Shown here: one piece after another, positions 1 through 52,958 of the stretch
Layout of the letters: the number at the start of each line of letters is the position of its first letter
Position numbering within the stretch: the stretch's first letter is position 1
Origin: a virus
Virus genome (UHGV): UHGV-0074814
DNA: 52,958 nucleotides
Reading direction: 5' to 3' (one strand)
Program-made: the position numbers and the translations under genes
The notes under the pieces: model-generated
The model's database searches: none
What the model saw: only the letters and a program-made list of their open reading frames with translations
What the model was told of the DNA's origin: nothing

Positions 1-405
1 ATGGATCAGGTCGTTGTTTTTCAAAAGATGTTTGAGCAAGTGAGAAAAGAGCAAAACTTCTCCTGGTTTTATTCAGAATTAAAACATCACCGTATTGCAC
101 ATTACATTTATTATCTGGCTACGGATAACATCAGAATTATTACTCACGATGACACGGTTTTGTTATTAAGAGGAACCAGGAGCCTGTTAAAAGTTAGTAC
201 GATCAAGAACCCAACTAAAATAAAAGAGGCCGCATTGCTTCATATTCGCGGAAAATCTACATTTCGGGAATACTGTTCAACACTGGCAGGCGCAGGCGTT
301 TTCCGGTGGGTTACTGATGTTAATCATAACAAACGCAGTTACTACGCCATTGATAATACGCTTTTATATATTGAAGATGTAGAAAATAATAAACCATTAA
401 TATAA
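1..405 (+). CDS. hypothetical protein in left flank (134 aa); possibly DUF1398-like
   Basis: Complete ORF outside the icd repeat; no motif recognised with certainty; family guess from memory only. Confidence 0.3.
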   Translation: MDQVVVFQKMFEQVRKEQNFSWFYSELKHHRIAHYIYYLATDNIRIITHDDTVLLLRGTRSLLKVSTIKNPTKIKEAALLHIRGKSTFREYCSTLAGAGVFRWVTDVNHNKRSYYAIDNTLLYIEDVENNKPLI

Positions 406-620
406 CTAAAGTTGGGAGCTTAAGAAATGCTTCATAATTCAGTAAGGCATTAGCATAATGGAAATAAAAGTGCAGAGACCATCCCTATGGATGATTAATA
501 CTGTCTTTTTATTGCCCCCCATAATTAATCACCAGACCAATACGATCAAATTGATATTTGAAATGTGTTCACTTGACTTTTGATACGTTATTTTATAACG
601 GTTAACATATTTATAAAAAC

Positions 621-643
621 AACGGGCGTGTTATACGCCCGTT
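621..643 (-). terminator. rho-independent terminator hairpin downstream of icd 3' fragment
   Basis: 9-bp perfect stem aacgggcgt/acgcccgtt with 5-nt loop; on minus strand followed by GTTTTTAT; lies just past the icd stop. Confidence 0.45.
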
Positions 644-666
644 TCAATATTTAACACATATAGAGA

Positions 667-831
667 TTACATATTCTTGATGATCGCGTCACCAAACTCT
701 GAACATTTCAGCAGTTTAGCGCCCTCCATCAGACGTTCGAAGTCATAGGTTACGGTCTTGGCGTTGATTGCGCCTTCCATACCTTTAACAATCAGGTCAG
801 CCGCTTCAGTCCAACCCATATGGCGCAGCAT
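667..831 (-). pseudogene. icd: icd 3'-terminal fragment (copy 1, att-associated; last ~54 codons only)
   Basis: Minus-strand translation [54 protein letters not shown]-stop matches isocitrate dehydrogenase C-terminus; no upstream icd body. Confidence 0.8.
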
Positions 832-1368
832 TAGATTTAGAAAATTATTATATCCAATTGAATTAAAACAATTTTATACTTAACGAACATCTAAACTTGT
901 TTTTTTACCTTCACCATAACTCGCTGATTTTGTATAGTTTACGTAGCGTTTTGATAACCACTTTATGGCAAAATGGAGGTTCGCTTGAAAACTTCTGTTC
1001 TTATCCAGAAATTAATGGAAATTGACAAAACTGTACTATTCGATGCGGACGTAGTGACCGGTGAGGAATGGTGGCCAACCCCGATTTCTCGTGTTTATCA
1101 CAATCCGCCACATACTTATGTAGAATTTTAAACAGGTGAACAATCTCAAAATGAATCTGACGAGCTAAGTGTTTATAGCGAATTACAAATTTGTGCACAT
1201 CGAATGATGCAAATTAGAGATTTTGTGCAATCTAACGAGGGACTGAAACCTGAAAAAATTGTTTCGGAAATAAACATTCAAATTGAACGTATTAAAAAGT
1301 GATGGCTGAAGCAATTCTGAAACACTAATTCATATTCTATGTTATTCATACCAATGTGGATTTAACTC

Positions 1369-1432
1369 CCACCAACCCACCAACCCACCAACCCACCAAC
1401 CCACCAACCCACCAACCCACCAACCCACCAAC
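1369..1432. repeat. perfect tandem simple sequence repeat, 8 copies of CCACCAAC
   Basis: Counted directly: 8 identical contiguous 8-bp units from 1369 to 1432. Confidence 0.95.
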
Positions 1433-1689
1433 CATGATTGGGCGGCGCAAGAAACTAATATCAATTAAAACAGCAAGTTATCAGTCTAAACAGAACACCA
1501 ACGGGATGGAGGAGAGACAAAAAATATCCAATGAAACCGTAGCGCGTCAGCATTCAAAAGCGGGGTTTCTTATTTTTACTTCACCAGTAACAAATACACT
1601 GTATCATAACTACATAAAAATGATTGTTCTGACTCAGATGAATTTCTTACTCTTGTGGAATGTCACTTAATGTTATTTATAGGTAAACA

Positions 1690-3579
1690 ATGAAATCCGA
1701 AACGCTAACCATCCAGCAAATTTTCCAAAATCAACGACAATATCGTGTTCCATTCTATCAACGTGCCTACGTATGGACGCAACGAAACCAATGGTCAGCT
1801 TTGTTGGAGGATATCTTCGAAAAAGCACAGAGCCGACTTTCGGGAACAAAACCAACCCCTCATTTCCTCGGCGCGGTGGTGCTGGAACCTCAACTCAAAA
1901 ACAGCTTGTTAGGTGTAGATACCATACATATTATTGACGGCCAGCAACGTTTAACCACTCTTCAATATATTCTGGCATCCATTCGATTATCATTGCGTGC
2001 TACAGGCCTTTCTGAACTGGAAGGGTTAGTATTGACTTGCTTGAAAAATACAAACGAAGCAACGATGAGAAATAAAAAGGTAGAATGCTTCAAACTGTGG
2101 CCAACTTTTCGAGATCAAACTCATTTTATTCAAAGTCTTAATGTTGATAATATTGACGATCTCCGTAATGTATTTTCTGATAGCTTCACGCAACATGGTA
2201 CGTTACGTAAACATTTCAACCACCCGCCGTCACTAGAGGCATTATGGTTTTTTACTGAAGCCTTTATAAAATGGATTAAAATAGAAAACCACTCACCACA
2301 AGAAAATGCTGTAGCACTAATTGAGGCTGTCTTGACGGATCTGAAACTGGTAAGCATATTTCTCGAAGCTGAAGATGATGCCCAAATAATTTTTGAAACA
2401 TTAAATGGGCGAGGAGCGGAACTTCATGCAACGGATCTTATTCGCAACTATATCTTTATGTGCGCTGAGCATGAAAATATTAATGCTATTGAATTATATG
2501 AAAATGAGTGGAAGATCTTTGAAGATAAATACTGGTCGGAAAAGCAACGCCGTGGACGTATTAATAAACCACGCATGGAGTGGCTTGTACATGCGACATT
2601 GCAATCAGAAAGGCAGCGTGAAATTGATCTGTCTCGCCTTTACAATGAGTATCGTGATTATGTAAGTAAGGACTTGCCTTCACAACGAGCAGATCTGCAA
2701 GTAAAGCGCCTCAAACAATATGCATCACAATATAAAGAATTGGTTGGTGGTTTTGGCACAACCCCCATCTCACACTTTGGACATCGCATCGCAGCCTATG
2801 ATGTGACGACACTCTATCCGCTTGCTTTGTTCATTTCGATAGCTAACATCGCCGATGATGAGAAAGCAGCCATGTATAATGATCTTGTCTCCTACGTAGT
2901 ACGAAGATCCGTATGTGGCCTGACGCCAAAGAATTACAACAATGTATTTATGAATGTATTGCGACACTTGTCTAAAACGGAAATTTCCAGTGTTGAGTTA
3001 CGTAATATCCTCAATAGCTTAAATGGCGAAGCCTCACGTTGGCCTGGGGACTCAGAATTTCTCAACGCTTGCATCAATGCTCCACTTTATCCTGGCAGGC
3101 TCGACGCACCGAAAATGCGCTCAATGTTAACGGAACTTGAAAGAGAACTTTGTCGCCAAGTGAAGACAGAAAAGCCTGATGTTCCAAATCTTTCTAATCT
3201 CGATATCGATCATCTTATGCCTCAAAGTTGGTATTCCTGTTGGCCTCTCGAAAATGGTCATATGGTGACAAATTCAGATGCTACGGTAATGAACCAAATT
3301 GTTCTGTCTGGAACCGATCTTACCCCTGAACAGCTACTGGTAAGGAAACGGCAACAAGCGATAGCTACGTTGGGAAATCTAACTTTGCTTAACCTTAGCG
3401 TAAACCGTTCCGTTCAGAATGCTGTATTTCTGAAAAAACGTGATGCTCTCATCGTCCACACCAATCTACGACTGAACATACCACTTATACTTAAGGATAA
3501 ATGGGATGAGAGTGAAATACAGGAGCGAGGTAAAAAGTTGGGGGAAATTGCATTGAAAGTATGGCCAAAATACGATTAA
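1690..3579 (+). CDS. DUF262/DUF1524 family protein, GmrSD-like type IV (modification-dependent) restriction endonuclease candidate
   Basis: N-terminal FYQRAYVW and IIDGQQRLTT (DUF262/ParB-like DGQQR motif); C-terminal DIDHLMPQS His-Me/HNH-like motif (DUF1524); SD AGGTAA 5 nt before ATG. Confidence 0.6.
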   Translation: MKSETLTIQQIFQNQRQYRVPFYQRAYVWTQRNQWSALLEDIFEKAQSRLSGTKPTPHFLGAVVLEPQLKNSLLGVDTIHIIDGQQRLTTLQYILASIRLSLRATGLSELEGLVLTCLKNTNEATMRNKKVECFKLWPTFRDQTHFIQSLNVDNIDDLRNVFSDSFTQHGTLRKHFNHPPSLEALWFFTEAFIKWIKIENHSPQENAVALIEAVLTDLKLVSIFLEAEDDAQIIFETLNGRGAELHATDLIRNYIFMCAEHENINAIELYENEWKIFEDKYWSEKQRRGRINKPRMEWLVHATLQSERQREIDLSRLYNEYRDYVSKDLPSQRADLQVKRLKQYASQYKELVGGFGTTPISHFGHRIAAYDVTTLYPLALFISIANIADDEKAAMYNDLVSYVVRRSVCGLTPKNYNNVFMNVLRHLSKTEISSVELRNILNSLNGEASRWPGDSEFLNACINAPLYPGRLDAPKMRSMLTELERELCRQVKTEKPDVPNLSNLDIDHLMPQSWYSCWPLENGHMVTNSDATVMNQIVLSGTDLTPEQLLVRKRQQAIATLGNLTLLNLSVNRSVQNAVFLKKRDALIVHTNLRLNIPLILKDKWDESEIQERGKKLGEIALKVWPKYD

Positions 3580-3601
3580 TGCAATTAATAAAATGATTAT
3601 A

Positions 3602-3625
3602 GCGGCCTTACATTAGTAAGGCCGC
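3602..3625. terminator. hairpin between convergent DUF262 gene and pin remnant (possible bidirectional terminator)
   Basis: Perfect 10-bp stem gcggccttac/gtaaggccgc with 4-nt loop; A/T-rich flanks. Confidence 0.4.
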
Positions 3626-3804
3626 AACTCACTATTAAATCCTTTAATTTGCATCAAGAACAGCACTGTCAGCCCTAGGCTCTCGGACTTTGTACCGCTT
3701 ATCTTGTCTTCAAAAATCAGCTCGCATCCTGCACAGTTCAACGCATTACGTTGTAGATCGATTTTCTGGTCATTTGTTGATACGCAAACATAGCCAATAA
3801 GCAT
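3613..3804 (-). pseudogene. truncated serine invertase (Pin/Gin/Hin family), N-terminal ~45 residues conserved then divergent
   Basis: MLIGYVCVSTNDQKIDLQRNAL matches invertase catalytic N-terminus (Ser in VSTNDQ); ORF only 64 aa versus ~185-190 aa; SD GAGGGAG before ATG at 3804. Confidence 0.65.
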
Positions 3805-3830
3805 GGTAGCTCCCTCTGACAAAAGCAGGA

Positions 3831-4220
3831 ATGATGCCATTTTCTCGTTATTTCTGCATTTTCATAAACGTTGGTTTGGGAGAATTATCTCTGGCTGGCA
3901 CTGCATCGGGTGTCATTGGTCTGAATGGGTATGTAACGATTCCGTTAATTATTTCAGGTTCCCGGAGAACACTGATTATTCAGTGGGGGCAGGCGAGATT
4001 TGGTGGGTCTGGTGGTGAAGATGCCGGATATCTTAATGATTTTCCTTTTGCCTTTCCGTCAGCATGTTATGGAATGATAGTTAGTCATGTGGGGCATACA
4101 CCTTCAGGCGCAGGAATCCTGTCGGCTTCTGCAATTACATCAAATCAGTTCCGCGGTTTTTCAAGCATAGCGACTGCTGCAAATGCTGTATTAGGTCGTT
4201 ATATCGCTATAGGGGGTTAA
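3831..4220 (+). CDS. alternative tail-fibre C-terminal variable segment (silent orientation)
   Basis: Gly/Ser-rich fibre-like sequence inside the invertible segment, opposite strand to the expressed fibre gene; true reading frame entry is at the crossover site. Confidence 0.4.
   Translation: MMPFSRYFCIFINVGLGELSLAGTASGVIGLNGYVTIPLIISGSRRTLIIQWGQARFGGSGGEDAGYLNDFPFAFPSACYGMIVSHVGHTPSGAGILSASAITSNQFRGFSSIATAANAVLGRYIAIGG
3859..3884. repeat. invertase crossover site (gix/pix-like), left arm of invertible tail-fibre segment
   Basis: ttttcataaacgttggtttgggagaa; its reverse complement resembles site at 5389-5414 and the Mu gix core pattern AAACC-N-GTTT. Confidence 0.5.
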
Positions 4221-4221
4221 T

Positions 4222-4659
4222 ATGTTTTATAGTCCATCATTAAACATTTTTGTGAATCCTGCGCTTAAGGATGATTACATTAATGCAAATTCATGGCCAG
4301 ATGATGCTCTGGCTGTCAGTGATGATGTTTATAATGAATTTGCAATCAATACGCCCCCATATGACAAAATTCGTGTTGCAGGAAAAAATGGATTACCCAC
4401 ATGGGCACTAATACCTCCACCATCGCATGAAGAACTTATTCAACAGGCAGAATCAGAAAGGCAATTATTGCTTAATCAGGCCAACGAATACATGAACAGT
4501 AAACAATGGCCCGGTAAAGCCGCTATTGGTCGTCTGAAAGACGAGGAACTGGCACTATATAATTTGTGGCTGGATTACCTGGACGCACTGGAACTGGTGG
4601 ATACCTCCAGTGCTCCAGATATTGAATGGCCTACACCTCCGGTAACTCAGGCCAGCTAA
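4222..4659 (+). CDS. tail fibre assembly protein (alternative copy, silent orientation)
   Basis: C-terminus LVDTSSAPDIEWPTPPV matches conserved Tfa C-terminal motif VDTSTAPDIEWP. Confidence 0.6.
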   Translation: MFYSPSLNIFVNPALKDDYINANSWPDDALAVSDDVYNEFAINTPPYDKIRVAGKNGLPTWALIPPPSHEELIQQAESERQLLLNQANEYMNSKQWPGKAAIGRLKDEELALYNLWLDYLDALELVDTSSAPDIEWPTPPVTQAS

Positions 4660-5026
4660 TCTCAGGAGCCGTCGAAGTGTCGACGGCTTTTACTTCTTTT
4701 TTGTAGTCCATCCAGGCGGATAGTTTTTCTTTATCTGTACTGCTGATATCACCAAGCATTAATTCCACTCGCCAGTCAGCTGTGACATTATCGGCATGAG
4801 CAAGTAACTGCATTCGCTGATTTTCAGCACGTGCGACATAATCAATCGCCGGAGATTTCAGTACCGGTAAACCATTTTCATCTGACGTGATTAATTTACC
4901 CCCTTCCTGCTGTCCGGCAATTAATTCATTGTATAAGTCTGTACTTATCTCAACAATGTCAGCAGGCATGTCGCTGTTTATACCATCAAAGAAAAAACCA
5001 TTAGTCGATTTTGAGAAATAAATCAT
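4631..5026 (-). CDS. tail fibre assembly protein (expressed orientation)
   Basis: C-terminus AVDTSTAPEISWPELPEV matches Tfa motif; follows the tail fibre gene; start taken at the ATG (MIYFSK) at 5026 instead of the upstream non-ATG start of the ORF track. Confidence 0.6.
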   Translation of the reverse strand: MIYFSKSTNGFFFDGINSDMPADIVEISTDLYNELIAGQQEGGKLITSDENGLPVLKSPAIDYVARAENQRMQLLAHADNVTADWRVELMLGDISSTDKEKLSAWMDYKKEVKAVDTSTAPEISWPELPEV

Positions 5027-5034
5027 AGATATAC

Positions 5035-5691
5035 CTATACACCGATTGCTACCCAAAAACAGGACCTTTCATATTTGACAATTTCTCCCTGAGATATACC
5101 GCCAACAATTATATAGAACTGTGATTTGGTGATATCAGAACAGTTCGCAATGCCCATTGCAGATATACCCGCCACCGACGTTGTATGTGGTACAGCCAAC
5201 AGCGCAAGTGAACGACTTGGGAATGTTACCGGGTAAGTCACCGTATAGTTTGATGCTCCACTGACTATACCCCACTGAATAATCAGACCTGAAGGGAGTT
5301 TTTGAAAACCCGTTGATGAAAGTGAACTGGCAAACGCCGCCATATCCGGAATTTGGTTTTGCTCGTTACCCACATTTCGTTTTGCCGCTTCTCTCAAACC
5401 AAGGTTTTGAAGAGCCGTTTTCACCGTGCCGTCCGATTTGATATCGCCAAACGGATTTTTGCGACTTAACAGCAGCGCACGAAGCGCGGTAAGCAGCTGG
5501 TCATGCCGCCCCTTCTCCAGGCTGGCACCGGATGCCTCCACCACGCTGCAGAGCTCTTCCTGCAACATGTCAAAGTAGTCATCATCCAGATCGGTGGCAG
5601 GCGTGCCGGTCTGGGGGTTACCACGGGTAAAACCGTTCTTACCCGCGCCGAACTTATCCTTCTGCGCGGTTTTCGTGTCTATACGATGCAT
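5035..5691 (-). CDS. tail fibre protein (Mu S / e14 Stf-like) with constant N-terminus and invertible C-terminus
   Basis: Position after baseplate genes; crossover site at 5389-5414 lies inside the gene; followed by Tfa. Confidence 0.55.
5389..5414. repeat. invertase crossover site, right arm, inside tail fibre gene
   Basis: ttctctcaaaccaaggttttgaagag is an inverted near-copy of 3859-3884. Confidence 0.5.
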
Positions 5692-5694
5692 GGA

Positions 5695-6279
5695 TTACTC
5701 CGGATATTTAAAAATTACGTAGGTATGCGACGGGCAGAGTTTGTTAAGCACACATTCGACAACTGTGTCGCCCCAGATACGCAGTGCGGAATCACAGGGA
5801 TCGCCACATGTCATCCAGGTGGTGTTGGTGGCGGCTGGCATGTTGACCTGCCAGTAATACCGCCATTCAGGCGCGTTCACAGCGTCAGTACAGGCCGATG
5901 AGCAGGTGAACGTGCTTTTGTCGTATCGCGTGATAGTGGCATCTGGTCTGCCCAGGGCAGCAAGCTGTGCAAGATAAAAATCCTCGTTGATGCCGCCCGC
6001 CAGGTTAACCTTCGCATCCAGCCGTTGCTGACGCTGGCGAAGGGTCTGTGTCCCTGCGGGAATACATTCATCCGGCAGACCGCACAGACGCTCCCAGCGG
6101 TTTATCAGTTCAGTGGTGGTGCGCGGATCCAGCTCCCGCATCAGGGCATCCGCACGCTGATGAACGCGGGATAATGACGGTGCCGCACCGGCAATCGCCG
6201 GATCGCTGGCTGACCACGCCGGACCGGGGGGCAACAGTGCCGACAACAGACGGATGTAATCATCGTTTGTCACGTCCAT
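5695..6279 (-). CDS. Mu gp48-like tail protein (DUF2313; YmfQ-like)
   Basis: 194 aa, position after baseplate J gene; length and order match Mu-type baseplate module. Confidence 0.5.
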
Positions 6280-7328
6280 GAAATCGTCCCCAGTACCGCC
6301 AGTTCATTTTTTGCAATGGAGATATTGTCTGCCGGTGCAAGCAACTGATGGCTGTATTCCCCGTTCGCACCGGAAATCGCCTCACTGATACGCGATACCT
6401 TCAGTTCTCCCTGCGGATAACCATCACGCAGCAGGAACGAACGCAACTCCGCGGTGATGGCAGCCCGTATTTCCGGTGTGTCCGGCGTCACACGGATATG
6501 AAAATCCACCGTATGTGCCACCGGCCTGAACACATACAAATCAGAGCCTGCCACCGGGGCCAGTGGCCCGATATGTTGTCTTGCTGCCGTTTCCGTTGAT
6601 TCTTCCGGAATGGGATTAATCAGGTCACTGCTGGCAATCATCACACCGACAGTCCCCGTTCCCATCCAGTGACGGTATGTCCATGCGCGGGTAATGCCGG
6701 GCACTTCTTTAGCCCAGACGACATAGTCCCTGTCAGCCCCGCCCTGCGGCGTCCAGTAATACCGCTCAATGACGCGGGCTCGCCACGTTTCCAGCTCTTC
6801 AGTATCAAATCCACCTGTCAGGGTATCTGCCACGCCGGAAGACGGCAGACCATTAACCGGCGTGACCAGGATTAATGACGTACCGTCGTCAGCGTTACCG
6901 ACCGCGCCTGCACTTGAGCAGGCGATCGGCACGCGCAGGACACCACCGGAGCTGGTTGCATCGGCAGTTGCCGTGTACTGAACCAGGTCATCGCGCTGAA
7001 TAACACTCCCGGCGGTCACCTTCAGGCCATCGCTGACACCTTCCCAGCGCATATACCCGCTGGCAGCAGTGGCCCCCTTGCGCGGACACCGTTTCATCGC
7101 AGCATGTCGCGCCAGCCAGGACTCATCGCACAGGTCAGGCAGCATGTTCATCGCCAGATAATCGATGTACCCGTAAACCGTATGCAGCGCCGCCGCATAC
7201 ACCTTTGCCCGCACGTCTTCATCCATGCGCCGGAGCGTGTCGCTGACGTCCAGCCTGGCGAATAAATCGTTACGGAGCATACTGATATTTTCTGCCAGCG
7301 TCGGGCGCTGAAATTCACTGTCCGCCAT
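6270..7328 (-). CDS. baseplate J-like protein (Mu gp47-like)
   Basis: 352 aa; order and size in Mu-like baseplate block. Confidence 0.6.
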
Positions 7329-7743
7329 GCGTTATCGCACTCCACAGATCATCAAAAGAAATCATTACCGGTCCGTCACGACGCCAGAGAGTGATACTGT
7401 TACCCAGTTCATTAATCCCAGTGCGGCGGATATCCAGATCAATACGGGACACCACGCCGTCATCAATCATCCATTGCAGGCATTCGCGGATATACCCCCT
7501 TACCGTCTGCACCAGCTGATTGGTCAGTTTGCTGCGCTGAAGCAGCCACAGTCGGGAGCCGTAACGGTCATTCTGTACCGCAGGCCAGGTATCCCCCCAC
7601 CATCCCATCGGGACGTCGGCGTTGTCATCAGGCTCCGCCCGCCGCCAGGTAAACAGGGAAATCACCACGGCGCGGGTCAGCGGATCCAGCGGTGCGCTGG
7701 CGCAGGTGCGTTTACCGTTCACCGTCAGCCACAGTTCCATCAT
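7315..7743 (-). CDS. baseplate protein, phage GP46 family (Mu gp46-like)
   Basis: 142 aa; synteny in Mu-like baseplate block. Confidence 0.5.
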   Translation of the reverse strand: MMELWLTVNGKRTCASAPLDPLTRAVVISLFTWRRAEPDDNADVPMGWWGDTWPAVQNDRYGSRLWLLQRSKLTNQLVQTVRGYIRECLQWMIDDGVVSRIDLDIRRTGINELGNSITLWRRDGPVMISFDDLWSAITHGGQ

Positions 7744-8288
7744 GCCTCCATCGCTTTATCAGGTTTGTCGGTGTTACTGCCCTGACCGTTCTCTCTGTGA
7801 CGATGCCCGTTATAGGCAAGCCGCATCGCTGACATGGTAGTGCCGCTGGAGTCGCACAGGTCTTTCACCTGTCCTGTCACTTCCAGGTCCATTTCAAAAC
7901 GTGCTTTAGGTGAATTGCGAAACGTGATCGTTTTACCTGCACCGTCCACCACGATCCCCTCCCGGGTCAGCGTCACGGACTGCCCCTGATCGTCATAGAC
8001 AGCCACCTCACCCGTCTGCAGCCCTTTCAGGCGGTAGCGCCGGTCCGACACCGTAACAACCACCGCATGAGAACGGTCGCCATCCGGAAACAACACCACC
8101 GCTTCCGCACCGCTGTTTGCCCTTGCGGTAAAACCGTAGGGTTCAAGATGCTCAACCCCGGCTTTGGGTTCACCGGCAATCAGGGACACATCCACGGTCT
8201 GACATTTCGTGGCGGCACTGATGCTTTTCACCACGGCCCGCCCAATCAGGCCGAGGAGTTGTCGCTGCATGGCTTCAATCGTCCTCAT
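7740..8288 (-). CDS. baseplate assembly/spike protein (Mu gp45-like)
   Basis: 182 aa; synteny. Confidence 0.5.
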   Translation of the reverse strand: MRTIEAMQRQLLGLIGRAVVKSISAATKCQTVDVSLIAGEPKAGVEHLEPYGFTARANSGAEAVVLFPDGDRSHAVVVTVSDRRYRLKGLQTGEVAVYDDQGQSVTLTREGIVVDGAGKTITFRNSPKARFEMDLEVTGQVKDLCDSSGTTMSAMRLAYNGHRHRENGQGSNTDKPDKAMEA

Positions 8289-9367
8289 CAGAACGGGTCC
8301 TCCTGTACTCTGGCTTTTTTCTTTTTCCGCGCGCCGGGGGCTTCGGGTTCAGGCAGATAAGCATCAGACGGGCCGACACGGATTTCCGTCAGGGTGCCGT
8401 TCTGGTCCTGAGTAAACGTGACTTCCGAAACAAGCAGTTCGGTATTATCGAAACCACAGACCGGATCGAAGACAATCACCCGCTGGTTAGGCTGCCACAG
8501 CGTACCGTTACCCTGTCGCCAGCCCTGCACCACATAGGTGGTTTCATCCGTCCGCGCCGCCCGTTGTCGGGCTTCAAAGTCAGCACGGGCAATACAGCCT
8601 GCCCCCGTAGCCTGCCCTGTCTGCCTGATATACATCGGACGGTAACGGGCAATAAATGCGTCCTCTGTGCGGGCCCGCAGCGCGGTGGTGGTAGCCTCAC
8701 CGAAATCATCGTCGTTTCCGGCACGCTGCCCCGCCACCTGGTAAACTGAAAACCGCTCCCGGATACTCTTCTCCGTATCGCAGGAAAGGATGTTTTCCCC
8801 GAGTACCAGCGCGGTATGTGCCCGCGTTGAGCCAATACCGCCAATCACCAGCCTGCCGTGCGGGTCGTCGTAAGCCAGTGCCTGCTGCTGACCGAGTATT
8901 TTGTTGATCACCTCAATCACCGTTTCGCCGTGATCAGGCTGGACATCAGGAATAACACCCGACGGCGCACCGCTGTTCACCACCTCAATGCCGAAAGGCG
9001 CAGCAAGCGCCTGCGCAATCTGAACCAGCGATCGTCCGTTAAACGGTGTCGGTTCGGCTGCACAGTCAATCAGGTCAGCGGTCAGACTACGCCCGGCAAT
9101 ACCGGTGCTGACCGAACGGGCATCGTAACGAACGGGGGTCGCTTCCACCCAGCCAGTGATCACCAGCTCATCACCAATCAGCACTTCCACTTTTGAACCG
9201 TTTTTAATACGCGGCTGAAGCGTGGTGATACCCTCATCTCCCGGCCACTGGCGGGTGATCTCCACACTGAAATCCCGCGCCAGCCGTTCAATACCGGCAC
9301 CGATGCGCACCGATGTCCAGCCATTCCACTCCCGGCCATTTACCCGTAGCGTGACGTTATCGTTCAT
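8288..9367 (-). CDS. Mu gpP-like tail/baseplate hub protein
   Basis: 359 aa; synteny between gpN-like and gp45-like genes. Confidence 0.5.
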   Translation of the reverse strand: MNDNVTLRVNGREWNGWTSVRIGAGIERLARDFSVEITRQWPGDEGITTLQPRIKNGSKVEVLIGDELVITGWVEATPVRYDARSVSTGIAGRSLTADLIDCAAEPTPFNGRSLVQIAQALAAPFGIEVVNSGAPSGVIPDVQPDHGETVIEVINKILGQQQALAYDDPHGRLVIGGIGSTRAHTALVLGENILSCDTEKSIRERFSVYQVAGQRAGNDDDFGEATTTALRARTEDAFIARYRPMYIRQTGQATGAGCIARADFEARQRAARTDETTYVVQGWRQGNGTLWQPNQRVIVFDPVCGFDNTELLVSEVTFTQDQNGTLTEIRVGPSDAYLPEPEAPGARKKKKARVQEDPF

Positions 9368-10734
9368 TGCACTGGCACCTTCAGAGGGATCACCGGCACA
9401 AAGCCGGGATGCGTAATGGCATTACGCCGGATAATGTCCGCGTCACGCGCCGCGTTATCAAACCAGGTCGCCGCCAGCACCAGCGCGGGTAAAACCTCAT
9501 CCGGCGTGCGCTGAATGATCCGTGCAGACTGTTCAAGGCGCGTGTTGATATCCGCATTCAGATCTGCTTTCACCCGGCGCAGCGCCAGAAACAGCGCATC
9601 ACTGGTTGTACGGGACAACTCCTTATCAATTGCCGTATTCAGTGTGTCGCGAATGTCAGTCAGTTCTTCCCACGTCGGCAGGTCAACCGTGCTTTTCACC
9701 GCCGGTGCATTGTTCAGTGCCGGATGCGTGACGGAAGGCCAGCCAGTGCTCTGCGCGGGTGTTGTTGCCTGCCCCACTGCGGCATTCTGCATCACCGCGG
9801 AAGTTGTTGGCGCAGGCAATCGGGTAACGGCATACGCCGCTTCGCTGATTGCAGTCGTACGAAGGGTGCTGGCAACCACGTTACGCTGCTGCGTCGCCGT
9901 GGCGGTGGTTTTACTGTCCGTTTTCCAGACGCCGCGCGGTTGCAGATCGCTGCCAAGGCTGACACCAGAAAGCGTTTTGATCATGGTGACCAGGTCGCTG
10001 GCGTTACCGTAAAGGCGTTTCCCGGTACGCCACATTTTCTGCACCTGCTCAACGAAATTTTTGCCTGACGATGGTGGCGGCAGAAGTACCGAGATATCCC
10101 CCTGCAACAGCCTGGCCGCATCCGATACGGCAGAATCCACCACTTTCATCGCATCAGAAACATACCCAAGCATTGTGCTGACATTACCAACGACGTCGTT
10201 CTGCACAAAATCCGCCACGCCATCGATACTGAAACCGCTGAAGCTGTCACTGATGCAGTCATCCAGTGCAGAACAGGATGACATCAGCGTCTGCGCCGTC
10301 GCCGCACCTGATATGGGGTAAGAGAGCTCTCCTGCTTCGACAAACTTTAGGTCAAAGCGGACAATACGCCCTTCACTTTTCGATGTGCTGACCCGAACTT
10401 CCCCGTCAACACAGACTTTCAGCTCACCGTATGTCGGATGGACAAGCGTGCCGGGACCGGGTTTATTCAGCGCGTCAATCAGGCGATCGCGCTGGTCAAA
10501 GCAGTCATCTCCCACCACATAAGCCGTGATGGACGGGCGGAAAGTGATTTTCCCCAGGTCTTCGGTATAGGGTTTGTCGCGGTTCGGGTATTCGTGCGTT
10601 TCCACACGACGACCGGTTCCCGCACTTTCTTCTTCAACCTTAAACGGCACACCGCGAAATGACGCGTCCTGAAGTCTGTCTTTCCACGTCATATAAACTC
10701 CGTACATAAAAAATCCCACCGGAGTGGGACTCAT
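9364..10734 (-). CDS. Mu gpN-like DNA circulation protein (start may be internal, near MTWKDRL)
   Basis: 456 aa; follows tape measure gene; ASFRGVPF motif near N-terminus. Confidence 0.5.
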   Translation of the reverse strand: MSPTPVGFFMYGVYMTWKDRLQDASFRGVPFKVEEESAGTGRRVETHEYPNRDKPYTEDLGKITFRPSITAYVVGDDCFDQRDRLIDALNKPGPGTLVHPTYGELKVCVDGEVRVSTSKSEGRIVRFDLKFVEAGELSYPISGAATAQTLMSSCSALDDCISDSFSGFSIDGVADFVQNDVVGNVSTMLGYVSDAMKVVDSAVSDAARLLQGDISVLLPPPSSGKNFVEQVQKMWRTGKRLYGNASDLVTMIKTLSGVSLGSDLQPRGVWKTDSKTTATATQQRNVVASTLRTTAISEAAYAVTRLPAPTTSAVMQNAAVGQATTPAQSTGWPSVTHPALNNAPAVKSTVDLPTWEELTDIRDTLNTAIDKELSRTTSDALFLALRRVKADLNADINTRLEQSARIIQRTPDEVLPALVLAATWFDNAARDADIIRRNAITHPGFVPVIPLKVPVQ

Positions 10735-10752
10735 TAACAGATTAATTTTTCA

Positions 10753-12588
10753 TTACCTGCCAAAGCGCGTATAGCCAACATCATGGCTGACATCAAAACC
10801 GCTGGATCGCGTTTCCATAACCCGCATACCCGGAGGCGAATTCACAAAAGAGACCTTGATCTCACCATCAACTTTTGGCGCAGAAGCTTTGTTAATCATG
10901 AAGGGATTCGGGCCTGTGGCATCGGAGGCGTTGTTTGACTGAGCCAGATCTACCGCCGGATAAGGTGTGTATCCCCGCGCCGGTATTCCCGTCCCATAAG
11001 CATCATAAGCACCCGCGCCCCACTGCGCAGAGTTAATGGCATCGACCGTGTCACCGGAACTGTCGGTAAACCACTCAATAATTGGCTTCAGCTTGTCCCA
11101 CATATCCTGAAACCACTTAACAACCGGCCCCCAGTTATTGATCACCATACCCAGCGGCGACCAGGCAAAAACTTTCTTAAGGAGTTCCCAGCCAGCCTCA
11201 AAATAAGGACCAATGGTTTCCCAGAGTTTCTTAAAATAAGGTCCGACAACATCCCAGTTAGTGATAATTAATCCCGCAGCCAGGGCTATCGCCGTCGCAA
11301 TCATGCCAATCGGCGTCATCGACATAATCCTGCTGACAATACTGATGGCACCGCCAACGCCCATCAATCCCAGTTTCAGAATCGCAAGACCGGCAGCAAG
11401 CCCGACGACGCCGCGAATAACCCGGGGATTTTCATCCGCAAACTTCGTGAATTTTTCCCCCAACTCCCCCAGCCACTGCGTGATGTTTTTAGCGTCATCA
11501 GAAAATGCGCCACCAATAGCCGCAAGGCCGTTAGTTGCGGTCCCCGTCATTGCCTCCCACAGGTTGGACAGCGTACCAAGCTGTGCCTGAACACGTTTAT
11601 TCAGGCTGGCCTGTTTATTCATCTTTTGCTGGATCTGATCGTAACCATCCTTTCCTTTATCGATCAGCGCATTGACCACCTGAAGGGTTTCGGCATCATC
11701 ACCAAATATTGCCTTAAGTACACCTGTTCGCTTAACGTCGGTCAGTTTTCGCAGCTTTGTCAGTTGCTTAAACATGTTATCAAGACCGCCAAAACTTCCT
11801 TTGCTGTCAGTAAAATCGAGCTGTACCCCGAGTTTCTGGCGGGCCATGACTTTATTGACGTCCCTGATTTTCTTAACGCTTAATCCAGACTGAATAACTT
11901 TTCGCAGGGCATTACCTGCCGACTCCCCGTTCATCCCCATCTGATCCATCATGACGCTGATGGGGGCAAGGCTCTGGGCAGCCTGAAGACCGTCCTTATT
12001 CACCATCTTCAGAATAGAACTGGTTTTAGTGAAAAAGGACAACATGTTGGTATCGTCAACGCCCAGATAAAACGCCTTCTGAATTGTGTCGAACAGCCCC
12101 ATCATGTCTTCTGATGCCGTTCCGGTAGCATCCTGCATCTTTGCGGCAAACTCAGCAGCCGCTTCCGGTGTTTTTTTCAGTTGTATCGCAAGATAAGCCG
12201 TCGCTTTACCCACACCGCCAAGAATGTTTTCTGCCGGGATCCCCTGACGCACCAGCATCTGCATCATATTCTGAAAATCAGCCGTTGTGCCGGGTAGCTG
12301 GTTACCCAGGCCAATAGCCAGTTTATTGATGTCCTGAAAGCTCTTTCCGACCTCACCGTTCGCATCCATCATGGCAACTTTCAGCCCGGTGGCGGCGTTT
12401 TCCTGATCGGCATAAGATTTCAGGGAAAGCGTCAGACCCGCTGCCAGCCCGCCACCAAGCGCCAGCCCACCCTGTGACGCTTCTTCCGCCTGACGTTTAA
12501 ATCCCCGGATTTTCTTTTGCATTTTCGACAGTGCGGGAGAAAGCCTGTCGACACCGGTGATCAACGCCTTAAGCTCAAATTCAGCCAT
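10753..12588 (-). CDS. tail tape measure protein
   Basis: 611 aa, Gly/Ala-rich with C-terminal hydrophobic segments; located after tube and chaperone genes. Confidence 0.7.
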   Translation of the reverse strand: MAEFELKALITGVDRLSPALSKMQKKIRGFKRQAEEASQGGLALGGGLAAGLTLSLKSYADQENAATGLKVAMMDANGEVGKSFQDINKLAIGLGNQLPGTTADFQNMMQMLVRQGIPAENILGGVGKATAYLAIQLKKTPEAAAEFAAKMQDATGTASEDMMGLFDTIQKAFYLGVDDTNMLSFFTKTSSILKMVNKDGLQAAQSLAPISVMMDQMGMNGESAGNALRKVIQSGLSVKKIRDVNKVMARQKLGVQLDFTDSKGSFGGLDNMFKQLTKLRKLTDVKRTGVLKAIFGDDAETLQVVNALIDKGKDGYDQIQQKMNKQASLNKRVQAQLGTLSNLWEAMTGTATNGLAAIGGAFSDDAKNITQWLGELGEKFTKFADENPRVIRGVVGLAAGLAILKLGLMGVGGAISIVSRIMSMTPIGMIATAIALAAGLIITNWDVVGPYFKKLWETIGPYFEAGWELLKKVFAWSPLGMVINNWGPVVKWFQDMWDKLKPIIEWFTDSSGDTVDAINSAQWGAGAYDAYGTGIPARGYTPYPAVDLAQSNNASDATGPNPFMINKASAPKVDGEIKVSFVNSPPGMRVMETRSSGFDVSHDVGYTRFGR

Positions 12589-12729
12589 GTGTGCGTTTCT
12601 CCTGCTCTATCCTGTTTGCCTGACTGACCAGTAAGGGAATTTCACTGATCGGCATATTCAGCAATTCGAAGGGATTAATGCGCCAGTAGCTGGCGCAGTC
12701 AAAGAAGCGATCAGTGAGGTATTCAGCCG

Positions 12730-12999
12730 TCAGGCCTGGAGGAAAAAACCGGCCACAAGCCACGCCGCCGCATTCAGATCTGCGGGAGACATCTGGTCGA
12801 CAGAGCTTTGCGGCACTTTCGCCAGCCGCACAATGTATTTCGACACCACATGCGCCAGAAGTCTGACGGACTCATCCTGATTCATCTGGTAGGGATACCC
12901 CAGCTCGCGGACATCCTTCCCGGTGGGCTCATCAAACTCCAGTACGGAGAGTGTCTCGCCATGAGCAGTAATCGATTTCTTTAACTCAAGCTCTTTCAT
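12730..12999 (-). CDS. tail assembly chaperone (Mu gp41-like)
   Basis: 89 aa ORF between tube and tape measure genes. Confidence 0.4.
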   Translation of the reverse strand: MKELELKKSITAHGETLSVLEFDEPTGKDVRELGYPYQMNQDESVRLLAHVVSKYIVRLAKVPQSSVDQMSPADLNAAAWLVAGFFLQA

Positions 13000-13355
13000 T
13001 ACTGGTAATCCCCTTCTTCACCGTGGAACTCAATATCGACCGTGCCTTCTTCGGCATTATGGTTCGCTTCGCCGTGCAGCCAGGCAGACGACAGTACATA
13101 GACCTGACCGTTCGCCAGCTCGGCAGTGATGGTCATCTCATCAGACGAGGTGATTTTGCTCACCGGAAAATTCTTCGGCACCTTGAAGGTCCCTTTAACA
13201 TAAGGCGCACGGTGAGTTTCCTTGCGGTCCACTGAACCATCCAGGCCGATGATGTCATCATTGACCGTCCTGTTCATGGGCACCTCAATGCCGCCGGTCA
13301 GCGATAGCTGCTGACCGTCAATTTTGAAATAACAGGTTCCCCCGATACGGGCCAT
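12999..13355 (-). CDS. tail tube protein
   Basis: 118 aa, immediately downstream of sheath gene. Confidence 0.6.
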   Translation of the reverse strand: MARIGGTCYFKIDGQQLSLTGGIEVPMNRTVNDDIIGLDGSVDRKETHRAPYVKGTFKVPKNFPVSKITSSDEMTITAELANGQVYVLSSAWLHGEANHNAEEGTVDIEFHGEEGDYQ

Positions 13356-14851
13356 TATGCAGACTCCTCTGAATACTGAAGACGGAACTGATTAACCACG
13401 GCAAAGACACGCAACTGGTTAACATAGTCAGGCGGGAACAGCGTATTCAGGCGGTTCGGATCGCTGGCATCACGCTCCACAACCAGGTACTGCTTAAAAA
13501 GTTCGTAGTTTTCCACGATCCCCGCACGCTCAAGCTGACGGTAGGTTGCCAGCAGTTCCCCTTTGATCACCGCCGGGGTGACAATCGCCTGACCGGGACC
13601 AAAGCGGGTACCGTCGCTGGCAAGCTTGTGACGCCCGTACTTACTGGTAATGACGGATTTCAGTTTGCGCAGTACATACGCACTGGTATGCAGCGTCTCG
13701 CTGTCGAGGTAGCTGTTATCCGCAACCCCGTAAGCGTTTTTCCTGTACGTGGTGACATCACGCTGAATGCGCAGCACCCCGCTTTCGACATACGCCGTTG
13801 CCACGCCATGAGACAGCAGGGTCTGCTGCTCGGTCATCGTGAACCGTTTCCCCTTCGGCGCAGGCAGCATACCCACCAGCTCACCGGTCTGCGTGGGACG
13901 TGCAGGATCGTTGCGAATAAACACCGCTGCGCGGGCGGTACGGCTTGCCGCCAGCTCGTCGGCAGGCGTCTGGGTGTCTTTTTCGTACCCCGCCAGGGTA
14001 ATGTGCTGCTGGTTAAACTGGTCACCTGCGGTCACCAGTTCTGACAGCGTGCCGATCTTTGCCGTATACACATGACCATACAGCTGACGCGCATAGCTCC
14101 AGCGACCGCTGGTATCGTTCATCTCGGTCACCAGCGTGTTAACGGAGCCCGTGTCGTTGAACGGCAGGCCGATATAATCAAACGGCTCATCCGCCATTGC
14201 AGCCACCGCGCCGGTGAGAACCGGAGCGCCCGTTCCGGCGGTCCCCGTCGCCACGGCAATCTGTACGCCCGCTGGCAGCACTTCGCCCCCACCAAAGCCG
14301 TAGTAATTGAGGCTGACAGGAATTTCATTCCCGCAAAGCCCCTTATGACGCGCGGTCAGTGTGACCACGCCAGCCGAAGATGAGGCCGTAAACGGCAGGG
14401 CCGGAACGGCATTGATGGCATCCTGGATACTGCTGGCAATCGTCGCGACGTTATCGCCGTTGGTCACCGATGCCTGCACGCGGGTACGTCCCACATAAAC
14501 ATTCACCGTGCCGGTTTCGGTTGCCGCCCCGGTCACCGTCAGCGTAACCGTTGCCGCCGCGCCTGTGGCTTCCGGAACGGCAATCACATACAGCTCGCCA
14601 AACGGGTCAGTCTGGCGATAAGCCTCGACCATACGCGCCAGCTGACTTCCCGCACCACAAATCTGGCGTGCATAGTCTGCCGACGGCATCAGCACCAGAC
14701 TGTTGGCAACAATCTCTGTACCGTTATTGGCGTGACCAATCAGCAACGATGCCCCGCTGTCCTGTGCAGTATTCGCCGCCTGGTTATCCATTTCCGCATA
14801 AAACAGCGGAACCAGCGTATTCGACGGAATGGTGTTAAAGCTTATCGTCAT
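13355..14851 (-). CDS. contractile tail sheath protein
   Basis: 498 aa; position and size typical of Mu L-type sheath. Confidence 0.7.
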   Translation of the reverse strand: MTISFNTIPSNTLVPLFYAEMDNQAANTAQDSGASLLIGHANNGTEIVANSLVLMPSADYARQICGAGSQLARMVEAYRQTDPFGELYVIAVPEATGAAATVTLTVTGAATETGTVNVYVGRTRVQASVTNGDNVATIASSIQDAINAVPALPFTASSSAGVVTLTARHKGLCGNEIPVSLNYYGFGGGEVLPAGVQIAVATGTAGTGAPVLTGAVAAMADEPFDYIGLPFNDTGSVNTLVTEMNDTSGRWSYARQLYGHVYTAKIGTLSELVTAGDQFNQQHITLAGYEKDTQTPADELAASRTARAAVFIRNDPARPTQTGELVGMLPAPKGKRFTMTEQQTLLSHGVATAYVESGVLRIQRDVTTYRKNAYGVADNSYLDSETLHTSAYVLRKLKSVITSKYGRHKLASDGTRFGPGQAIVTPAVIKGELLATYRQLERAGIVENYELFKQYLVVERDASDPNRLNTLFPPDYVNQLRVFAVVNQFRLQYSEESA

Positions 14852-15013
14852 CGGTGTTCACCTTTTTATTCACGCGCCGGATATCACCCGCGGCTTCACG
14901 GCGCAGCCAGTAGTTGTTCTCATCAACATTTCGCCCCTCGGCGGGCAAAAGGTCGCCGCGGGCAGGGTCAGGAACTGACCGCCCTTTAACAGGTTTCACA
15001 AACATGAAGATTC

Positions 15014-15574
15014 TCAGGAAGGAAGGGTTATTTCGGTGTGATATTCGATATCGCCGTCAGGCCCGTTACCGGGATCGAGATAATCAACATCAATCGCCAG
15101 CGTTCGCAGTTCATCCAGACTGTTCAGATCATCCTGCTGGCGGGTATCGTCTTCGGTCAGCTCGCTGATGACCGAAAAATCGAACTGATAAATCAGCTCA
15201 TGACGATTCAGATCCAGCAGCGTGCCGCCGTCATAGGTAATCGGGTTACCGCACGCCTCCGGGTTCCAGCCCAGCAGGGCCTTAAAGAGCATCTGCCGGA
15301 CATCGTCCACCACATCATACGAGGCAAACTGACCGCGCTCATCACGCCCGTTACTCAGTATGACAACCACGGAGAAACCCTCTTTCAGCTCCTGCCAGTA
15401 GTCGGTCTGGCTTTTGTTTTCTCCCGGAGAATCATCACCCGGTACAACATATGCCGCCGGGAGTTTCAGCTTTCCGACCTCCGGCAGATTTTTGAACTGG
15501 GCCGCGCCTGCAACCCGGTTTTCAAAATACGGACAGCGGGCACGCAGTGCAGCAATAACAGGCGTCAGTTTCAT
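15014..15574 (-). CDS. hypothetical virion protein (tail completion / neck candidate)
   Basis: 186 aa ORF between head-tail joining genes and sheath. Confidence 0.35.
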   Translation of the reverse strand: MKLTPVIAALRARCPYFENRVAGAAQFKNLPEVGKLKLPAAYVVPGDDSPGENKSQTDYWQELKEGFSVVVILSNGRDERGQFASYDVVDDVRQMLFKALLGWNPEACGNPITYDGGTLLDLNRHELIYQFDFSVISELTEDDTRQQDDLNSLDELRTLAIDVDYLDPGNGPDGDIEYHTEITLPS

Positions 15575-16077
15575 CTGTGTCGTCGCTCCGGCTTCAGTGA
15601 TTTACGCAATTCCCGCGCCAGAAAATAGCGTGTCCAGCTGCGGTTCTTTTCAAGCGTTTCCACCATGAAGTTATTACGTGGAGCCAGTCGCCAGCCGCTG
15701 CCACCGGATGCACCACGATGATGGCTGCGACGACGCTTTGCCCCTCGCCTCACACCATAGAACAAAAAAGCCGGATAAAAATCACCGCTGATACGGCGGT
15801 TTCCCTCTCCATTACGCTGGTTAGGGGCTATACGTGCCATAAAACCAGGGCGATGTTTACTGGCTCTGGGTACCATGTAACCAATCGAACGAGCCAGGCG
15901 TCCGGTCTGATAACCGGGGTTTTCACCCGGTGCCGACCGCGCACGGCGCATCACCAGCCGACGGGCATCACGCATATGACGCTGACCAATCGTGACAAAC
16001 GCCCGCCGGACACGGGCGCGGTTAAAGCGCATCTCCGCGGGCTGCTGAAAATCAACGTGCAAAAAGGAAGTCGTCAT
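15571..16077 (-). CDS. hypothetical head-tail joining protein (HK97 gp10-like candidate)
   Basis: 168 aa, Arg-rich; synteny. Confidence 0.35.
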   Translation of the reverse strand: MTTSFLHVDFQQPAEMRFNRARVRRAFVTIGQRHMRDARRLVMRRARSAPGENPGYQTGRLARSIGYMVPRASKHRPGFMARIAPNQRNGEGNRRISGDFYPAFLFYGVRRGAKRRRSHHRGASGGSGWRLAPRNNFMVETLEKNRSWTRYFLARELRKSLKPERRHR

Positions 16078-16462
16078 TGTTGCCTCCGTGACTCTGCCTA
16101 CATTCGCCCAGCTCCGTACACTCCAGCAGCAGAAAGCGCCGCGCCCCGTTCAGATCGCGCTGACGTTTCACCCGGTACACACTGTCACCGCAGACCACCT
16201 CATAATCAGCGGTGATCCCCCGGCGATAACGAATGGTGATGTAATGGGTGATGGCGTCCCCTGTCTGCGCGGTTTCCTGCCAGGTGGTGGCACTGGTCTG
16301 GATAACCTTCGCCCATGTCCGGAACGTAACCGGGTATTGAGGCTCCACGCCAAAGTTATCCGCGGGCATATCCACCCGCAGGCGGATCAGGACGCGTTTA
16401 TTCAGTTCACCGGGGTCCGGCAGAATGTAGGTTGCGCTGGTCTGCGCCTGACGAATTTTCAT
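16052..16462 (-). CDS. head closure / head-tail adaptor protein
   Basis: 136 aa; synteny after connector gene. Confidence 0.45.
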   Translation of the reverse strand: MKIRQAQTSATYILPDPGELNKRVLIRLRVDMPADNFGVEPQYPVTFRTWAKVIQTSATTWQETAQTGDAITHYITIRYRRGITADYEVVCGDSVYRVKRQRDLNGARRFLLLECTELGECRQSHGGNNDDFLFAR

Positions 16463-16782
16463 TGCGGAAAGTACCTGTACGGGCCGACAAGCCAGCCAAA
16501 ACTCTGCGGCATGTCGAGTTTCTCCACTTCCGTAACCGACGAGCGGTTTTCGTAAAAATGGCTGATAAGCATCAGCATCCCCAGACGAATATCATCCGGC
16601 AGGTGCAGCCCGTCCGGATCGCTGTCCGGAATGGTTTCATCCGGTGCATAGAGCTTCCGGTTCAGATACGTTTCCGTCCGCTTTTGTGCCGCACAGGCCA
16701 GCAGTTGCAGATGGCGGTCATCAGCATCGAAATCCTCATCCAGCCGGAGTTGGGCTTTAATCTCTTCCATTGTCAGAAGCAT
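16459..16782 (-). CDS. head-tail connector protein (gp6-like)
   Basis: 107 aa; synteny after capsid gene. Confidence 0.5.
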   Translation of the reverse strand: MLLTMEEIKAQLRLDEDFDADDRHLQLLACAAQKRTETYLNRKLYAPDETIPDSDPDGLHLPDDIRLGMLMLISHFYENRSSVTEVEKLDMPQSFGWLVGPYRYFPQ

Positions 16783-16784
16783 AC

Positions 16785-16985
16785 TCAGCCCTCTTTACTG
16801 GTCGTGGCTTTTTTCTCTTTTGCCGCTTTACTGCTTTTTGCACTGGTTCCGCGCTCTGCTAACCCGGCCTGAAGTGCAATCTCCTGCACCCGGGCAGGAA
16901 GCGCCCCGTCGTCATACTCACCGGCCCGAATGACCTCAACACGCATACCGTCCGGTGACCATTTCAGATCTTGTTTCAGGATCAT
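16785..16985 (-). CDS. small hypothetical protein downstream of capsid gene
   Basis: 66 aa ORF, translationally adjacent to connector gene. Confidence 0.3.
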   Translation of the reverse strand: MILKQDLKWSPDGMRVEVIRAGEYDDGALPARVQEIALQAGLAERGTSAKSSKAAKEKKATTSKEG

Positions 16986-17034
16986 GATTCTTCACCCGCC
17001 AGAACAGGGGGCGCGGTTCCGCGCCCCTGAGTGA

Positions 17035-18240
17035 TTACGCCGCTGCAATCTTCAGCAGTTTGATGGCCTGCGAATCGACCAGCATCCCGCCGGTGCGCTT
17101 GGTGGTATAAAAACCGACAAACGGTTTATTGGTGTACGGGTCACGCAGAATGCGGGTGCCGATACGGTCAACGATGGTGTAACCCCGTTTGAAGTTACCA
17201 AATGCAATGGCTTTCGCATCAGCGGCGATATCCGGCATCTGTTCGTTTTCAGCGATACCGTAACCCGCCAGAGAGGACGGCTGCCCCAGTTCCAGCCCCG
17301 GACGCCACAGATAGTTACCCTCGGTGTCTTTCAGCAGACGGATGGCAAACAGGCTGTTGTTGTTCATCATGAACTTCGCGCCGGTGCGGTGTGCCTTACG
17401 CAGCGTGTAAATCAGTTTGATAATGGCGTCTGCGGTCACCGCAGTCGCGTCGCCGGATACAATATGCTGAAGTTTGCCGAACGCCCGGACCTTATCGGTT
17501 TCATCCGTGGATTCATACGCCAGGAACCCTTTCGGCTTCTTGGTACCATCGCCGGTGGTAAAGGCAATTTCTTCCTGTTCGGCAAATTCGGTTGCCAGCT
17601 CGCTGTTGATCCATGCTTCCACGTTGAAAAAGGCATCATCCAGCATTTTCTGGGTGGCCTGCGGGTTACCGTAGATTTCCCCCATGAAAGGTTCAATCAG
17701 GCCCAGTTTTGAGGTGGCAGTCTGGGAGCGCGCGTCAGTCTCGCCAACCCATCCGGAAGCCGTGCCGCCCAGATTCACCAGTTTTTTGTAGTCGGAACCA
17801 CCAACGGTGATCACCGTGGCTTCCTGGCGCATCACCACTTCATCTTTCAGCAGGGTCAGAATGTTGCGATCCAGCGCTTCCGGCACGGCATAGCCGCCGT
17901 CTTCATCGGTGCCCACCTGTAATGCCTTGCGCTCCAGATCGCGCAGACCATCTTCACGGCCTTTACGCAGGAAGCCCACAAACGCTTCTTTATGCTCGGT
18001 GGTCAGTTTATTTTGCGCACCACCTGCCGGACGTTTCAGCTCAAGCAGCTCTTTTTCAAGATCGCTTTTGAGGTTTTCCAGCTCGCTGAGTTTTCCGTTC
18101 AGGGTTTCCACCTGCCCGGCAAGCTTGCCTTTTTCCTGCTCAATCGCATCCACGCGCTTGTCGTTCTTTGCTTTGAAGTCGTCAAACTTCTGCTGCAGCT
18201 CCTGCGCGACCTGTTCGACATCTTTAATATCAACCGCCAT
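17035..18240 (-). CDS. major capsid protein, HK97 fold with N-terminal coiled-coil delta (scaffold) domain
   Basis: 401 aa; N-terminal ~100 aa charged coiled coil then capsid domain; preceded by prohead protease and portal. Confidence 0.8.
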   Translation of the reverse strand: MAVDIKDVEQVAQELQQKFDDFKAKNDKRVDAIEQEKGKLAGQVETLNGKLSELENLKSDLEKELLELKRPAGGAQNKLTTEHKEAFVGFLRKGREDGLRDLERKALQVGTDEDGGYAVPEALDRNILTLLKDEVVMRQEATVITVGGSDYKKLVNLGGTASGWVGETDARSQTATSKLGLIEPFMGEIYGNPQATQKMLDDAFFNVEAWINSELATEFAEQEEIAFTTGDGTKKPKGFLAYESTDETDKVRAFGKLQHIVSGDATAVTADAIIKLIYTLRKAHRTGAKFMMNNNSLFAIRLLKDTEGNYLWRPGLELGQPSSLAGYGIAENEQMPDIAADAKAIAFGNFKRGYTIVDRIGTRILRDPYTNKPFVGFYTTKRTGGMLVDSQAIKLLKIAAA

Positions 18241-18254
18241 CGTATTTCTCCTGA

Positions 18255-18941
18255 TTAGAAGTTCAGATTTTTCAGTGCATTCAGTGCAGAGCCCACATCC
18301 TCAGCGTCGCGCAGGGACAGTGCGCCATAGCCCCCGGCCATGAATGCTTTGGCCTGGGTACGGGAGAGTCCGACATCACGCAGGACTCTTTCGATTTTTT
18401 TCTGTTCGGGGATTTCCCCGCGGGCCAGTGCGTTCTTGACGTCGCTGATCCGCGCCTCGTCGTTAGACGGGAACGTCACCAGGCTGACTTCCCAGAGGTC
18501 GATTTCTTTCAGCAGAAAGGCTTCTTTGCTCCGGTCGTATTCCCAGTCTTTCAGGACGTACCCAATAGAAAGGCCGGTTAACGAACCGGCCTTCATGTGT
18601 GCATGTGCGCGTTTTGCGAGGGGATCATCATCAATAAGCAACCGTCCCCTGACGTAAAGCCCGACATCGTCTTCCTTCATTTCGGTGTAAACACCGATGG
18701 GTTCATCCATGCGGTGCTGCCAGAGCAGCGCAGGTAACGCTTTTCTGTCACTCCACGCCCGCAGGGAAGCAGCAAATGCCCCGGACATCACCACATCATC
18801 GTGGCTGTCCTTTACACCAAAGACGGAGCCATACCCTTCAAACTCACCGGAGTCACTGACAGATTTCAGACTCAGCGGTACATCAAGACGTTGTTTCGTC
18901 TGCATTGGCGTTATCCTTCTGCTTACCGGCTTTACTGCCAT
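18255..18941 (-). CDS. prohead protease (HK97 family)
   Basis: 228 aa between portal and capsid genes. Confidence 0.7.
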   Translation of the reverse strand: MAVKPVSRRITPMQTKQRLDVPLSLKSVSDSGEFEGYGSVFGVKDSHDDVVMSGAFAASLRAWSDRKALPALLWQHRMDEPIGVYTEMKEDDVGLYVRGRLLIDDDPLAKRAHAHMKAGSLTGLSIGYVLKDWEYDRSKEAFLLKEIDLWEVSLVTFPSNDEARISDVKNALARGEIPEQKKIERVLRDVGLSRTQAKAFMAGGYGALSLRDAEDVGSALNALKNLNF

Positions 18942-20124
18942 CGGAGGGTTTCGTGGTCATGTTCATCGGTGTGAGATAGACATCCCCACCGGGACGCGGA
19001 TTCATATCTTCCAGGTCGCGGCAGTCATTGGGAGAGTAAATTCCCCAGTTAATCCCGGTGGCGTAGGCTTCAAAACGGGACTTCATATCCCCGCGCAGTA
19101 ACGCCCCGGCGTTAAATTTGGCGTAATAAACGCCCTGCTTACTTTTTCGTACCAGTCCGGTGTTGATCCGCTGTTCGATGCGGGTCAGATACGGCACCAG
19201 TGAATAGTTGATAAATCCCAGCCCCAGCTCTTCGATATTGTTGAAGGTGGCGCGATCGGTGTTCTGCACCATGTGCAACGGCACCCGGAACAGACGACAG
19301 ATTTCTTCAAGCTGAAACTTGCGGGTTTCCAGGAACTGGCTGTCCTCGGCGTTCAGCGCCATCGACTTCCAGTCCAGCCCCATCTCAAGGATCATCGGGC
19401 GGTGAGCATTGCCAAGCCCGGTGTGACGCTCCTCAAAATCTTTCTTCAGGCGCTCATAAGCCTGATCTGACAGCGTCTGCTCTGTACGCAACACACCCGA
19501 CGTCACCGCGCCATTGCTGAACAGTCTGGCCCCGTGCTCTTCGGTCGCTGCCGCCAGCGATATTGCCTCGCGGGCATAGGCGATGGGATTCAGCCCCACC
19601 AGTCCGTCCAGCGTCAGCGTGCGCACATGCCAGATATCCTCCTGGCTCAGTACATCCGTGGAGCCATCCGGGAATGTGACCTGATAGACCGGCTCCCAGC
19701 TACTGTTAAGCTTCGGTACCACACAGCCGGGATCGACGGGCAGCAGTTCAGCCACTTCGCCAAATGCTTTCACTTTGTAGGCGTAAAAGTTTCCCCGCAG
19801 GCACAGACAGGTGACCACCAGCTCCCAGAACTCCTGCGGCGTCATATAGCCATTGGGATGCGTGGAGATCAGCTTATGCAGACGTTCGCCAGTGGCTCTC
19901 TGCTTCAGGCTGCCGTTCAGGTGATACAGGTTGCAGGGCAACATCCCGACCGACTCCGCCAGCACCCTGACACAGGAAAAAACCGCCGTCAGTCGCATGG
20001 CCCGCTGGCTGCTGATCTGCTTTCCGGTATAGGTGTCGTAGGACAACCCGATAGCATCCGCCAGCTCTGCTGGCGTGGTCACCGGTGCGTCACTTTTTTG
20101 TTGAAATAATCCCGAAAAGAACAC
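18883..20124 (-). CDS. portal protein
   Basis: 413 aa following terminase large subunit. Confidence 0.75.
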   Translation of the reverse strand: MFFSGLFQQKSDAPVTTPAELADAIGLSYDTYTGKQISSQRAMRLTAVFSCVRVLAESVGMLPCNLYHLNGSLKQRATGERLHKLISTHPNGYMTPQEFWELVVTCLCLRGNFYAYKVKAFGEVAELLPVDPGCVVPKLNSSWEPVYQVTFPDGSTDVLSQEDIWHVRTLTLDGLVGLNPIAYAREAISLAAATEEHGARLFSNGAVTSGVLRTEQTLSDQAYERLKKDFEERHTGLGNAHRPMILEMGLDWKSMALNAEDSQFLETRKFQLEEICRLFRVPLHMVQNTDRATFNNIEELGLGFINYSLVPYLTRIEQRINTGLVRKSKQGVYYAKFNAGALLRGDMKSRFEAYATGINWGIYSPNDCRDLEDMNPRPGGDVYLTPMNMTTKPSDGSKAGKQKDNANADETTS

Positions 20125-20306
20125 TATTTACCTCCGCCGACAGACGACTGTGTACGGTCGAGATATCGCGCCACCAGCCACGACCAGAACAGGCACAACG
20201 CCCCGGCAACAACAAACCCCGCCGGGGGATAAATCAGCCAGGCACCATACGCCAGCAAAAGCGCCCCCAGCACGCCCACCAGAGGCGCGAGAATCAGCAT
20301 GATCAT
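20124..20306 (-). CDS. small membrane protein (hypothetical)
   Basis: 60 aa, strongly hydrophobic, wedged between terminase and portal. Confidence 0.3.
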
Positions 20307-20317
20307 AATTACCTCAG

Positions 20318-22051
20318 TTAAAGCGAGCGGATCCCATAGGACTCAATGTGGTCAGACAGCGTGTCTTCTTTCTCGTACAGCATGGCTCTGCCAACCGCCA
20401 TAATCAGCGCAACTGCACCATCGATTTTGTTTTCCGCCTGCTCTTTGACGGGCTTCACCACATCATCGTTACCCGGAATGGTTTTGCCGACCACGTTGCC
20501 GATACACCAGGTCATGATGGGATTGCCATCATGATGAAAGCGCCCCGATTCAATTGCCGCTTCCAGCTCTTTCATCGGGTCGGACATGTTGGTGTAGTTC
20601 TGAATGATAGTGATGGGGTTCAGGTCTTCATCAGCAAGGTCATGTGACAACCCGGTCGCCCCGAAGGGGTCGATGGGTGACTCACTGACCGGGCTGATTT
20701 TGTTCGCCGCTTTGGCCTCCTCGAGGATGTAGCGATAATCCACCTCCGCACCATCGGTAACGGTCAGAACGCCCATTTCCACCCATTTCTGAAAGCGTTC
20801 GGCTGTCCGTCGATCTTCATTTTTCTCGACGCTGTACACCGTGTCATACGGTACCCAGAAACGCGGGGCCACACTGTAGTAATGCGTTTTACCGTCAATC
20901 TCGCGGGTATAAAGTCGCGCCATGCTGTTCATATCCAGCTTACGCGCCAGGTCAAAGGCCAGAATGCACGGCTGCCCCTCGAACTGCTCAAGGGTCAGTG
21001 ATTTATCCTCGCAGCTCTGCCAGCTCACCAGGTTGAAATACGCCGAACGCGCCGACACCCAGATATTGAGGTGTTTTGTTTTAAAGACGTTTGCCAGACG
21101 GGCGTTATTTTTCGCACGCTGCTGCTGACTTAACAAAAATTCGCGATAAACCGACACGCCAATATTCGGGTTAGCTTTTTCCAGCACCTGCGGGTCAGTC
21201 CAGTCATCGCCTTCGTCAACGGTATAGATGATCCCGAACAGTTCATCGTTGGGTACCGACCCGTTGAGCATCTCGATAACTTCCCGTCGCTTGTCGTAGC
21301 ACGGCCCCTCAATGTTGTACCCGGCAGTAGTAATGGCCCACATCAGTGGCTGACGTCGCGCCCCCATCCCGGTAAGCATCGTGGTGTAAAGCGCATCGGT
21401 GGCGTGCTCGTGATATTCATCCACCACCGCACAGTGGGGTGATGAACCATCACCGGGGTTACCGATCAGCGGTTCAAACCGCGCGCCATCCTCCGGACGA
21501 TTCATGTTTGAGGCGTTAACCTCAATCCCGAACGCTTCCGTCAGCATGGGTGTGCGTTTACACATCAGTCTTGCCGGACGAAAGACTTCCCATGCCTGTT
21601 TCTCCGTCGTGGCACCGGAATACACTTCCGCGCCGAACTCGTTATCACAGGCAAAACAATACAGGGCGACACCGGCAGAGATTGCTGATTTGCCGTTCTT
21701 ACGGGGGATTTCGGTATACACCTCCCGGAAGCGGCGCAGCCGGGAGCCTTTATTGACCCAGCCAAACGCGCAGCAGATCACAAAGAGCTGCCACGGCTCC
21801 AGCGTGATGGGCATCCTCTTGAATGCCCACTCACCCTTGGTGTGCGGCAACAGCTGAATAAATTTGGCGGCCCGTTCAGCCAGGTCCTTGTCGAAGCGGT
21901 AACGAAACGACTTACTTTTTTCCGCCATCAGGTCATCAAGATGGCGCTGGCAGGCCTGAATCACAAACTGGCAGGCCACAATCTTTCCGCGCACGACATC
22001 CCGGGCATACTGATTGGCAGCATTTACGTTGGGGTAAGATTTCCGGCTCAT
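20318..22051 (-). CDS. terminase large subunit
   Basis: 577 aa; position downstream of small subunit and HNH gene, upstream of portal. Confidence 0.8.
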
Positions 22052-22551
22052 GATTCGATGATTTTCAGAAACGGGTTAGTGGCTTTCTTCTGCCCCGCCA
22101 GGCCAATCAGACGCTGGCGGCTGCTGGGGTCGAGTCCGAGCATTGCCCCCGTGCTGCTCATCTCGGACTCCTGTTCTTTTTTGGCTGTCAGCTCCGGATT
22201 TTTGACCCTGCCGCCCATTGCGCCGGTGATGGTGTTGCCCTGTATGGCAATATTTTTCACAGCACGTCGCCAGAACTCATAGGCCACGCACCACCGCTCA
22301 AGCACCGCGAGGTCAGTCACGCACAGCAGGCCCTGACCGCAGAGTTCTTTGGTTGTCAGTTGCCACATGATCGTGGCGAGAGGGAGATCTTCTTCAGCGA
22401 ACCACTCCGGTGGCTCAACACCTTTGATGGGCGTAAAAACAGGTTCATCTTTGTTCAGGGCTCGCTTGCCGGGATTTCCGGCCAGCGCCTTGCGCGCCGT
22501 TGGCTTGGGGCGACGCCCGGAACGCCCCGCCGTTCCAGCCATATGCGGCAC
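22048..22551 (-). CDS. terminase small subunit
   Basis: 167 aa overlapping start of large subunit gene. Confidence 0.6.
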
Positions 22552-22667
22552 TCCTGGTTAAATTTCATTTTTCGCGGGTATAAAAAAACGATGGGGCGGG
22601 CAGTCCGGAAGACGTCAGGCCGCAGGGATTTGACCCGCCCCTCCCCTCAGGCAGTTGAGAATCATTA

Positions 22668-23018
22668 TCACTTCAACCGTTCACGGGCCGTCTTCGCCTT
22701 ATGACACGGCCAGCACAGACTCTGCAGATTACAGTCGGCATCAGTGCCGCCATGCGATTTAGGGATGATGTGGTCAACGGTCTTCGCCTCACGCACCACA
22801 CCAGCACGCAGACATAACTGACACAGGCCTTTGTCACGCTTCAGGACACGCGCGCGGATACTGTCCCACTTCGAACCGTAGCCGCGCTGATGACGGGATT
22901 GTCCAGGTTTGTATTGCTTCCAGCCTTCGCTTTTGTGGCTTTCGCAGTAGCCTGAAGGGTCCGTGGTTGTAGAGCGGCAGCCGCGAACACGGCAGGCTTT
23001 TGGGGTTCGTGGGGGCAT
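22668..23018 (-). CDS. HNH endonuclease (terminase-associated)
   Basis: Cys-rich with TVDHIIPKSHGG and CxxCH motifs typical of HNH; immediately upstream of terminase genes. Confidence 0.7.
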   Translation of the reverse strand: MPPRTPKACRVRGCRSTTTDPSGYCESHKSEGWKQYKPGQSRHQRGYGSKWDSIRARVLKRDKGLCQLCLRAGVVREAKTVDHIIPKSHGGTDADCNLQSLCWPCHKAKTARERLK

Positions 23019-23542
23019 ATGTACTCCAATGAAGAAACCAGCGAAATAGCTGCCTTCATTCGTAGTAAACCTTTTTCATCAACGCAGTAATGGATTCTTT
23101 GAAGAGTCGCAATCAATACAACTCACTAATGGAGAGACTTGTCTCACGCATGAGACAAATTTCCCGTTTGAATTAATGGACACTATAGAGGGACAGAATG
23201 CCTTCCTCACTCGAATCACATCAATTAAGGAAGTTCAACATGTTTCATTCCACAAGTCATCAGGCTGTAATTATGGCAGCATCAGTTTGTGCCACAGACC
23301 TTTTCCGCTTCACTTTGAGCCTGATTCATTTCTACCTGACCGGCTCGCTTCTATCTTTTTAATCCCCGCTTTATCCAAATTGCATTGCCAGAATGCCGAC
23401 AACAGACTGACATTCAAATCCTGACTACCTCCAATAGTCTGACCGTACACCTATATAGTTTTAATTTTCATCAATCCATTTAACTATCGTTTAATTGTTG
23501 TCACATAGGATTCTGCCGTTTTTAACAATGCAGGATAATAAG

Positions 23543-23836
23543 ATGAAAAAAATGTTGTTTTCTGCCGCTCTGGCAATGCTTATTACAGGATGTGCTCAAC
23601 AGACGTTTACTGTTGGAAACAAACCTACAGCAGTAACACCAAAGGAAACCATCACCCATCATTTCTTCGTTTCGGGAATTGGGCAGAAGAAAACTGTCGA
23701 TGCAGCAAAAATTTGTGGTGGTGCAGAAAATGTTGTTAAAACAGAAACCCAGCAAACATTCGTAAATGGATTGCTCGGTTTTATTACTTTAGGCATTTAT
23801 ACTCCGCTGGAAGCGCGTGTGTATTGCTCACAATAA
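23543..23836 (+). CDS. bor: Bor-family lipoprotein (serum resistance protein)
   Basis: MKKMLFSAALAMLITGCAQ lipobox signal and near-identity to lambda Bor as recalled; opposite strand to lysis genes as in lambda; SD AGGA. Confidence 0.8.
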   Translation: MKKMLFSAALAMLITGCAQQTFTVGNKPTAVTPKETITHHFFVSGIGQKKTVDAAKICGGAENVVKTETQQTFVNGLLGFITLGIYTPLEARVYCSQ

Positions 23837-23867
23837 TTGCATGAGTTGCCCATCGATATGGGCAGCT

Positions 23868-24329
23868 CTATCTGCACTGCTCATTAATATACTTCTGGGT
23901 TCCTTCCAGTTGTTTTTGCATAGTGATCAGCCTCTCTCTGAGGGTGAAATAATCCCGTTCAGCGGTGTCTGCCAGTCGGGGGGAGGCTGCATTATCCACG
24001 CCGGAGGCGGTGGTGGCTTCACGCACTGACTGACAGACTGCTTTGATGTGCAACCGACGACGACCAGCGGCAACATCATCACGCAGAGCATCATTTTCAG
24101 CTTTCGCATCAGCTAACTCCTTCGTGTATTTTGCATCGAGCGCAGCGACATCACGTTGGCGCACCTGCATGTCAGTAATTGTCGAGTTCGCCAGCTTCAG
24201 TTCTCTGGCATTTTTGTCGCGCTGGGCTTTGTAGGTAATGGCGTTATCACGGTAATGATTAACCGCCCATGACAGACAGACGATGATGCAGATAACCAGA
24301 GCGGAGATAATCGCGGTTAATCTGTTCAT
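23868..24329 (-). CDS. spanin inner-membrane subunit Rz
   Basis: Near-identical to lambda Rz as recalled; follows endolysin gene. Confidence 0.85.
23927..24109 (-). CDS. spanin outer-membrane lipoprotein Rz1 (embedded in Rz, alternative frame)
   Basis: Embedded ORF with lipobox VVVGCTS and proline-rich C-terminus, as in lambda Rz1. Confidence 0.75.
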
Positions 24330-24802
24330 ACCTCAATCTCTCTGACCATTCCGCCCGCTTCTTTGAATTTTGCAATCAGGCTGTCAGCCTTATGCTCGAA
24401 CTGACCATAACCAGCGCCCGGCAGTGAAGCCCAGATATTGCTGCAACGGTCGATAGCCTGACGAATATCACCGCGATCAATCATCGGTAAAGCGCCACGC
24501 TCTTTAATCTGTTGCAGTGCCACAGCGTCCTGGCTTTTCGGAGAGAAGTCTTTCAGGCCAAGCTGCTTGCGGTAAGCATCCCACCAGCGTGAAAGAAGTT
24601 GATAACGGCCTGCAGCTGTTGATTTGAGTTTCGGGTTTAGCGTGACAAGTTTGCGAGGGTGATCGGAGTAATCAGTGAAGAGTTCTCCACCGACAATAAC
24701 GTCATAACCGTGGTTACGTGTCGGTTGTCGCCCGTTATCCGTTCCCTCTGACCATGCCACCATATCCAGGAAAGCTTTACGCTGGGAATTTAGTACCTGC
24801 AT
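24326..24802 (-). CDS. endolysin (lambda R-type lytic transglycosylase)
   Basis: Sequence nearly identical to lambda R as recalled ([20 protein letters not shown] ...). Confidence 0.85.
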
Positions 24803-24805
24803 AAA

Positions 24806-25132
24806 TTACTCCTTAGAGCCACCAAACTTGTTACCGATTACTCTCATTGCAGCCCCACGAATAGCATCAACACCGATCAGCCCCACCCCACCACCAATGG
24901 CAACAGATAGTGATTTAGGCCATCCGACATACTCAAGAGCGGATGCAAAAGTCAGCGTCAGAGCGCCACAGAGTAGAATTTCGAGTGTTTTTCGCTTCCA
25001 GCCGCCACCACCGCCAAAATAGGCAATACGTAAACCAGCCATAACAATCGACATAATCACTGCGCCCAGCGGTGTGTCTCCACGCCACCAGCTCTGGACC
25101 AACTCCAGCCATGTATTTGGGTTATGAGGCAT
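24806..25132 (-). CDS. holin (putative)
   Basis: 108 aa with hydrophobic helices and charged C-terminus, immediately upstream of endolysin. Confidence 0.6.
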   Translation of the reverse strand: MPHNPNTWLELVQSWWRGDTPLGAVIMSIVMAGLRIAYFGGGGGWKRKTLEILLCGALTLTFASALEYVGWPKSLSVAIGGGVGLIGVDAIRGAAMRVIGNKFGGSKE

Positions 25133-25283
25133 TTGTAGTTATCTCTCACCTCGCTGATACAGCAGGTGCAAATTGAGGAAACATCATGTACCGCAAATCA
25201 GAAGCGGAAACGTCAAAGAAGCCGAGTCAATGGATAACTGCGGGATAGGCTAGGACCAAGGAATCCCCAGACCCAGAAACGAC

Positions 25284-25306
25284 AAAACCCGCTCGATGGC
25301 GGGTTT
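25284..25306 (-). terminator. hairpin terminator upstream of holin (tR'-like candidate of the late operon)
   Basis: Stem aaacccgc/gcgggttt with 6-nt loop; on minus strand followed by TTTTGTCGTTT. Confidence 0.4.
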
Positions 25307-25350
25307 AAGCTGTGTGGCGAAGTGAGCACACTTAACAGATTACGATATTT

Positions 25351-25379
25351 TTTGCGTACGCGTTAGTGTTTTGATAGAA
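25351..25379 (+). promoter_or_regulatory. candidate sigma70 promoter for the cargo cassette
   Basis: TTGCGT (25351-25356), 17-bp spacer, TAGAAT (25374-25379), 44 bp upstream of the ATG at 25424. Confidence 0.3.
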
Positions 25380-25423
25380 TTTTCAGCCACATAAAAATTC
25401 ATTCTTATAATTCGGGATATATA

Positions 25424-26599
25424 ATGGATATAACTTGTTTAGAATGTGGCAATGTTCTTGACGACCCAACTGTAGCTTGCGATAAATGCGGTGCCACGCC
25501 TCATGTTGTAGTGCTGGGCAAACAATCGTACTTTCCTATTGGTGCTGTAACAGCAAATCTTGAAAAAAATGATTCAAGAGCATTTGATTATCGATTAGGT
25601 GAAGTTTGGGATCTAAAAAATGAAGTCACATCTGAATTCATAACCAGAATTGAGAAAAAATTTAGCCGAAAAAACAAATTTCATAACTTCCTAGACTCAG
25701 ATCACAACCCTTCATCCATTCCTACGATCCTAAAAAAATACATTAATAAAAATAATGAATTCATTGATTTATCTAGAGCTATAATAGAGAAGCTTAAACA
25801 TAATGCTAATAACGAATCGAGAGTTGCCCAACTTCAGGGGGGGAGCGTTGTTTTCATCCACTATAAGTCTACCGAACCAGAGGATTTGGGGAAACTTCTA
25901 ATCGTAATGGTTGATAAACAAAGCGCCTATGACTTTGATTCGGATAAGTTGACCCCAACAAGATTAAATCCAATTAATACCGATGCCTTACGGCAGGCTG
26001 CGATGTTCGATTTAACTTTATTCGAAGCCAGTTATCCAGAAAACAAGGGTGACTCATATGTACATTTCTTGCAAGGTAAATCTAAAAGCGATTTTTTCAA
26101 AGACTCATTAGGTTGCCGACATGATTCGGACAATAAAAGAAGCATTCAGCAATTATTCAGTGCTATAGATATTTTTGCTAGTAAAAACTCACTCGGTCGT
26201 GTACTGCGTGATACTATTGACAATGAAGTTAAATCCTTACTGGAAAAAAAATCAAAAGATAAACACGGAAATAAGTCCGTTAAGATAGAGGATATTTCAA
26301 AAATAATTGACTCATGCCTGACTGATTCACACAAATGTAAGGGAACGTTTGTCGATTTTGTTAATCTTAATGGTTTCCAGATTGACCCTCAATTTGAACC
26401 AACTCCTAAAGCAGCTGAAAGCGCGCTTACAATTGAAGTGGCAGATAACGACAATAATTTTAAGTTGAAAATAATGCGTGGAGCTATTGGAGACGAAAAG
26501 TCAAATAAGCCTGTAATTCTCACTGACAACAAATGCGAAATTGTGATAAAATTGAGTCAGGCAAATTATGATGAACTCAAAAGATATAGAGACAGCTAA
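25424..26599 (+). CDS. zinc-ribbon protein with NdpA/YejK-like (NA37 nucleoid-associated) domain; candidate defence component A
   Basis: N-terminal CLECG-N10-CDKCG zinc ribbon; central GGSVVFIHY...YVHFLQGKSKSDFFKDSLGC resembles YejK GGIVLFCHY...[23 protein letters not shown]; AT-rich relative to flanks. Confidence 0.5.
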   Translation: MDITCLECGNVLDDPTVACDKCGATPHVVVLGKQSYFPIGAVTANLEKNDSRAFDYRLGEVWDLKNEVTSEFITRIEKKFSRKNKFHNFLDSDHNPSSIPTILKKYINKNNEFIDLSRAIIEKLKHNANNESRVAQLQGGSVVFIHYKSTEPEDLGKLLIVMVDKQSAYDFDSDKLTPTRLNPINTDALRQAAMFDLTLFEASYPENKGDSYVHFLQGKSKSDFFKDSLGCRHDSDNKRSIQQLFSAIDIFASKNSLGRVLRDTIDNEVKSLLEKKSKDKHGNKSVKIEDISKIIDSCLTDSHKCKGTFVDFVNLNGFQIDPQFEPTPKAAESALTIEVADNDNNFKLKIMRGAIGDEKSNKPVILTDNKCEIVIKLSQANYDELKRYRDS

Positions 26600-26601
26600 T
26601 A

Positions 26602-27816
26602 ATGACAATTGCTGATGACTTATCAAGATTAGCGCAGATTATTAACGGAGCCTCAAGCAGAGTTGAGGGCTACTACACTGTCATAAGTCTTGAAGAAAGC
26701 ATTGTTATTGTAAATAGTTCTGAAATAATTAGACTGTTACAATCTATAGGTTATAAAAAGGCAACAACCTGCATCGAAAATAATGAAATTTGGCTAGATC
26801 GCCAAGCTTCATCTTGGGATGATGCTATAATTTATGAGAATGTTGAGTCTTTTTGGTCTAGAGTAAACACCCAAAACGCTCTTCCGAAAAATTATATCAT
26901 CGGAACGCCGTTAATACTCCCTACTTCTAAGAATGAAAGCATCGAAAAAATCCATATTTTCTTTATGTGGAAAGATATCCTTTCATTAATTTCTGATCAT
27001 CATAACAGTGACTGCTCTGTCTTATTTTTCACCAATGAAGACAAAAGTTATACAGTCGAACTCACGCATTTTTTACAATATAGCGAGATTAATCGCTTAT
27101 CGAACTCGTCTCTTAAATATGAAATTATAAAGGAGCTTCTCGACACAATAAAAATCAATGATTTACACAAAAGCGAGCGCAAGCTCGTTATACGCTCAGC
27201 CATAAACGAAGTATTTAAAGCAAATGGTACGTTCAATTTCTTTGACTTGCTTAACTCTACTGAACTCGTCAGGAAAAAATATGATGAACTATATGAGATT
27301 TACACAAAGAGGTTTTCTGTAAATAAAATTCTTAACGAACTCGATGAGAAAAATCTTGAGTTCACGAGTAAAATTAACGAATTCATATCATCTAATCAGA
27401 CAAAAGCATTGACTATTCCCGGTGCATTAATAGCAGCTGGTGGCTTAGTGAAGGCTAATGAAACAACCGAAGCAATATTGATTATCGCAGGACTTTGGAT
27501 GATAAAAAAAGTCAATTACATTTCTATTGAGATATTCAATGAAACATTCGACAACTTACGTTCTCGAGTGGAGTCCGCTTTCGATAAGTATTTAAAGTTT
27601 GAAGAAAATAAAGAAATCAAAGATAATGCAGATAGTATTAAGAGTAGCATTACAGGTTTGATTGATAAAGCTAAAAAAAGGATGAGAACTGTTAAATATC
27701 TCGCATCAGCCATGTTTTATGGAGGCCTTATTTACGTTGGATATAAACAGTTCCCAGTCTTTTTTGAAAAATCGGCAGTAAATCTATTTTATTTTTTATG
27801 CCATACTATAAGCTAA
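26602..27816 (+). CDS. membrane protein with two C-terminal TM helices; candidate defence component B (effector?)
   Basis: Starts 3 nt after the stop of the upstream gene; hydrophobic segments ALTIPGALIAAGGLV...AILIIAGLWMI and YLASAMFYGGLIYVGY. Confidence 0.5.
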   Translation: MTIADDLSRLAQIINGASSRVEGYYTVISLEESIVIVNSSEIIRLLQSIGYKKATTCIENNEIWLDRQASSWDDAIIYENVESFWSRVNTQNALPKNYIIGTPLILPTSKNESIEKIHIFFMWKDILSLISDHHNSDCSVLFFTNEDKSYTVELTHFLQYSEINRLSNSSLKYEIIKELLDTIKINDLHKSERKLVIRSAINEVFKANGTFNFFDLLNSTELVRKKYDELYEIYTKRFSVNKILNELDEKNLEFTSKINEFISSNQTKALTIPGALIAAGGLVKANETTEAILIIAGLWMIKKVNYISIEIFNETFDNLRSRVESAFDKYLKFEENKEIKDNADSIKSSITGLIDKAKKRMRTVKYLASAMFYGGLIYVGYKQFPVFFEKSAVNLFYFLCHTIS

Positions 27817-28167
27817 CATTGCTAAACAGCCATCAACAAACCCCATTGCAGTTTGCAGTTCCTTCCTAATTGTGCCATCAGAGCATTTTCTCTTCTTCGC
27901 AATAGTGCGTAATGAGATACCGATAACAAAGTGGGCGATGATGAGCTCATATTCCTCTGGTTTATACCTTCTCAACCGAGCCACACAACTGTCTATCATG
28001 ATGCCTTCGTCATCATCACACTGAATCCGTGACTTTTTGCCATGAGGTAAAAGTCCCTTGAAACCAGCCGCTATCGGCTGCCAGTCCACTCCGCTATTGT
28101 CTGAAGCAGCCCAAGCTCCCCAACGATCCATTACTTCATACATATCACGCATCAACTTTCTCCACAA
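27796..28167 (-). CDS. late-gene antiterminator Q-like protein (small Q family)
   Basis: 123 aa; position upstream of lysis region after DUF968 gene; family assignment from memory of small Q proteins (QuuD-like). Confidence 0.5.
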   Translation of the reverse strand: MWRKLMRDMYEVMDRWGAWAASDNSGVDWQPIAAGFKGLLPHGKKSRIQCDDDEGIMIDSCVARLRRYKPEEYELIIAHFVIGISLRTIAKKRKCSDGTIRKELQTAMGFVDGCLAMLAYSMA

Positions 28168-28169
28168 AA

Positions 28170-29165
28170 TCAGGCCAACACACCAATTGCCAGCGCACGA
28201 TCGATAAAACGAAATATCAACTCCAGCTGGGAGCCATACTTCTCTTCAAATGCCACGGTATCCGCATGCAGCTCGTCGTGATGCTTTCTGCACAAAGGCA
28301 ACACAAAGAGGTCATGCGCTTTTGTTCCCATTCCACCCTGACCGTGACCTATCAGGTGGTGGGGATCATCAGCAGGCTTTCCACAACATGCACACGGCTG
28401 TGTCTTAACCCAGCGCGTGTACTTTTCATTAACCCAGCGGCGACGTTTTGGGCGTAACATAAAAGACTCCGGCGACTCCGGATCCACTTTCAGCGCCAGC
28501 ACCTTTTTTGCCTTATCCTGGATGATGCTGGTGGCAGGAACCGAAGGCACAAGGTCACTTTCCCGGGTGACAGACGGCACAACAGGCTTTGGTAATCTCA
28601 GTGCCTTACGGGCTGCACTTTCCGGTAAGGCATCCGCCAGGTCATTACGAATCAGCCACCAGCACAGTTCCGGCATTGTCACAACGTGACTATCATCAAA
28701 ACCGAGATCCCGACGCACAACAGACAACACCCAGCGGGCACAGTTATCCGTTGCCATTGATTCCAGCCGTTCCGTGAACTGATCGCGCAGCTGGTTATCG
28801 CAGTGCCAGCACAGACGGATTGCGCCCGTAGCGTGTCGCATTGTTGTCATATTCTCGCTGTGCCAGTCGGAATGAGGCCACTGGCAGCCTTTTTCACGAA
28901 GTAACCAGCTTTCAAGACATTCCACGCCACCAGCACGACGGATCACTGCCTCATTGCGGAACACGGCCCGAACGGCAGGATCATCCGCCAGCGGTTGTGA
29001 TGCCGCCGGAACGGCACCACTGGCGAAAGATGAATAACGTTCCGGCTCAGGCTCCAGCAGGACACGCCCCTGCATAAACAAGGGCATCAGCTCTGAACCT
29101 GGTCTGAACAATACGATCCCCATACGCGGGGCAATTTCAGGGGTCAGTAGTGCTCTCACGGTCAC
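28170..29165 (-). CDS. DUF968 domain phage protein (HNH-like C-terminus)
   Basis: 331 aa; C-terminal CACCGKPADDPHHLIGHG...CRKHHDELH motif typical of DUF968. Confidence 0.55.
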   Translation of the reverse strand: MTVRALLTPEIAPRMGIVLFRPGSELMPLFMQGRVLLEPEPERYSSFASGAVPAASQPLADDPAVRAVFRNEAVIRRAGGVECLESWLLREKGCQWPHSDWHSENMTTMRHATGAIRLCWHCDNQLRDQFTERLESMATDNCARWVLSVVRRDLGFDDSHVVTMPELCWWLIRNDLADALPESAARKALRLPKPVVPSVTRESDLVPSVPATSIIQDKAKKVLALKVDPESPESFMLRPKRRRWVNEKYTRWVKTQPCACCGKPADDPHHLIGHGQGGMGTKAHDLFVLPLCRKHHDELHADTVAFEEKYGSQLELIFRFIDRALAIGVLA

Positions 29166-29166
29166 C

Positions 29167-29964
29167 TCAATGAACGGTATCGAGCAGCTTTAACAGCTCA
29201 GGGAATCGGGATTCGAAGAAATGCGGCTGCGTCTCGCGCGGATTTGCGGGACTGGTGATGTTCTTGCCGAACATGCAGCCTTTCGCCGTCAGCGACCAGA
29301 ATTTTTTGATGTTGTTAATCGCGGTACGGCTGTATCGTTCGCGCTGCTCGACGATCCCCAGCTTCACCATCTGGTGATATGCCTGATTAGCTGTCAGGCG
29401 GATACCATACTGCTTCAGCAGTGCACTCAGTGACAGCGTGGGGCGGCTTGAGCCATCAGGCGCGTCAGCAGGAGCATCAATGGCATAGCGCGGTGCCAGA
29501 TTCGGTAAGCCAACAGCCTCCTGGAGTTTCTGACAGGCTCCAAGCACTGAAGAGTTAGACAGATTTAACTCCCGGCGCATAAAGTCCAGCAGAATCACGC
29601 CAGCCTGCATCTTGTCAGCAGCCTGTCCGGATAATTTTTCAGGTGCGCTGGTTACCATGTCGAAAGTACGGATCACCTTCAGATGGAATGACGGGCTGAT
29701 CCACATTGCATAGGCATACACCAGTTCTTTGCAGACATACGTCCCCTGGTTATTTCCGCCACGAATAACGTTAACTGGCTCTATATTGACCGAGTTGCAA
29801 ATCTGCAACTCGCTTATTAAACGTTCAGTTTGCTCATTGCGGAGCCAGAATGCAGGCTTATGCTTATCCAGAGAATCGGCAGCCCTGTGCAGATCGTTCA
29901 GGCTGTAACGACCATAAGCATCACGACGAACTTCAATACCATCAATGACCATCAGATTATTCAT
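29167..29964 (-). CDS. KilA-N domain protein / antirepressor-like
   Basis: N-terminal MVIDGIEVRRDAYGRYSLNDLHRAA resembles KilA-N; position in nin-like region. Confidence 0.55.
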   Translation of the reverse strand: MNNLMVIDGIEVRRDAYGRYSLNDLHRAADSLDKHKPAFWLRNEQTERLISELQICNSVNIEPVNVIRGGNNQGTYVCKELVYAYAMWISPSFHLKVIRTFDMVTSAPEKLSGQAADKMQAGVILLDFMRRELNLSNSSVLGACQKLQEAVGLPNLAPRYAIDAPADAPDGSSRPTLSLSALLKQYGIRLTANQAYHQMVKLGIVEQRERYSRTAINNIKKFWSLTAKGCMFGKNITSPANPRETQPHFFESRFPELLKLLDTVH

Positions 29965-29983
29965 ACTTCGTTTCTCCTCTTAA

Positions 29984-30373
29984 TCAGGCGGCTGCACCCG
30001 CCGGTTTCTCGTACTTACTGATAGTGATCTCAACCTTCCCTTCCGGGATAACCGGTCCCCACTCCACCAGCATTCTTTTCACCTGACTGTCGTCTTCCCA
30101 CACCCCCGCGTGGGTCAGGGCGTCAAACAGCGCCTTGTTATAGTTGTCCAGATCGCGGATCCGGTTATCCGGAGGAAACAACACGATCTCCACTGAAGCA
30201 GGTGCCGACGTTGGTTTCGGCAGACGACGTAACTGCTCAACTATTGCTGCGCACGCCGCGCTCTGAAATTTTCGCCCCGCCTCGCTTATCAGGCTCTTAC
30301 CAGCAAATGCCCCTTTGTTGGGGTGTCGCCAGTACGTGTTCACACTGGGCGGGAAAGGAAGGATCAACTTCAT
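29984..30373 (-). CDS. rusA: Holliday junction resolvase RusA
   Basis: 129 aa with PPSVNTYWRH and RDLDNYNKALFDALTHAGVWEDDSQV motifs matching RusA. Confidence 0.8.
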   Translation of the reverse strand: MKLILPFPPSVNTYWRHPNKGAFAGKSLISEAGRKFQSAACAAIVEQLRRLPKPTSAPASVEIVLFPPDNRIRDLDNYNKALFDALTHAGVWEDDSQVKRMLVEWGPVIPEGKVEITISKYEKPAGAAA

Positions 30374-30696
30374 ACTTTCAGGCCCCTCTCATGTAACCAG
30401 TGGGCTGCACGCAACCTAGCGTTCTCCTCAGCGGCAAGCAGTGCGCGGATGATACCGACCGCTTCGCTGTCGTCGTCCTTCACTGCGGTATGAAGCGTGA
30501 TCCCCCGGGCCACGCCACGCTTTATCGTGATGACGCCTTTTTTCTCCAGTGCGCGAAGATGCTCCACCGCTGCATTCACTGAACGGTATCCCAGCATGGT
30601 TGCCACCTCCTGATTGGTTGGCGGGAAGCCACGTTCTTTCTGATAAGAAATCAGCATATCCAGCACCTGCTGCTGGCATTGAGTTAACGTCGTCAT
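30370..30696 (-). CDS. LexA DNA-binding-domain-only protein (no peptidase domain)
   Basis: LTQCQQQVLDMLISYQKERGFPPTNQEVATMLGYRSVNAAVEHLRALEKKGVI closely parallels LexA N-terminal winged helix. Confidence 0.55.
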   Translation of the reverse strand: MTTLTQCQQQVLDMLISYQKERGFPPTNQEVATMLGYRSVNAAVEHLRALEKKGVITIKRGVARGITLHTAVKDDDSEAVGIIRALLAAEENARLRAAHWLHERGLKV

Positions 30697-31346
30697 GCCG
30701 CCATCTCCCTGACCAGTTTTTCCGCCTGCTGGCGAACCTGCGCCAGAAACGCCTCACCACATGCCTCAAGTTCATCGCGCCCGATGTAGCTGATTGCCGG
30801 TCCCTTCCAGGTCTTGTCGAAAACAGCAATAGCACCAGCGAAGAAAGCGCCTGTCGGCACCTGCTTCTCATCTTTCGGGATAAACCAGGCAGGCAGTTCA
30901 AAACCAATACGCCCGCGAATAAAAGCAATATGATCTGCATCTTCCGGCCACCACACTTCGCTGGTGGCAGCTTTGATCAGGAAAACATAGCGCCCGCCTT
31001 TATCACGCATGGCACTGGCATGTTTCATGATGTAACGCATGCCGGTGATGTATTGCCCCTCATGCTGACTGGCGCGGCTGTATGGGGGATTACCAAAGGC
31101 AGCACCTTTAAGCTCCGCAAGACGTTCTGACCAGTCATGCGCCAGCGCGTTGTCTTCCGCAGTGTAATAAGCGGCACATTTGGCGTTATCACCATCAGTG
31201 AACAGATCCAGAACAAACGGGCCAAACAGGGTGTTAATTCCCCAGAAAATGTTATCCGGCGTGCGCCACTGATCGCCCACTTCCTTCAGTTCATGGGCTG
31301 GTTTGTTCCGCAGTTCCACCAGCGCCTGGCAATATTTATTACTCAT
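30693..31346 (-). CDS. phage DNA N6-adenine methyltransferase (Dam-like)
   Basis: GNPPYSRA catalytic motif; start set at the ATG overlapping the upstream stop (TAATG). Confidence 0.7.
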   Translation of the reverse strand: MSNKYCQALVELRNKPAHELKEVGDQWRTPDNIFWGINTLFGPFVLDLFTDGDNAKCAAYYTAEDNALAHDWSERLAELKGAAFGNPPYSRASQHEGQYITGMRYIMKHASAMRDKGGRYVFLIKAATSEVWWPEDADHIAFIRGRIGFELPAWFIPKDEKQVPTGAFFAGAIAVFDKTWKGPAISYIGRDELEACGEAFLAQVRQQAEKLVREMAA

Positions 31347-31840
31347 TAAGCCCCCACGAAATTCCCTGACAGATACCACTCTTCACCCGATGCAGCGCGC
31401 TTGCTGCTTTTCCGTAAGCACCGCTCACGACGTGCCAGAAAATTGTTTCGTTCTGGCTGGGAGTGGCTTTCACGGAATGCCGCCATCCACACGGTTGCAG
31501 CACGACGGTATAAGCCCCTTGACTCCAGTTCTTCAGCCTGGCGGGTCAGGCACAAAATCACCCGGGGATCGTTAGTGCCGACATAGAAATTGCGCACAGG
31601 TCTGGTTTCACGAACTGGTTGTGGTTCCGGCTCCTGCGCTCTCTCAGTCAGGCGTGGGAAATGTCTGCGTGTATCTCCTTCACAACGGTGAGCCACACGC
31701 CCACTCTGACGTAACTTGCTTGCTGACTGCAGAACGCGCTGCCGTGAGTAACCTGCAAAAGCATCCGCAATGTCTCCGGAAGTACAGCCCGGATGGGCTT
31801 CAATGAATTTCTGAACGTCATTCAAAAGACTCATGCTCAC
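31346..31840 (-). CDS. hypothetical replication-region protein
   Basis: 164 aa, translationally coupled between O-like gene and Dam gene. Confidence 0.4.
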   Translation of the reverse strand: MSMSLLNDVQKFIEAHPGCTSGDIADAFAGYSRQRVLQSASKLRQSGRVAHRCEGDTRRHFPRLTERAQEPEPQPVRETRPVRNFYVGTNDPRVILCLTRQAEELESRGLYRRAATVWMAAFRESHSQPERNNFLARRERCLRKSSKRAASGEEWYLSGNFVGA

Positions 31841-32778
31841 CCCCTGAATCCTGCCGGGATCTGGCTGTAGTCCACATTGTCGTAACTGGCTTTGAAGTAC
31901 GGGTCTTCGCGTTTTTCTGTGTACGTGCTGACGGACGGCGATAAGCGCAGGGAAAGCTCATCCCATTTTTCCCGCAGCTTCGACGGGCTGAGCACGTTAC
32001 GGCACCAGAACGGATCGCGGCTGACGCGGCTGTACATCTCGCAGATTTGTTTGTGAGTACGACCATCCTGCACACACATCAGGCGAATTTCGTTTGCCCA
32101 GGCTGTCCAGTTCGGTTCTTTGGGACGAACCACCTCGCCGTCACATTCGGCAGCCTGCTCGTACAGGGCGATGATTTTTTTCCAGAGCCACTGTGCGCAG
32201 GTCAAATCATCCTGCGTCCCCCACTGGCGCTTTTTAGGGCTGAATACAACCGCATCAGGATGGCGAGTTAAAAAATCCTGTTCAGCCGTCTGCGTGTCCG
32301 GTTGCGAAGCGTCCGGACGAGAAGTTTTTTTATCTGACGGATCATGTTTTGATTTTACTGACGGATCCCCGCCAGATTCTGACGGGTGAAAACCCGCTTT
32401 TTTGCCAGATTTCGACGCATCAAATTTTGACGGGTCAGATTTTGATGCGTCAGATTTTGACGGGTCAGAATCTGACAGTTGAGAAAATGCCGCTGCCTGA
32501 AGCTTCGCAACGTTAAGCTGATAAACATTCGACGCATTGCGGTTACCCTGGCGACGCGCCTTACGCGTTAACCAGCCTTCTGCTTCCAGCCGTGCGATAG
32601 CCGTTCTGACGGTACTCATCCCCGCGCCAATCTGACGGGCAATGGTTTTAATTGATGGCCAGCACACACCTTCGTCATTACTGAAATCAGCCAGGCGGGC
32701 CATAATTGCCACGCTGGATAACTTCATGCCTGATGCAGCGCAACCATCCCATACATAGCCGGTTAATTTAGTGCTCAT
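31837..32778 (-). CDS. replication initiation protein (O-like, N-terminal winged HTH) containing ori iterons
   Basis: N-terminal HTH SIKTIARQIGAGMSTVRTAIARLEAEGWL; internal peptide repeats encoded by 15-bp DNA iterons. Confidence 0.6.
   Translation of the reverse strand: MSTKLTGYVWDGCAASGMKLSSVAIMARLADFSNDEGVCWPSIKTIARQIGAGMSTVRTAIARLEAEGWLTRKARRQGNRNASNVYQLNVAKLQAAAFSQLSDSDPSKSDASKSDPSKFDASKSGKKAGFHPSESGGDPSVKSKHDPSDKKTSRPDASQPDTQTAEQDFLTRHPDAVVFSPKKRQWGTQDDLTCAQWLWKKIIALYEQAAECDGEVVRPKEPNWTAWANEIRLMCVQDGRTHKQICEMYSRVSRDPFWCRNVLSPSKLREKWDELSLRLSPSVSTYTEKREDPYFKASYDNVDYSQIPAGFRG
32351..32481. repeat. tandem iterons (~7 copies of 15-bp unit AGATTTTGACGGGTC and variants); putative origin of replication
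   Basis: Read directly: gattttactgacgg / agattctgacgggtg / agatttcgacgcatc / aaattttgacgggtc / agattttgatgcgtc / agattttgacgggtc / agaatctgacagttg. Confidence 0.6.
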
Positions 32779-32787
32779 GACCGACCT

Positions 32788-33126
32788 CTATTTCCCTGAA
32801 TTTACGACGAAACTGTTCGAGCGGACTGAAGCATTCATGCTCATAACCTTCGCGGAGGTAGATAACCCGTTGTGTTTCCGGCTCCCAACGAATGACTCTG
32901 ACGGGCACTCCGTAGTGATCTTTGAACCAGCGGTTAACTTGTCGCAAAGGACTGTCTCCTTCTGCCGGTTGAAATCACCCACAGCCCACTCTGCAAAGCT
33001 GTGGGTTACAATTTCCCTGTCACCTGGTACATTCACTGCATAGCAATATTCCACCTTCGCTTTTCCACCCGGTACCGGAAGCGCAATCAGTTGCGAGCGA
33101 CGGTAGTGTGTTGTTAAACTGTTCAT
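32788..33126 (-). CDS. hypothetical early protein (YmfM-like position)
   Basis: 112 aa, start overlaps stop of upstream gene. Confidence 0.35.
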
Positions 33127-33680
33127 GCGTTAGTTTCTCCACAACCAGAAGCAATCGACGCCACGACGCCCGGAGCTGCACACTCGCGGGCGTCATTACT
33201 TTCTGAAATGCAAAAAATTTTGTAGACAAGTGCTGCATGCTCCTGCAGCTTCGAAATTGAGAGATACAGCTCGTCGTTAATTGCTGTCTTCTCATGCGGT
33301 TCCACTACACCGTCTTCGATTGCTGAACGAATCTGTTTTGAATAACTGCCGATCTGTTCAATGACTTCCAGCAGACGCTGGTTAATATCGGCGTTGTCCA
33401 CATCCTCGACGTCAGGAAGAGACACAAAGACGCCATTTGCAGACTGCGCCACAGCATCAGCAATGAAGTGAGTGCCACCAGCACGCTGTAAAACCATTGC
33501 CCATCCCAGCGGGAAAATCTGATCGCCATCTGCACGAAGGCGGTTGAATAAAGCGTTTTCTGTTACATCGAGCCAGTCAGCCGCTTCAGCGTAACCACCC
33601 GGCAACGCCGCGATAGTTTTTCTGACAGCTTTCACGTACCACTCAGGCTGTTTTTCTATTTTCCAGTGATGCTTACCCAC
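33123..33680 (-). CDS. hypothetical early regulatory protein (CII/YdaT-like position)
   Basis: 185 aa immediately downstream of cro-like gene. Confidence 0.35.
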
Positions 33681-33933
33681 GGTTCACCTCCTGTTCCTGT
33701 GGTTTAAACCCATTCTGATTTTGGCTAGATTGAAAACGTGCCGGATAAAGAATCTGCATTTCGCTGACTTCACCCTTAAAAAAATTGGCTAAACGTTCTG
33801 CAAGCTCGATAGATGGAATCTGCTCCAGCCTCTCAATACGACTCAACGTCGCTGGATTGACTTGAACACCCGCAGCAACATGCTGCAAAGTGAAACCATG
33901 CGCCTTACGCACATTTCGTAATGGTGATTGCAT
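33673..33933 (-). CDS. Cro-like HTH (XRE family) repressor
   Basis: 86 aa; HTH VAAGVQVNPATLSRIERLEQIP; divergent from CI gene. Confidence 0.7.
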   Translation of the reverse strand: MQSPLRNVRKAHGFTLQHVAAGVQVNPATLSRIERLEQIPSIELAERLANFFKGEVSEMQILYPARFQSSQNQNGFKPQEQEVNRG

Positions 33934-34030
33934 ATACCCTCCAAATATTGCGCGTTATGCATGTTATTTCACGCAATTATTTTGCGCAAGTTGATTTGCT
34001 TATCACGCAATAAAGAAATGTAATAAACGC
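33934..34030. promoter_or_regulatory. OR-like divergent promoter/operator region between cro-like and cI-like genes
   Basis: Four TTGCGC/CACGCAAT motifs at 33948, 33970, 33982, 34004 including palindromic TTGCGCAA. Confidence 0.5.
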
Positions 34031-34723
34031 ATGAACATAGGAAACCGAGTCAGACAACTTCGCCAAGCGAAGAACATGAAAATCGCCGATCTCGCTGAAG
34101 CAATAGGAGTAGATGCGGCGAACATCTCGCGCTTAGAAACGGGTAAGCAAAAACAATTTACCGAACAAACACTGAGTAATATTGCCAAGAGCTTAGGTGT
34201 TGATATTGCTGATCTCTTTACCTCTGCCCTCAAAAGTAATACTGTATATAAAAACAGTAATAATGAGGATGTTGCGCAGGTGAAGGATGTGTTCCGTATT
34301 GAAATGCTGGATATCAGTGCCAGTGCGGGAAATGGCCTTATCCAGGGCGGTGATGTCATTGATGTGATTCATGCCATCGAATACAGAACTGATAATGCTG
34401 TATCAATGTTCGGCGGACGACCAGCCAATCACATCAAAGTTATCAACGTTCGTGGGGACAGTATGTGTCCAACCATTGAGCCAGGAGATCTCATCTTCGT
34501 TGATGTCAGCATCAATCAGTTTGATGGTGATGGTATATATGTCTTTGGTTTTGATGACAAAATATACGTTAAAAGACTTCAAATGATTCCTGACAAACTG
34601 CTGGTGATTTCTGATAACCAGATTTACCGTGAATGGGGAATTACTAGCGAAAACGAACACCGATTCATGGTCTTTGGAAAGGTCTTAATCAGTCAGTCGC
34701 AAACCCTTAAGAGACATAATTAA
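34031..34723 (+). CDS. CI-like repressor (HTH plus S24 LexA-like peptidase domain)
   Basis: N-terminal HTH IADLAEAIGVDAANISRLETGKQ; C-terminal VRGDSMCPTIEPGDLIFVD and K in KRLQ (Ser/Lys dyad). Confidence 0.8.
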   Translation: MNIGNRVRQLRQAKNMKIADLAEAIGVDAANISRLETGKQKQFTEQTLSNIAKSLGVDIADLFTSALKSNTVYKNSNNEDVAQVKDVFRIEMLDISASAGNGLIQGGDVIDVIHAIEYRTDNAVSMFGGRPANHIKVINVRGDSMCPTIEPGDLIFVDVSINQFDGDGIYVFGFDDKIYVKRLQMIPDKLLVISDNQIYREWGITSENEHRFMVFGKVLISQSQTLKRHN

Positions 34724-34742
34724 CCTCAATATCCCATCCATC

Positions 34743-34765
34743 GGCCACCGAAAGGTGGCTTTTTA
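34743..34765 (+). terminator. rho-independent terminator after cI-like gene
   Basis: Stem gccacc/ggtggc with gaaa loop followed by TTTTTA. Confidence 0.55.
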
Positions 34766-34777
34766 TTACCCATCATT

Positions 34778-34814
34778 TTGCATATATCGCAATATTACTT
34801 GCATATCTCGCAAT
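34778..34814. promoter_or_regulatory. OL-like operator repeats (two 16-bp direct repeats TTGCATAT(A/C)TCGCAAT, 21 bp apart)
   Basis: Repeats at 34778-34793 and 34799-34814; share CGCAAT core with OR motifs. Confidence 0.4.
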
Positions 34815-35000
34815 TTAATTTTATCTTTTGTTCCAGACCAACTACAGGATTACAACAAAATCTGGTTGCAAAACGGTGCATGTGTCGTAAGCGGTCAGTA
34901 AATGTCAAAAACGAACAGGCAGGACGCCCACGAAGTAGCAGCCTGGGGCATATGAAGTCCAGGATGATTCGTTAGCGGATGATTTCAGTGGAGAGAATAG

Positions 35001-35309
35001 ATGAATGAGCAGGATTTGAAGCATGTGATCGCATTGTTGCTGGAAGACGCTAAACGTTTGCAGCAGATAGAGCCAAATGCAGGCACTGAGGCCCGTATTT
35101 TGTTAGCAAAACAGGCATTAAAGACTTGCGAGGCGCAAGACCCTGATCGAACCAAGTTCATGAATTTCATGGCTAACACGATCACCCCACTGCCATGCAA
35201 TGGAGAGAGGGTGAGCCGTGTTTATCACGACACAATGGTTAAGGCATTAAGAATCGAGCTTGATGGGCTTAGGCGTAAGATCGTGATGAACAAAATCGTT
35301 GCCAACTAA
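35001..35309 (+). CDS. hypothetical early-left protein
   Basis: 102 aa with SD GGAGAG 8 nt upstream. Confidence 0.35.
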   Translation: MNEQDLKHVIALLLEDAKRLQQIEPNAGTEARILLAKQALKTCEAQDPDRTKFMNFMANTITPLPCNGERVSRVYHDTMVKALRIELDGLRRKIVMNKIVAN

Positions 35310-35588
35310 GGAAGCAGACGGAAGTAAGCATGCGCTTTGTTCAAATTTGCAGACAAATATATTTGCGTCAACACCAGCACTGTTAGCAATGGAAAAAGTT
35401 TGATCAAGGATTTGTTGGCAGTTCATTGTGCTTTTGAGGATATATCCCTCTGGAATCAGTCTGCAGCAGCTATCGTCAGACTCTTTGATTGTTTTCTGGT
35501 ACAGAAAGTTAAGCATTAATTCTTCAAATTTTTTGGTCTGTTCGGCTGTTGCTTCAAACAGACGAACGTGAACATAAAACTGGTTCAT
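35247..35588 (-). CDS. hypothetical protein, opposite orientation to early-left operon
   Basis: 113 aa from ATG preceded by AAGGAAA; Cys-containing; no family recognised. Confidence 0.35.
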   Translation of the reverse strand: MNQFYVHVRLFEATAEQTKKFEELMLNFLYQKTIKESDDSCCRLIPEGYILKSTMNCQQILDQTFSIANSAGVDANIFVCKFEQSACLLPSASLVGNDFVHHDLTPKPIKLDS

Positions 35589-35867
35589 TAGGTTTCCTTG
35601 CTGGCTGTGTGAGAACTCCAGCATACCACCGAGCCTGAAGTGGTGAAAAGACAGGCAATAGTTTCATTGCTGTGTGTAGTCCTGGCGGTACCAGTTTGTA
35701 CCCTTGCTTCCGGCTGGTACCGCTCTTTTTACAAAACAGAGAAGAGCATCACCGGACGACGGGCTCATAACCCAATCCATCCGGGCGGCTGCCACCGCAG
35801 GTGTTCTTCTCTGTTTTGTGGAGAAACCAACCGACCTTGCAGGGTCGATATGATGAGGAGCAGCAAA

Positions 35868-36230
35868 ATGGCTAGCGAACGCGGTACTGATGTGCAGGCA
35901 TTTATCGGGGAGCTGGACGGCGGCGTATTTGAAACCAAAATCGGCGCAGTTCTCAGTGAAGTCGCTTCCGGTGTGATGAACACGAAAACCAAAGGTAAGG
36001 TCTCGCTCAACCTGGAAATCGAACCGTTTGATGAGAACCGTGTGAAAATCAAACACAAACTCTCATATGTTCGCCCGACTAACCGCGGGAAAATTTCCGA
36101 AGAAGACACCACCGAAACGCCGATGTATGTCAATCGCGGTGGTCGCCTGACTATTCTGCAGGAAGACCAGGGACAATTACTGACTCTTGCCGGTGAACCT
36201 GACGGAAAACTCCGCGCAGCAGGTCGTTAA
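35868..36230 (+). CDS. YfdP-like hypothetical phage protein
   Basis: 120 aa from ATG with SD GAGGAG; synteny with YfdQ/YfdR-like genes as in CPS-53. Confidence 0.45.
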   Translation: MASERGTDVQAFIGELDGGVFETKIGAVLSEVASGVMNTKTKGKVSLNLEIEPFDENRVKIKHKLSYVRPTNRGKISEEDTTETPMYVNRGGRLTILQEDQGQLLTLAGEPDGKLRAAGR

Positions 36231-36295
36231 TATCGTTCTTAATTAACCGATTATTTATCTCATCACTGAATATCTTTATATAGTGAGGACTTATT

Positions 36296-37120
36296 ATGTC
36301 TCAGAACTTAGACGCAACCGCAATTAATCAAATCCATGCCCTTATTTCTGCTCAGGGTGTTAATGAAATTATCAGTAAGATTGGTGCCGATGCTGTGGCA
36401 TTGCCTGAGAATTTCCGCATTCATGATCTGGAAAAATTTAATTTAAATCGCTTCCGTTTCCGTGGTGCGCTTTCCACTGCCAGCATCGATGACTTTACCC
36501 GTTATTCTAAAGATCTTGCAGATGAAGGCACCCGCTGCTTTATCGATGCTGATAATATGCGTGCCGTCAGTGTGCTTAACCTGGGTACTATTGATGAACC
36601 AGGTCACGCAGATAACACCGCCACTCTCAAACTGAAAAAGACAGCACCGTTCTCTGCCCTGTTGTCTGTTAACGGCGAGCGTAACTCCCAGAAGTCACTG
36701 GCAGAATGGATTGAAGACTGGGCCGACTACCTTGTGGGCTTTGATGCTAATGGTGACGCTATTCAGGCAACAAAAGCGGCTGCGGCAGTCCGTAAAATCA
36801 CGATTGAAGCAAACCAGACCGCTGATTTTGAAGATAATGACTTCAGCGGCAAACGCTCCCTGATGGAGTCTGTCGAAGCGAAGACCAAAGACATTATGCC
36901 AGTGGCATTTGAATTTAAATGCGTTCCGTTTGAAGGCCTTAAAGAACGTCCGTTTAAATTACGCCTCAGCATTATCACTGGCGATCGTCCTGTACTGGTA
37001 CTACGCATTATTCAGCTGGAAGCAGTGCAGGAGGAAATGGCTAACGAATTTCGTGATCTGCTTGTTGATAAATTCAAAGACAGCAAAGTAGAAACCTTTA
37101 TTGGTACTTTCACCGCCTGA
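36296..37120 (+). CDS. YfdQ-like protein (DUF2303)
   Basis: 274 aa, length and synteny as CPS-53 yfdQ; family call from memory. Confidence 0.5.
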
Positions 37121-37247
37121 TTTCATTACTGCAAATGCCCCTGCGGGGGCATTTATGGAAACATAATTTACTCAATAATCGCCGGATGGTGATGGCTTCC
37201 TTTTACCAGAATTCAGCGCGGTGCAGCGCATATACGTGGAGAACAAA

Positions 37248-37784
37248 ATGTCATTTATTAAAACTTTTTCCGGGAAGCATTTTTATTATGACAGGATAAA
37301 TAAAGACGACATCGTTATTAACGATATCGCGGTTTCCCTTTCAAATATCTGTCGCTTTGCAGGACATCTTTCACACTTCTACAGCGTCGCCCAACATGCG
37401 GTGCTTTGCAGCCAGCTGGTACCGCAGGAATTTGCTTTTGAAGCGTTAATGCATGATGCAACAGAAGCATATTGCCAGGACATCCCCGCACCACTGAAAC
37501 GCCTTCTTCCTGACTATAAACGGATGGAAGAAAAAATAGACGCCGTAATCCGTGAGAAATACGGGTTACCTCAGGCTATGAGCACGCCCGTGAAATATGC
37601 CGATCTCATCATGCTGGCAACCGAACGCCGCGATCTCGGGCTTGATGATGGCTCTTTCTGGCCAGTATTGGAAGGTATCCCGGCAACAGAGATGTTCGAA
37701 GTTGTTCCTCTGGCTCCTGGCCATGCCTACGAGATATTTATGGAACGTTTTAAAGAGCTGCATAAGATACATAAGCAATCCTGA
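37248..37784 (+). CDS. HD-domain 5'-deoxynucleotidase YfdR-like
   Basis: 178 aa from ATG with SD GGAGAA; HD motif ALMHDATEAY. Confidence 0.55.
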   Translation: MSFIKTFSGKHFYYDRINKDDIVINDIAVSLSNICRFAGHLSHFYSVAQHAVLCSQLVPQEFAFEALMHDATEAYCQDIPAPLKRLLPDYKRMEEKIDAVIREKYGLPQAMSTPVKYADLIMLATERRDLGLDDGSFWPVLEGIPATEMFEVVPLAPGHAYEIFMERFKELHKIHKQS

Positions 37785-37824
37785 CAGCGAAATTAACTAG
37801 TGAAATAGTTTTGTAGCAAAAGAA

Positions 37825-38085
37825 ATGAGGTTATCAAAAATGCTTCAAATGCTGACACTTGAGGAATGGGCTGCGGAAAAATTTAGGAGTAATCCTCCAA
37901 GTGTGTCCACATTGCGTCGTTATGCTAAGCAGAATTTATTTTGTCCACCAGCAATGAAACAAGGTCGACTCTGGCGAGTACGTGAGGACGCAGAGTTAGT
38001 TGGGGAATTAGTTACTCCAGTAATCAAGAAAAGTGATTCTATTATTCTGCAAAGGATTTTAAGCAATGGCAGCCAGACCACGTAA
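37825..38085 (+). CDS. excisionase (lambda Xis-like); start may be one of two downstream ATGs
   Basis: MLTLEEW...STLRRYAKQNLFCPP resembles lambda Xis; overlaps integrase start. Confidence 0.6.
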   Translation: MRLSKMLQMLTLEEWAAEKFRSNPPSVSTLRRYAKQNLFCPPAMKQGRLWRVREDAELVGELVTPVIKKSDSIILQRILSNGSQTT

Positions 38086-39193
38086 AAATAATGTTTCAGT
38101 ACCTAACTTGTATCCGCTTTATAGTAGAAAAGTAAATAAAGTCTATTGGCGATATAAGCATCCAGTGACCGGGAAATTTCATTCGTTGGGCACAAATGAA
38201 GCTGAAGCTATTGCTATTGCCACTGAAGCTAACACTCGTCTGGCTGAGCAAAGAACCCGGCAGATTCTAGCTATCAGTGATAGGATCGCAACCAGCAAAG
38301 GAAAAGCGATCACAACGTCAACCTGGTTAGATCGCTATCAAGCGATCCAGGATGACAGGCTCAAAAGTGGTGATATAAGACTCAACACCTATAAGCAAAA
38401 AGCTAAACCAGTATCCTTGCTCAGAGAACGAGCAGGAATGAAGTTGATCTCATCCGTTGATGTTAGAGATATAGCACAATTGCTTGATGAGTATATTGCA
38501 GCTGGACAGCCTAGAATGGCCCAAGTCGTTAGGTCTGTATTGATCGATGTGTTTAAGGAAGCACAGCATTATGGCGAAGTTCCGCCAGGGTATAACCCTG
38601 CTCTTGCGACGAAGCAACCCAAAAGAAAAATTACCCGTCAACGCCTCAGCCTGGAAGAATGGCAAAAAATATTCGATATAGCAGACGCCAGTCATCGTTA
38701 CATGGGAAATGCCATGCTCCTAGCTTTGGTCACTGGGCAGCGTTTGGGAGATATATCCAAAATGAAATTTAGTGATATTTGGGAAGATCATCTTCACGTC
38801 ATTCAGGAAAAGACTGGAAGCAAAATCGCTATCCCTCTTTCTCTTCGCCTCAATGCGATTAACTGGAGTTTACGCGATGTAATAGCCCGCTGCCGTGACT
38901 ATGCAGTCAGCCCATACCTAGTGCATTTTTTCCGTTCAACTTCACAAGCAGAACGTGGGGCACAGGTTAAATCCAATACATTGACGATGAACTTTAGTAA
39001 AGCGAGAGATTTAGCAGGAATTGACTGGGGTGATGGCTCACCCGCAACATTCCATGAACAAAGATCGTTATCTGAACGCCTGTACAAGGAGCAAGGGATA
39101 GATACCAGAAAGCTACTTGGGCATAAAACACAACAACAAACCGATCGTTACCATGATGACCGAGGGAAAGGTTGGAGCAAAGTAGCTTTGTGA
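38066..39193 (+). CDS. tyrosine integrase (lambda Int family, e14 IntE-like)
   Basis: 375 aa; C-terminal catalytic region with R...HxxR...Y (HKTQQQTDRYHDD); adjacent to Xis and att-side icd repeat. Confidence 0.85.
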   Translation: MAARPRKNNVSVPNLYPLYSRKVNKVYWRYKHPVTGKFHSLGTNEAEAIAIATEANTRLAEQRTRQILAISDRIATSKGKAITTSTWLDRYQAIQDDRLKSGDIRLNTYKQKAKPVSLLRERAGMKLISSVDVRDIAQLLDEYIAAGQPRMAQVVRSVLIDVFKEAQHYGEVPPGYNPALATKQPKRKITRQRLSLEEWQKIFDIADASHRYMGNAMLLALVTGQRLGDISKMKFSDIWEDHLHVIQEKTGSKIAIPLSLRLNAINWSLRDVIARCRDYAVSPYLVHFFRSTSQAERGAQVKSNTLTMNFSKARDLAGIDWGDGSPATFHEQRSLSERLYKEQGIDTRKLLGHKTQQQTDRYHDDRGKGWSKVAL

Positions 39194-39403
39194 GCGTTTA
39201 AGTTTCTCAATCCCACATTAATTATCTCATCACACATGTAACAGGCCAAACAGACTGCTCTGAGCGACGAACCGTTGTTGACCAGTAACGCCATAGAGTA
39301 TATTCAGTAAGTGTTCCAATGTATATAAGAAATGCGCTGTGTATATTTTTAATTCAAAATAGTTTGAAGCACAATCATGAAACAGATTCTTATGAATACA
39401 AAA

Positions 39404-40519
39404 TTAAATTAAATCAAATAGCCCATGTTCATCTATAGCCTTTGAACTAATTAAGTTCGCGGCTTCTATGTCATTGTCACTTGCCTCAGAAATAAGGAAA
39501 AATGAATCAACATGATTTTGCAAAATAATTTCCTTATACTTCTTGAGCCATTGTAATTTACCTGTAGTGAACAATACTTTACGCGGTAGCAAAATACGGC
39601 TAAAAACTGATGGAAGATACTCACTTCTATTAAATGGAATAAAAGGGTCGCCTAAAGAAAGAATAGTTAGACGATTAAATTCACCGTGCGAATTCAATTT
39701 TTCAGCTGATTTGGCTATACCACTTGGTAAAAAAACACCTGTCTTGATACCGTTGCGTAAAGCAACAACAGCCATCATTTTATCAAAGGCAGTACCTCCA
39801 AATAATAAGGAATATCCTTTTTTAACAGAAAGATCAATAGTATCAAGAACAACTTGTTTTTCTATATCACTTGGTGACGTGCTCGAAATTATCGAAAGAT
39901 CAAAATCAGTAAATAACTGCCCAGTATAATAAAGATTTTTGCCGGTGAAAGTTGACAACTTTAAAGGAAACATTTTATCATCATGCTTAATTTCAGATAC
40001 ATTAAGATCTGTTAAGGATGGATAGTTAAAGTTTGGTGAGGCTTTTCCGTGTTTATTATTTTTTGATGCCTGCGGACTAAAAACTAGAATTTCATTTTTA
40101 TTATTACACAGGTAATCCTGTATCATTTTTTTTACAATATCCCAATCAAGACCACCGTGACCACAACCTAAAGCTGGCAGGGTGATTGTTTTTCCATGTT
40201 TATTATCCAAATATTTCGAGAGCCAATGCAGTCCTTTTTCGATATATTCGTACTTAGACTTATTTCTCCAATGATCCTTGGTGGGAAAGTTTATGATTTC
40301 TATTTCCTTACCATACGTATCATTACCTTTCCAAACAGCTGGTCTTCCTGGAGATATTTCTCCTTTTTTACACAGCAATACGTATTCATTATACATTTCA
40401 GGAAACTTATTCTTAAAAGCAAAAGCAACCCCTGCCCCCATTACACCAACACAATTAACTGTATTAATTCTAATGTCAGCAGCATAATCGAAAAAATCAC
40501 CATCAACATATCTAATCAT
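39404..40519 (-). CDS. macro-domain protein (DarG/TARG1-like) with C-terminal Rossmann-like domain; candidate antitoxin
   Basis: GDFFDYAADIRINTVNCVGVMGAGVAFAFKNKFPEMY and ALGCGHGGLDW macro motifs; start set at ATG with SD AAGGAGG (ORF track extends to 40645); AT-rich. Confidence 0.55.
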   Translation of the reverse strand: MIRYVDGDFFDYAADIRINTVNCVGVMGAGVAFAFKNKFPEMYNEYVLLCKKGEISPGRPAVWKGNDTYGKEIEIINFPTKDHWRNKSKYEYIEKGLHWLSKYLDNKHGKTITLPALGCGHGGLDWDIVKKMIQDYLCNNKNEILVFSPQASKNNKHGKASPNFNYPSLTDLNVSEIKHDDKMFPLKLSTFTGKNLYYTGQLFTDFDLSIISSTSPSDIEKQVVLDTIDLSVKKGYSLLFGGTAFDKMMAVVALRNGIKTGVFLPSGIAKSAEKLNSHGEFNRLTILSLGDPFIPFNRSEYLPSVFSRILLPRKVLFTTGKLQWLKKYKEIILQNHVDSFFLISEASDNDIEAANLISSKAIDEHGLFDLI

Positions 40520-40991
40520 AAAACCTCCTTTGGTCAGAGTATACATCCTTATTTCTGGCTCTTCAATTCTATTGTCAAAAACTTTTACAAAGTCTGCATC
40601 AGTAAAACTGATGGCGCATTTTAAAATTAAAATCAATATGTCCATATCAAACGTTATATTTGTTATTTTTTGTATTTATTATTCATATCCATCATGTGCT
40701 ATTAAATCGCCCAAAAGAACATAATAAATTATGTGCACCACTTTCTTCTTATTGAATTTTGGATTACATTACGATCTAAATTAGATCTTTTGCCAATATC
40801 ATAAACATATGCAGCAAACGTTGCAACAAGCTGTTCTCATTCTAACAGTTAGTAGAATATAAACTCTGTAATTAGCACACTGAATTCCCTTCATCTATGA
40901 GTTACAACATCCTTTAAGTGAATAGTATTGTTAGTTTAAATCTATTAATATCATTCATAAAACTATTTTATATAGTTAAAGTCATTATAAA

Positions 40992-41015
40992 TCCATCTGA
41001 ATATATACAGATGGA
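40992..41015. promoter_or_regulatory. perfect palindrome TCCATCTG-N8-CAGATGGA in intergenic spacer (candidate operator)
   Basis: 8-bp inverted arms with 8-bp AT spacer, read directly. Confidence 0.3.
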
Positions 41016-41226
41016 TTCTGCCAATAGTCTTTGCAGGTGAAGTGCATGTTATATATTTTTTAGGGAATATATTTTCTAATTATTTCTCAGATAAAAATTT
41101 GCAGAACGAAATTACTTTACATAATACCGAATGTTACAGATTATTTTATTGCATATAAGCATTGAACTAACCACTATCACAGTGACTATGTTAATCATAA
41201 AATCTGCATCAAATTCAAAAAGCTCC

Positions 41227-42573
41227 TCATAAACTGTTCCCCTGCAATCTTTGGAGAACTTCATCCCGGAGATCATCGATCCCGTCAGAAACCTGAGCTA
41301 ACCAAACTTGACTTAATGAGCCAATATCAGCCTTACTTAGGGCTACTAACATATTGATATCTTCAGAAGATGTAACTATATCGAACAACTGATTTTTATT
41401 CCTCCCTTTAGCTACTATTTCCCCCAATAAATCATCATACGTAACTAACATCATTATTTTTCTAACTAGATCGGTTTGTATGACTGGCAGATCTTCTGTC
41501 AAAATTCGTTGTAGCATCGCAAGTGACTTCCTAGGATGCTCTCCATCTGCCTCATGCATGTAATTATTATTCCAACGTGTTTTAGGCCCTTTGCCTATAT
41601 CATGCAAATAAGCGGCCAACTCCAAAACTTCCTGATGAATAGAGTCTAATTGATAAAACTCTGGTGAATTAACTACAAGACTAGCCACTCGTCGACTATG
41701 AGAGCCAACATCTTCATTATGAGGCCCGTAGCTCGTCCCCAATCCATCGATATCTTCAAGCTCTTGGATGGAGGAGAAATTACCACGAATTGCACTTAGA
41801 GCATCACTAATACTTTGAAATTTTGGCCTCGTTTCTCGTTGAAATGAAGTTACATATTCAATAGCTTCATCAAAAAGCATTTTTAACACTACCGGTCCCG
41901 TGACTAAGGATGAGGACCAGTTTCCAGGTTGATAATAATAATGTTGAAAATCACCCTCAACAATATTTGGTGGAACAATACCTTTGTTCTGGAAAATACT
42001 CCTCACAATATCAGACATAGAACGATTCCATGTAATTATCTGATTTATTTCGCTTAAAGAGACATGATCTGGCAGCAAAAGTTCTGCCATCTTTTTATGC
42101 CTCTGAGTCTCGTCAGCATAACCCCATGCATTATTATCTATGGTAGCCCAATCTAATACATCAAGCTGGTCAGCTTGAGTATTACCAGAATAAAAGTTCG
42201 GTGGATTAACTGTATTTGCGGAAGCATCTGTAAAATATGACCCATTCCTTGTTTCGAGTGATAATATAGAAACTGAAAGATAGATAATAAATTGCTGATC
42301 TACATTTTTTTTATGAAGAACAGACAATTGCATGGGCGTTTTTTTTGCAAAATAAAAAGGAACATAATCATGAACACAACGACCATTCGTATTAGGCACC
42401 TGCATCACTGCCCTACGCCCCTGTATTCCTTCATCAGCAACATTCACATGTGATATACGACGTGCAATTTTCTGATTAGTCGAAAACAGCCCAGTTTCAA
42501 TTATTGATTCAAGATTATCTACTGACGTAAAGTGATATGCATTTCGGTGTCTATGGTGAACAGGAACTGTCAT
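41227..42573 (-). CDS. DarT-like (DUF4433) ADP-ribosyltransferase domain fused to HD phosphohydrolase domain; candidate toxin
   Basis: N-terminal YHFTSVDNLESIIETGL, HDYVPFYF and YFTDASA resemble DarT; C-terminal HSRRVASLVV...LAAYLHDIGK is an HD motif; SD GGGGGA; AT-rich. Confidence 0.5.
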   Translation of the reverse strand: MTVPVHHRHRNAYHFTSVDNLESIIETGLFSTNQKIARRISHVNVADEGIQGRRAVMQVPNTNGRCVHDYVPFYFAKKTPMQLSVLHKKNVDQQFIIYLSVSILSLETRNGSYFTDASANTVNPPNFYSGNTQADQLDVLDWATIDNNAWGYADETQRHKKMAELLLPDHVSLSEINQIITWNRSMSDIVRSIFQNKGIVPPNIVEGDFQHYYYQPGNWSSSLVTGPVVLKMLFDEAIEYVTSFQRETRPKFQSISDALSAIRGNFSSIQELEDIDGLGTSYGPHNEDVGSHSRRVASLVVNSPEFYQLDSIHQEVLELAAYLHDIGKGPKTRWNNNYMHEADGEHPRKSLAMLQRILTEDLPVIQTDLVRKIMMLVTYDDLLGEIVAKGRNKNQLFDIVTSSEDINMLVALSKADIGSLSQVWLAQVSDGIDDLRDEVLQRLQGNSL

Positions 42574-42928
42574 GTATCCCCCATGAAAAACTATAAAAAT
42601 TTAGGTAGTGTGCTTTATATTATTACAGTAATTGTAAATTACCGATATAGGATATCAACCTTCCTGTGATCTAGGTCACTCAGGATGAGCAACTTCCTAT
42701 TGATTAGGATTCAAAATGTTTGAAATGTGCGCTTACAGAACCACAGGCCACTTTGAGCGAAGAACAGACCTAAATATAAACGAGGGTTAATCAGCAATAA
42801 TTATAATAAACTGAGGTATGCCTAATTGGAACTTGACAATATAACTACCATCTCTCCCTAAACAACTAGGAGTTTTGATAACTTATTTTGATAAAATTTT
42901 GATAACCGTTAGCAGACTAACAAAAAAC

Positions 42929-42951
42929 AACGGGAGCGTTACACTCCCGTT
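42929..42951 (-). terminator. rho-independent terminator hairpin downstream of icd 3' copy 2
   Basis: Stem aacgggag/ctcccgtt, 7-nt loop; on minus strand followed by GTTTTTTGTT. Confidence 0.45.
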
Positions 42952-42974
42952 AATAGATTTAACAAATCACGATA

Positions 42975-43139
42975 TTACATATTCTTGATGATCGCATCAC
43001 CAAATTCTGAACATTTCAGCAGTTTAGCACCTTCCATCAGACGTTCGAAGTCATAGGTTACGGTCTTCGCGTTGATTGCGCCTTCCATACCTTTAACAAT
43101 CAGGTCTGCGGCTTCAGTCCAACCCATATGGCGCAGCAG
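42975..43139 (-). pseudogene. icd: icd 3'-terminal fragment (copy 2, attL-side)
   Basis: Translation [54 protein letters not shown]-stop; ~9 mismatches vs copy 1 over 165 bp. Confidence 0.8.
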
Positions 43140-43598
43140 TATATAAAAATTATGTATTCAACTCGCTGATATTTAATCATAAATATTATTTTCTTGTCTT
43201 TGTATTAGCCAAAATCAACTTTATTCAACCGTTTGATTTCATTGACGTTCGTTTTTATTTTGGGGAAAGATTTTCTCTACCATTTATATCAAAATTACAA
43301 GTCTACATTTTATTAACATCTCAATACATGTGTGGCCTTGCAAGCCATTGCGAGGCCTTATGTGTCTCAGTTTTGTCCCGCCTTGTATTACGACTTGCAT
43401 AGCCAATGAAGATAAACGTGACGACAAACAAAGCAGCTGTCTTCTTTTCTTTCACACTTTCCCCACTCAGCAGCATGCATACCTTCTACTATAACTGTAG
43501 TGAATGTCTATTATGAGCGAACTGCGGACATCGTGGAGACAACATGCTGCTGGGTGCGGATATCCCATGGCACGTCATATCGCTCGCCGTATTACTTG

Positions 43599-44369
43599 TT
43601 ATTTTTTTGAAACGAGAAGTTGATACAATTCCTTCAGGGATAAGGCTAATAACTCATTCTTCCTGATGAGATCTTTATCAGCGTCTATACCCTCTGCGCA
43701 TGATTCATTTAAATAGTTCAGTGTTTCCTGATCATCATCCAAGCATTCATAGCTGCCTGAATAAAATTCATCGCAACTTGCTTTGTTATTTTTGTCAATG
43801 TAACCAATGCATTGAATCACGCCTTTAACAACTTTAGCAGCAGAAAAAACAAAGTAACTGCAGTCATTTATATAGCGTTCAATATCAAAAATCATATAAA
43901 AATAGTGCATAGAGTGTTTTTCAATTTCAAACTCACTTGAAATCATAGCTATTTCACATTCAAGGTCTTTCAGACCATCTAACATTATGGAAAGTTTACA
44001 TTGTTTTTCTTGCACAGTTTCATACTTAAATGACTCTCTCCCCTTTGCCCTGACATTTATTCTTTCTTCAATTGCATAAATATAAGCAGGATATACACGC
44101 GACCACACTTGGTTTATTTTTAGGATTAACCGGCCTCTTTTCAGCCTTTCTTTTGTAGCTATAAATTCTGCATATAGCGCAGCATCCTCTTCGCACCATA
44201 CATCAACTTTTCGTTTATAACCCAACTTTAATTCTTTCCCTACGCATTCAGGAAACAAAGGATCAAAGTCCTTTAAGTATTCAAACTCACTTAGATAGAA
44301 TCCTGTCTCATAACGATTAAATAATTTCCTAAACTCTTTCCCACTTAAGGTTTTCATTGTATCAATCAC
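43599..44369 (-). CDS. hypothetical AT-rich cargo protein (256 aa)
   Basis: Clean ORF with strongly AT-biased codon usage; no motif recognised. Confidence 0.4.
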   Translation of the reverse strand: MIDTMKTLSGKEFRKLFNRYETGFYLSEFEYLKDFDPLFPECVGKELKLGYKRKVDVWCEEDAALYAEFIATKERLKRGRLILKINQVWSRVYPAYIYAIEERINVRAKGRESFKYETVQEKQCKLSIMLDGLKDLECEIAMISSEFEIEKHSMHYFYMIFDIERYINDCSYFVFSAAKVVKGVIQCIGYIDKNNKASCDEFYSGSYECLDDDQETLNYLNESCAEGIDADKDLIRKNELLALSLKELYQLLVSKK

Positions 44370-44963
44370 TCTGTTTTCATAAAAGCAAAGTCAACAAGAT
44401 AAAACAATAAAAACTCTTACACAACCAGCTGATGTTTTTAAAATAGAGGATAATATAAGACAAGCATAACCTCGTTCACTTCAATGCTACTCCTATCGTT
44501 CTTTTGCGTCACAGAGCGCCTGCCGGACAACTGCATCATAGACCAAACGGAACTGCTTCCGTCGATTAATCAGATGGCAGCGCATAAACACGCTCAACAA
44601 CCCGTTTGACTGCTTCAATTTTAAGCTCTTCGGAATAACGCTTACCGTGTAAGTCTCCCTGCAAAACGAGCTATCAACTTTTAAGGAGTCTCTGGCCCCC
44701 CTGCTTCCGCTCCTGGCACACAGCAGCCCTAGAGACAGTGGAGTAAAGTCATGGAGGCTCGGTGGGGGGAGGTGCAAATCCTCCCATACAAAAAATACGA
44801 AAATCAGTAACGGCTAGAAATCATTCAATACATGCACTCTCGAAATTGCATCAGCCAACCGCAAAACGTTATTTCAAAGCCTACTAGCTGCCTTACTTTT
44901 TTCCTCAATAACGCGTCGCCAGCAGGAAACAACCTAATCCCTGTTTTGGGCCTCAAAGCTGCT

Positions 44964-44982
44964 AATGATAATCATTTTCATT
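44964..44982 (+). promoter_or_regulatory. Fur box upstream of sitA
   Basis: AATGATAATCATTTTCATT matches Fur consensus GATAATGATAATCATTATC at about 15 of 19 positions. Confidence 0.5.
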
Positions 44983-45001
44983 TTGTATAGGCTGTGCTAT
45001 A

Positions 45002-45023
45002 AAACATAGCCGTTGCTATGTTT
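45002..45023 (+). promoter_or_regulatory. MntR operator palindrome upstream of sitA
   Basis: AAACATAGC-cgtt-GCTATGTTT perfect inverted repeat, the known MntR box pattern. Confidence 0.55.
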
Positions 45024-45055
45024 GTTCTAATTTTGCTCACTATAGGTACTAAATT

Positions 45056-45970
45056 ATGCACTCGATAAAAAAAGTAACCATGCTCTTGGGGGGGCTCGCA
45101 CTCACCTGCTCGATCGCATTTCAGGCAAGTGCAACTGAAAAATTCAAGGTCATTACAACATTTACCATCATCGCGGATATGGCCAAAAACGTGGCGGGAG
45201 ATGCTGCAGAAGTCTCATCCATAACCAAGCCTGGTGCAGAAATTCATGAGTATCAGCCTACCCCTGGCGATATTAAACGTGCGCAGGGGGCACAACTGAT
45301 TCTCGCCAATGGTATGAATCTGGAATTGTGGTTCCAACGCTTTTACCAGCATCTCAATGGGGTTCCAGAAGTAATTGTCTCTTCGGGTGTGACGCCTGTA
45401 GGGATCACCGAAGGACCCTATGAGGGCAAACCTAACCCCCATGCATGGATGTCGCCAGATAATGCTCTGATTTACGTCGATAATATTCGTGATGCGTTGA
45501 TAAAATACGATCCGGCAAATGCACAAACCTACCAACGCAATGCCGATACTTATAAAGCCAAGATTACCCAAACCCTTGCCCCCCTGCGTAAGCAGATTAC
45601 GGAACTCCCTGAGAATCAGCGATGGATGGTCACCAGTGAAGGGGCTTTTTCTTATCTCGCACGCGATTTGGGGCTAAAAGAGCTTTATCTGTGGCCGATT
45701 AATGCCGATCAACAAGGAACACCGCAGCAGGTACGTAAGGTTGTTGATATAGTTAAGAAAAATCATATCCCGGCAGTCTTTAGCGAGAGTACGATTTCCG
45801 ATAAACCAGCGCGTCAGGTTGCGCGTGAAACCGGCGCACACTACGGCGGTGTGCTCTATGTCGATTCCCTGAGCACAGAAAACGGCCCGGTACCGACGTA
45901 TATCGACCTTCTTAAGGTTACTACCAGTACGCTGGTACAGGGAATTAAAGCTGGGAAAAGGGAGAAATAA
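45056..45970 (+). CDS. sitA: Mn/Fe ABC transporter periplasmic binding protein SitA
   Basis: Signal peptide, 304 aa, first gene of four-gene ABC operon with Fur and MntR boxes. Confidence 0.8.
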
Positions 45971-46797
45971 TGATGCAATCTGCAGGCATTGTCGTTAATG
46001 ATGTTACTGTCACCTGGCGTAACGGGCACACAGCACTGCGCGATGCATCCTTCACAGTACCAAGTGGATCTATTGCCGCTCTGGTTGGGGTAAACGGTTC
46101 CGGAAAATCGACGTTGTTTAAAGCGATTATGGGATTTGTGCGTCTGACCAGCGGAAAGATATCTGTTCTGGGTATTCCCACGCGACAGGCGTTACAGAAA
46201 AACCTGGTTGCCTACGTCCCTCAGTCAGAAGATGTTGACTGGTCATTTCCTGTACTGGTGGAAGATGTGGTGATGATGGGCCGCTATGGGCATATGGGTA
46301 TGTTGCGTATCGCCAAAAAGAGGGATCGTCAAATTGTCACCGATGCGCTGGAACGTGTCGATATGGTGAATTTTCGCCATCGACAAATCGGCGAGCTTTC
46401 CGGTGGACAAAAGAAACGCGTCTTTCTGGCGAGAGCGATTGCACAGCAGGGTGATGTGATCCTGCTGGATGAACCTTTTACTGGCGTTGATGTGAAAACC
46501 GAAGCCAAAATCATCAGCCTGTTGAGGGAGTTACGCGCGGAAGGCAAAACGATGCTTGTCTCAACACACAATCTCGGATCCGTCACGACATTTTGCGATT
46601 ATACGGTCATGGTCAAAGGCACCGTCCTGGCAAGCGGGCCGACAGACACCACTTTTACAGCCGAGAACCTAGAGCTGGCTTTTAGCGGCGTACTGCGCCA
46701 TGTCACACTTAACGGCTCGGAAGAAAGCATTATTACTGACGATGAACGCCCTTTTGTGGCTCATCGACCGTCAGCGGTGCAGAGGGAAGAAAGATGA
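45970..46797 (+). CDS. sitB: Mn/Fe ABC transporter ATP-binding protein SitB
   Basis: Walker [10 protein letters not shown], signature LSGGQKKR, Walker B ILLDEP. Confidence 0.85.
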
Positions 46798-47651
46798 ACG
46801 TGCTACTGGAACCCTTCAGCTATGAATATATGCTCAATGCGATGTGGGTCTCGGCGATGGTCGGCGGTCTCTGCGCTTTCCTGTCATGCTATCTGATGCT
46901 AAAAGGCTGGTCGCTGATTGGCGATGCGTTGTCGCACTCTATTGTCCCGGGTGTTGCGGGGGCATATATGCTGGGGCTTCCGTTTTCTCTGGGAGCCTTC
47001 TTTTCCGGCGGACTGGCTGCGGGCAGCATGCTGTTTCTTAACCAACGCACCCGCTTAAAAGAAGATGCCATCATCGGTCTGATCTTCTCGTCCTTTTTTG
47101 GCCTGGGGCTGTTTATGGTGTCATTGAACCCGACATCTGTGAACATTCAGACCATCGTCCTGGGCAATATTCTGGCAATCGATCCGGCGGATATCCTGCA
47201 ACTCACTATCATTGGCATTCTCTCGATCATCGTGCTTTTTTTCAAATGGAAAGATCTTATGGTGACCTTTTTCGACGAGAATCACGCCCGTGCTATTGGA
47301 TTGCATCCGGGCAGATTAAAACTCCTCTTCTTCACCCTGCTGTCGGTTTCGACCGTTGCGGCGCTGCAAACGGTTGGTGCCTTTCTGGTGATCTGTCTGG
47401 TGGTGACTCCCGGTGCAACAGCATGGTTGTTAACCGATCGTTTTCCCCGCCTGCTCATGATTGCTGTAACTATTGGCAGTGTAACCAGTTTCCTCGGCGC
47501 GTGGGTCAGTTACTTTCTGGACGGCGCGACAGGTGGAATCATCGTGGTGGCGCAGACACTGCTGTTTCTTTTAGCATTTGTCTTTGCGCCCACCCATGGG
47601 CTTTTGGCAAATCGTCGGCGTGCGCATAAGGCGCTGGAGGATCGCTCATGA
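46794..47651 (+). CDS. sitC: Mn/Fe ABC transporter permease SitC
   Basis: 285 aa polytopic membrane protein, overlapping starts in operon. Confidence 0.8.
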
Positions 47652-48505
47652 TGGCATTATTACTGGAGCCACTGCAGTTCACCTTTATGAGTCACGCACT
47701 GCTGATTTCACTGGTAGTTTCCATACCCTGTGCGCTGCTGTCGGTCTTTCTGGTCCTGAAAGGTTGGGCACTGATGGGTGACGCGATGAGTCATGCGGTT
47801 TTTCCTGGCATCGTGCTTGCCTGGATTCTGGGGTTACCTTTGGCTACAGGGGCATTCGTCGCCGGAGTATTCTGCGCGGTGGCGACGGGATACCTGAAAG
47901 ACAACAGCCGAATCAAGCAAGATACAGTGATGGGGATTGTTTTTTCTGGCATGTTTGCCGCAGGTCTGATCTTGTATATTGCAGTCAAACCAGACGTACA
48001 TCTTGACCATATTCTTTTCGGCGACATGCTCGGGATAACCATCGGCGATATAATCCAGACGATGATTATTGCCGGGCTGGTTACACTTGTTATTAGCGTA
48101 AAATGGCGGGATTTTTTGCTGTTCAGCTTTGATTATCAACAGGCGCAGGTAAGCGGTTTGCATACGAGATGGCTGCATTATGGGCTGCTGTGCATGGTCT
48201 CTCTGACCATTGTGGCGACGCTGAAAGCGGTAGGTATCATTCTCTCCATTTCTCTGCTCATTGCGCCTGGCGCCATTGCGGTACTCCTGACACAACGCTT
48301 TCATATTGCGCTCCTACTGGCGACTGGCATATCGGTAATAGTGTCAATGACTGGTGTCTGGTTGTCCTTTTTTATCGACAGCGCACCAGCTCCGACGATT
48401 GTCGTCTTATTCGCGGTTTTGTTCATCATGACGTTTGCCGTTACCAGCATCAACGCACGCAAAAAGGGAAACTCCCATACACAGGATCTGTTATCACCCA
48501 ATTAG
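47648..48505 (+). CDS. sitD: Mn/Fe ABC transporter permease SitD
   Basis: 285 aa polytopic membrane protein paralogous to SitC. Confidence 0.8.
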   Translation: MMALLLEPLQFTFMSHALLISLVVSIPCALLSVFLVLKGWALMGDAMSHAVFPGIVLAWILGLPLATGAFVAGVFCAVATGYLKDNSRIKQDTVMGIVFSGMFAAGLILYIAVKPDVHLDHILFGDMLGITIGDIIQTMIIAGLVTLVISVKWRDFLLFSFDYQQAQVSGLHTRWLHYGLLCMVSLTIVATLKAVGIILSISLLIAPGAIAVLLTQRFHIALLLATGISVIVSMTGVWLSFFIDSAPAPTIVVLFAVLFIMTFAVTSINARKKGNSHTQDLLSPN

Positions 48506-48596
48506 CACAACATCCGAGGACAGCAACACCCGATACTTTTTCCTGGCTTCCAGCAACGGGGTTTCTTCCTCCGTTGCATATACAGCTCACCTTTTT

Positions 48597-48890
48597 TCAC
48601 CCACGATTAACCAACAGCCAGACCAGCAGACACGCCACCACCGGCACAGCAAAATCCATCAGGCTTGCCACATCCCAAGCTCGCGGATCAAAACCGCCCC
48701 ACCACGGCATATTCATTCGCTTGCCATGCCCGAACATTTCAATCCAGCGATATTCTGCCTGGGTATGTTCACGCGCAATGAAGAACGTACAACCGGCTAT
48801 CGCTCCGTAAGCCCAGTTTCCGGTAAAAAGACCAACCAGTATCTGCGCAGCCACAGCACAAAGTGCATGAAGTAAGGGGCTTATATCCAT
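48597..48890 (-). CDS. hypothetical membrane protein
   Basis: 97 aa with two hydrophobic segments. Confidence 0.3.
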   Translation of the reverse strand: MDISPLLHALCAVAAQILVGLFTGNWAYGAIAGCTFFIAREHTQAEYRWIEMFGHGKRMNMPWWGGFDPRAWDVASLMDFAVPVVACLLVWLLVNRG

Positions 48891-48902
48891 TATTTCCTCC
48901 TT

Positions 48903-49181
48903 TCAGCTCCATTCCCGAAGCGGTGTTTCCAGCTCCACGACATAATCAGAGAATACAGAAACATCAAACAAGTCATCAAGAATGCGAATGTTGACAAAAT
49001 AACCATCATTCCGGATACAGACAGGTTCTCCCTCTTCTGTTACCCCTGTTTCTGTGTAGGTGAAACCAATTTCATCAACTAACAGTTTATTCTGGAGGTC
49101 TTCATCTTCCGCCCAGCCAAGAGATGACAGGAAGGCCTTAAACTGCAGTTTGTCATGAAACTTCAAAGTTAAATCTTTCAT
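48903..49181 (-). CDS. hypothetical protein translationally coupled to side tail fibre gene
   Basis: 92 aa; start overlaps Stf stop. Confidence 0.3.
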   Translation of the reverse strand: MKDLTLKFHDKLQFKAFLSSLGWAEDEDLQNKLLVDEIGFTYTETGVTEEGEPVCIRNDGYFVNIRILDDLFDVSVFSDYVVELETPLREWS

Positions 49182-51244
49182 ACGACCTCTTTTAATTGCC
49201 TGTCATTTAATTCTTTATGCCATATGCGGAAATTGCGAATATGGCCAAACAGATGTCGTTCTCCAGTATTCGTCTGCCCTCCAAATCGGATATTTTTATC
49301 AGCGGTCACGCCATTATATTCACAATAAACTTCATTAACCGCTTTACCATTTGTCACCACATGAAAGTGACCATCAGCTTTTGCAATACATCCAAATGTG
49401 GTTTTCTCTGCAAATACATCTGTCGCTGCGCTATTAACATACGAGCCTGAAGGGTTTGACAGACTCATATATAACTTACCACTACCTCTGTTGATTGCTG
49501 CAATTGCTGATTGCCCGGTATTGGCTGCTGCTATATCCCACACGCGGGGTGCGGCGTTTGGTGCAATATCCCAGTTTTTATGAATCTCAAGTAAAAAAGT
49601 AAATGGTAACTTATAAAGATTATTTCTGGTGGGGATACTAACCAAATCACTGGCTCTTGTCGTTGCGCTGCCTCCTGAAATAATAAATGATGATACACAC
49701 GGCCCATTCTCTACTTGTGGGGTGGCAAGATAAATATAGTCACCAGATACTGTTGCCCCACCCTGCCCAGGAGAATACTGTATCTGAGAGCCTATTTTTA
49801 ACTCACCATCAATTGCCTGAATCGTTGCCTCTGCAAAAATCCAGCCCGTGGTCTTATCCTTCCTGACTCGTGCCGTAATTCTGCCGGCAGCACCACCTGT
49901 CATACTAATTTCAAGCGTTTGCGTATCAATGTACGCATCGCCAAGAAAAGTTGTTGCACTACCATCATACTTATCAAACCGTATACGTAACCTTACCTGT
50001 CGTTCTGTTTTAAAACGGCATGAGGTTGTCACGTACTTGTTATCGCCTGAGACATCAACTGACTTTGTTGCAGCAATTGATGCCATATTAATAGCCGAAG
50101 TTTGCCCAACCAGAGAATCGTTGCAGACAAACTTTCCATAAGTAAAACCAAAACTATCCGTCCCGGTTTCGGGCACATCCATGTTTGATGACTTCCCCCA
50201 GCTGGCTGGACTTTCCGAATTGAGCATGTAGTTCGTTCTTTGTCCCTCAATAAGCAGGCCATCACACTCAAATCGCGGCTCATTAATTTCCGCCGTTTTC
50301 AGTTCGCCAGATTTGTTGATATATGTTGCCGTTGATGCGCGACTGAAATTAACCTGTTTATCACTGGCGACCTGAACCACATCGTCACCAATAGCTATTT
50401 TTTTATAGCCCGGAGAAAAACCCGCAATCATATCCAGTGAATCGTTAAACGGTATCCACACATCAGGCAGCGGCGGCACTATATTCGCACAGGGCTCTGC
50501 AGTCACTTCCGCTGCGGCTTCTGCGCGGTCTGCCGCCTTTTCAGCTCGTGTCGCTGCCGACAGAGCCTCATCCTTTTTCTGCCCGGCCTTTGTTGCGTCT
50601 GCTGCGGCCTCCCGCGCTTTTGTGGTGGCGACTCCGGCATTTTCAGCGGCTGACTCTGCATTACGGCGGGAAGCCTCTTCACTGTCTGCGGAGGCTTCTT
50701 CTGACGCACGGGCATTTGTCTCTGAACGTTCTGCCGCTGTTGCTGCGTTTTGTGCGGCTGTTTTTGAAGAAGCTGCCGCTTTCGCGCTGTTACCTGCATT
50801 CGTCTCTGATGTTTTCGCCGCGTTCCTGGACGATGCCGCTGCTGTTTCTGATTTCTTTGCTGCCGCTGCGCTCTGAGAGGCGGCTTCAGCGTTGCGTGCC
50901 GCCTCTTCCACCATCTTTTCAAAACGATACAGTGCCTCCGGACAAACATCATCTTCTGTTGCAGCGCCCAGAAAATCATTCAATGTCCCCGGCTTAGAAT
51001 CCTCATACACGGTGATGGTCCCGGCATGTGAAGGCGGAAAACCTTCAACCAGCAGGGCGACGCTGTACTGGCCATACTCAACATCCATGCTGTAACGTCC
51101 GGCTTCATCCGGATTTTCTGAGGCCACCGTGTTCACCACAACTGTGGTGCTGTTACGTTTTGCTTTGAGCTGAATGGTGCAGTTCTGTATCGGTTTTCCT
51201 GCACCGTCTTTCAGCACACCTGAAATCTGTACTGCCATATTCAC
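49178..51244 (-). CDS. side tail fibre protein (lambda Stf-like N-terminus, Ala-rich stalk, distinct C-terminal domain)
   Basis: N-terminus MAVQISGVLKDGAGKPIQNCTIQLKAKRNSTTVVVNTV...GRYSMDVEYGQYSV nearly identical to lambda Stf as recalled. Confidence 0.7.
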   Translation of the reverse strand: MNMAVQISGVLKDGAGKPIQNCTIQLKAKRNSTTVVVNTVASENPDEAGRYSMDVEYGQYSVALLVEGFPPSHAGTITVYEDSKPGTLNDFLGAATEDDVCPEALYRFEKMVEEAARNAEAASQSAAAAKKSETAAASSRNAAKTSETNAGNSAKAAASSKTAAQNAATAAERSETNARASEEASADSEEASRRNAESAAENAGVATTKAREAAADATKAGQKKDEALSAATRAEKAADRAEAAAEVTAEPCANIVPPLPDVWIPFNDSLDMIAGFSPGYKKIAIGDDVVQVASDKQVNFSRASTATYINKSGELKTAEINEPRFECDGLLIEGQRTNYMLNSESPASWGKSSNMDVPETGTDSFGFTYGKFVCNDSLVGQTSAINMASIAATKSVDVSGDNKYVTTSCRFKTERQVRLRIRFDKYDGSATTFLGDAYIDTQTLEISMTGGAAGRITARVRKDKTTGWIFAEATIQAIDGELKIGSQIQYSPGQGGATVSGDYIYLATPQVENGPCVSSFIISGGSATTRASDLVSIPTRNNLYKLPFTFLLEIHKNWDIAPNAAPRVWDIAAANTGQSAIAAINRGSGKLYMSLSNPSGSYVNSAATDVFAEKTTFGCIAKADGHFHVVTNGKAVNEVYCEYNGVTADKNIRFGGQTNTGERHLFGHIRNFRIWHKELNDRQLKEVV

Positions 51245-51296
51245 TCCACAAATAAAAAAGGCACCATTTCTGGTGCCCGAATTTGGGTTTTAAAAT

Positions 51297-52958
51297 TCAA
51301 CTGATACTGATGCCGGCTGTTGATTTCTTCATCACGACAACAAGAAGGTCGCTGATACTGGTCGTTGGCGTCCAGTTATTTGCACCATATGAAGAAACAT
51401 TGAAAGTCAGGGTGACATGGCCGTGTCCGGCAGGCATATCAATGACTGATGAAAATACCCTGCTGACATCCGTCGCGGGTTGCTGAAAGATTTCCTGTCC
51501 GTTCTTCAGCACCTGCAGCTTACAGGTTGAATACCAGTATGACTGTTGGTTGTTGCTGTTGAAGTTTTCATGCTTACCACCGCGAAACAGAACGGGGGGG
51601 ACGACTATCTGACGGTCAAAAGCCTGGTCATCGTACACAGTGACCGTTATTGTACCGCTGGCATAACTGCCATTTCTCGGAAAGGCTTTTCCCACCGTTT
51701 TGACAATATCACCTTCAATCTGGTTAGCTGACAGTTTTCCCAGAATCCGACAGTTCTGGTTAATCGTGACATTATTGAGCGTCCCGGAGTTCGCATTCAC
51801 GTTACCGCTGATATCCGCATTTCTCGCAGAAAGTCGACCATCAGGTGTCAGTGAAAACGTTGGGGGATTGCCACCGCTGGTAATGGTGGGAGCCGTCAGA
51901 TATTTCAGGAACACTTCGTTCATGAATATCTGATCGCCCTGACCAACAAACATCGGCTTTGTGTTGCCATTCGCAGGATTAACCATCGCAATCCTGTCCG
52001 CCGCCAGCAGCACCTGACTCTGCATGCCGTCAGGGGTGTTCTCAATACCGGCACCAATACCCGCGATATAAAGGCGTCCGTCCTGCATCTGCTGCAGCTT
52101 CACAGCCCACATGCTGTTCAGGTTATTATTTGTATCAACCTGAACCTTCTGTATCTGCTGAATTGCCGCACTCTGGTCTTCCAGTTTCTTATTGACGGTC
52201 TGCGTGATTTCATTGCTGACATCCGTAATGGACGTCCTGATTTCAGCCAGGTCAGGCGCAAGCTGACCGTTATCAATCTGCGTCCACAGCTCCTGAGCCA
52301 GATGGCTTTTCCCTATCTCGCCTTTGAAAAAATCCAGATAGCCGGATGCATCATCACTCGGCTGGCCAACAGCCTCCACAAATGCCGATTTGCCAACGGT
52401 GTTCACACTGCGAATGTAAAAATAATAATCATGGCCCGGTTTGATATTGATACTGGCGGCTATCCAGTACAGCGCCGTACCAAGATAACGCGCGCTGGCT
52501 TCAACCTGCCTGATATCCGCAATCCGCTTTTCCGAGAACCAGAACTCAAACTGTACCGTCGGATCATAAACGGCAAGATGCGGCGTTGCGGTTATCTGAA
52601 AATAGCCCGGCGTCAGCTCAATCCTCGACGGTGCTGCCGGTGCGGCAATCCGGAACGATACCGACGCCGGATCGCCCTGCTGCCCCCACGCATTTACCGC
52701 CCGGACTGTCAGCCTGTAGTTCCCCAGCGCCAGTTGCCTGAAGCGGTATGTGGTTTCCGTCGTCCGGGCCGTGCTGACCAGCCGCTCACTGCCGTCATCC
52801 GCTGTTACGGTCAGACGGAGCAGGAAGCTCACGCCCTTCACCACCTTCGGCGTGTCCCAGCGCGCCAGCACCTGATATTCCCCGCTGTCTGCGGTGACTT
52901 CGGCGGTCAGGTGCTGCACCGCTGGCGGCGTGACACCATTCACCGTGCCGCTCTGGTC
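51297..52958 (-). CDS. tail tip host-specificity protein J-like, C-terminal part (5' end lies beyond window)
   Basis: Open reading frame continues to window edge; position immediately upstream of Stf. Confidence 0.6.

Follow-up and report, generated by a model that had tools for sequence, protein, structure and literature searches.

The initiator gene and the repeats within it

In the window that we have analyzed (the whole stretch of viral DNA, 52,958 nucleotides or 53 kb of the virus genome UHGV-0074814), a gene for an O-like replication initiator is followed by genes for a PerC-like protein, Dam, a LexA-like protein, RusA, a regulator, an HNH protein and Q. Existing annotation describes the initiator gene only as a 'helix-turn-helix domain-containing protein' and marks no origin. 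The gene is 98-99.8% identical to replication/primosomal genes of phages Kati, SfIV and SfII. The features of the locus are collected in Table 1.

Table 1. Features of the initiator gene, its neighbour and the repeats inside it
Feature	Position	Strand	Basis or remarks
O-like replication initiator gene, 313 aa	31837-32778	-	ORF; phrog_391 'replication initiation O-like', E = 2.9e-135
Winged-helix N-domain, codons 1-100, presumed origin-binding module	32479-32778	-	Pfam HTH_36, E = 7.4e-11, aa 23-70
U1-U5, five head-to-tail 15-nt units	32401-32475	-	candidate iterons; Tandem Repeats Finder and in-frame reading
U1	32461-32475	-	sense TCAGATTCTGACCCG
U2	32446-32460	-	sense TCAAAATCTGACGCA
U3	32431-32445	-	sense TCAAAATCTGACCCG
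U4	32416-32430	-	sense TCAAAATTTGATGCG
U5, degenerate	32401-32415	-	sense TCGAAATCTGGCAAA
15-nt spacer AAAGCGGGTTTTCAC	32386-32400	-	conserved only in part among relatives
U6, isolated unit CCGTCAGAATCTGGC	32371-32385	-	contains palindrome TCAGAATCTGG
G1, 24-nt direct repeat	32344-32367	-	GATCCGTCAG then A-rich run
G2, 24-nt direct repeat	32320-32343	-	GATCCGTCAG then A-rich run
Candidate DNA-unwinding element (G1 + G2) with two Dam (GATC) sites	32320-32367	-	AT-rich, low stability
Lambda-O-type C-domain, codons ~154-313	31837-32319	-	tblastn/BLASTP to the C-terminal part of lambda O and to phi80 gp15
PerC-like gene, 164 aa	31346-31840	-	overlaps initiator stop by 4 nt; Pfam PerC, E = 7.9e-9; phrog_1324

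A Pfam scan of the initiator returned HTH_36, GntR, HTH_29 and similar families and no Phage_rep_O (PF04492) match at E <= 0.01. The N-domain is 56-99% identical across 80 loci and gives weak matches to MarR-like folds, both in a PDB sequence search and with Foldseek on the AlphaFold model. The remainder of the protein resembles lambda O: BLASTP aligns residues 70-277 with residues 78-270 of O (31% identity, E = 3e-26), and tblastn places a match at lambda 39197-39496 (39% identity). Judged by the homology of its C-domain to lambda O and phi80 gp15, the gene is a true relative of O. The AlphaFold model has pLDDT values of 74-96 at residues 162-279, in the C-domain, and below 50 at residues 102-160, which is exactly the segment encoded by the candidate origin described below. 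The C-domain had no match in the PDB sequence search or with Foldseek. Since these searches gave only weak MarR-like matches for the N-domain and none for the C-domain, the label 'primosomal protein I/DnaT' found in some phage records is unsubstantiated.

An earlier sequence-only reading had placed seven tandem 15-bp iterons at 32351-32481. Seven TGACGG-like cores are indeed present, but only five of them stand in 15-bp register, so that the description as seven in tandem over-counts the tandem part; a further related copy, G2, lies outside that interval. Tandem Repeats Finder reports a single array at 32406-32469, with a period of 15 (4.3 copies, 81% matches) or, by an alternative scoring, a period of 30 (2.1 copies, 88% matches). 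The consensus CAGATTTTGACGGGT, with up to three mismatches, has eight matches in the 53-kb window, six of them within 32373-32474, against 1.63 expected, and eight were reached in none of 100 shuffles. Exact copies of GATCCGTCAG occur in the window only in G1 and G2. The same reading had the repeats encode the peptide SDSDPSKSDASKSDPSKFDASKS, and they do so, on the minus strand, at about residues 102-124 of the 313-residue ORF.

The core of the units can be written as TCAGA-W-TCTGA, or GTCA-N5-TGAC, and has internal dyad symmetry; the inverted-repeat arms are 84-92% complementary. Within the gene the units occupy nt 303-407, with the codons of the HTH_36 domain on one side and those of the lambda-O-like C-domain on the other, and all of the repeats (U1-U6, G1 and G2) fall within the codons of the disordered linker. 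Because the period is exactly 15 nt, or five codons, the array can grow or shrink with the frame intact; the encoded peptide, as a disordered linker, leaves the DNA free to follow a cis-acting constraint.

Downstream of the repeats, as the gene is transcribed, GC content falls to a regional minimum of 27.5% (32320-32359). The same 40 bp form the least stable window of the gene (-46.2, against a mean of -57.0 with SD 3.2), and the least stable window has the same relative place in 63 of 70 loci. Two GATC sites are found in this block in 56 of 67 loci, nearly always 24 nt apart, and U6, G1 and G2 form near-invariant copies at 21- and 24-nt spacing. A search of the region for DnaA boxes found none. 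An Rfam scan of 31000-34200 gave no family at threshold; its one sub-threshold match, to a eukaryotic miRNA hairpin, arises because the repeat is palindromic. A terminator-like hairpin on the plus (antisense) strand at 32383-32396, within or near the spacer, is absent as a conserved feature in relatives.

Conservation of the array as DNA

The array is found at the same position in about 70 species-level loci, from Escherichia to Providencia and Gilliamella. An initial query with the 101-residue N-domain gave mainly fragments, truncated or fused, which hardly helped in comparing the DNA. Wherever a relative is full-length and its repeat detectable, the array is in frame, starts at gene nt 297-327 and has 2-8 units. 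The number of units is polymorphic, in frame throughout; E. coli strain 298 has three additional ones. Such in-frame variation, the predicted disorder of the segment and the recurrence of the pentapeptide SD[AP]SK in many homologues would also be expected if the repeats served the protein only, as a Ser/Asp/Lys-rich flexible linker of low complexity that arose by replication slippage in DNA with no cis-acting role.

Codon usage in the units speaks against this explanation. When 278 units are pooled, conservation as contiguous DNA extends over positions 1-11 (TCARAWTCTGA), and the third codon positions 3 and 9 carry 1.73 and 1.52 bits; in the N-domains of these genes, fourfold sites reach about 0.05-0.6 bits, and synonymous sites are saturated. 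Positions 12-15 are the most variable and are unconstrained; they span one complete codon together with a single third position, so that variation does not follow third positions. Serine is written TCA in 256 of 267 units and TCT in 198 of 219, against 10% and 9%, respectively, in the N-domain. Beyond the array, about 50 nt are near-invariant, synonymous sites included (GAT CCG TCA GTA), and U6 is likewise close to invariant in 67 loci. The choice of aspartate codon switches with DNA context: GAC is used in 82% of array units, and the Asp codon beyond the array is GAT in 67 of 67 loci, a choice which creates a GATC site.

The DNA motif also persists where the peptide changes. In phiP27, a 1-nt deletion shifts TCAGAATCTGG into another frame, so that TLQNLD replaces PSESG with the motif retained, and a 22-nt insertion brings the reading frame back. 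Where the N-domain is distant (58-69% identity), the peptide SDPSK becomes SERSD with TCAGATTCTGAA preserved. The codon analysis thus already contradicts the protein-only explanation, to which we give hardly any probability, and shows that selection acts on the DNA of the array independently of the encoded peptide, as purifying selection at the DNA level. An overlapping gene was rejected as an explanation, since none of the other reading frames stays consistently open over the region, even the best one doing so in 35 of 67 loci.

Comparison of recombinant genes shows that the array and the adjacent AT-rich block are inherited together with the N-domain when C-domains are swapped. Phage phiNP shares N-domain and repeats with the window and has another C-domain; mEp460_4F5 shares the C-domain and has another N-domain and, at the same place, another repeat, of 23 bp. 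The junction of these exchanges lies at 32300-32333. Rac-like relatives, with 57% identity in the N-domain, carry a shifted motif (TTGAC..GTCAA), and the unrelated N-domains of mEp460, lambda and phi80 are accompanied by other repeats at the same position.

A candidate origin and its counterparts

Taken together, these results suggest, with a probability that we would put at roughly 0.78, that 32320-32475 is the replication origin of an SfII/SfIV/Kati-type lambdoid prophage, located in the linker-coding middle of its initiator gene. The N-domain would bind TCAGA / TCTGA half-sites, probably as dimers; these half-sites would make up a lattice of 11-13-bp palindromes every 15 bp in U1-U5, and further copies would lie at U6, G1 and G2. 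The resulting nucleoprotein complex would then destabilize the adjoining 48-bp AT-rich block with its two GATC sites (G1/G2), and the lambda-O-type C-domain would recruit the host helicase machinery. An origin at this place would explain why synonymous sites are frozen in part of a coding region, and would make the locus a clean case of dual coding in nature, the same DNA encoding a peptide linker and serving as a candidate origin. It would also represent a compact candidate mini-replicon with an initiator specificity different from that of lambda.

The arrangement itself, a lambda-type origin inside the initiator gene, is already known, and the present case is most likely another instance of it, to judge from the sequence. 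The sequence-only reading had likened the locus to lambda, where the iterons lie within the O gene, and the likeness holds on every count that sequence can address: the O-type C-domain, the position of the repeats, their dyads, the AT-rich flank, the conservation of the DNA and its co-segregation with the N-domain. In lambda, ori consists of four iterons and an AT-rich region embedded in gene O; the annotated iterons lie at gene nt 349-433, between the codons of the N- and C-domains (nt 303-407 for the window units). The two loci have in common repeats with dyad symmetry, an AT-rich region downstream, the lack of a DnaA box and homologous initiator C-domains. They differ in that the lambda iterons are 18 bp long and spaced 20-24 bp apart, whereas the window units run head to tail at exactly 15 bp with dispersed copies in addition; in that the N-domain is Phage_rep_O in lambda O and HTH_36 in the window initiator; and in the two invariant GATC sites of the window AT-rich block, a feature unlike lambda.

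Other lambdoid phages provide further counterparts. Phage phi80 has four annotated gp15 sites in gene 15 (nt 365-441) followed by AT-rich DNA, and its C-domain is homologous to that of the window initiator. In P22 and L, gene 18 carries in each case its own repeat type inside an O-like gene (PMC8022706). The phi80 repeats are spaced 21 bp apart and those of phage L are 11 bp long, and both sequences and spacings differ from those of the window. From phi80, P22 and L a rule emerges that every type of N-domain has its own iterons. The Stx phages 933W and 'P27' have six-iteron origins; iteron number varies within the O gene, lengthening the protein, and synonymous mutations in the iterons abolish plasmid establishment (PMC7466680). 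Their iterons (ATCCCTCAAAACGAGGGA) are of the lambda type, as are their O and P proteins, and in this the window differs from them. The L17 gene of the sequenced phiP27 (NC_003356) does belong to the window initiator family; the 'P27' of the Stx-origin literature is lambda-type and different from it, and was discarded as evidence of binding.

Iteron plasmids such as pSC101, R6K, RK2 and P1 (oriR) likewise place repeated initiator sites beside an AT-rich unwinding element. GATC sites are also present in the unwinding regions of P1 oriR and of oriC. The plasmid initiators belong to another family (Rep_3/WH1-WH2), to which the window initiator has no Pfam match, and their iterons, of about 17-22 bp, lie between genes, keep roughly to the helical phase and have DnaA boxes alongside; the window units are 15 bp long, intragenic and without a DnaA box.

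Several observations count against an origin. Pfam and PHROG matches reveal no P, DnaC or DnaB gene from the initiator gene to Q in the window. The place that P has in lambda is taken by the PerC-like gene, for which the identical 4-nt overlap is found in 24 loci. Phages phi80, P22 and L encode a P-like or DnaB-like partner, unlike the window phage, and some relatives of the window initiator also have a partner gene: P-like in three loci, DnaC-like in two (L053 and L086), and DnaC together with DnaB in phiP27. The proposed origin would thus require an O-type initiator to load helicase without a P-type partner. In the literature that could be searched, we came across no experimental work on the phage initiator, or on the activity of an origin, for the family to which the window initiator belongs.

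The 15-bp period itself contrasts with the 20-24-bp spacing of lambda, phi80 and plasmid iterons. Since contiguous 15-bp spacing (1.4 helical turns) is atypical, U6, G1 and G2 may be the essential sites of the origin and the tandem array auxiliary. Alternatively, the array could be another kind of cis-acting site for the N-domain, serving autoregulation of the early operon, copy-number control or handcuffing, or incompatibility, with initiation elsewhere. The atypical period and the variability of the tandem part (2-8 units) would fit such a role, as would the finding that strong binding in Stx phages is confined to a subset of the iterons, others being still required (PMC7466680). We regard this alternative as distinctly improbable, given that the array always adjoins the stability minimum and the near-invariant block, that the whole moves with the N-domain as one module, and that the 53-kb window holds no second repeat cluster of the array motif. 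A weak hint of autonomous replication comes from two circular records of phage size (37.7 and 41.5 kb) that are filed as plasmids and have no typed plasmid replicon; support from the plasmid search is weak, since most matches in the plasmid database are either mis-filed chromosomes or prophages carried by large replicons.

SrsR sites in the K-12 CPS-53 remnant

The units have one demonstrated binder, the host regulator SrsR, whose binding was shown in vitro on the K-12 copy of this DNA (PMC9181523). That the units bind protein at all speaks for the origin model; that the one known binder is a host regulator counts against it. SrsR (YgfI) is a LysR-type stationary-phase regulator of E. coli, and its strongest gSELEX peak is at this site (1206, against 288 or less elsewhere). 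Its DNase I footprint in K-12 covers 66 bp with four boxes, and yfdONMLK mRNA goes down on loss of SrsR and up on its overexpression. The site, in the yfdO/yfdP 'spacer' of the cryptic prophage CPS-53, was viewed in that work as a promoter-proximal operator, with mention of neither iterons nor an origin (PMC9181523).

Our comparison shows that the SrsR cluster of CPS-53 is the same DNA as U1-U4. The K-12 boxes (TCAaATTTTGa, TCAGATTTTGa twice and TCAGAgTcTGa) are units U4 to U1 of a truncated copy of the initiator gene. The 11-bp SrsR box TCAGATTTTGC matches the plus strand of the window at 32420-32430, 32435-32445, 32450-32460 and 32465-32475; three of the four K-12 boxes are identical in the window and the fourth differs by one base. 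Over the origin region, the K-12 remnant and the window are identical at 187 of 190 positions. The initiator of K-12 lacks its first 79 codons, whereas the window gene is intact, so that the K-12 origin would be a fossil, and the top SrsR site of K-12 can be re-read as a fossil phage origin.

These data could also mean that the array is mainly an element for a host factor: a cluster of SrsR boxes, with no origin, that activates transcription of the C-terminal part of O, the PerC-like gene, Dam and the genes beyond from a weak internal promoter, or that silences the prophage. The gSELEX peak, the four-box footprint and the yfdONMLK response in K-12 (PMC9181523) all fit this explanation, as does a TAAAAT hexamer within G1. 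We consider it improbable nonetheless. The type of repeat follows the N-domain class of the phage and not the host, and a scan of 31300-34100 found no sigma-70-like promoter. A promoter would moreover leave unexplained the two invariant GATC sites, the three phased copies of CCGTCAG and the stability minimum. The motif is also kept in phages of genera for which a search returned no SrsR orthologue (Providencia, Proteus, Gilliamella, Pantoea and Rahnella), a distribution that is only indicative, because the search was word-seeded and named few matches.

An SrsR element and an origin are not mutually exclusive and can coexist. We therefore put forward tentatively, as a rather unlikely extension of the origin model, that in intact prophages SrsR would compete or cooperate with the initiator on the 15-bp lattice, so that host stress would gate replication or origin-proximal transcription; the variable tandem units would then be regulatory, and the core origin would consist of the two Dam sites and the three CCGTCAG copies, which are phased and invariant. 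Roughly one in three complete E. coli genomes has prophages of this family, and their replication module, matched in 2006 of 5426 complete genomes, is among the commonest in E. coli prophages; the matches include the Shigella serotype-converting phages as well as the CPS-53 remnant of K-12.

Repeat units in the codons of an O-like gene

Tandem Repeats Finder reported a single tandem array on the plus strand, at 32406-32469, scored either with a period of 15 (4.3 copies, 81% matches) or with a period of 30 (2.1 copies, 88% matches). The units in the table were laid out in the reading frame of the initiator gene, on its sense strand. The sequence-only reading had described seven tandem 15-bp iterons at 32351-32481; seven TGACGG-like cores do lie within this interval, but the 15-bp register is shared by only five of them, and G2, a related copy, falls outside the interval. 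The repeat cluster is far above chance: allowing up to 3 mismatches, the unit consensus has 8 matches in the window, 6 of them in the cluster, against an expectation of 1.63, and 8 matches were reached in 0 of 100 shuffles. Every unit is an internal dyad, TCAGA-W-TCTGA or equivalently GTCA-N5-TGAC, and because the units are internally symmetric the array forms a lattice of half-sites in alternating orientation. The contiguous 15-bp spacing (1.43 helical turns) is unlike that of every characterised lambdoid origin. Copy number is polymorphic in frame, E. coli strain 298 having three additional units in a gene otherwise ~98% identical. The core may consist of the invariant phased copies, and the variable tandem units may have an auxiliary or regulatory role.

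Features of the repeat region and the gene that contains it (repeat sequences in minus-strand sense)
Feature	Coordinates	Strand	Sequence or content
Initiator ORF, 313 aa	31837-32778	minus	contains the repeats
U1	32461-32475	minus	TCAGATTCTGACCCG
U2	32446-32460	minus	TCAAAATCTGACGCA
U3	32431-32445	minus	TCAAAATCTGACCCG
U4	32416-32430	minus	TCAAAATTTGATGCG
U5, degenerate	32401-32415	minus	TCGAAATCTGGCAAA
Spacer between U5 and U6	32386-32400	minus	AAAGCGGGTTTTCAC
U6, isolated	32371-32385	minus	CCGTCAGAATCTGGC
G1	32344-32367	minus	GATCCGTCAG then A-rich run
G2	32320-32343	minus	GATCCGTCAG then A-rich run

The N-terminal ~100 aa of the initiator are a winged helix-turn-helix (Pfam HTH_36, E = 7.4e-11), which MarR-like proteins match weakly, both by sequence and by fold. 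The full protein matches PHROG 391, 'replication initiation O-like' (E = 2.9e-135). Its C-terminal half is truly homologous to the lambda O C-terminal domain (BLASTP, 31% identity, E = 3e-26) and to phi80 gp15 (E = 4e-25). An AlphaFold2 model based on 28 homologues is confident for the C-domain (aa 162-279, pLDDT 74-96) and moderate for the N-domain; pLDDT falls below 50 over aa 102-160, exactly the residues encoded by 32320-32475, and the repeat-encoded segment is predicted to be a disordered linker. The gene is 98-99.8% identical to genes of Kati, SfIV and SfII named 'replication protein', 'primosomal protein' or 'O protein family'; an origin is marked in none of these gene records, nor is one discussed in the SfIV paper.

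Conservation of the repeats as DNA and as peptide

When a single genome was scanned for each species, 80 related loci with N-domains 56-99% identical came up, from Escherichia/Shigella through Citrobacter, Kosakonia, Yersinia, Pantoea, Rahnella and Providencia to Gilliamella. In every full-length copy with detectable repeats the 15-nt units are in frame, start at gene nt 297-327 and number 2-8 by a conservative count. Pooled units (n=278, from 68 non-redundant loci) read T-C-A-R-A-W-T-C-T-G-A, followed by four poorly conserved positions. The third codon positions 3 and 9 of the unit carry 1.73 and 1.52 bits in the pooled set, and 2.0 and 1.89 bits in the per-locus consensus, while the fifth codon is wholly free (A, P, T, G, R, V or H). 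As a control within the same genes, conserved N-domain residues have only ~0.05-0.6 bits at their fourfold sites, and the mean of all third positions is 0.59. Since the third positions of the unit are fixed, its fifth codon is free and the control sites are low, conservation tracks a contiguous 11-bp palindrome and not the codons. Serine at the first codon of the unit is TCA in 256/267 and at the third codon TCT in 198/219; in the N-domain these two codons account for 10% and 9% of serines.

With more distant N-domains (58-69% identity) the peptide becomes SERSD or SEHSD, encoded by almost the same DNA, TCAGATTCTGAA. In phiP27 (NC_003356, gene L17) a 1-nt spacer deletion shifts TCAGAATCTGG to another frame, which reads TLQNLD as against PSESG, and a 22-nt insertion restores the frame after the shifted copy; the DNA motif is kept. 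After the array, ~50 nt hardly vary among 67 loci, even at synonymous sites (..yCAGAATCTGG nGG GAT CCG TCA GTA AAT TCA AAA CAn GAT CCa TCA G..). The Asp codon of this block is GAT in 67/67 loci, which creates a GATC site, and the Asp codon of the tandem units is GAC in 82%. A purely peptide-level repeat is rejected by the codon locking, the change of peptide with DNA kept and the frame-shifted copy of phiP27, as the conservation and four further observations all point to DNA. No alternative reading frame is consistently open across the region (the best is open in 35/67 loci), no Rfam family reached threshold over it and a scan of it found no sigma-70-like promoter.

A candidate lambda-type origin and its proposed helicase recruitment

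Repeats and N-domain are inherited together. Citrobacter phage phiNP shares 32300-32777 (N-domain and repeats) at 82.7% nucleotide identity and has the same 15-bp units with a different C-domain, Phg_2220_C. Phage mEp460_4F5 shares 31837-32333 (C-domain) at 96.8% identity; its N-terminal half is unrelated, and at the equivalent position it has a different 23-bp repeat and then its own AT-rich tract. Because sharing with the two phages ends there, the exchange junction is placed at 32300-32333, directly after G2, and the N-domain, repeats and AT-rich block are exchanged as a single module. In Rac-like relatives, whose N-domain is ~57% identical, the core of the 15-nt units is shifted (TTGAC-nn-GTCAA) and the GATCCGTCAG pair is retained. 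The O and gp15 binding sites annotated in lambda and phi80 occupy the corresponding part of those genes, and the same rule of repeats matched to the initiator is given for lambda, P22 and L (PMC8022706). The order along transcription, N-domain codons, iterons, AT-rich block and C-domain codons, is that of lambda; two features of the lambda system, the Phage_rep_O N-domain and the P partner gene, are absent here.

GC content of the region is lowest (27.5%) at 32320-32359. By nearest-neighbour energy this 40-bp stretch is also the least stable of its length in the gene (-46.2; gene mean -57.0, SD 3.2). In 63/70 relatives the stability minimum of the gene begins no more than 20 nt from the first GATC. 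A pair of GATC sites is found in 56/67 loci, almost always with a spacing of 24 nt, and the only two exact copies of GATCCGTCAG in the 53-kb window both lie in the AT-rich block. No DnaA box was found in the origin region. In 31/~75 loci the next gene downstream of the initiator encodes an adenine methyltransferase (Dam PF05869 or MT-A70); the Dam gene of the window, 30693-31379 (-), is the second downstream. The origin block for its part retains two invariant GATC sites; a link of phage Dam to origin function is possible. A block common to lambda (L088 670-700) and phi80 (L089 8775-8810), TCGTCnGAGAATTCTGrCGAATCCTCTGAC, lies to the right of their AT-rich regions and resembles CCGTCAGAATCTGGCGGGGATCCGTCAG at 32358-32385 (U6 and the start of G1), here before the AT-rich block; the resemblance may reflect an origin element of ancient common descent or be coincidental.

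The lambda-type arrangement proposed by the sequence-only reading, with repeats inside an O-like gene, passed every test made at the sequence level. We give a probability of nearly four in five that 32320-32475 serves as origin of the phage and that its repeats are iterons for the phage's own initiator; by function and layout it is a candidate lambda-type origin inside the initiator gene. N-domain dimers would bind along the half-site lattice and at three phased CCGTCAG copies (U6, G1 and G2; 21- and 24-nt spacing), the nucleoprotein complex at the units would lead to melting of the G1/G2 block, and the O-type C-domain would bring in the helicase. This last step is the weakest of the mechanism, because family searches of the window genes found no P-, DnaC- or DnaB-like gene, unlike some relatives: a lambda-P-like gene is present in 3 loci, a DnaC-like gene in L053 (another relative) and Rac-like loci, and DnaC plus DnaB in phiP27. 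Either host DnaC serves, or a PerC-like 164-aa protein has an unrecognised role. How a helicase is recruited without a loader gene is a question that this candidate origin raises, and it offers a very clean case of an origin and a peptide linker encoded in one stretch of DNA.

The initiator gene sits in a lambdoid early-right operon, preceded in downstream order on the minus strand by the repressor (opposite strand), cro, a cII-like gene and two small ORFs, and followed by PerC-like, Dam, LexA-like, RusA, regulator, HNH, Q and lysis genes. The PerC-like gene, 31346-31840 (-), overlaps the initiator stop codon by 4 nt and occupies the position of P in lambda; this overlap (translational coupling) recurs in 24 loci irrespective of initiator C-domain type, and the N-terminal 105 aa of the protein match a PHROG of unknown function. 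Immediately upstream of the initiator gene, ORFs 32768-32947 (-) and 32788-33126 (-) share 160 nt, read in different frames, and each is supported by a family match (DUF4222, E = 8.6e-19; phrog_1170, E = 7.6e-70); phage records annotate the longer one and RefSeq E. coli the DUF4222 one. Two large genes between Q and the lysis genes, at 25424-27816 (+), are oriented against the phage operons on either side. One is assigned to phrog_3767 ('nucleoid associated protein'), the other to phrog_5023, of unknown function; the pair looks like a moron insertion.

The module is present in 2006/5426 complete E. coli genomes. Two circular, phage-sized E. coli records filed as plasmids also carry it (L091, NZ_CP081716.1, 37.7 kb; L092, CP085522.1, 41.5 kb); no plasmid replicon type is listed for either, and they are probably excised or episomal phage genomes.

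SrsR sites and the K-12 remnant

The gene family had been labelled loosely 'replication protein O' and the repeats had been published as SrsR boxes; a literature search found no description of the repeats as an origin. In K-12, yfdO of CPS-53 is a truncated copy of the initiator gene that has lost codons 1-79 and kept the origin region, 187/190 identical to the window. The strongest gSELEX peak of the LysR-type regulator SrsR across the K-12 genome is the 'yfdO/yfdP spacer', where a 66-bp DNase I footprint covers four boxes, TCAaATTTTGa, TCAGATTTTGa (twice) and TCAGAgTcTGa, and yfdONMLK mRNA levels changed with SrsR dosage; iterons or an origin are unmentioned in that 2022 study (PMC9181523). 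These boxes are units U4-U1 (window equivalents 32420-32430, 32435-32445, 32450-32460 and 32465-32475), so the units are experimentally proven protein-binding sites, for a host factor and on K-12 DNA.

An array under host control, regulated through SrsR, is therefore a real rival to the phage origin, with its binding shown experimentally on the K-12 copy. As the only reason for the array, SrsR is disfavoured on two counts: the repeat type follows the phage's own N-domain, and the motif is kept in phages of Providencia, Proteus, Gilliamella, Pantoea and Rahnella, where a search that is indicative only returned no SrsR orthologue; it returned orthologues from Escherichia, Citrobacter, Kosakonia, Yersinia, Hafnia and Sodalis. 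With the array read as a phage origin, the top SrsR site of K-12 is re-interpreted, and host control of the origin through SrsR is a possibility.

The enterobacterial prophage gene also turns up, at 81-87% protein identity, in assemblies filed under Vagococcus sp., Chryseobacterium sp. and Martelella alba (L013, L035 and L042). Contamination or mislabelling is the likely cause; an SrsR orthologue is also present in the 'Martelella alba' assembly. An exact breakpoint at 32544/32545 (codon 78/79 of the initiator gene) recurs, as in loci L057, L083 and L084. In e14-type YmfN fusions the initiator gene is kept to ...CAGGGT and continues into terminase, and the yfdO remnant starts at the very next base, AACCGCAATG.... 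The match also ends near residue 79 in numerous further truncated or fused proteins, such as 138-aa 'RusA' fusions. Such recurrence points to a hot spot for recombination or to a single ancestral rearrangement.

What the first reader, a model, noticed from the sequence alone, without database searches (positions are those of the whole stretch)
33934..34814. CI/Cro switch with CGCAAT-based operator motifs at both OR-like and OL-like positions
The divergent intergenic region (33934-34030) has four TTGCGC/CACGCAAT motifs. Downstream of the cI terminator, two 16-bp direct repeats TTGCATAT(A/C)TCGCAAT (34778-34793 and 34799-34814) share the CGCAAT core, suggesting a second operator cluster controlling the early-left operon that leads to xis and int.
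Basis: seen in the sequence. Interest (0 to 1): 0.35.

Follow-up and report, generated by a model that had tools for sequence, protein, structure and literature searches.

The report
Prophage repressor operators flanking cI
The repeated TTGC…GCAA motifs on both sides of the prophage repressor gene are very likely the repressor's binding sites at the lytic, self-regulating and early-left promoters, so this is an ordinary lambda-style genetic switch in an e14-type prophage carrying a Shigella-phage-SfII-type immunity cassette.

Summary
Its interpretation as OR plus OL operator clusters is well supported by comparative evidence.

- **Motif:** a 15-bp dyad, TTGCR-N5-YGCAA.
- **Specificity:** a weight matrix built only from diverged relatives puts its four best hits in the 53-kb window at 33948, 33996, 34778 and 34799 (17.5–20.1 bits; next best 10.5).
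- **Conservation:** all four positions are conserved in SfII, mEp460, Stx2a phages, 1720a-02, ST64B, phiNP and a Klebsiella phage. The arms are invariant and the centres vary.
- **Cassette:** the window is an e14 backbone (Int 96%, YmfL 99% identical to K-12 e14). Its 1.2-kb cassette 33709–34906 (cro, OR, cI, terminator, OL/PL) is replaced relative to e14. e14 has an unrelated repressor and a different repeat at both places.
- **Co-variation:** among 80 prophage loci sharing the downstream leader, 13 of 13 with this repressor type have the site pair, against 0 of 60 with other repressors.
- **Refinement:** OR holds two full dyads, not four sites. One overlaps the inferred PR −10/+1. The other overlaps the inferred PRM −35.
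- **Prior work:** a 2025 preprint already modelled Cro on the two OR sites. The OL pair is not annotated.

This is an ordinary lambdoid switch, so interest is low. A side find may be more interesting: a strongly covarying 72-nt leader RNA (34906–34977) just downstream of PL.

The parts
33673..33933 (-). cro-like gene (86 aa, HTH_3). Recognition helix PATLSRIERLE with Arg32.
   Evidence: ORF list. Pfam HTH_3, E 5e-10. 80/86 aa identical to Cro of phage 1720a-02 over the ungapped comparison, with an identical HTH. That Cro was modelled on these operators in bioRxiv 10.1101/2025.01.01.630987.
33898..33912 (.). Possible weak auxiliary dyad inside the 5' end of cro (ATGCGCCTTACGCAC).
   Evidence: Fifth-best matrix hit in the window, 10.5 bits. 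The same offset (-133/-134 from the cI ATG) holds a strong dyad, TTGCGATTTTCGCAA (18-19 bits), in phiNP-like loci although the Cro residues differ. Its function is uncertain.
33948..33962 (.). Operator 'O-R lytic' (TTGCGCGTTATGCAT). It overlaps the last 2 nt of the inferred PR -10 hexamer and the inferred transcription start of cro.
   Evidence: 17.5 bits. The position (-83 from the cI ATG) is conserved in all relatives, with invariant TTGCG...GCAT arms. It corresponds to the site 12 bp upstream of cro that the preprint models for Cro in phiNP.
33961..33989 (-). Inferred PR promoter for cro. -35 TTGCGC (33989..33984), 17-nt spacer, -10 TAACAT (33966..33961).
   Evidence: Both hexamers and the spacing are conserved in 11 genomes. 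Consensus match is weak (3/6 and 4/6), and the tool's default scan does not call it. The phiNP 98-bp control region drives a lytic lux reporter in the preprint. This is an inference.
33996..34010 (.). Operator 'O-R lysogenic' (TTGCTTATCACGCAA). Its left arm is the inferred PRM -35 hexamer.
   Evidence: Perfect dyad and the best hit in the window, 20.1 bits. The position (-35 from the cI ATG) is conserved in all relatives. It equals the 20-bp site 20-39 bp upstream of cI that the preprint models for Cro of 1720a-02.
33996..34024 (+). Inferred PRM promoter for cI. -35 TTGCTT (33996-34001), 17-nt spacer, -10 TGTAAT (34019-34024). It ends 6 nt before the ATG, with no Shine-Dalgarno, so the cI mRNA would be leaderless.
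   Evidence: TGTAAT is invariant and lies 6-7 nt from the ATG in 11 genomes. This is an inference by analogy with lambda PRM.
34031..34723 (+). cI repressor (230 aa). N-terminal HTH with recognition helix AANISRLE, C-terminal S24 LexA-type self-cleaving domain.
   Evidence: Pfam HTH_3/HTH_26 plus Peptidase_S24, E 6e-19. 99.6% identical to SfII CI. The N-terminal domain is nearly invariant across the family. It is unrelated to e14 YmfK outside a 39-aa S24 stretch.
34743..34765 (+). Intrinsic terminator of the cI transcript (GGCCACCGAAAGGTGGC followed by a T-run).
   Evidence: Terminator scan. It is annotated as a terminator in the SfII record and conserved with compensatory stem changes in relatives.
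34778..34792 (.). Operator O-L distal (TTGCATATATCGCAA).
   Evidence: Perfect dyad, 19.1 bits. Conserved in all relatives. Present only with an SfII-type repressor.
34799..34813 (.). Operator O-L proximal (TTGCATATCTCGCAA). It covers the -35 and spacer of the inferred PL.
   Evidence: Perfect dyad, 18.9 bits. Conserved. Spacing to the distal site is 21-24 bp in relatives, and 33 bp in one.
34799..34827 (+). Inferred PL promoter. -35 TTGCAT (34799-34804), 17-nt spacer, -10 TATCTT (34822-34827).
   Evidence: TATCTT at this spacing is found in 8 of 10 genomes compared. e14 has a near-consensus TTGACA-16-CATAAT (11/12) at the equivalent place between the ymfK terminator and the shared leader. This is an inference.
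33709..34906 (.). Immunity cassette: the stretch with no homology to K-12 e14, flanked by 99% and 95% identical DNA.
   Evidence: blastn of the window against e14. Flanking proteins YmfL, YmfJ and Int are 99%, 91% and 96% identical.
34906..34977 (+). Conserved structured leader RNA of the early-left transcript. It is not part of the operators but is the first element downstream of PL.
   Evidence: Covariance model score of 92.6 bits on the window's own element. Among 31 variants, 10 of 16 pairs have compensatory changes and 96.6% of cells are paired. Covariation score is 0.40 against 0.10 shuffled.

Best explanation
This is the genetic switch of an e14-type prophage that carries an SfII/ST64B/1720a-02-type immunity cassette (33709-34906). 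Dimers of the cI repressor and of Cro share an S-R-(L/I)-E recognition helix. They recognise a 15-bp dyad, TTGCR-N5-YGCAA, whose outer 4-5 bp arms are contacted and whose centre is free to vary.

There are four strong operators.
- 33948-33962 lies over the -10/+1 of PR. Occupancy blocks cro and lytic transcription.
- 33996-34010 lies over the -35 of PRM, which makes a leaderless cI mRNA. Occupancy by Cro after induction, or by excess cI, shuts cI synthesis off.
- A pair 21 bp apart (34778-34792 and 34799-34813) lies just past the cI terminator. The proximal site covers the -35 and spacer of PL. cI bound there, probably cooperatively, silences the early-left operon (leader RNA, ymfJ-like genes, xis, int) in the lysogen.

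SOS-triggered self-cleavage of cI through its S24 domain frees all three promoters.

Shown here: the sites exist, they are specific, they are positionally conserved, and they co-vary with repressor type. Inferred: the promoter placements, which protein occupies which site first, and cooperativity.
For: - **Gene content:** a divergent cro and cI (HTH + S24) pair.
- **Rarity:** only three perfect dyads in 53 kb, all flanking cI.
- **Specificity:** a matrix built from relatives only ranks the four sites 1-4 in the window, with a 7-bit gap to the fifth. The chance of such a cluster is about 7e-13.
- **Conservation:** invariant arms and variable centres at fixed offsets (-83, -35, about +747, about +770 from the cI ATG) in SfII, mEp460, Stx2a_1447, 1720a-02, ST64B, phiNP, Klebsiella P7641 and 13 IMG/VR loci.
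- **Natural swap:** K-12 e14 shares the flanks but has an unrelated repressor and Cro. It has TGTAC-type repeats at both OR and OL and no TTGC-N7-GCAA.
- **Co-variation:** among 80 loci sharing the leader, 13/13 with SfII-type cI have two sites and 0/60 with other types have any.
- **Promoters:** the hexamers are conserved, and e14 has an 11/12 promoter at the PL-equivalent position.
- **Independent work:** the preprint models Cro (HTH identical to the window's) on the two OR sites, with Arg32 contacting a G in each arm. It also shows that Cro represses the phiNP lytic reporter.
Against: - No binding data exist for cI at any site or for any protein at the OL pair.
- All three inferred promoters match the -35 consensus at only 3 of 6 positions, and the promoter scan at default thresholds calls none.
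- The highest-scoring OR operator sits on the -35 of the cI promoter. That implies negative rather than lambda-like positive autoregulation, and this is unverified.
- No convincing third OR site is present in this window. Candidates at 33962 and 33982 score about 0 bits, so lambda's OR1-OR2 cooperativity logic cannot simply be transferred.
- OL spacing varies from 21 to 24 bp among relatives, which is not strictly phased.
Confidence: 0.87

Rival explanations
1. The post-terminator repeats are operators, but their main role is long-range. OL-bound and OR-bound cI would form a roughly 800-bp DNA loop that tunes PR/PRM, as in lambda's OL-OR octamer, rather than repressing a local PL promoter.
For: The same dyad occurs at both clusters about 800 bp apart. 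The strongest OR site is on PRM -35, which in lambda is the site whose occupancy depends on looping. The inferred PL is weak by consensus.
Against: The proximal OL site coincides with a conserved -35/-10 pair in most relatives. e14 has an 11/12 promoter overlapped by its own repeats at the same place. The two roles are not exclusive. Nothing here tests oligomerisation of the C-terminal domain.
Confidence: 0.08
2. OR contains three or four functional operators. The half-sites at 33970-33977 and 33982-33989 would be used through cooperative binding next to the strong sites, as a lambda-like OR2.
For: In phiNP and Klebsiella P7641 the position 21 bp upstream of the PRM-side operator holds a one-mismatch dyad (TTAC...GCAA, TAGC...GCAA). 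That spacing equals the OL pair spacing. The block TTGCGCAAGTTG is invariant in the seven genomes aligned in A1.
Against: In the window these positions score about 0 bits. The invariant block is also explained as the PR -35 hexamer. The region between the two strong sites is the least conserved part of OR.
Confidence: 0.15
3. The repeats downstream of cI are not protein-binding sites. They would be chance repeats, or promoter or terminator-associated sequence, conserved only because the relatives are closely related.
For: The hexamer CGCAAT is not enriched in the window. TTGC resembles the start of a -35 hexamer. There are no binding data.
Against: The arms are invariant while the centres and flanks diverge, down to about 70% DNA identity. 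The upstream site of the pair and all GCAA arms have no promoter role. The association with repressor type is perfect across 73 loci that share the same downstream leader. The motif changes at OR and OL together in e14.
Confidence: 0.03

Closest known systems
Bacteriophage lambda immunity region (OR1-3 / OL1-3, PR, PRM, PL, cI, cro)
   Same: - Divergent cI and cro genes with back-to-back promoters about 78 bp apart.
- A leaderless cI message from PRM (inferred).
- A self-cleaving S24 repressor.
- A second operator cluster at the early-left promoter, downstream of cI on the same strand.
- Paired operators about two helical turns apart.
- The whole cassette is exchangeable between otherwise homologous phages (imm swaps).
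   Different: - The operator is a 15-bp TTGCR-N5-YGCAA dyad rather than lambda's 17-bp sites.
- Only two strong OR sites 48 bp apart and two OL sites, instead of three plus three.
- No evident OR2-type activating site.
- cI is followed directly by a terminator, with no rex genes.
- OL-OR distance is about 0.8 kb rather than 2.3 kb (lambda values from general knowledge).
- No N gene was found by others in SfII-type phages (PMC3851460).
Cro operator predictions for phages 1720a-02 and phiNP (bioRxiv 10.1101/2025.01.01.630987)
   Same: It is the same immunity family. The window's Cro is 80/86 aa identical to Cro-1720a-02 over the ungapped comparison, with an identical HTH. Their two modelled 20-bp sites correspond to 33996-34010 and 33948-33962 here. 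Arg32 contacts a guanine in each arm.
   Different: They modelled Cro only and considered only the 98-bp cro-cI region. They did not derive a consensus and did not describe the two sites downstream of the cI terminator. The sites rest on AlphaFold3 models plus reporter assays, not footprints.
E. coli K-12 cryptic prophage e14 (ymfK / ymfT-croE)
   Same: Same backbone and gene order. Int is 96%, YmfJ 91% and YmfL 99% identical. It has the same leader RNA and a promoter immediately after the repressor's terminator.
   Different: The repressor and Cro are unrelated. The repeats are TGTAC-type at both OR and OL, and there is no TTGC-N7-GCAA. So e14 is a different immunity type, not the same switch.
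Phage 434 operators (ACAA-N6-TTGT; from general knowledge)
   Same: Short 4-bp outer arms are contacted by an HTH dimer, and the central bases are variable and not contacted. The N-terminal domain of cI gives a weak match to a designed 434-repressor domain in the PDB (1sq8, E 4e-4).
   Different: The arm sequence and the spacing differ (N7 against N6). There is no close sequence relationship.
Phage HK022 left arm (cI - terminator - OL/PL - putL)
   Same: cI is 42% identical over 91% of the query. The order is the same: terminator, operator repeats, then a structured RNA at the 5' end of the PL transcript.
   Different: The operator sequences differ. The window's leader RNA is not recognised as put by a covariance model, in HK022 or in HK639.

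Membership tests
Lambdoid CI/Cro immunity switch with OR and OL operators | Divergently transcribed repressor (HTH + LexA-type S24 self-cleavage domain) and small HTH Cro, separated by about 100 bp | tested here: met
   ORFs 34031-34723 (+) and 33673-33933 (-), 97-bp gap. Pfam HTH_3 + Peptidase_S24 and HTH_3. An Ala-Gly (..SASAGNG..), the GDSM serine and the VKRL lysine are visible in the translation.
Lambdoid CI/Cro immunity switch with OR and OL operators | Repeated dyad-symmetric operators in the intergenic region overlapping the divergent promoters | tested here: met
   Two full dyads at 33948 and 33996 overlap the conserved PR -10/+1 and PRM -35. The promoter positions are inferred.
Lambdoid CI/Cro immunity switch with OR and OL operators | A second cluster of the same operator sequence at the early-left promoter | tested here: met
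   Two perfect dyads at 34778 and 34799, after the cI terminator, overlapping a conserved -35/-10 pair.
Lambdoid CI/Cro immunity switch with OR and OL operators | Operators co-vary with repressor specificity and travel with it as an exchangeable immunity cassette | tested here: met
   e14 control. 13/13 against 0/60 loci. Cassette boundaries at 33709 and 34906.
Lambdoid CI/Cro immunity switch with OR and OL operators | Tripartite OR with an OR2 site from which cI activates PRM (lambda/434/P22 logic) | tested here: not met
   There is no third site above about 0 bits between the two strong sites in the window. One-mismatch candidates exist only in phiNP and P7641. Positive autoregulation cannot be assessed.
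Lambdoid CI/Cro immunity switch with OR and OL operators | Sequence-specific binding of cI and Cro to the sites, and repression of PR, PL and PRM | not testable with these tools
   Only indirect evidence is available: AlphaFold3 models and lux reporters for Cro in the preprint.
HK022-type put antiterminator RNA (considered for the leader at 34906-34977) | An RNA of about 70 nt with conserved stems at the 5' end of the PL transcript | tested here: met
   A 72-nt element with three helices and strong covariation. It starts within about 10 nt of the inferred +1 in phiNP-like phages and about 75 nt downstream in the window.
HK022-type put antiterminator RNA (considered for the leader at 34906-34977) | Sequence and structure similarity to putL/putR of HK022 or putL of HK639 | tested here: not met
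   Covariance model R1 gives no hit on the put regions of HK022 (L009) or on the annotated HK639 putL (L130 5164-5289) at E up to 10. The model is narrow (effective sequence number 2.05), so distant homology is not excluded.
HK022-type put antiterminator RNA (considered for the leader at 34906-34977) | A second copy downstream of PR (putR) | tested here: not met
   There is no second match in the window. The best other hit scores 12.9 bits, E 0.24, at 22591 and is unrelated.
HK022-type put antiterminator RNA (considered for the leader at 34906-34977) | Factor-independent read-through of downstream terminators, blocked by rpoC zinc-binding-domain mutations | not testable with these tools
   The scan finds no strong plus-strand intrinsic terminator between PL and int. 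Rho-dependent sites cannot be assessed.

The most novel reading that the evidence does not exclude
The switch may not follow lambda logic. It would have only two full OR operators 48 bp apart, plus a possible third inside cro. The best one sits on the -35 of the repressor's own promoter, so cI would be purely self-repressing and the PL-side pair would supply the cooperativity. In addition, the early-left transcript begins with a previously undescribed, strongly covarying 72-nt RNA (34906-34977). This RNA is shared by e14, SfII, ST64B, phiNP and more than 120 viral contigs across at least three immunity types. It could be a new class of cis-acting, put-like processive antiterminator for N-less lambdoid phages.
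Probability: 0.2. Interest if true: 0.55.

Novelty: new member of a known kind. Interest (0 to 1): 0.25.

Why it matters
This immunity type is very common. Megablast matches to the 1.4-kb query spanning this switch (33600-35000) are found in 2,634 of 5,426 complete E. coli genomes. It also occurs in Shigella serotype-converting phage SfII, several Stx2-converting phages, Salmonella ST64B and Citrobacter phiNP.

Knowing the operator consensus (TTGCR-N5-YGCAA) and all four sites has three uses:
- immunity groups and cross-repression between co-resident prophages can be predicted from sequence, a phenomenon just reported for the 1720a-02 Cro acting on phiNP;
- it gives exact targets for footprinting and reporter work;
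- it marks the boundaries of the exchangeable cassette.

Conceptually it is a textbook arrangement and changes no principle.

Tried and rejected
- **CGCAAT hexamer as the unit:** not enriched (37 found, 47.5 expected). The unit is the 15-bp dyad.
- **CGCAAT cluster at 48260-48310:** coding sequence with no dyad, unrelated.
- **Third or fourth OR operator:** candidates at 33962 and 33982 score about 0 bits.
- **Default sigma-70 scan:** calls no promoter in 33600-35100. Promoter placement therefore rests on conservation and position.
- **Rfam 15 on 33000-36500:** nothing at E up to 1.
- **put-RNA membership of the leader:** a covariance model built from 31 variants does not hit HK022 or HK639 put sites.
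- **Intrinsic terminators between PL and int:** none convincing on the plus strand, so there is no direct case for antitermination.
- **PDB sequence search:** no close solved relative of cI or Cro; best E is about 1e-4.
- **Literature:** the SfIV/SfII comparison paper says only that a switch exists. The LLS paper says the operator specificity of a different repressor (phage LLS, closest relative mEp460_4F5) is unknown, and only speculates about put-like RNA. Mmolawa 2003 (ST64B) and King 2011 (new put RNAs) are not held, so an earlier description of these operators or of the leader RNA there cannot be excluded.
Full report
**1. What is at the coordinates**

The region holds a divergent gene pair. 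An 86-aa HTH protein is encoded on the minus strand (33673-33933). A 230-aa protein with an N-terminal Cro/C1 HTH and a C-terminal S24 (LexA-type) peptidase domain is encoded on the plus strand (34031-34723). They are 97 bp apart.

Beyond cro lies a phage-186-CII/YmfL-type gene. Beyond cI lie a strong intrinsic terminator (34743-34760 plus T-run), ymfJ-like and DUF2303 genes, an excisionase and a lambda-type integrase, all on the plus strand.

- TTGCGC at 33948 and 33982;
- CACGCAAT at 33970 and 34004;
- TTGCATATATCGCAAT at 34778-34793 and TTGCATATCTCGCAAT at 34799-34814.

**2. What the repeat unit is**

The repeat finder showed two relationships:
- the post-terminator 16-mers match, in reverse complement, a site in the divergent region (33944-33967);
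- they match another site there directly (33985-34011).

The common denominator is a 15-bp dyad, TTGC-N7-GCAA, or more fully TTGCR-N5-YGCAA.

The hexamer CGCAAT alone is not enriched (37 found, 47.5 expected). The perfect dyad occurs only three times in 52,958 bp, at 33996, 34778 and 34799. A one-mismatch copy (GCAT arm) lies at 33948.

**3. Identity of the element and relatives**

The 1.4-kb switch is 98.8% identical to Shigella phage SfII. That record annotates cI, cro, cII and the terminator but no operators. Other relatives:
- about 90% identical: mEp460, Stx2a_1447/WGPS2 and 1720a-02;
- about 75%: Salmonella ST64B;
- about 70%: Citrobacter phiNP and Klebsiella phages.

Matches are present in 2,634 of 5,426 complete E. 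coli genomes.

**4. Phylogenetic footprint**

In all these genomes the dyad is found at the same four places. In 13 further IMG/VR loci the offsets from the cI start codon are -83, -35, about +747 and about +770. The alignments show invariant arms (TTGCG...GCAT, TTGC...CGCAA) with freely varying centres, plus invariant hexamers discussed below.

I built a symmetrised weight matrix from the 19 distinct sites of the diverged relatives only, excluding the window and SfII. Its four best hits over the whole window are 33996 (20.1 bits), 34778 (19.1), 34799 (18.9) and 33948 (17.5). The fifth scores 10.5. First-order Markov simulations give 0.125 hits of at least 17.5 bits per 53 kb, so four within 870 bp has a probability of about 7e-13.

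**5. Co-variation with the repressor: the decisive evidence**

The window is an e14 backbone. Int, YmfJ and YmfL are 96%, 91% and 99% identical to those of E. coli K-12 e14. DNA homology runs up to 33708 (99%) and resumes at 34907 (95%).

The 1.2 kb in between carries cro, the intergenic region, cI, the terminator and the two downstream dyads. It has no counterpart in e14:
- e14's repressor YmfK shares only a 39-residue S24 stretch with the window's cI;
- e14's Cro (YmfT) gives no alignment at all.

e14 has no TTGC-N7-GCAA at either place. Instead it has TGTAC-type repeats both between ymfK and ymfT and just after the ymfK terminator. So the motif changes at OR and OL together when the repressor changes.

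I generalised this with 80 viral or prophage loci retrieved through the conserved leader that follows the OL position:
- all 13 loci with an SfII-type cI N-terminal domain (at least 60% identity) have exactly two matrix hits of at least 14 bits in the 260 bp upstream of the leader;
- none of the 14 e14-type loci has any;
- none of the 46 other-type loci has any.

Fisher's exact test gives p = 1.2e-14. This is what is expected of an OL cluster belonging to the immunity cassette. It is hard to reconcile with a chance repeat or a generic promoter element.

**6. Promoters (inferred)**

The default sigma-70 scan calls nothing in this region, because all three candidate -35 hexamers begin TTGC and match the consensus at only 3 of 6 positions. 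Conservation and geometry nevertheless point to three promoters.

- **PR, minus strand.** TTGCGC (33989..33984), 17 nt, TAACAT (33966..33961). It is invariant as TTGCGC-17-TAA(C/T)AT in 11 genomes. The start would be near 33954, about 20 nt upstream of the cro ATG and its GGAGGG ribosome-binding site. Operator 33948-33962 then spans the end of the -10 and the start site. Its GCAT arm is explained because the AT belongs to the -10 hexamer.
- **PRM, plus strand.** TTGCTT (33996-34001), 17 nt, TGTAAT (34019-34024). TGTAAT is invariant and lies 6-7 nt from the ATG, with no Shine-Dalgarno. That implies a leaderless cI mRNA, as for lambda PRM (general knowledge). Operator 33996-34010 covers the -35 and half the spacer.
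- **PL, plus strand.** TTGCAT (34799-34804), 17 nt, TATCTT (34822-34827). It is conserved in 8 of 10 genomes. e14 carries a near-consensus TTGACA-16-CATAAT (11/12) at the equivalent place, between its terminator and the shared leader. The proximal OL dyad covers the -35 and spacer. The distal dyad lies 21 bp upstream, 21-24 bp in relatives and 33 bp in one. Those distances are roughly two or three helical turns, compatible with pairwise cooperativity.

**7. Independent literature support**

A 2025 preprint (bioRxiv 10.1101/2025.01.01.630987) studies phage 1720a-02 and phiNP, both members of this family. The window's Cro is 80/86 aa identical to Cro-1720a-02 over the ungapped comparison, with an identical HTH.

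- Their AlphaFold3 models place a Cro dimer on a 20-bp semi-palindrome 20-39 bp upstream of cI in 1720a-02. That is my 33996-34010 site.
- In phiNP they place it 12 bp upstream of cro. That is my 33948-33962 site.
- In both models Arg32 contacts one guanine on each strand.
- Lux reporters show that this Cro represses the phiNP lytic promoter.

cI carries the same S-R-(L/I)-E motif in its recognition helix (Arg34). Both proteins plausibly read the same arms.

The preprint does not treat the sites downstream of cI. The SfII record does not annotate any operators.

**8. How it most likely works**

In the lysogen, cI dimers occupy 33948-33962 (blocking PR) and the 34778/34799 pair (blocking PL). 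This silences the lytic operon and the early-left operon that ends in xis and int. Occupancy of 33996-34010 represses PRM, either by excess cI or by Cro after induction. RecA-stimulated self-cleavage of the S24 domain releases all promoters.

The existence, specificity, conservation and co-variation of the sites are shown. The promoter assignments, order of occupancy and cooperativity are inferred.

There are two departures from lambda. I find only two full OR operators in this window. The best one lies on the repressor's own -35, which suggests negative rather than positive autoregulation. A weak fifth dyad lies inside the 5' end of cro (33898-33912, 10.5 bits). It is strong at the same offset in phiNP-like phages.

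**9. Side finding: a structured leader RNA**

Homology with e14 resumes exactly at a 72-nt element (34906-34977) that follows the OL/PL position in more than 120 viral contigs of at least three immunity types. Among 31 distinct variants:
- 96.6% of cells are paired;
- 10 of 16 pairs show compensatory changes, and one pair shows all four Watson-Crick types;
- the covariation score is 0.40, against 0.10 in shuffles (0 of 500 reach the observed value) and at most 0.074 in slid controls.

It is not in Rfam 15. HK022 has putL in the same relative place, and N-less phages of this group have been speculated to use put-like RNA (PMC12315714). However, a covariance model of the element does not recognise HK022 putL/putR or the annotated HK639 putL, and the window has no second copy. 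No strong intrinsic terminators lie between PL and int. Its function is unknown, and a cis-acting role in elongation or antitermination is only a hypothesis.

**10. Verdict**

This is a canonical lambdoid immunity cassette of a widespread but little-characterised specificity. It is useful for annotation and for predicting prophage cross-immunity, and it is not surprising to a specialist.

Noticed in passing
window 34906-34977 (+): A 72-nt structured RNA at the start of the early-left transcript, made of an outer stem, an invariant GGC-AGGAC-GCC hairpin and a variable hairpin. 10 of 16 pairs have compensatory changes among 31 variants. It is present in more than 120 viral contigs across at least three immunity types (e14, SfII, ST64B, phiNP). 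It is absent from Rfam 15 and is not matched to HK022 or HK639 put RNAs by a covariance model. Function unknown; a put-like antiterminator role is a hypothesis.
   Followed up: partly
window 33709-34906: Exact boundaries of an exchanged immunity cassette. DNA is 99% identical to K-12 e14 up to 33708 and 95% identical from 34907. The 1.2 kb between has no e14 homology and is SfII-type.
   Followed up: yes
window 33898-33912 (inside cro, codons 8-12): A weak dyad, ATGCGCCTTACGCAC (10.5 bits), 50 bp from the PR-side operator. At the same offset phiNP-like phages carry a perfect TTGCGATTTTCGCAA although the encoded Cro residues differ. That hints at selection on the DNA for a third, downstream operator.
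   Followed up: partly
window 34019-34033: cI appears to be translated from a leaderless mRNA. An invariant TGTAAT lies 6-7 nt before the ATG and there is no Shine-Dalgarno sequence, in all 11 genomes compared.
   Followed up: partly
window 34828-34905; compare L003 3583-3607 and L005 3435-3453: The window, SfII, mEp460 and the Stx2a phages have an extra stretch of about 75 nt between the inferred PL and the position of the leader RNA. ST64B, phiNP and e14 lack it. mEp460, Stx2a_1447, 1720a-02 and Klebsiella P7641 lack the leader RNA altogether.
   Followed up: no
L007 6086-6259 (e14) and L009 (HK022, downstream of cI): e14's own repeats after the ymfK terminator (AATGTACCTTTGAGATACATAATGTACCC) resemble the TGTAC-containing repeats downstream of the HK022 cI terminator (AATGTACTATTGGTACTTTACAT...AAGTACAT). 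The operator types may be related although the window's type is different.
   Followed up: no
window 35247-35624 (-) versus 35001-35309 (+): A ymfI-like ORF on the opposite strand converges on, and overlaps by 63 nt, the 3' end of the ymfJ-like first gene of the early-left operon. The arrangement is the same as in e14. This is a possible site of transcriptional interference.
   Followed up: no
L035 (IMG/VR 2876652380_000001), +796 and +829 from the cI start: One family member has its two OL dyads 33 bp apart instead of 21-24 bp, roughly one extra helical turn. That is consistent with face-of-helix constraints on cooperative binding.
   Followed up: no

Follow-up and report, generated by a model that had tools for sequence, protein, structure and literature searches.

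DarTG is an established paradigm of phage defence and toxin–antitoxin biology, and the variants we know of differ only in the eraser, which can be a macrodomain, a NADAR or an ARH enzyme. In the canonical pair, the C-terminus of DarG binds and occludes DarT. E160 is an essential residue of DarT (PMC5179494), and K80 of DarG has been defined experimentally (PMC11543638). That the antitoxin module of DarTG is exchangeable is illustrated by DarTG1, which combines DarT1 with NADAR, and by DarHTG, in which DarT is accompanied by the ARH-like DarG3 and a helicase (PMC11543638; PMC13069673). Outside this group, the DprA-like antitoxin ShosA binds ssDNA, a property required for its antitoxin activity (PMC11961720).

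The window, i.e. the whole stretch of 52,958 nucleotides analysed here (virus genome UHGV-0074814), carries what appears from its domain content to be a real but unusual DarTG-type DNA ADP-ribosylation toxin–antitoxin pair. The locus comprises the following features:

38066..39193, plus strand: intE-type integrase, boundary of the cargo slot (Pfam lambda-integrase Arm-binding and Phage_integrase domains; annotated as intE in APEC O2-211)
39404..40519, minus strand: antitoxin gene, macrodomain plus DprA-like domain (371 aa, clade B)
39407..40012, minus strand: DprA-like (SLOG superfamily) Rossmann domain of the antitoxin, aa 170-371
40025..40519, minus strand: DarG/TARG1-type macrodomain of the antitoxin, aa 1-165 (phmmer matches 5m31 and 5m3i; predicted catalytic Lys K81)
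40520..40995, minus strand: decayed remnant of a clade-B darT-HD gene, 3′ (HD) part, ~aa 258-443, interrupted by stops and frameshifts (tblastn, blastn, HMM)
40997..41226, minus strand: decayed remnant of a clade-A macro antitoxin gene, 5′ part, ~aa 7-95, interrupted by stops and frameshifts (tblastn, family HMM, blastn)
41227..42573, minus strand: darT-HD toxin gene (448 aa, clade A, intact ORF)
41314..41721, minus strand: HD phosphohydrolase core of the toxin, aa 285-420 (conserved H285, H292, H324-D325, H346, D380-D381 and D416)
41935..42537, minus strand: DarT ADP-ribosyltransferase domain of the toxin, aa 13-213 (Pfam PF14487; predicted catalytic Glu E164)
42631..42658, minus strand: candidate sigma-70 promoter upstream of darT-HD (TTGATA-16-TACAAT; consensus scan, 10/12 matches, such sites not being enriched over shuffled sequence)
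42975..43138, minus strand: icd 3′ fragment on the att side of the e14-like prophage, translating into the icd C-terminus

The icd fragment matches the annotated icd of E. coli genomes, with the homology ending at 43133-43138. Lying between intE and this fragment, the DarT-HD/macro pair sits in the low-GC cargo slot of an e14-like prophage, and the corresponding slot of e14 in K-12 holds lit-ymfE-ymfD, which bears out the placement that a first, sequence-only reading had proposed (the int–att cargo slot, where e14 has lit). Lit is a peptidase that cleaves EF-Tu and has an abortive-infection function. Toxin and antitoxin genes share a strand and follow each other in the toxin-then-antitoxin order of DarTG, 707 bp apart (40520-41226). 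No terminator-like site was found between them, and co-transcription is putative; promoter and terminator scans gave counts equal to those of shuffled sequence, and no antitoxin promoter can be claimed within the 707 bp. An Rfam scan of 39000-45000 returned no credible match.

The same reading had described the 448-aa protein as a DarT-like toxin fused C-terminally to an HD domain, and both halves of this description are upheld by profile matches (Pfam DarT, Pfam HD and PADLOC DarT). Its ORF coordinates and quoted motifs could likewise be recovered—YHFT (aa 13), HDYVPFYF (68), TDASANT (115) and LHDIGK (323) in the toxin, NTVNCVGVMGAGVA (19), GCGHGGLDW (118) and LLFGGTAFDK (238) in the 371-aa antitoxin—and the Pfam check for DUF4433, HD and Macro that it had suggested found all three. 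Overall, the predicted domains of both proteins are supported far beyond chance. Pfam DarT (PF14487) is matched with an E-value of 5e-40 and 137.8 bits (cutoff 22.5) over positions 1-200 of 201, the PADLOC DarT profile at 1e-42 and the Thermus DarT 7omv at E 5e-13 (phmmer). E164 of the toxin aligns with position 160 of 7omv, where that chain has Ala. The NCBIfam DarT model is covered at positions 2-202 of 204 with 135.4 bits, which is below the equivalog cut-off of 150.

Further downstream in the toxin, Pfam HD matches aa 290-361 (28 bits, cutoff 22) with the H...HD...D metal ligands present. These ligands are kept across 68 sequences, and the HD region has the lowest dN/dS within the toxin. 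The HD domain, with a fully conserved metal site, is the most constrained part of the protein and probably catalytic. Searching the PDB with the sequence of this region yielded noise only, and in a Foldseek search of its model against the PDB 3wfs alone stood out from the noise. The structural similarity is generic to the HD superfamily, such that no substrate can be read from the fold. A weak NCBIfam match points to the HD part of GlnD.

For the antitoxin, translation most likely begins at M43 of a 413-aa ORF, giving a product of 371 aa, since an AAGGAGG motif is found 5 nt upstream of the ATG at 40519 and all relatives are 371 aa long. The 413-aa ORF was rejected as the real antitoxin on the same grounds and also because its frame is broken in three related loci (L003, L009 and L010); codons 1-42 of this ORF belong to a pseudogene remnant lying in frame. 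The RefSeq annotation of the antitoxin is 42 codons too long.

The DarG/TARG1-type macrodomain and the DprA/SLOG-like Rossmann pattern that had been suggested for this protein are both sustained, the former by Pfam, PADLOC and phmmer matches, the latter by its DprA-like fold. Pfam Macro is matched at E 4e-17 and the DarG macrodomains 5m31 and 5m3i at E 3e-31 and 2e-30, respectively; K81, in FPTKDHW, aligns with T. aquaticus DarG K80. The DarG profiles of PADLOC (7e-58, positions 1-160 of 329) and NCBIfam (224.7 bits against an equivalog cut-off of 250, positions 1-162 of 338) are covered in their macro part only, leaving the DarT-binding C-terminal domain of DarG without a counterpart in the alignment. 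In line with this, hhalign of the family profile against canonical DarG aligned the macrodomain and found no detectable similarity between the C-terminal half and the canonical DarT-binding domain.

The suggested check for DprA/SLOG gave a divided answer: the C-terminal domain has a DprA-type Rossmann fold, but Pfam DNA_processg_A (PF02481) does not match the window antitoxin and stays below its gathering score among the relatives (best 27-28.5 bits, cutoff 29.6), with matches at E ≤ 0.01 in 25/81. The sequence of the domain retrieved noise only from the PDB. With the domain alone as query, a word-indexed homologue search gave eight matches and an exhaustive search 21 cluster representatives (E ≤ 0.001), which are macro-fusion-length proteins or short fragments; none of the 21 places the domain in another protein context. 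Its pI of 6.1 in the window is near neutral, as compared to a basic family mean of 8.6, and DNA binding is not clearly supported by this value; taken together, the charge and pI values of the domains are equivocal.

In the window, a toxin gene of clade A and an antitoxin gene of clade B make up a non-cognate evolutionary chimera. For the toxin, identities amount to 73-91% with clade-A homologues (73-83% within clade A in the identity matrix) and to 42% with the clade-B toxin, while the antitoxin shows 85-88% identity within clade B (85% to the 371-aa proteins of LR-28 and Citrobacter) and 43-44% to clade-A partners. What had been taken for an AT-rich spacer of about 700 bp has that length, yet it is gene debris rather than plain spacer, namely the decayed remains of the two missing partners: the 5′ end of a clade-A antitoxin gene and the 3′ end of a clade-B toxin gene. 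In 40997..41226, tblastn with clade-A macro proteins detects aa 8-26 (E 1e-3), the family HMM matches positions 7-26 and 73-94 (7-27 and 68-95 in L009, full E 1.7e-4), and blastn aligns 26 nt at 92% with the 5′ terminus of the macro gene in L007. In 40520..40995, tblastn with the DarT-HD protein of E. coli LR-28 detects aa 278-326 (E 2e-10) and 371-438 (E 6e-12), the family HMM matches positions 258-326 (E 3e-7) and 368-431, and blastn identities are 71-78%. A regulatory RNA or small gene in the spacer was considered and rejected, the two pseudogene remnants accounting for all of it.

Loci L003, L009 and L010 carry the same chimera, their spacers being alignable, and E. coli, Citrobacter, Pectobacterium and one metagenome contig have all retained the arrangement. 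Between chimeric loci, the spacers are 58-66% identical with many indels, as against 81-88% for the genes. Every domain has a dN/dS of 0.08-0.30 (toxin 0.15-0.30; antitoxin 0.08-0.14), and both genes are under purifying selection while the spacer decays. The Pectobacterium locus (L010) adds a third toxin upstream, followed by a frameshifted macro remnant, its wrecked antitoxin; here, two different intact toxins precede a single antitoxin.

Beyond the chimeras, at least 958 DarT-HD homologues were found, and in 13/13 distinct intact operons examined the DarT-HD gene overlaps a full-length macro-DprA-like gene. The fusions that had been flagged as atypical are real, but they are common to the whole family and not special to the window locus. 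DarT-HD with macro-DprA constitutes a large, distinct and apparently uncharacterised subfamily, and a literature search, with subscription journals mostly outside its reach, found no description of this architecture.

We consider it probable that the pair is a prophage-borne DarTG-type toxin–antitoxin or abortive-infection module of the DarT-HD/macro-DprA subfamily whose catalytic antitoxin can serve foreign toxins. The DarT domain, through E164, would use NAD+ to ADP-ribosylate ssDNA bases, with thymidine the probable target, given a partner of the DarG macrodomain type and the thymidine specificity of the Thermus enzyme, the nearest DarT with a solved structure. The macrodomain, through K81, would take the adduct off again, and the DprA-like domain, in place of the canonical DarT-binding C-terminus, would most likely put this hydrolase on ssDNA, as in the case of ShosA. 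From the sequence we infer the toxicity, DNA ADP-ribosylation, base specificity and phage defence of the window pair, as we do the roles of the HD and DprA-like domains. That an antitoxin of foreign origin is enough implies a mainly enzymatic neutralisation (type IV-like) that is not tied to a single partner.

Alternatively, neutralisation could rest on direct contact, with the DprA-like domain docking on the HD domain to block the toxin (type II-like), a reading we regard as possible but rather doubtful. The extra domains would then have co-evolved as lock and key, taking over from the canonical interface between DarT and the DarG C-terminus, and the HD domain would be chiefly a docking or regulatory module. 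The known occlusion of DarT by the DarG C-terminus lends this precedent, neither the HD nor the DprA-like domain occurs without the other in any locus examined, the genes overlap in intact operons as they do for complex-forming toxin–antitoxin pairs, and an acidic HD region (mean pI 5.5) faces the basic C-terminal domain family. Yet the pairing across clades (toxin of clade A, antitoxin of clade B, 42-44% identity from clade to clade) has lasted under purifying selection in at least four lineages, a single antitoxin follows two different intact toxins in Pectobacterium, and the invariant metal ligands of the HD domain would not be needed for pure docking. With direct HD–DprA contact, neutralisation of a clade-A toxin by a clade-B antitoxin might be no more than partial.

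The invariant metal site, the low dN/dS of the HD region and the weak GlnD match are also what one would expect if the HD domain carried out a second catalytic step, either cleaving the ADP-ribose pyrophosphate to leave phosphoribosyl-DNA, following the ART-plus-PDE logic of SidE, or erasing or trimming the mark as in GlnD and SpoT. We consider this improbable: the HD similarity is generic to the superfamily, with no substrate readable, and a DarG-type macrodomain would probably fail to remove a phosphoribosyl adduct, which is hard to square with a catalytic antitoxin and with the stacking of toxins. Equally improbable is the extended form, in which the HD domain processes ADP-ribose on ssDNA, e.g. 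to phosphoribosyl-DNA, so that phage DarG or NADAR mimics could not remove the lesion, the macro-DprA-like antitoxin would patrol ssDNA and pre-empt it on host DNA, and its catalytic, generic action would allow prophages to stack or swap divergent DarT-HD toxins behind one antitoxin; were it true, the window chimera and the Pectobacterium locus with its three layers would record such stacking and swapping in progress. Finally, a system in the course of being lost, with one or both remaining genes non-functional, might be suspected from the 707 bp of pseudogene fragments, from the presence of the whole locus in just 7/5,426 complete E. coli genomes and from E. coli MDR_56, where an IS50R insertion splits the toxin gene. 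Both ORFs of the window are intact with their catalytic residues retained, however, the genes diverge far more slowly than the spacer at the dN/dS values given above, and the arrangement is common to the four lineages, making decay very unlikely.

The subfamily gives the writer a conserved, apparently catalytic HD domain and swaps the eraser's toxin-binding domain for a DprA-like one, a putative ssDNA-binding module, which raises the questions of what a phosphohydrolase does beside a DNA ADP-ribosyltransferase and whether a macrodomain antitoxin can function without cognate binding. New in the window locus are the non-cognate pairing and a spacer made of two lost partner genes. Serving as natural experiments, chimeric and stacked loci suggest that toxins can be swapped or amassed behind an antitoxin that works enzymatically, with superfluous antitoxins left to decay—a mode of toxin–antitoxin and defence evolution not open to classical sequestering antitoxins. 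Defence-finder tools will call the locus plain DarTG.

Among known systems, e14 Lit shares the prophage slot, from intE to the icd attachment site, and has an abortive-infection function, but protein and mechanism are unrelated to the DarT-HD/macro pair. Legionella SidE-family effectors resemble the toxin in joining an mART and a PDE in one polypeptide, a similarity generic to the fold; their target is ubiquitin or protein rather than DNA, and there is no sign here of two-step chemistry. ShosTA has a DprA-like antitoxin as well, yet ShosA carries a SAM domain instead of a macrodomain and is only 16% identical in sequence, and the ShosT-type phosphoribosyltransferase (PRTase) is absent from the locus, where the toxin gene beside the antitoxin is DarT-HD. 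DarTG1 and DarHTG likewise couple a DarT-family toxin to an enzyme reversing ADP-ribosylation, but the window antitoxin has a macrodomain and not NADAR or ARH, a helicase is lacking, and the added domains differ, being HD and DprA-like. V. cholerae DarTG (Seed lab), whose DarG has 347 aa, was rejected as a system of this type.

Closest is DarTG2, as known from Thermus, M. tuberculosis, EPEC and the E. coli phage-defence systems, with which the pair shares the DarT/DUF4433 ART toxin with its conserved catalytic Glu, the DarG-type macrodomain antitoxin with its catalytic Lys, the gene order and the residence on a mobile element or defence island; in this broad sense, the locus counts as DarTG by its domains, catalytic residues and gene order. 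Canonical DarTG2 was delimited by the NCBIfam equivalogs NF048013 and NF048014 (cut-offs 150 for DarT and 250 for DarG), which a canonical control pair covers end to end with scores of 214 (DarT) and 441 (DarG); both window proteins score below these cut-offs and thus fall outside it. As had been proposed from their lengths, both are longer than their canonical counterparts (448 and 371 aa versus 211 and 344 aa in the control). In contrast to DarTG2, the toxin is extended C-terminally by ~235 aa that include an HD phosphohydrolase, the C-terminal half of the antitoxin is a DprA-like Rossmann domain, and the two genes form a non-cognate pair separated by 707 bp.

The locus is a DarTG system whose toxin bears an HD domain and whose antitoxin bears a DprA-like domain, as the sequence-only reading had proposed. 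Its features and neighbours are as follows, clades A and B being two divergent lineages of such pairs:

41227–42573, minus strand: DarT-HD toxin ORF, 448 aa
first ~230 nt past the toxin stop, minus strand: decayed 5′ remnant of a clade-A macro gene
other ~475 nt of the spacer, minus strand: 3′ remnant of a clade-B darT-HD gene (aa 258–443), riddled with stops and frameshifts
39404–40645, minus strand: antitoxin ORF as first read, 413 aa
43599–44369, minus strand: 256-aa ORF of low GC (33–35%), full-length match to phrog_20520 (unknown function)
45056–48505, plus strand: four-gene operon led by sitA, directly past the prophage end

The toxin ORF lies exactly where that reading placed it, and every motif it quoted is present in the two proteins. 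Profile searches recovered both the DarT-like N-terminus (Pfam DarT, aa 13–213, E 5e-40; PADLOC DarT, 1e-42) and the C-terminal HD domain (Pfam HD, aa 290–361, 28 bits against a cutoff of 22) that had been recognized by eye. The predicted catalytic residue E164 aligns with E160, the experimentally defined catalytic Glu of DarT (PMC5179494). Residues H285, H292 (HSRRVA), H324-D325 (LHDIGKGPK), H346, D380-D381 and D416 of the HD domain are at least 95% conserved among 68 sequences that are just 45–86% identical to the window toxin, all 68 of which match Pfam HD. Such conservation argues for a catalytic HD domain, the fold similarity being too generic to name a substrate. In 45 of the 68 members, Pfam DUF7002 matched the N-terminal part of the DarT domain (aa 12–60, window about 42394–42540) at sub-threshold scores, suggesting that it is a DarT-related family. 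A small HD-domain protein encoded upstream of xis/int (37221–37784, plus strand), a YfdR/YfbR-like 5′-deoxynucleotidase slightly below the Pfam cutoff, bears no relation to the toxin's HD domain.

The macro domain ascribed to the downstream gene is likewise borne out (Pfam Macro, E 4e-17; PADLOC DarG, 7e-58; NCBIfam DarG, 224.7 bits), with the two DarG models aligning over only the first 160–162 of their 329–338 positions. K81, the predicted catalytic Lys, aligns with the experimentally defined K80 of the DarG macrodomain (PMC11543638). This ORF, too, lies exactly where it was first placed, but at 413 aa it is probably too long: AAGGAGG precedes the ATG at 40519 by 5 nt and the relatives, all 371–382 aa, align from this same Met, so the actual antitoxin is probably a 371-aa product (39404–40519). 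RefSeq model WP_198559745.1 (6206–7447 in comparison locus L001) also has 413 aa, the extension covering 40520–40645 of the window. Judged by sequence, its 42 extra codons represent an in-frame pseudogene remnant of a clade-B toxin C-terminus, and the annotation is therefore probably over-extended; a 1-nt difference breaks the frame of the extension in three other chimeric loci.

DarT-HD proteins (~445 aa) form a sizeable family (at least 958 matches at E<1e-5), chiefly in Gammaproteobacteria and also on alphaproteobacterial and Klebsiella plasmids. In all 13 distinct intact operons surveyed from genomes, metagenomes and IMG/VR contigs, a full-length macro-DprA-like gene comes after darT-HD, in most cases with its start codon overlapping the toxin stop; the HD and DprA-like domains thus travel together. 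An exhaustive search found the DprA-like domain solely in macro fusions of about 370–382 aa or their fragments. PHROGs places toxin and antitoxin each in a full-length family of unknown function, RefSeq names them just ‘DarT family protein’ and ‘macro domain-containing protein’, and a literature search of incomplete coverage found no published description of the architecture.

The most informative aspect of the locus, beyond the sight of the sequence-only reading, is a non-cognate toxin–antitoxin pairing across debris. The window toxin is 73–83% identical to Citrobacter, E. coli and Vibrio toxins of clade A and only 42% identical to the clade-B toxin of E. coli LR-28, whereas the antitoxin is 85% identical to that of LR-28 and only 43–44% identical to the antitoxins of clade-A toxins. 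The pair is hence a chimera of clade-A toxin and clade-B antitoxin. Two gene remnants wholly explain the 707-bp spacer: the clade-A macro remnant matches family HMM positions 7–26 and 73–94, is 92% identical over 26 nt to a clade-A gene and retains the peptide FEFDADFMINIVTV (versus FEFDADIMVNTVNCV), and the clade-B darT-HD remnant is detected by tblastn (E 6e-12 and 2e-10) and HMM (E 3e-7). In the simplest history, a deletion from inside a clade-A antitoxin into a clade-B toxin would have joined two tandem systems.

The same chimeric order with an alignable spacer recurs in Citrobacter freundii, Pectobacterium and a metagenome contig (L009), the last in the icd/intE context of the window. Leaving out the close window–L009 pair (94% and 86%), the genes share 81–88% DNA identity with undisrupted frames, against 58–66% and about 90–130 gapped positions for the spacers. 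With dN/dS of 0.15–0.30 for the toxin (DarT part 0.21, HD part 0.096) and 0.08–0.14 for the antitoxin (macro 0.115, C-terminal domain 0.12), both genes are under selection while the debris decays. Pectobacterium sp. CHL-2024 (locus L010, 1876–7076) carries, in order, toxin C, dead antitoxin C, toxin A, debris and antitoxin B: an intact third-type DarT-HD, 47–49% identical to clades A and B, precedes a frameshifted, truncated macro gene, and two intact toxins thus stand ahead of one intact antitoxin, a clade-B macro-DprA-like protein. A paper on SGI1-related islands mentions one segment with ‘a macro domain protein and 2 DUF4433 proteins’.

The locus (GC 27–41%; flanks 41–53%) has an intE-type integrase on one side and an icd 3′ fragment on the other, placing it, as first read, in the int-att cargo slot of an e14-like prophage. 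APEC O2-211 holds the same cassette between intE and icd, and K-12 has lit-ymfE-ymfD in this slot. Of 5,426 complete E. coli genomes, 7 have the whole cassette, most of them being avian isolates, and an IMG/VR viral contig bears an identical copy. One of the seven, MDR_56 (NZ_CP019903.1, 3148355–3153832), is a natural toxin knock-out: IS50R splits darT-HD into separate DarT and HD ORFs in a cassette otherwise 99.9% identical. Three other complete E. coli genomes have an intact clade-B operon. The intact clade-B operon of E. coli LR-28 (locus L002, 4018–13166) lies in a degraded P2-like prophage, adjoining ogrK and tail genes and close to a gene for a 610-aa DUF7380 protein. Members of the family thus occupy a second, different cargo site on mobile elements.

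In the window, the icd piece (42975–43138) is a 3′ fragment only, followed by the 256-aa ORF and then sitA without the remaining icd, whereas intact icd adjoins the cassette in the seven complete genomes; the window therefore holds tandem elements at icd (42975–45100). None of 739 genomes with the icd-fragment/hypothetical/sitA arrangement covered the exact junction. The 256-aa ORF, which gave no Pfam, NCBIfam or significant PADLOC match, may be a further cargo gene of a degenerate element. The sitA product is the substrate-binding protein of an iron/manganese ABC transporter.

By the DarTG literature, the DarT domain would ADP-ribosylate ssDNA from NAD+, the macrodomain would reverse this modification, and a phage upsetting the balance between them would elicit abortive-infection defence. 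Thymidine is the likely target base, given that the toxin is paired with a DarG-type macrodomain and that, among solved DarT structures, the thymidine-specific Thermus enzyme is nearest. By analogy with ShosA, whose antitoxin activity requires its ssDNA binding (PMC11961720), the DprA-like domain probably carries the eraser to ssDNA. The main rival holds that HD and DprA-like domain form the toxin–antitoxin interface, which is favoured by their strict co-occurrence, their opposite net charges and the overlap of the two genes; yet the long-lived non-cognate pairing argues against such an interface being essential. From this chimera and the stacking of toxins, we infer that neutralization is mainly enzymatic and not partner-specific. 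Only new chemistry by the HD domain on ADP-ribosylated DNA would make the locus highly significant.

As a canonical control, the Pigmentibacter pair (DarT, 211 aa; DarG, 344 aa) covers the full length of the NCBIfam models. When its DarG was compared with the family profile by hhalign, the macrodomain alone aligned, with no alignment between the DprA-like domain and the canonical C-terminus. Compared with canonical DarTG, the window pair is set apart by an HD domain on the toxin and a DprA-like domain on the antitoxin.

Follow-up and report, generated by a model that had tools for sequence, protein, structure and literature searches.

Probable remains of two toxin–antitoxin pairs in the long spacer of a DarT-HD/macro locus

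Intact toxin and antitoxin genes next to icd

The window (the whole stretch of 52,958 nt of UHGV virus genome UHGV-0074814 that was analysed) carries a toxin–antitoxin (TA) locus at one end of an e14-like prophage, adjoining a 3' fragment of icd. The gene order is xis/int (intE 38066-39193, plus strand), a macro gene (39404-40519, minus strand), a gap of 707 nt, a DarT+HD gene (41227-42573, minus strand) and the icd 3' end at 42975. The intact genes and the ribosome binding site of the antitoxin are:

39404..40519, minus strand: macro (DarG-like) antitoxin gene of lineage A, 371 aa, intact (Pfam Macro, 3e-17)
40524..40530, minus strand: Shine-Dalgarno sequence AAGGAGG of the macro gene, 4 nt before ATG 40519
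41227..42573, minus strand: DarT-HD toxin gene of lineage B, 448 aa, intact, with an N-terminal DarT ADP-ribosyltransferase and a C-terminal HD domain

The toxin matches both DarT (PF14487, DUF4433, 5e-40) and HD (2.8e-6) in Pfam, is found as DarT by PADLOC (1e-42) and aligns with the DarT structure 7omv of the PDB (5e-13), whereby the glutamic acid in ...KKMAELLL... falls on the position that is mutated to alanine in the crystallised protein. We take this glutamic acid to be the catalytic residue. The antitoxin is found as DarG by PADLOC (5e-58) and shows similarity to the DarG macrodomains 5m31 and 5m3i (1e-30 to 1e-31). Pfam detects only the macro domain and no DNA-binding domain in the 371-aa protein, the C-terminal 200 aa of which could hide a cryptic fold. 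Thus, the locus resembles the DarTG toxin–antitoxin and anti-phage systems of the macrodomain type (DarTG2): the toxin gene comes first and encodes a DarT ADP-ribosyltransferase (PF14487), the product of the second gene is DarG-like with a macrodomain at its N-terminus, and such pairs travel as cargo of prophages and plasmids. It differs from DarTG in the C-terminal HD domain of its 448-aa DarT and, as described below, in the combination of two genes that do not natively belong together and, instead of overlapping, lie 707 nt of wreckage apart. DarT proteins with a C-terminal HD phosphohydrolase form a widespread subfamily (958 proteins at E ≤ 1e-20, Gammaproteobacteria and beyond), and a description of such fusions was not found in the DarTG literature searched.

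The stop codon TGA of DarT-HD is located at 41229-41227 (minus strand) and the macro gene most likely starts with ATG 40519-40517, which gives the gap of 707 nt (40520-41226). An unusually long and AT-rich spacer of about 700 bp was indeed what the original prediction had described, since intact relatives of both lineages overlap by 1–4 nt and the GC content of the spacer is only 28.1%, compared to 33.7% and 38.2% for the two flanking genes and 48.2% for the whole window. The strong Shine-Dalgarno (SD) sequence claimed for the macro gene is also present (40530-40524), and its purine-rich core is preserved in all hybrid and intact lineage-A loci. The claimed absence of ORFs of at least 60 aa from the spacer does not hold strictly, as a 64-aa ORF with a TTG start lies on the plus strand (40530-40724, called mechanical). 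Megablast against complete E. coli genomes found the region in seven copies with 100% identity, which are uninformative on conservation, and a blastn search of the locus against a phage collection gave no match.

Homology and divergence of the spacer

Relatives that share no more than 79% identity with toxin B (Vibrio, Nitrosomonas, Idiomarina, Aeromonas, E. coli and metagenomes) possess an overlapping macro partner of 376–383 aa, which begins with M(I/V)EFVSGDFFEFDADIM(V/I)NTVNCVGV. Using intact partners from Vibrio, Nitrosomonas, Idiomarina, Aeromonas and a metagenome genome as tblastn queries, we found the following feature directly behind the toxin gene:

40991..41226, minus strand: predicted pseudogene fragment, first ~94 codons of a lineage-B macro (DarG-like) gene

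It begins at an ATGA overlap with the toxin stop codon, and macro-B residues 8-26 (DFFEFDADIMVNTVNCVGV) match ELFEFDADFMINIVTVIVV at 41225-41169, directly past this stop. After a frameshift, residues 64-94 (..NFPTKDHWKNPSEYYYID) match ..MHFTCKDYWQNPSVYIQMD within 41083-40991, with MHFTCKDYWQNPSVYIQMD itself at 41047-40991, and downstream of ELFEFDADFMINIVTVIVV the spacer also reads ..KDYWQNPSVYIQMD. The middle part (41168-41084) shows weak similarity to intact genes and was assigned by colinearity and by the better-preserved copy of a metagenome locus (L012), in which macro-B residues 8-94 align in one frame (E 4e-7). The fragment contains a frameshift, a stop and small deletions and resembles lineage B more than it does the macro gene of the window. 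By this homology, 41226-40991 is the 5' stump of the native macro gene of toxin B.

The remaining part of the spacer shows a different relationship. In the megablast search against complete E. coli genomes three further loci matched query positions 2 to 323-332 (window 40401 to ~40722-40731) at 78%, and the annotations "DarT" and "macro" both fall under the matched stretch. In E. coli LR-28 (L001, P2-like prophage) and on a Klebsiella plasmid (L003) darT-HD (444 aa) and the macro gene overlap by 4 nt, and the encoded DarT-HD is only 42% identical to the intact toxin of the window, yet matches its spacer from 40520 to 40953. This DarT-HD belongs to lineage A, which is 42% identical to lineage B, and the macro protein of the window shows 84–85% amino acid identity to the macros of intact lineage-A pairs but 43–49% to lineage-B macros. 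Blastn and tblastn thus define a second fragment:

40520..40992, minus strand: predicted pseudogene fragment, last ~180 codons of a lineage-A DarT-HD gene (HD half, residues ~259-444)

The blastn match to intact darT-HD-A genes is unbroken from the macro gene to 40731 (83%) and continues from 40774 to 40953 (71%). In tblastn, DarT-HD-A residues 371-438 correspond to 40741-40538 and residues 278-326, including the HD motif AAYLHDIGK, to 40935-40789, and the homology begins with I-Y-N-D-F, matching A-I-S-N-N-F (40992 onward). This fragment has at least five in-frame stops, a frameshift and a deletion of ~84 nt. A gapped match of the palindrome region described below to DarT-HD-A residues 233-261 (E 0.001) was rejected, as the ungapped macro-B match FP.KD.W.NPS.Y..D and the nucleotide comparison are better, and the DarT-HD-A assignment was accepted only from residue ~259 onward. 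From these matches we read ~40992-40520 as the decayed 3' half of a lineage-A toxin gene that was natively paired with the present macro gene. Taken together, the two predicted stumps account for the entire 707 nt, and the gap between toxin and antitoxin is, on this comparison with the overlapping relatives, secondary.

The pseudogene tail also touches the annotation of the antitoxin. The macro reading frame is open upstream as far as ATG 40645 within the spacer, and RefSeq lists a macro gene of 413 aa starting there (additional part: window 40520-40645, minus strand). The additional 42 codons derive from the end of the DarT-HD-A pseudogene; a 1-nt insertion, which none but the E. coli copy has, brings them into the macro frame. 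As all macro homologues start with MIR(Y/F), corresponding to ATG 40519, the RefSeq annotation is probably a start-site error.

The same hybrid of toxin B, long spacer and macro A is found in further loci with spacers of 613–717 nt:

Citrobacter sp. Cu233 (L004): spacer of 717 nt
Metagenome contigs at icd (L012-14): spacer of 704 nt
C. freundii (L010), with a different integrase: spacer of 692 nt
Pectobacterium (L011), beside T4SS genes: spacer of 613 nt

For alignment and rates we used five loci, namely the window, Cu233, L012, L010 and L011. Both flanking genes are under purifying selection in these five hybrid lineages, with dN/dS values of 0.14–0.30 for DarT-HD-B and 0.09–0.16 for macro-A (0.09–0.30 overall). 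The spacer alignment contains many indels, and the spacer identity is about that of the 4-fold sites of the flanking genes; its Jukes–Cantor (JC) distances (0.16; 0.44–0.59) compare to dS values of 0.13–0.19 and 0.37–1.03, respectively, for the flanking genes, with narrower ranges of 0.52–0.54 for JC and 0.51–0.91 for dS also given for the second group, and its GC content of 28.1% to their GC3 of 25–29%. Since the divergence equals the synonymous rate of the flanking genes and the GC content equals their GC3, the spacer as a whole is by these measures evolving neutrally. Cronobacter contigs with an 81%-identical toxin end ~100–220 nt past the gene and are uninformative on the spacer. In Citrobacter sp. 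Cu233 a C>T exchange (L004 5330-5332) leads to a stop five codons early in the toxin (443 vs 448 aa), so the extreme C-terminus of the toxin would be dispensable.

With colinear similarity to intact homologues, stops, frameshifts and indels as disabling lesions, a synonymous-like rate and a GC3-level composition, the spacer resembles bacterial pseudogene relics as found in defence islands and prophage cargo slots. It differs from them as here two stumps of two different genes are fused and as the relic sits within a working operon, where a deletion touching the toxin stop or the promoter and SD of the antitoxin cannot remove it. Furthermore, it has survived to a dS of ~0.5–0.9 in several genera, which is long-lived for bacteria. 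This longevity might hint at some weak constraint, although the indel pattern and the rates argue against it.

The original prediction had also considered a small RNA or a micro-ORF, and a long non-coding region within a TA locus could encode a small RNA (e.g. an RNA antitoxin) or a conserved micro-protein, especially as an ORF of 37–65 aa starting inside the toxin 3' end recurs in four of the five loci. This ORF, however, is the decayed macro-B frame with a conserved start that is toxin coding sequence in another frame, its length and C-terminus vary at every locus and it is missing in L010. None of the small ORFs of at least 30 aa on both strands of the five spacers is conserved in extent. 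A search with Rfam 15 over 39000-43500 (E ≤ 1) gave no match inside the spacer (40520-41226), tandem or direct repeats of the kind found in type III antitoxins are absent, and a general repeat search of the spacer revealed, the palindrome apart, short two-copy matches only. Together with the neutral substitution and the frequent indels this makes a functional RNA or micro-protein extremely unlikely, so neither of these two suggestions found support.

A palindrome at the junction of the two fragments

The palindrome TCCATCTG-aatatata-CAGATGGA lies exactly at 40992-41015, where it had been described, and can be extended:

40990..41017, no strand: perfect 10-N8-10 palindrome AATCCATCTG-N8-CAGATGGATT, extending the 8-N8-8 repeat

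Taken without a loop, 13 of 14 positions per arm are complementary. When the spacer was shuffled 2000 times with its dinucleotides preserved, 33% of the shuffled sequences contained a perfect inverted repeat with a loop of at most 12 nt and arms of at least 8 nt, and 3% one with arms of at least 10 nt. The palindrome as first described, with 8-nt arms, is thus not beyond chance, and the whole window contains 22 such inverted repeats with arms of at least 8 nt and three with arms of at least 10 nt. The left arm AATCCATCTG corresponds to the macro-B codons AA(A/C) CCA TCT G.. (N/K-P-S-E), which are conserved in intact genes, and the right arm ends on the B/A junction (~40990-40993). The macro-B similarity stops at ..ATG GAT (40993-40991) and the DarT-HD-A similarity begins with ATT TAT AAT GAC TTT vs ATT AGC AAT AAC TTT, which places the palindrome on the joint.

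Many type II TA operons are autoregulated via palindromic operators. The palindrome might accordingly be an operator that is bound by the antitoxin or a phage repressor and controls an autoregulated macro promoter within the spacer, as an inverted repeat within a TA locus is what both have in common, and the perfect 10-N8-10 form with its low frequency in shuffles and its full conservation in Citrobacter Cu233 would fit such a role. The original prediction had named in advance a lack of conservation of the palindrome in homologous loci as a refuting observation, and this is what the alignment of the five loci shows: besides the window only Cu233 has the palindrome unchanged, L012 has one mismatch (G>A), and in L010 and L011 it can no longer be recognised, even though both genes are under purifying selection. 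The identity with Cu233 means little, since by our own estimate one identical run of 40 nt is expected by chance at ~14% divergence. In contrast to type II operators the palindrome is not located at a promoter but ~470 nt upstream of the ATG inside pseudogene sequence at the fragment junction, conserved macro coding sequence accounts for its left arm, and the antitoxin has no DNA-binding domain detectable by Pfam. Promoter-like sites from a consensus scan are not enriched in the spacer (8 vs 7.5 expected) and none of them overlaps the palindrome on the sense strand. The operator reading is therefore largely refuted by the non-conservation, and we regard it as very unlikely.

The sequence also folds in silico as a 10-bp hairpin (81-nt context, −20.5 kcal/mol, z −3.8). 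A stable stem on the sense RNA ~210 nt downstream of the toxin stop could be an RNA element specific to the E. coli/Citrobacter lineage, for example a partial terminator, an RNase barrier or an mRNA stabiliser tuning the toxin:antitoxin transcript ratio, and an uncoupling of the transcripts would be useful if a downstream promoter feeds the antitoxin. But the hairpin is followed by UAUAAUGACUUUAAC without a U-tract, a consensus scan for intrinsic terminators on the minus strand (40300-41500) was empty, the stem is AT-rich with G-C pairs in only 4 of 10 positions, and three of the five hybrid lineages have lost it but keep both genes. We thus find this function improbable. From its position on the joint and its loss in other loci, we instead interpret the palindrome as a by-product of the collapse of two gene pairs, decaying in the sister lineages.

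Candidate antitoxin promoter and proposed origin of the mixed pair

Only one part of the spacer deviates from neutral divergence. The sliding-window conservation has its peak at 40584-40525, with a pairwise identity of 0.78–0.85 compared to ~0.6 elsewhere in the spacer, and by this comparison it is the only constrained patch. It contains

40538..40566, minus strand: candidate sigma-70 promoter for the macro gene, TTGAAG (40566-40561) - 17 nt - TATACT (40543-40538), scan match 9/12

The two longest invariant runs of the five-locus spacer alignment, in which 33% of the columns are invariant, are AATTGAAGA (40568-40560) and ATGTATACT (40546-40538). The hexamers do not vary in any of their 12 columns, in contrast to 8 of the 17 columns between them, indels are absent, and no other 6-N17-6 frame in the spacer has all 12 hexamer columns invariant and is free of indels. 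Intact lineage-A toxin genes (L001, L003, L022 and L023) carry these hexamers at their 3' ends as well, and in L024, with a 74% identical macro protein, the −10 element is TATAAT and the rest of the 29-nt block is identical. This conservation suggests that TTGAAG-17-TATACT is probably an internal sigma-70 promoter for the antitoxin. The candidate −10 element lies ~8 nt before the SD sequence, which would give a very short leader, and the conserved patch could instead serve translation initiation. The original idea of an independent antitoxin promoter in the spacer is thus probable with respect to a candidate in front of the macro gene, which is located ~450 nt away from the palindrome, and nothing suggests its autoregulation. 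A precedent is the toxin-first system rnlAB, where a promoter internal to the toxin gene drives the antitoxin (PMC5535158). Both systems have the antitoxin downstream and a promoter-like element in the 3' part of the (former) toxin gene, but here the candidate is located ~20 nt from the ATG compared to ~280 nt in rnlAB and is deduced from conservation, and the protein families are unrelated.

Taken together we propose, with a probability of about 0.85, that the spacer consists of two fused decayed gene stumps from the collapse of two DarT/macro pairs into one mixed pair and is a relic and not a regulatory device. As ancestor we infer two related DarT-HD/macro (DarTG2-like) modules arranged head to tail in the order toxin B, antitoxin B, toxin A and antitoxin A. 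A single deletion of roughly at least 1.6 kb from macro-B codon ~95 to darT-HD-A codon ~259, with its joint within 40990-40993 presumably at a microhomology of 2–3 nt, would have left toxin B, the antitoxin-B stump fused to the toxin-A stump, and antitoxin A. The remaining 0.6–0.7 kb of wreckage would then have drifted neutrally, accumulating stops, frameshifts and indels, and its AT-richness would follow from this drift, with the GC content relaxing to the GC3 of the module. The hybrid module would since have moved among an e14-like prophage at icd, an island with another integrase and a T4SS-bearing element. In the present arrangement the macro antitoxin would be expressed from its own strong SD sequence and its transcription would most likely be dual, by read-through from the toxin promoter, as the spacer has no detected terminator on the minus strand, and from the small TTGAAG-17-TATACT promoter, which would have been located in the toxin-A 3' end already before the collapse.

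The same anatomy could also have originated from illegitimate recombination between two mobile elements carrying pair B and pair A, respectively. Lineage-A and lineage-B pairs each occur alone on different elements (P2-like prophage, IncF/IncR plasmid, IS-flanked islands), and a B-A tandem with both pairs intact was not found among the loci retrieved. On the other hand tandem DarT-HD modules do exist, and a single deletion is simpler and keeps the cell protected throughout, so we see the recombination route as the doubtful one of the two, albeit as one with some weight. Such a tandem array is present in Pectobacterium sp. CHL-2024 (L011 1876-4000), where a third divergent DarT-HD (1876-3219; 46–49% identical to A and B) is located upstream of the hybrid and is directly followed by a macro pseudogene with several stops (3222-3674). 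L011 is thus a three-module array with a single intact antitoxin, showing that tandem arrays with decaying surplus macro genes exist. Regarding the vehicles of the modules, the one in E. coli LR-28 (L001) is located between tail genes of its P2-like prophage, the one on Klebsiella plasmid p4-KP21300 (L003; IncFIA/IncFII/IncR) beside IS903B, the one in L010 on an integrase island beside hipBA and HNH genes and the one in L018 at an IS-flanked chromosomal site.

A deletion in a tandem array would be survivable only if macro-A detoxifies DarT-B. On either route of origin, toxin B has stayed intact beside macro-A alone, which implies that macro-A cross-neutralises DarT-HD-B. DarG has been reported to neutralise DarT by enzymatic de-ADP-ribosylation and via its C-terminal domain (PMC11481870), and cross-neutralisation fits this enzymatic mode. 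Because antitoxins of the DarG type act enzymatically by removing ADP-ribose from DNA, a detoxification of DarT-B by macro-A is plausible. Neither tandem arrays of DarTG nor cross-neutralisation by DarG were found described in the literature searches. More generally, it is about an even bet that DarT-HD/macro modules accrete in tandem and collapse to "several toxins, one antitoxin" or to swapped pairs, that an enzymatic macro protein serves non-cognate toxins with ~42% identity and that the relic is retained for the private promoter of the antitoxin.

A long AT-rich gap with a neat palindrome in a TA locus looked regulatory and would, on the reading preferred here, turn out to be neutrally evolving gene wreckage. 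A non-cognate DarT-HD/macro pair under purifying selection in several genera implies that the macro antitoxin tolerates toxin swapping, which bears on the evolution of phage anti-DarT macro proteins and on the specificity of host DarG. Owing to the conserved promoter-like element in the toxin 3' end, the antitoxin of this toxin-first family may be expressed independently. If the tandem collapse is true, the locus would amount to an experiment of nature on how promiscuous an antitoxin can be and how toxins are exchanged in a defence system, and the hybrid would be stable enough to spread over Escherichia, Citrobacter and Pectobacterium on three kinds of mobile elements.

Some observations concern the surroundings of the locus. 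In the intergenic region between icd and DarT-HD a sub-threshold Rfam match to the Hfq-binding sRNA STnc150 is located at 42869-42955 (plus strand; 25 bits compared to a gathering score of 60, E 0.017). The icd 3' fragment (42975-43127, minus strand) is not followed by the remainder of icd but by an AT-rich 256-aa ORF (43599-44369, minus strand), four plus-strand ORFs (45056-48505), which judged by the look of their sequence resemble a sitABCD-type ABC metal transporter, and lambdoid tail-fibre genes (49178-52943, minus strand). This layout of the window from 42975 to 52958 suggests tandem elements at the icd attachment site.

Follow-up and report, generated by a model that had tools for sequence, protein, structure and literature searches.

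gp31, a rare single-gene cargo module with a predicted winged-helix domain in a phage-21-type prophage

The att-adjacent slot and its cargo

The window (the whole stretch of DNA that was analysed) comprises 52,958 nucleotides of UHGV virus genome UHGV-0074814. Its order is ycgX, a partial icd copy (icd'; positions 578-848), prophage 1, a second icd' copy, and prophage 2; the icd' copies share 86% identity. Positions 42924-50357 correspond to the b region of phage 21, a classic lambdoid phage (OL657228), at 99.3% identity. There the order is side tail fibre gene, two small genes, sitDCBA, two tiny ORFs, gp31, gp32, icd', attP, int, and xis. The ORF considered here (Table 1) matches gene 31 of phage 21 (CPT_21_31; UMO75446.1) with 100% identity and occupies the same b-region position. 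It is transcribed towards att and against pL, and attP is about 0.7 kb away in phage 21.

A sequence-only reading of the window had placed this gene between the icd repeat and sitABCD, in the att-side cargo slot of prophage 2. The layout is right, and matches the phage 21 b region. The same reading had the gene alone in its slot; it is indeed near-orphan cargo, but gp32 lies towards icd' and the remnant of an IS3-family pseudogene lies upstream. The gp31 sequence is already present in databases (phage 21 gp31, WP_000567449.1, and PHROG 20520), annotated in each only as hypothetical or of unknown function; in kind, it belongs with prophage morons or hotspot cargo. The announcement of the phage 21 genome states that the morons of this phage differ from those of lambda, and leaves gene 31 unmentioned. 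A literature search found no paper on the protein.

Table 1. Features at and around gp31 (window coordinates)
Feature	Position	Strand	Length	Remarks
icd 3'-end repeat	42886..43153	-		att-associated; between prophage 1 and the phage-21-type prophage 2
gp32 of phage 21	43321..43476	-	51 aa	Annotated as putative membrane protein; hydrophobic stretch AALFVVTFIFIGY; between gp31 and icd'
Conserved 3' flank of the gp31 module	43514..43598	-		Ends in half stem-loop repeat GTCCGCAGTTCGCTCA (43514-43529)
gp31 ORF as listed	43599..44369	-	256 aa	GTG start
gp31 likely CDS	43599..44357	-	252 aa	ATG at 44357
Conserved gp31 upstream region	44358..44478	-		Travels with the gene; similarity among 5-8 contexts confined to about -120 up to the ATG
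IS3-family OrfA pseudogene remnant	44479..44700	-		Adjoins the 5' border of the module; ..YSEELKIEAVKRV.. / ..IEVNE/VML (frame translations)
Stem-loop unit	44701..44726			CTGCTTCCGCTCCTGGCACACAGCAG; copy of the cassette-bounding repeat
sitABCD	45056..48505	+		Mn/Fe ABC transporter; neighbouring cargo, divergent from gp31

Two start codons are available for gp31. Residue 5 of the listed ORF, which opens the sequence MKTLSGKEF, is the first residue in 20 of 20 homologues and in PHROG 20520 (E 1.4e-177; residues 5-256 align with profile positions 1-252 of 252), and the four codons ahead of it vary freely among homologues. Because the homologues and the profile begin at the fifth codon and the preceding codons are variable, the shorter CDS is probably the correct one, with its ATG as the most likely translation start. 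(Residue numbers below nonetheless follow the 256-aa GTG ORF.) The strong AT bias and the cysteines that had been pointed out earlier for the 256-aa ORF are both real: GC content is 34.1% (GC3 31%), whereas the window as a whole has 48.2% and sitA and sitB have 48-51%; the protein contains 9 Cys.

The protein is rich in Tyr, Phe, and Cys, mildly acidic overall (pI 5.3), and, by composition, cytoplasmic. No transmembrane segment was found, the best 19-residue Kyte-Doolittle window scoring 1.46; a membrane or pore protein is ruled out, as no stretch has transmembrane-like hydrophobicity. Nothing in Rfam matches in or beside the gene, and no intrinsic terminator was found 3' of it. An antisense ORF of 36 codons within the 3' flank was rejected as non-coding because its changes between species, judged by eye, are non-conservative.

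The gp31 module, its carriers, and its borders

Purifying selection acts on gp31, a real gene whose family is very rare. Among 5.8 billion proteins searched, 22 matched, all of about 255 aa and at least 63% identical. The hosts are Citrobacter, Klebsiella, Mangrovibacter, Enterobacteriaceae, and one Aeromonadaceae metagenome-assembled genome; about 20 full-length relatives, mainly from Enterobacterales, were found at this level of identity. Exhaustive HMMER analysis of 1.84 billion cluster representatives yielded a single full-length gp31 cluster, some fragments, and one distant protein, P0035. The last is 27% identical to gp31 (E 2.5e-4; 37% over 81 residues in the N-terminal domain) and is a singleton without relatives of its own, encoded on a plasmid contig that also carries an IncFII-type repA. 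Just 3 of 185,579 species-representative genomes encode a family member. Across homologues, protein length is kept, and pairwise dN/dS over seven orthologues is 0.16-0.41; these features, together with a confident AlphaFold model (see below), mark gp31 as a genuine gene. Thus, what had been described from the sequence as an orphan has conserved homologues, and it has no homology to a housekeeping or structural family.

The gene travels as a self-contained 'moron' module of about 960 bp, consisting of the upstream region, the CDS, and a short 3' flank. Among 10 or 11 independent contexts, nucleotide similarity of 81-89% starts about 115-125 nt upstream of the ATG (window 44478) and in most contexts ends about 85 nt past the stop codon (window 43514); in five contexts (L003, L014, L015, L053, and L054), it reaches no more than about 45 nt beyond the stop. 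In the window, the half stem-loop coincides exactly with the end of homology to other contexts. Comparison of neighbourhoods, one of the checks proposed in the sequence-only reading, shows that the module itself recurs; no neighbour protein is shared across contexts, and no partner gene is conserved. gp32 is no part of the mobile module, being missing from all non-phage gp31 contexts; its ORF is retained in an O157 island at 85% amino acid identity.

The region between the 5' border and the ATG probably contains the gp31 promoter and 5' UTR. Its core, CATCAAyCGGTTGTGTAAGAGT..TAT.GTTTTATCTTGTTGA, probably includes a weak sigma-70 promoter, in which the candidate -35 element TTGTGT is separated by a 17-nt spacer from the candidate -10 element TATCTT. 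These hexamers were read by eye; a consensus scan did not call them. The phage 21 record marks a CII-type site (TTGYN6TTGY) upstream of gp31. This site is at most phage-specific, because the single base that creates it is absent from the other contexts.

Carriers of gp31 include the phage 21 b region, an ICE cargo region in C. sedlakii, and chromosomal islands; in K. variicola and C. telavivensis, the gene sits in small islets beside a 200-aa tyrosine recombinase. The 5' border adjoins one and the same OrfA pseudogene of the IS3 family, ending in GGME(V/L)NE, in E. coli, C. telavivensis, Mangrovibacter, the Aeromonadaceae contig, and the metagenome contigs L053 and L054. The OrfA remnant seen in the window is also present in contexts L003, L007, and L014, and its identification fits the remark on CPT_21_30 in the record of phage 21. 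In Intestinirhabdus alba, the start of the module coincides exactly with the point, at about residue 141, at which the PD-Lambda-4 B gene breaks off, whereas the intact E. coli PD-Lambda-4 locus continues past that point. By this comparison, the I. alba border is a replacement junction, not a simple insertion.

Within E. coli, 760 of 5426 complete genomes (about 14%) carry gp31, and 758 of these copies are at least 99% identical. Such near-identity indicates recent common descent, and so provides no independent evidence of selection. Carriers include Nissle 1917 (the source of WP_000567449.1), UTI89, ATCC 25922, and ATCC 11775; in a few strains, IS1 is inserted in the gene. Among phage records, 20 of 21 contain full-length gp31, the remaining record being a 2.9-kb fragment of phage 21, and the order sit-gp31-att was found in the three records inspected (phage 21, Perceval, and PhiR47_2). 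The two cargoes are nevertheless separable, because one E. coli lineage retains sitABCD while unrelated DNA of about 500 nt replaces window positions 43419-44919. Conversely, sitABCD is absent from every non-phage gp31 context.

A 24-nt stem-loop repeat, GTCCGCT-N10-AGCGGAC, recurs at the borders of cargo genes, including those of gp31, often as two units about 18 nt apart. The window contains a full unit that is the probable outer 5' border of the gp31 cassette, the half copy at the 3' border, and a degenerate copy at 42754-42769. In the alignment of the repeat (A5), 84% of pair cells are paired, compared with 34-55% in slid controls; the alignment contains no covariation. Elsewhere, one unit lies on either side of the gp31 module in contig L056, and whole or partial repeats occupy every intergenic junction of the C. 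telavivensis islet. Units also flank both cargo genes between the tail-fibre-assembly and sheath genes of a P2-like prophage, and a copy adjoins a GIY-YIG nuclease gene on a K. pneumoniae plasmid.

Two familiar identities for the repeat were rejected. Its copy number (one copy in each of 37 of 5426 E. coli genomes) does not fit ERIC or REP elements. Integron attC sites are likewise ruled out: the RYYYAAC and GTTRRRY (R' and R'') boxes are absent, and the nearby recombinase, at 200 aa, is not IntI. The repeat may be a recombination site, the relic of a transposon end, or an insulator.

Predicted structure of gp31

Sequence comparison has little to say about the protein. Pfam and NCBIfam contain no match, and relaxing the Pfam threshold to E 10 brought none for the whole protein, the isolated N-terminal domain, or any of 21 family members; the profiles that failed at this level include Phage_AlpA, HTH_17, and MerR_1. 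Among the 5027 models of PADLOC-DB 2.0, the sole match is a marginal one, to PDC-M13C (E 0.0034 over 25 residues, 5-29). PDB sequence and profile searches retrieved only a de novo designed protein (E 0.07-0.4). No nuclease, NTPase, TIR, HEPN, or other catalytic motif was recognised, and a HEPN RNase is specifically rejected, as the Rx4-6H motif is absent.

An AlphaFold model built with a 21-sequence alignment is confident (mean pLDDT 91.6; pTM 0.83). It comprises a β-α-α-β-β winged-helix domain at the amino terminus (about residues 5-59), followed by a four-helix bundle (helices 60-114, 119-151, 157-193, and 210-255). In fold comparison, the predicted amino-terminal domain matches DNA binders of the excisionase/AlpA and MerR types. 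The bundle finds generic helical matches only (CorA cytoplasmic domain, spectrin repeats, PhoU, and ClyA-type toxins), and a Foldseek search of predicted viral structures in BFVD gave nothing below E 0.15. Structure prediction, the other computational check proposed earlier, places gp31 in no housekeeping or structural family. It also qualifies the earlier statement that the protein lacks a recognisable motif: there is no usable sequence-profile match, as claimed, but the model does reveal an excisionase/AlpA-type winged helix at the level of fold.

The resemblance to known DNA binders has limits. Free-standing excisionases and AlpA-type proteins (GIsul2 excisionase, 8c3t; RdfS; HK022 Xis) share the β-α-α-β-β fold, but are only 55-80 aa long, whereas the gp31 domain is fused to a 195-aa helical bundle; moreover, gp31 has no sequence-profile match to that family. 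MerR regulators likewise have a winged helix followed by a long helix, and conserved Cys residues in the carboxyl-terminal part. However, gp31 contains only one helix-turn-helix and wing, lacking the second such unit of the MerR amino-terminal domain, and has an intramolecular four-helix bundle in place of the MerR two-helix coiled-coil. The charge distribution is also atypical. The wing (KLGYKRK) and helix 1 are basic, but helix 2, the presumed recognition helix (LSEFEYLKDFD), is acidic, and the pI of the whole domain is 5.4. Because of these acidic properties, classical sequence-specific DNA binding by gp31 is doubtful.

Residues invariant in the family include E102, R103, R107, E117-K125, Q186, C187, K193, C199, E201, and D211-213, along with C170 and the M-H-Y sequence at 154-156 (which contains H155). 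From helix topology, read without coordinates, we infer that the set from E102 to D211-213 clusters at the bundle end distal to the winged helix, making this end the likeliest functional surface. The M-H-Y sequence maps by the same topology to the near end of the bundle.

Defence neighbours and possible functions

Position and association are what suggest a defence-like role for gp31. The sequence-only reading had remarked that prophage 1 carries defence-like cargo at a similar location, and a type IV restriction enzyme, GmrSD, is indeed encoded in the att-adjacent slot of prophage 1 (1690..3579). The corresponding slot of icd prophages is occupied by McrBC-like systems in two further E. coli strains and by McrA in e14. 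All of these lie, like gp31, with the icd' fragment on one side and the tail-fibre genes on the other. They are, however, recognisable type IV restriction nucleases, whereas gp31 has no nuclease motif. Sharing of this slot with defence genes is the strongest support for the earlier idea of defence, and it is an association only.

Defence genes recur near gp31 in other contexts as well. PD-Lambda-4 directly adjoins the module in I. alba. The metagenome contig L053 encodes GmrSD and a nuclease-like protein on one side of gp31, and a CBASS cyclase with a 4TM effector on the other. Near gp31 in the Aeromonadaceae contig are a type I restriction-modification system with RhuM and YgjP, plus Imm50; in C. 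telavivensis, the neighbour is a T5orf172 protein that matches PDC-S57 and PD-Lambda-1. Two more contexts have Mrr-like and ABC-3C/Lamassu-type genes no more than 10 kb away. In total, defence genes are found within 3 kb in 4 of 10 non-phage contexts (L007, L014, L017, and L053), a small sample with uncontrolled counts, and within 10 kb in two further ones (L002 and L005); L003, L015, L056, and L008 contain none that is clear. In phage 21 itself, the neighbours of gp31 are sit transporter genes, not defence genes.

The best-supported description of gp31 is a mobile cargo module, encoding an excisionase-fold domain fused to a helical bundle, that recurs in conflict hotspots. As to function, we tentatively favour a stand-alone phage-exclusion factor expressed in the lysogen. 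Such a protein would be made from the prophage and would act in conflicts between mobile elements as an abortive-infection-like single protein. Its winged helix would recognise nucleic acid or a DNA-handling protein of the incoming element, and its four-helix bundle, with the conserved Cys and acidic tip, would mediate oligomerisation or the downstream effect. Expression from the prophage, rather than early in lytic growth, is suggested because gp31 is oriented against pL, has its own upstream region, and is AT-rich; lysogen expression, the sensing step, and any exclusion activity are all parts of this proposal that we infer.

BstA of Salmonella phage BTP1 is a single-protein prophage defence with an amino-terminal KilA-N-type DNA-binding domain. 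By analogy, gp31 may resemble BstA-type defences in being a single prophage-borne gene in a variable slot, with a putative nucleic-acid-binding amino-terminal domain and a helical carboxyl-terminal domain devoid of enzyme motifs. It differs in having an excisionase fold, not one of KilA-N type, and, beyond the marginal match given above, it has no sequence or profile similarity to any PADLOC model.

A regulatory function is rather unlikely. As a MerR-like DNA-binding regulator or sensor, gp31 would bind DNA through the winged helix, dimerise by way of its long first helix and the bundle, detect metal or redox state through its Cys/His/acidic tip, and control its own or host promoters; possibly, it would be a lysogenic-conversion regulator beside the Mn/Fe transporter. 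Several features speak for this: the fold shared with MerR-type and excisionase-type DNA binders; the 55-residue helix directly after the winged helix, as in MerR proteins; the basic wing and helix 1; the invariance of C170, C187, C199, H155, and D211-213; and a strongly conserved upstream region that could hold an operator. Set against them are the failure of the MerR, HTH_17, and AlpA profiles even at E 10, the acidic recognition helix, and the upstream region itself, in which neither a palindrome nor a long-spacer promoter was seen by eye. A dedicated sit regulator is excluded by the absence of sitABCD outside phages, and since the neighbours differ in every context, gp31 is not the dedicated regulator of any adjacent system. 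The same acidity invites an alternative that we consider improbable, namely that gp31 serves counter-defence or host takeover, for example by neutralising a host DNA-binding defence protein. The acidic winged helix and acidic tip would then be a protein-binding or DNA-mimicking surface, consistent with the low overall pI, the acidic helix 2, and the DDD/E-rich loop; and phages, ICEs, and plasmids (the last carrying the distant relative) must all enter new hosts. Lambdoid anti-defence genes such as gam and ral are located in the early operon, however, whereas gp31 lies outside it, in the b region and against pL. It also resides in non-mobile chromosomal islets beside intact defence genes, and resembles no known anti-defence family (Pfam; PHROGs gives unknown function only).

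Should the fold instead be taken at face value, as the hallmark of directionality factors, gp31 might be a mobility accessory that binds the cassette stem-loops and aids a tyrosine recombinase. The stem-loops do mark recurrent module borders, in two genomes gp31 belongs to a repeat-punctuated array beside the 200-aa tyrosine recombinase, and attP is close by in phage 21. This reading is nonetheless very unlikely: phage 21 has its own Xis beside int; known directionality factors are far smaller than gp31 with its 252 aa; a recombinase is lacking near the gene in most contexts; no gp31-like protein is encoded by other cassettes that these repeats delimit; and again the recognition helix is acidic. 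Least probable of all is that gp31 is functionless in E. coli, a hitch-hiker linked to useful sitABCD in a decaying prophage. The near-identity of the E. coli copies carries no independent sign of selection, IS1 interrupts the gene in some strains, and one lineage keeps sitABCD alone, all as a passenger gene would allow. But orthologues in seven other contexts retain full length under the dN/dS values given above, the upstream region is conserved too, and gp31 is intact in functional phages (phage 21, Perceval, and the PhiR phages). The remaining probability belongs to something outside the readings considered here.

The phage-exclusion proposal has a bolder extension, which we regard as distinctly unlikely, in which gp31 founds a new single-protein anti-phage family (an excisionase-like sensor plus a bundle effector) and is one cargo of an unrecognised cassette-exchange system of the Enterobacterales. 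That system would shuffle repeat-bounded defence genes among lambdoid and P2-like prophage hotspots, ICEs, plasmids, and recombinase-associated islets. Apart from this extension, the stem-loops at cassette borders may point to a general mechanism for swapping defence genes between mobile-element hotspots.

gp31 thus resides in a textbook phage and in about one-seventh of complete E. coli genomes, and its relatives are very few. Among E. coli of medical relevance the gene is widespread, and nothing about it is mechanistically surprising yet. As one short gene with its own upstream region, it lends itself to a simple, direct test by phage challenge. A defence phenotype, if true, would establish a new defence family of unusual architecture, without an enzyme domain. 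It would also make gp31 the second cargo, besides sitABCD, to be explained in a prophage that is fixed in extraintestinal pathogenic lineages.

Stem-loop repeats at the cargo borders

A dispersed repeat, whose unit is a 24-nt stem-loop (GTCCGCT-N10-AGCGGAC) and which is often doubled, with about 18 nt between the units, marks the borders of single cargo genes, many of which are defence-related. It is found in an islet associated with a recombinase, in an ICE, in the hotspot of a P2-like prophage, on plasmids, and in the phage-21-type b region of the window (the att-adjacent cargo stretch of prophage 2). There the cargo is the gp31 module, about 960 bp that includes the AT-rich orphan gene gp31; when contexts of this module are compared, their homology stops within the repeat units.

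In Intestinirhabdus alba (L017, compared with L025), the PD-Lambda-4 B gene is cut at about residue 141, exactly where the gp31 module has its 5' border (GGTTA / TGCTTGTC). The A gene of PD-Lambda-4 is intact; PD-Lambda-4 sequence does not resume downstream of the module. Escherichia coli PRO_A-1474-6M-A_ESBL (L030 6292-6791) holds a phage-21-type remnant, with sitABCD (the neighbouring Mn/Fe transporter cargo) present and gp31 absent. In place of window 43419-44919 the remnant has an unrelated AT-rich sequence of about 500 nt, and this replacement begins at the same half stem-loop (TGAGCGAGGAGTGGACGT).

Locations of repeats, cargo genes and associated features
Feature	Location	Strand	Remark
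Repeat copy	window 44701-44726
Repeat copy	window 43514-43529	-
Repeat copy	window 42754-42769	-
Repeat-bearing stretch	L007 5280-10895
Repeat-bearing stretch	L002 8553-13835
Repeat-bearing stretch	L056 5900-6885
Repeat-bearing stretch	L024 2309-5496
Repeat-bearing stretch	L023 1762-4067
Tyrosine recombinase	L002 9235-9837		K. variicola
Tyrosine recombinase	L007 5385-5987		C. telavivensis
PD-Lambda-4 B, cut	L017 9471-9941		I. alba
PD-Lambda-4 B, compared	L025 4071-4604
GmrSD-family type IV restriction endonuclease	window 1690-3579	+	both Pfam domains
DarG	window 39404-40645	-	413 aa
DarT fused to C-terminal HD domain	window 41227-42573	-	448 aa
gp32	window 43321-43476	-	51 aa; putative membrane protein (phage 21 record)
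gp32 homologue	L012 2504-2647		O157:H7 island
gp32, last 20 codons	L013 2505-2564		envY-ompT spacer
CII-type site upstream of gp31	window 44358-44410	-	phage 21 record 26065-26078

Cargo of prophage 1

The GmrSD gene directly follows the icd' copy at 578-848, in the att-adjacent slot of prophage 1; its position corresponds to that of gp31 in prophage 2. McrBC-like genes fill the equivalent slot in other strains (L028, L029). DarG and the DarT-HD fusion, separated by a 580-nt gap, lie between the prophage 1 integrase (38066-39193) and the central icd' repeat; the fusion looks unusual.

Surroundings of gp31

The small ORF gp32, between gp31 and icd', terminates in a stable hairpin (GGCCTTGCAAGCCATTGCGAGGCC). 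Its counterpart in the O157:H7 island has 85% amino acid identity and adjoins an integrase, and the last 20 codons of gp32 persist in a strain with an MG name, apparently derived from K-12. gp32 could be a small ORF that is toxin-like or associated with the att arm. In the phage 21 record, a CII-type site (TTGTN6TTGT) is annotated immediately upstream of gp31, with two further such sites inside gp32, on the opposite strand. The first half-site of the upstream site is limited to the phage and E. coli version; this could be due to chance or to adaptation to the lysogeny circuit of lambdoid phages.

The repeat and a candidate enzyme

The repeat was also compared with known elements. The boxes of an integron attC are absent, and that assignment was rejected; ERIC or REP elements are a poor fit, because one full copy occurs in 37 of 5426 E. 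coli genomes, which is too rare. In K. variicola and C. telavivensis the gp31 module lies in cargo arrays punctuated by the repeats, and at the head of these arrays stands a 200-aa tyrosine recombinase (82.5% identity between the two species), about the size of FimB or FimE. This recombinase is a candidate for the enzyme that acts on the repeats, which could themselves be sites of cassette exchange.
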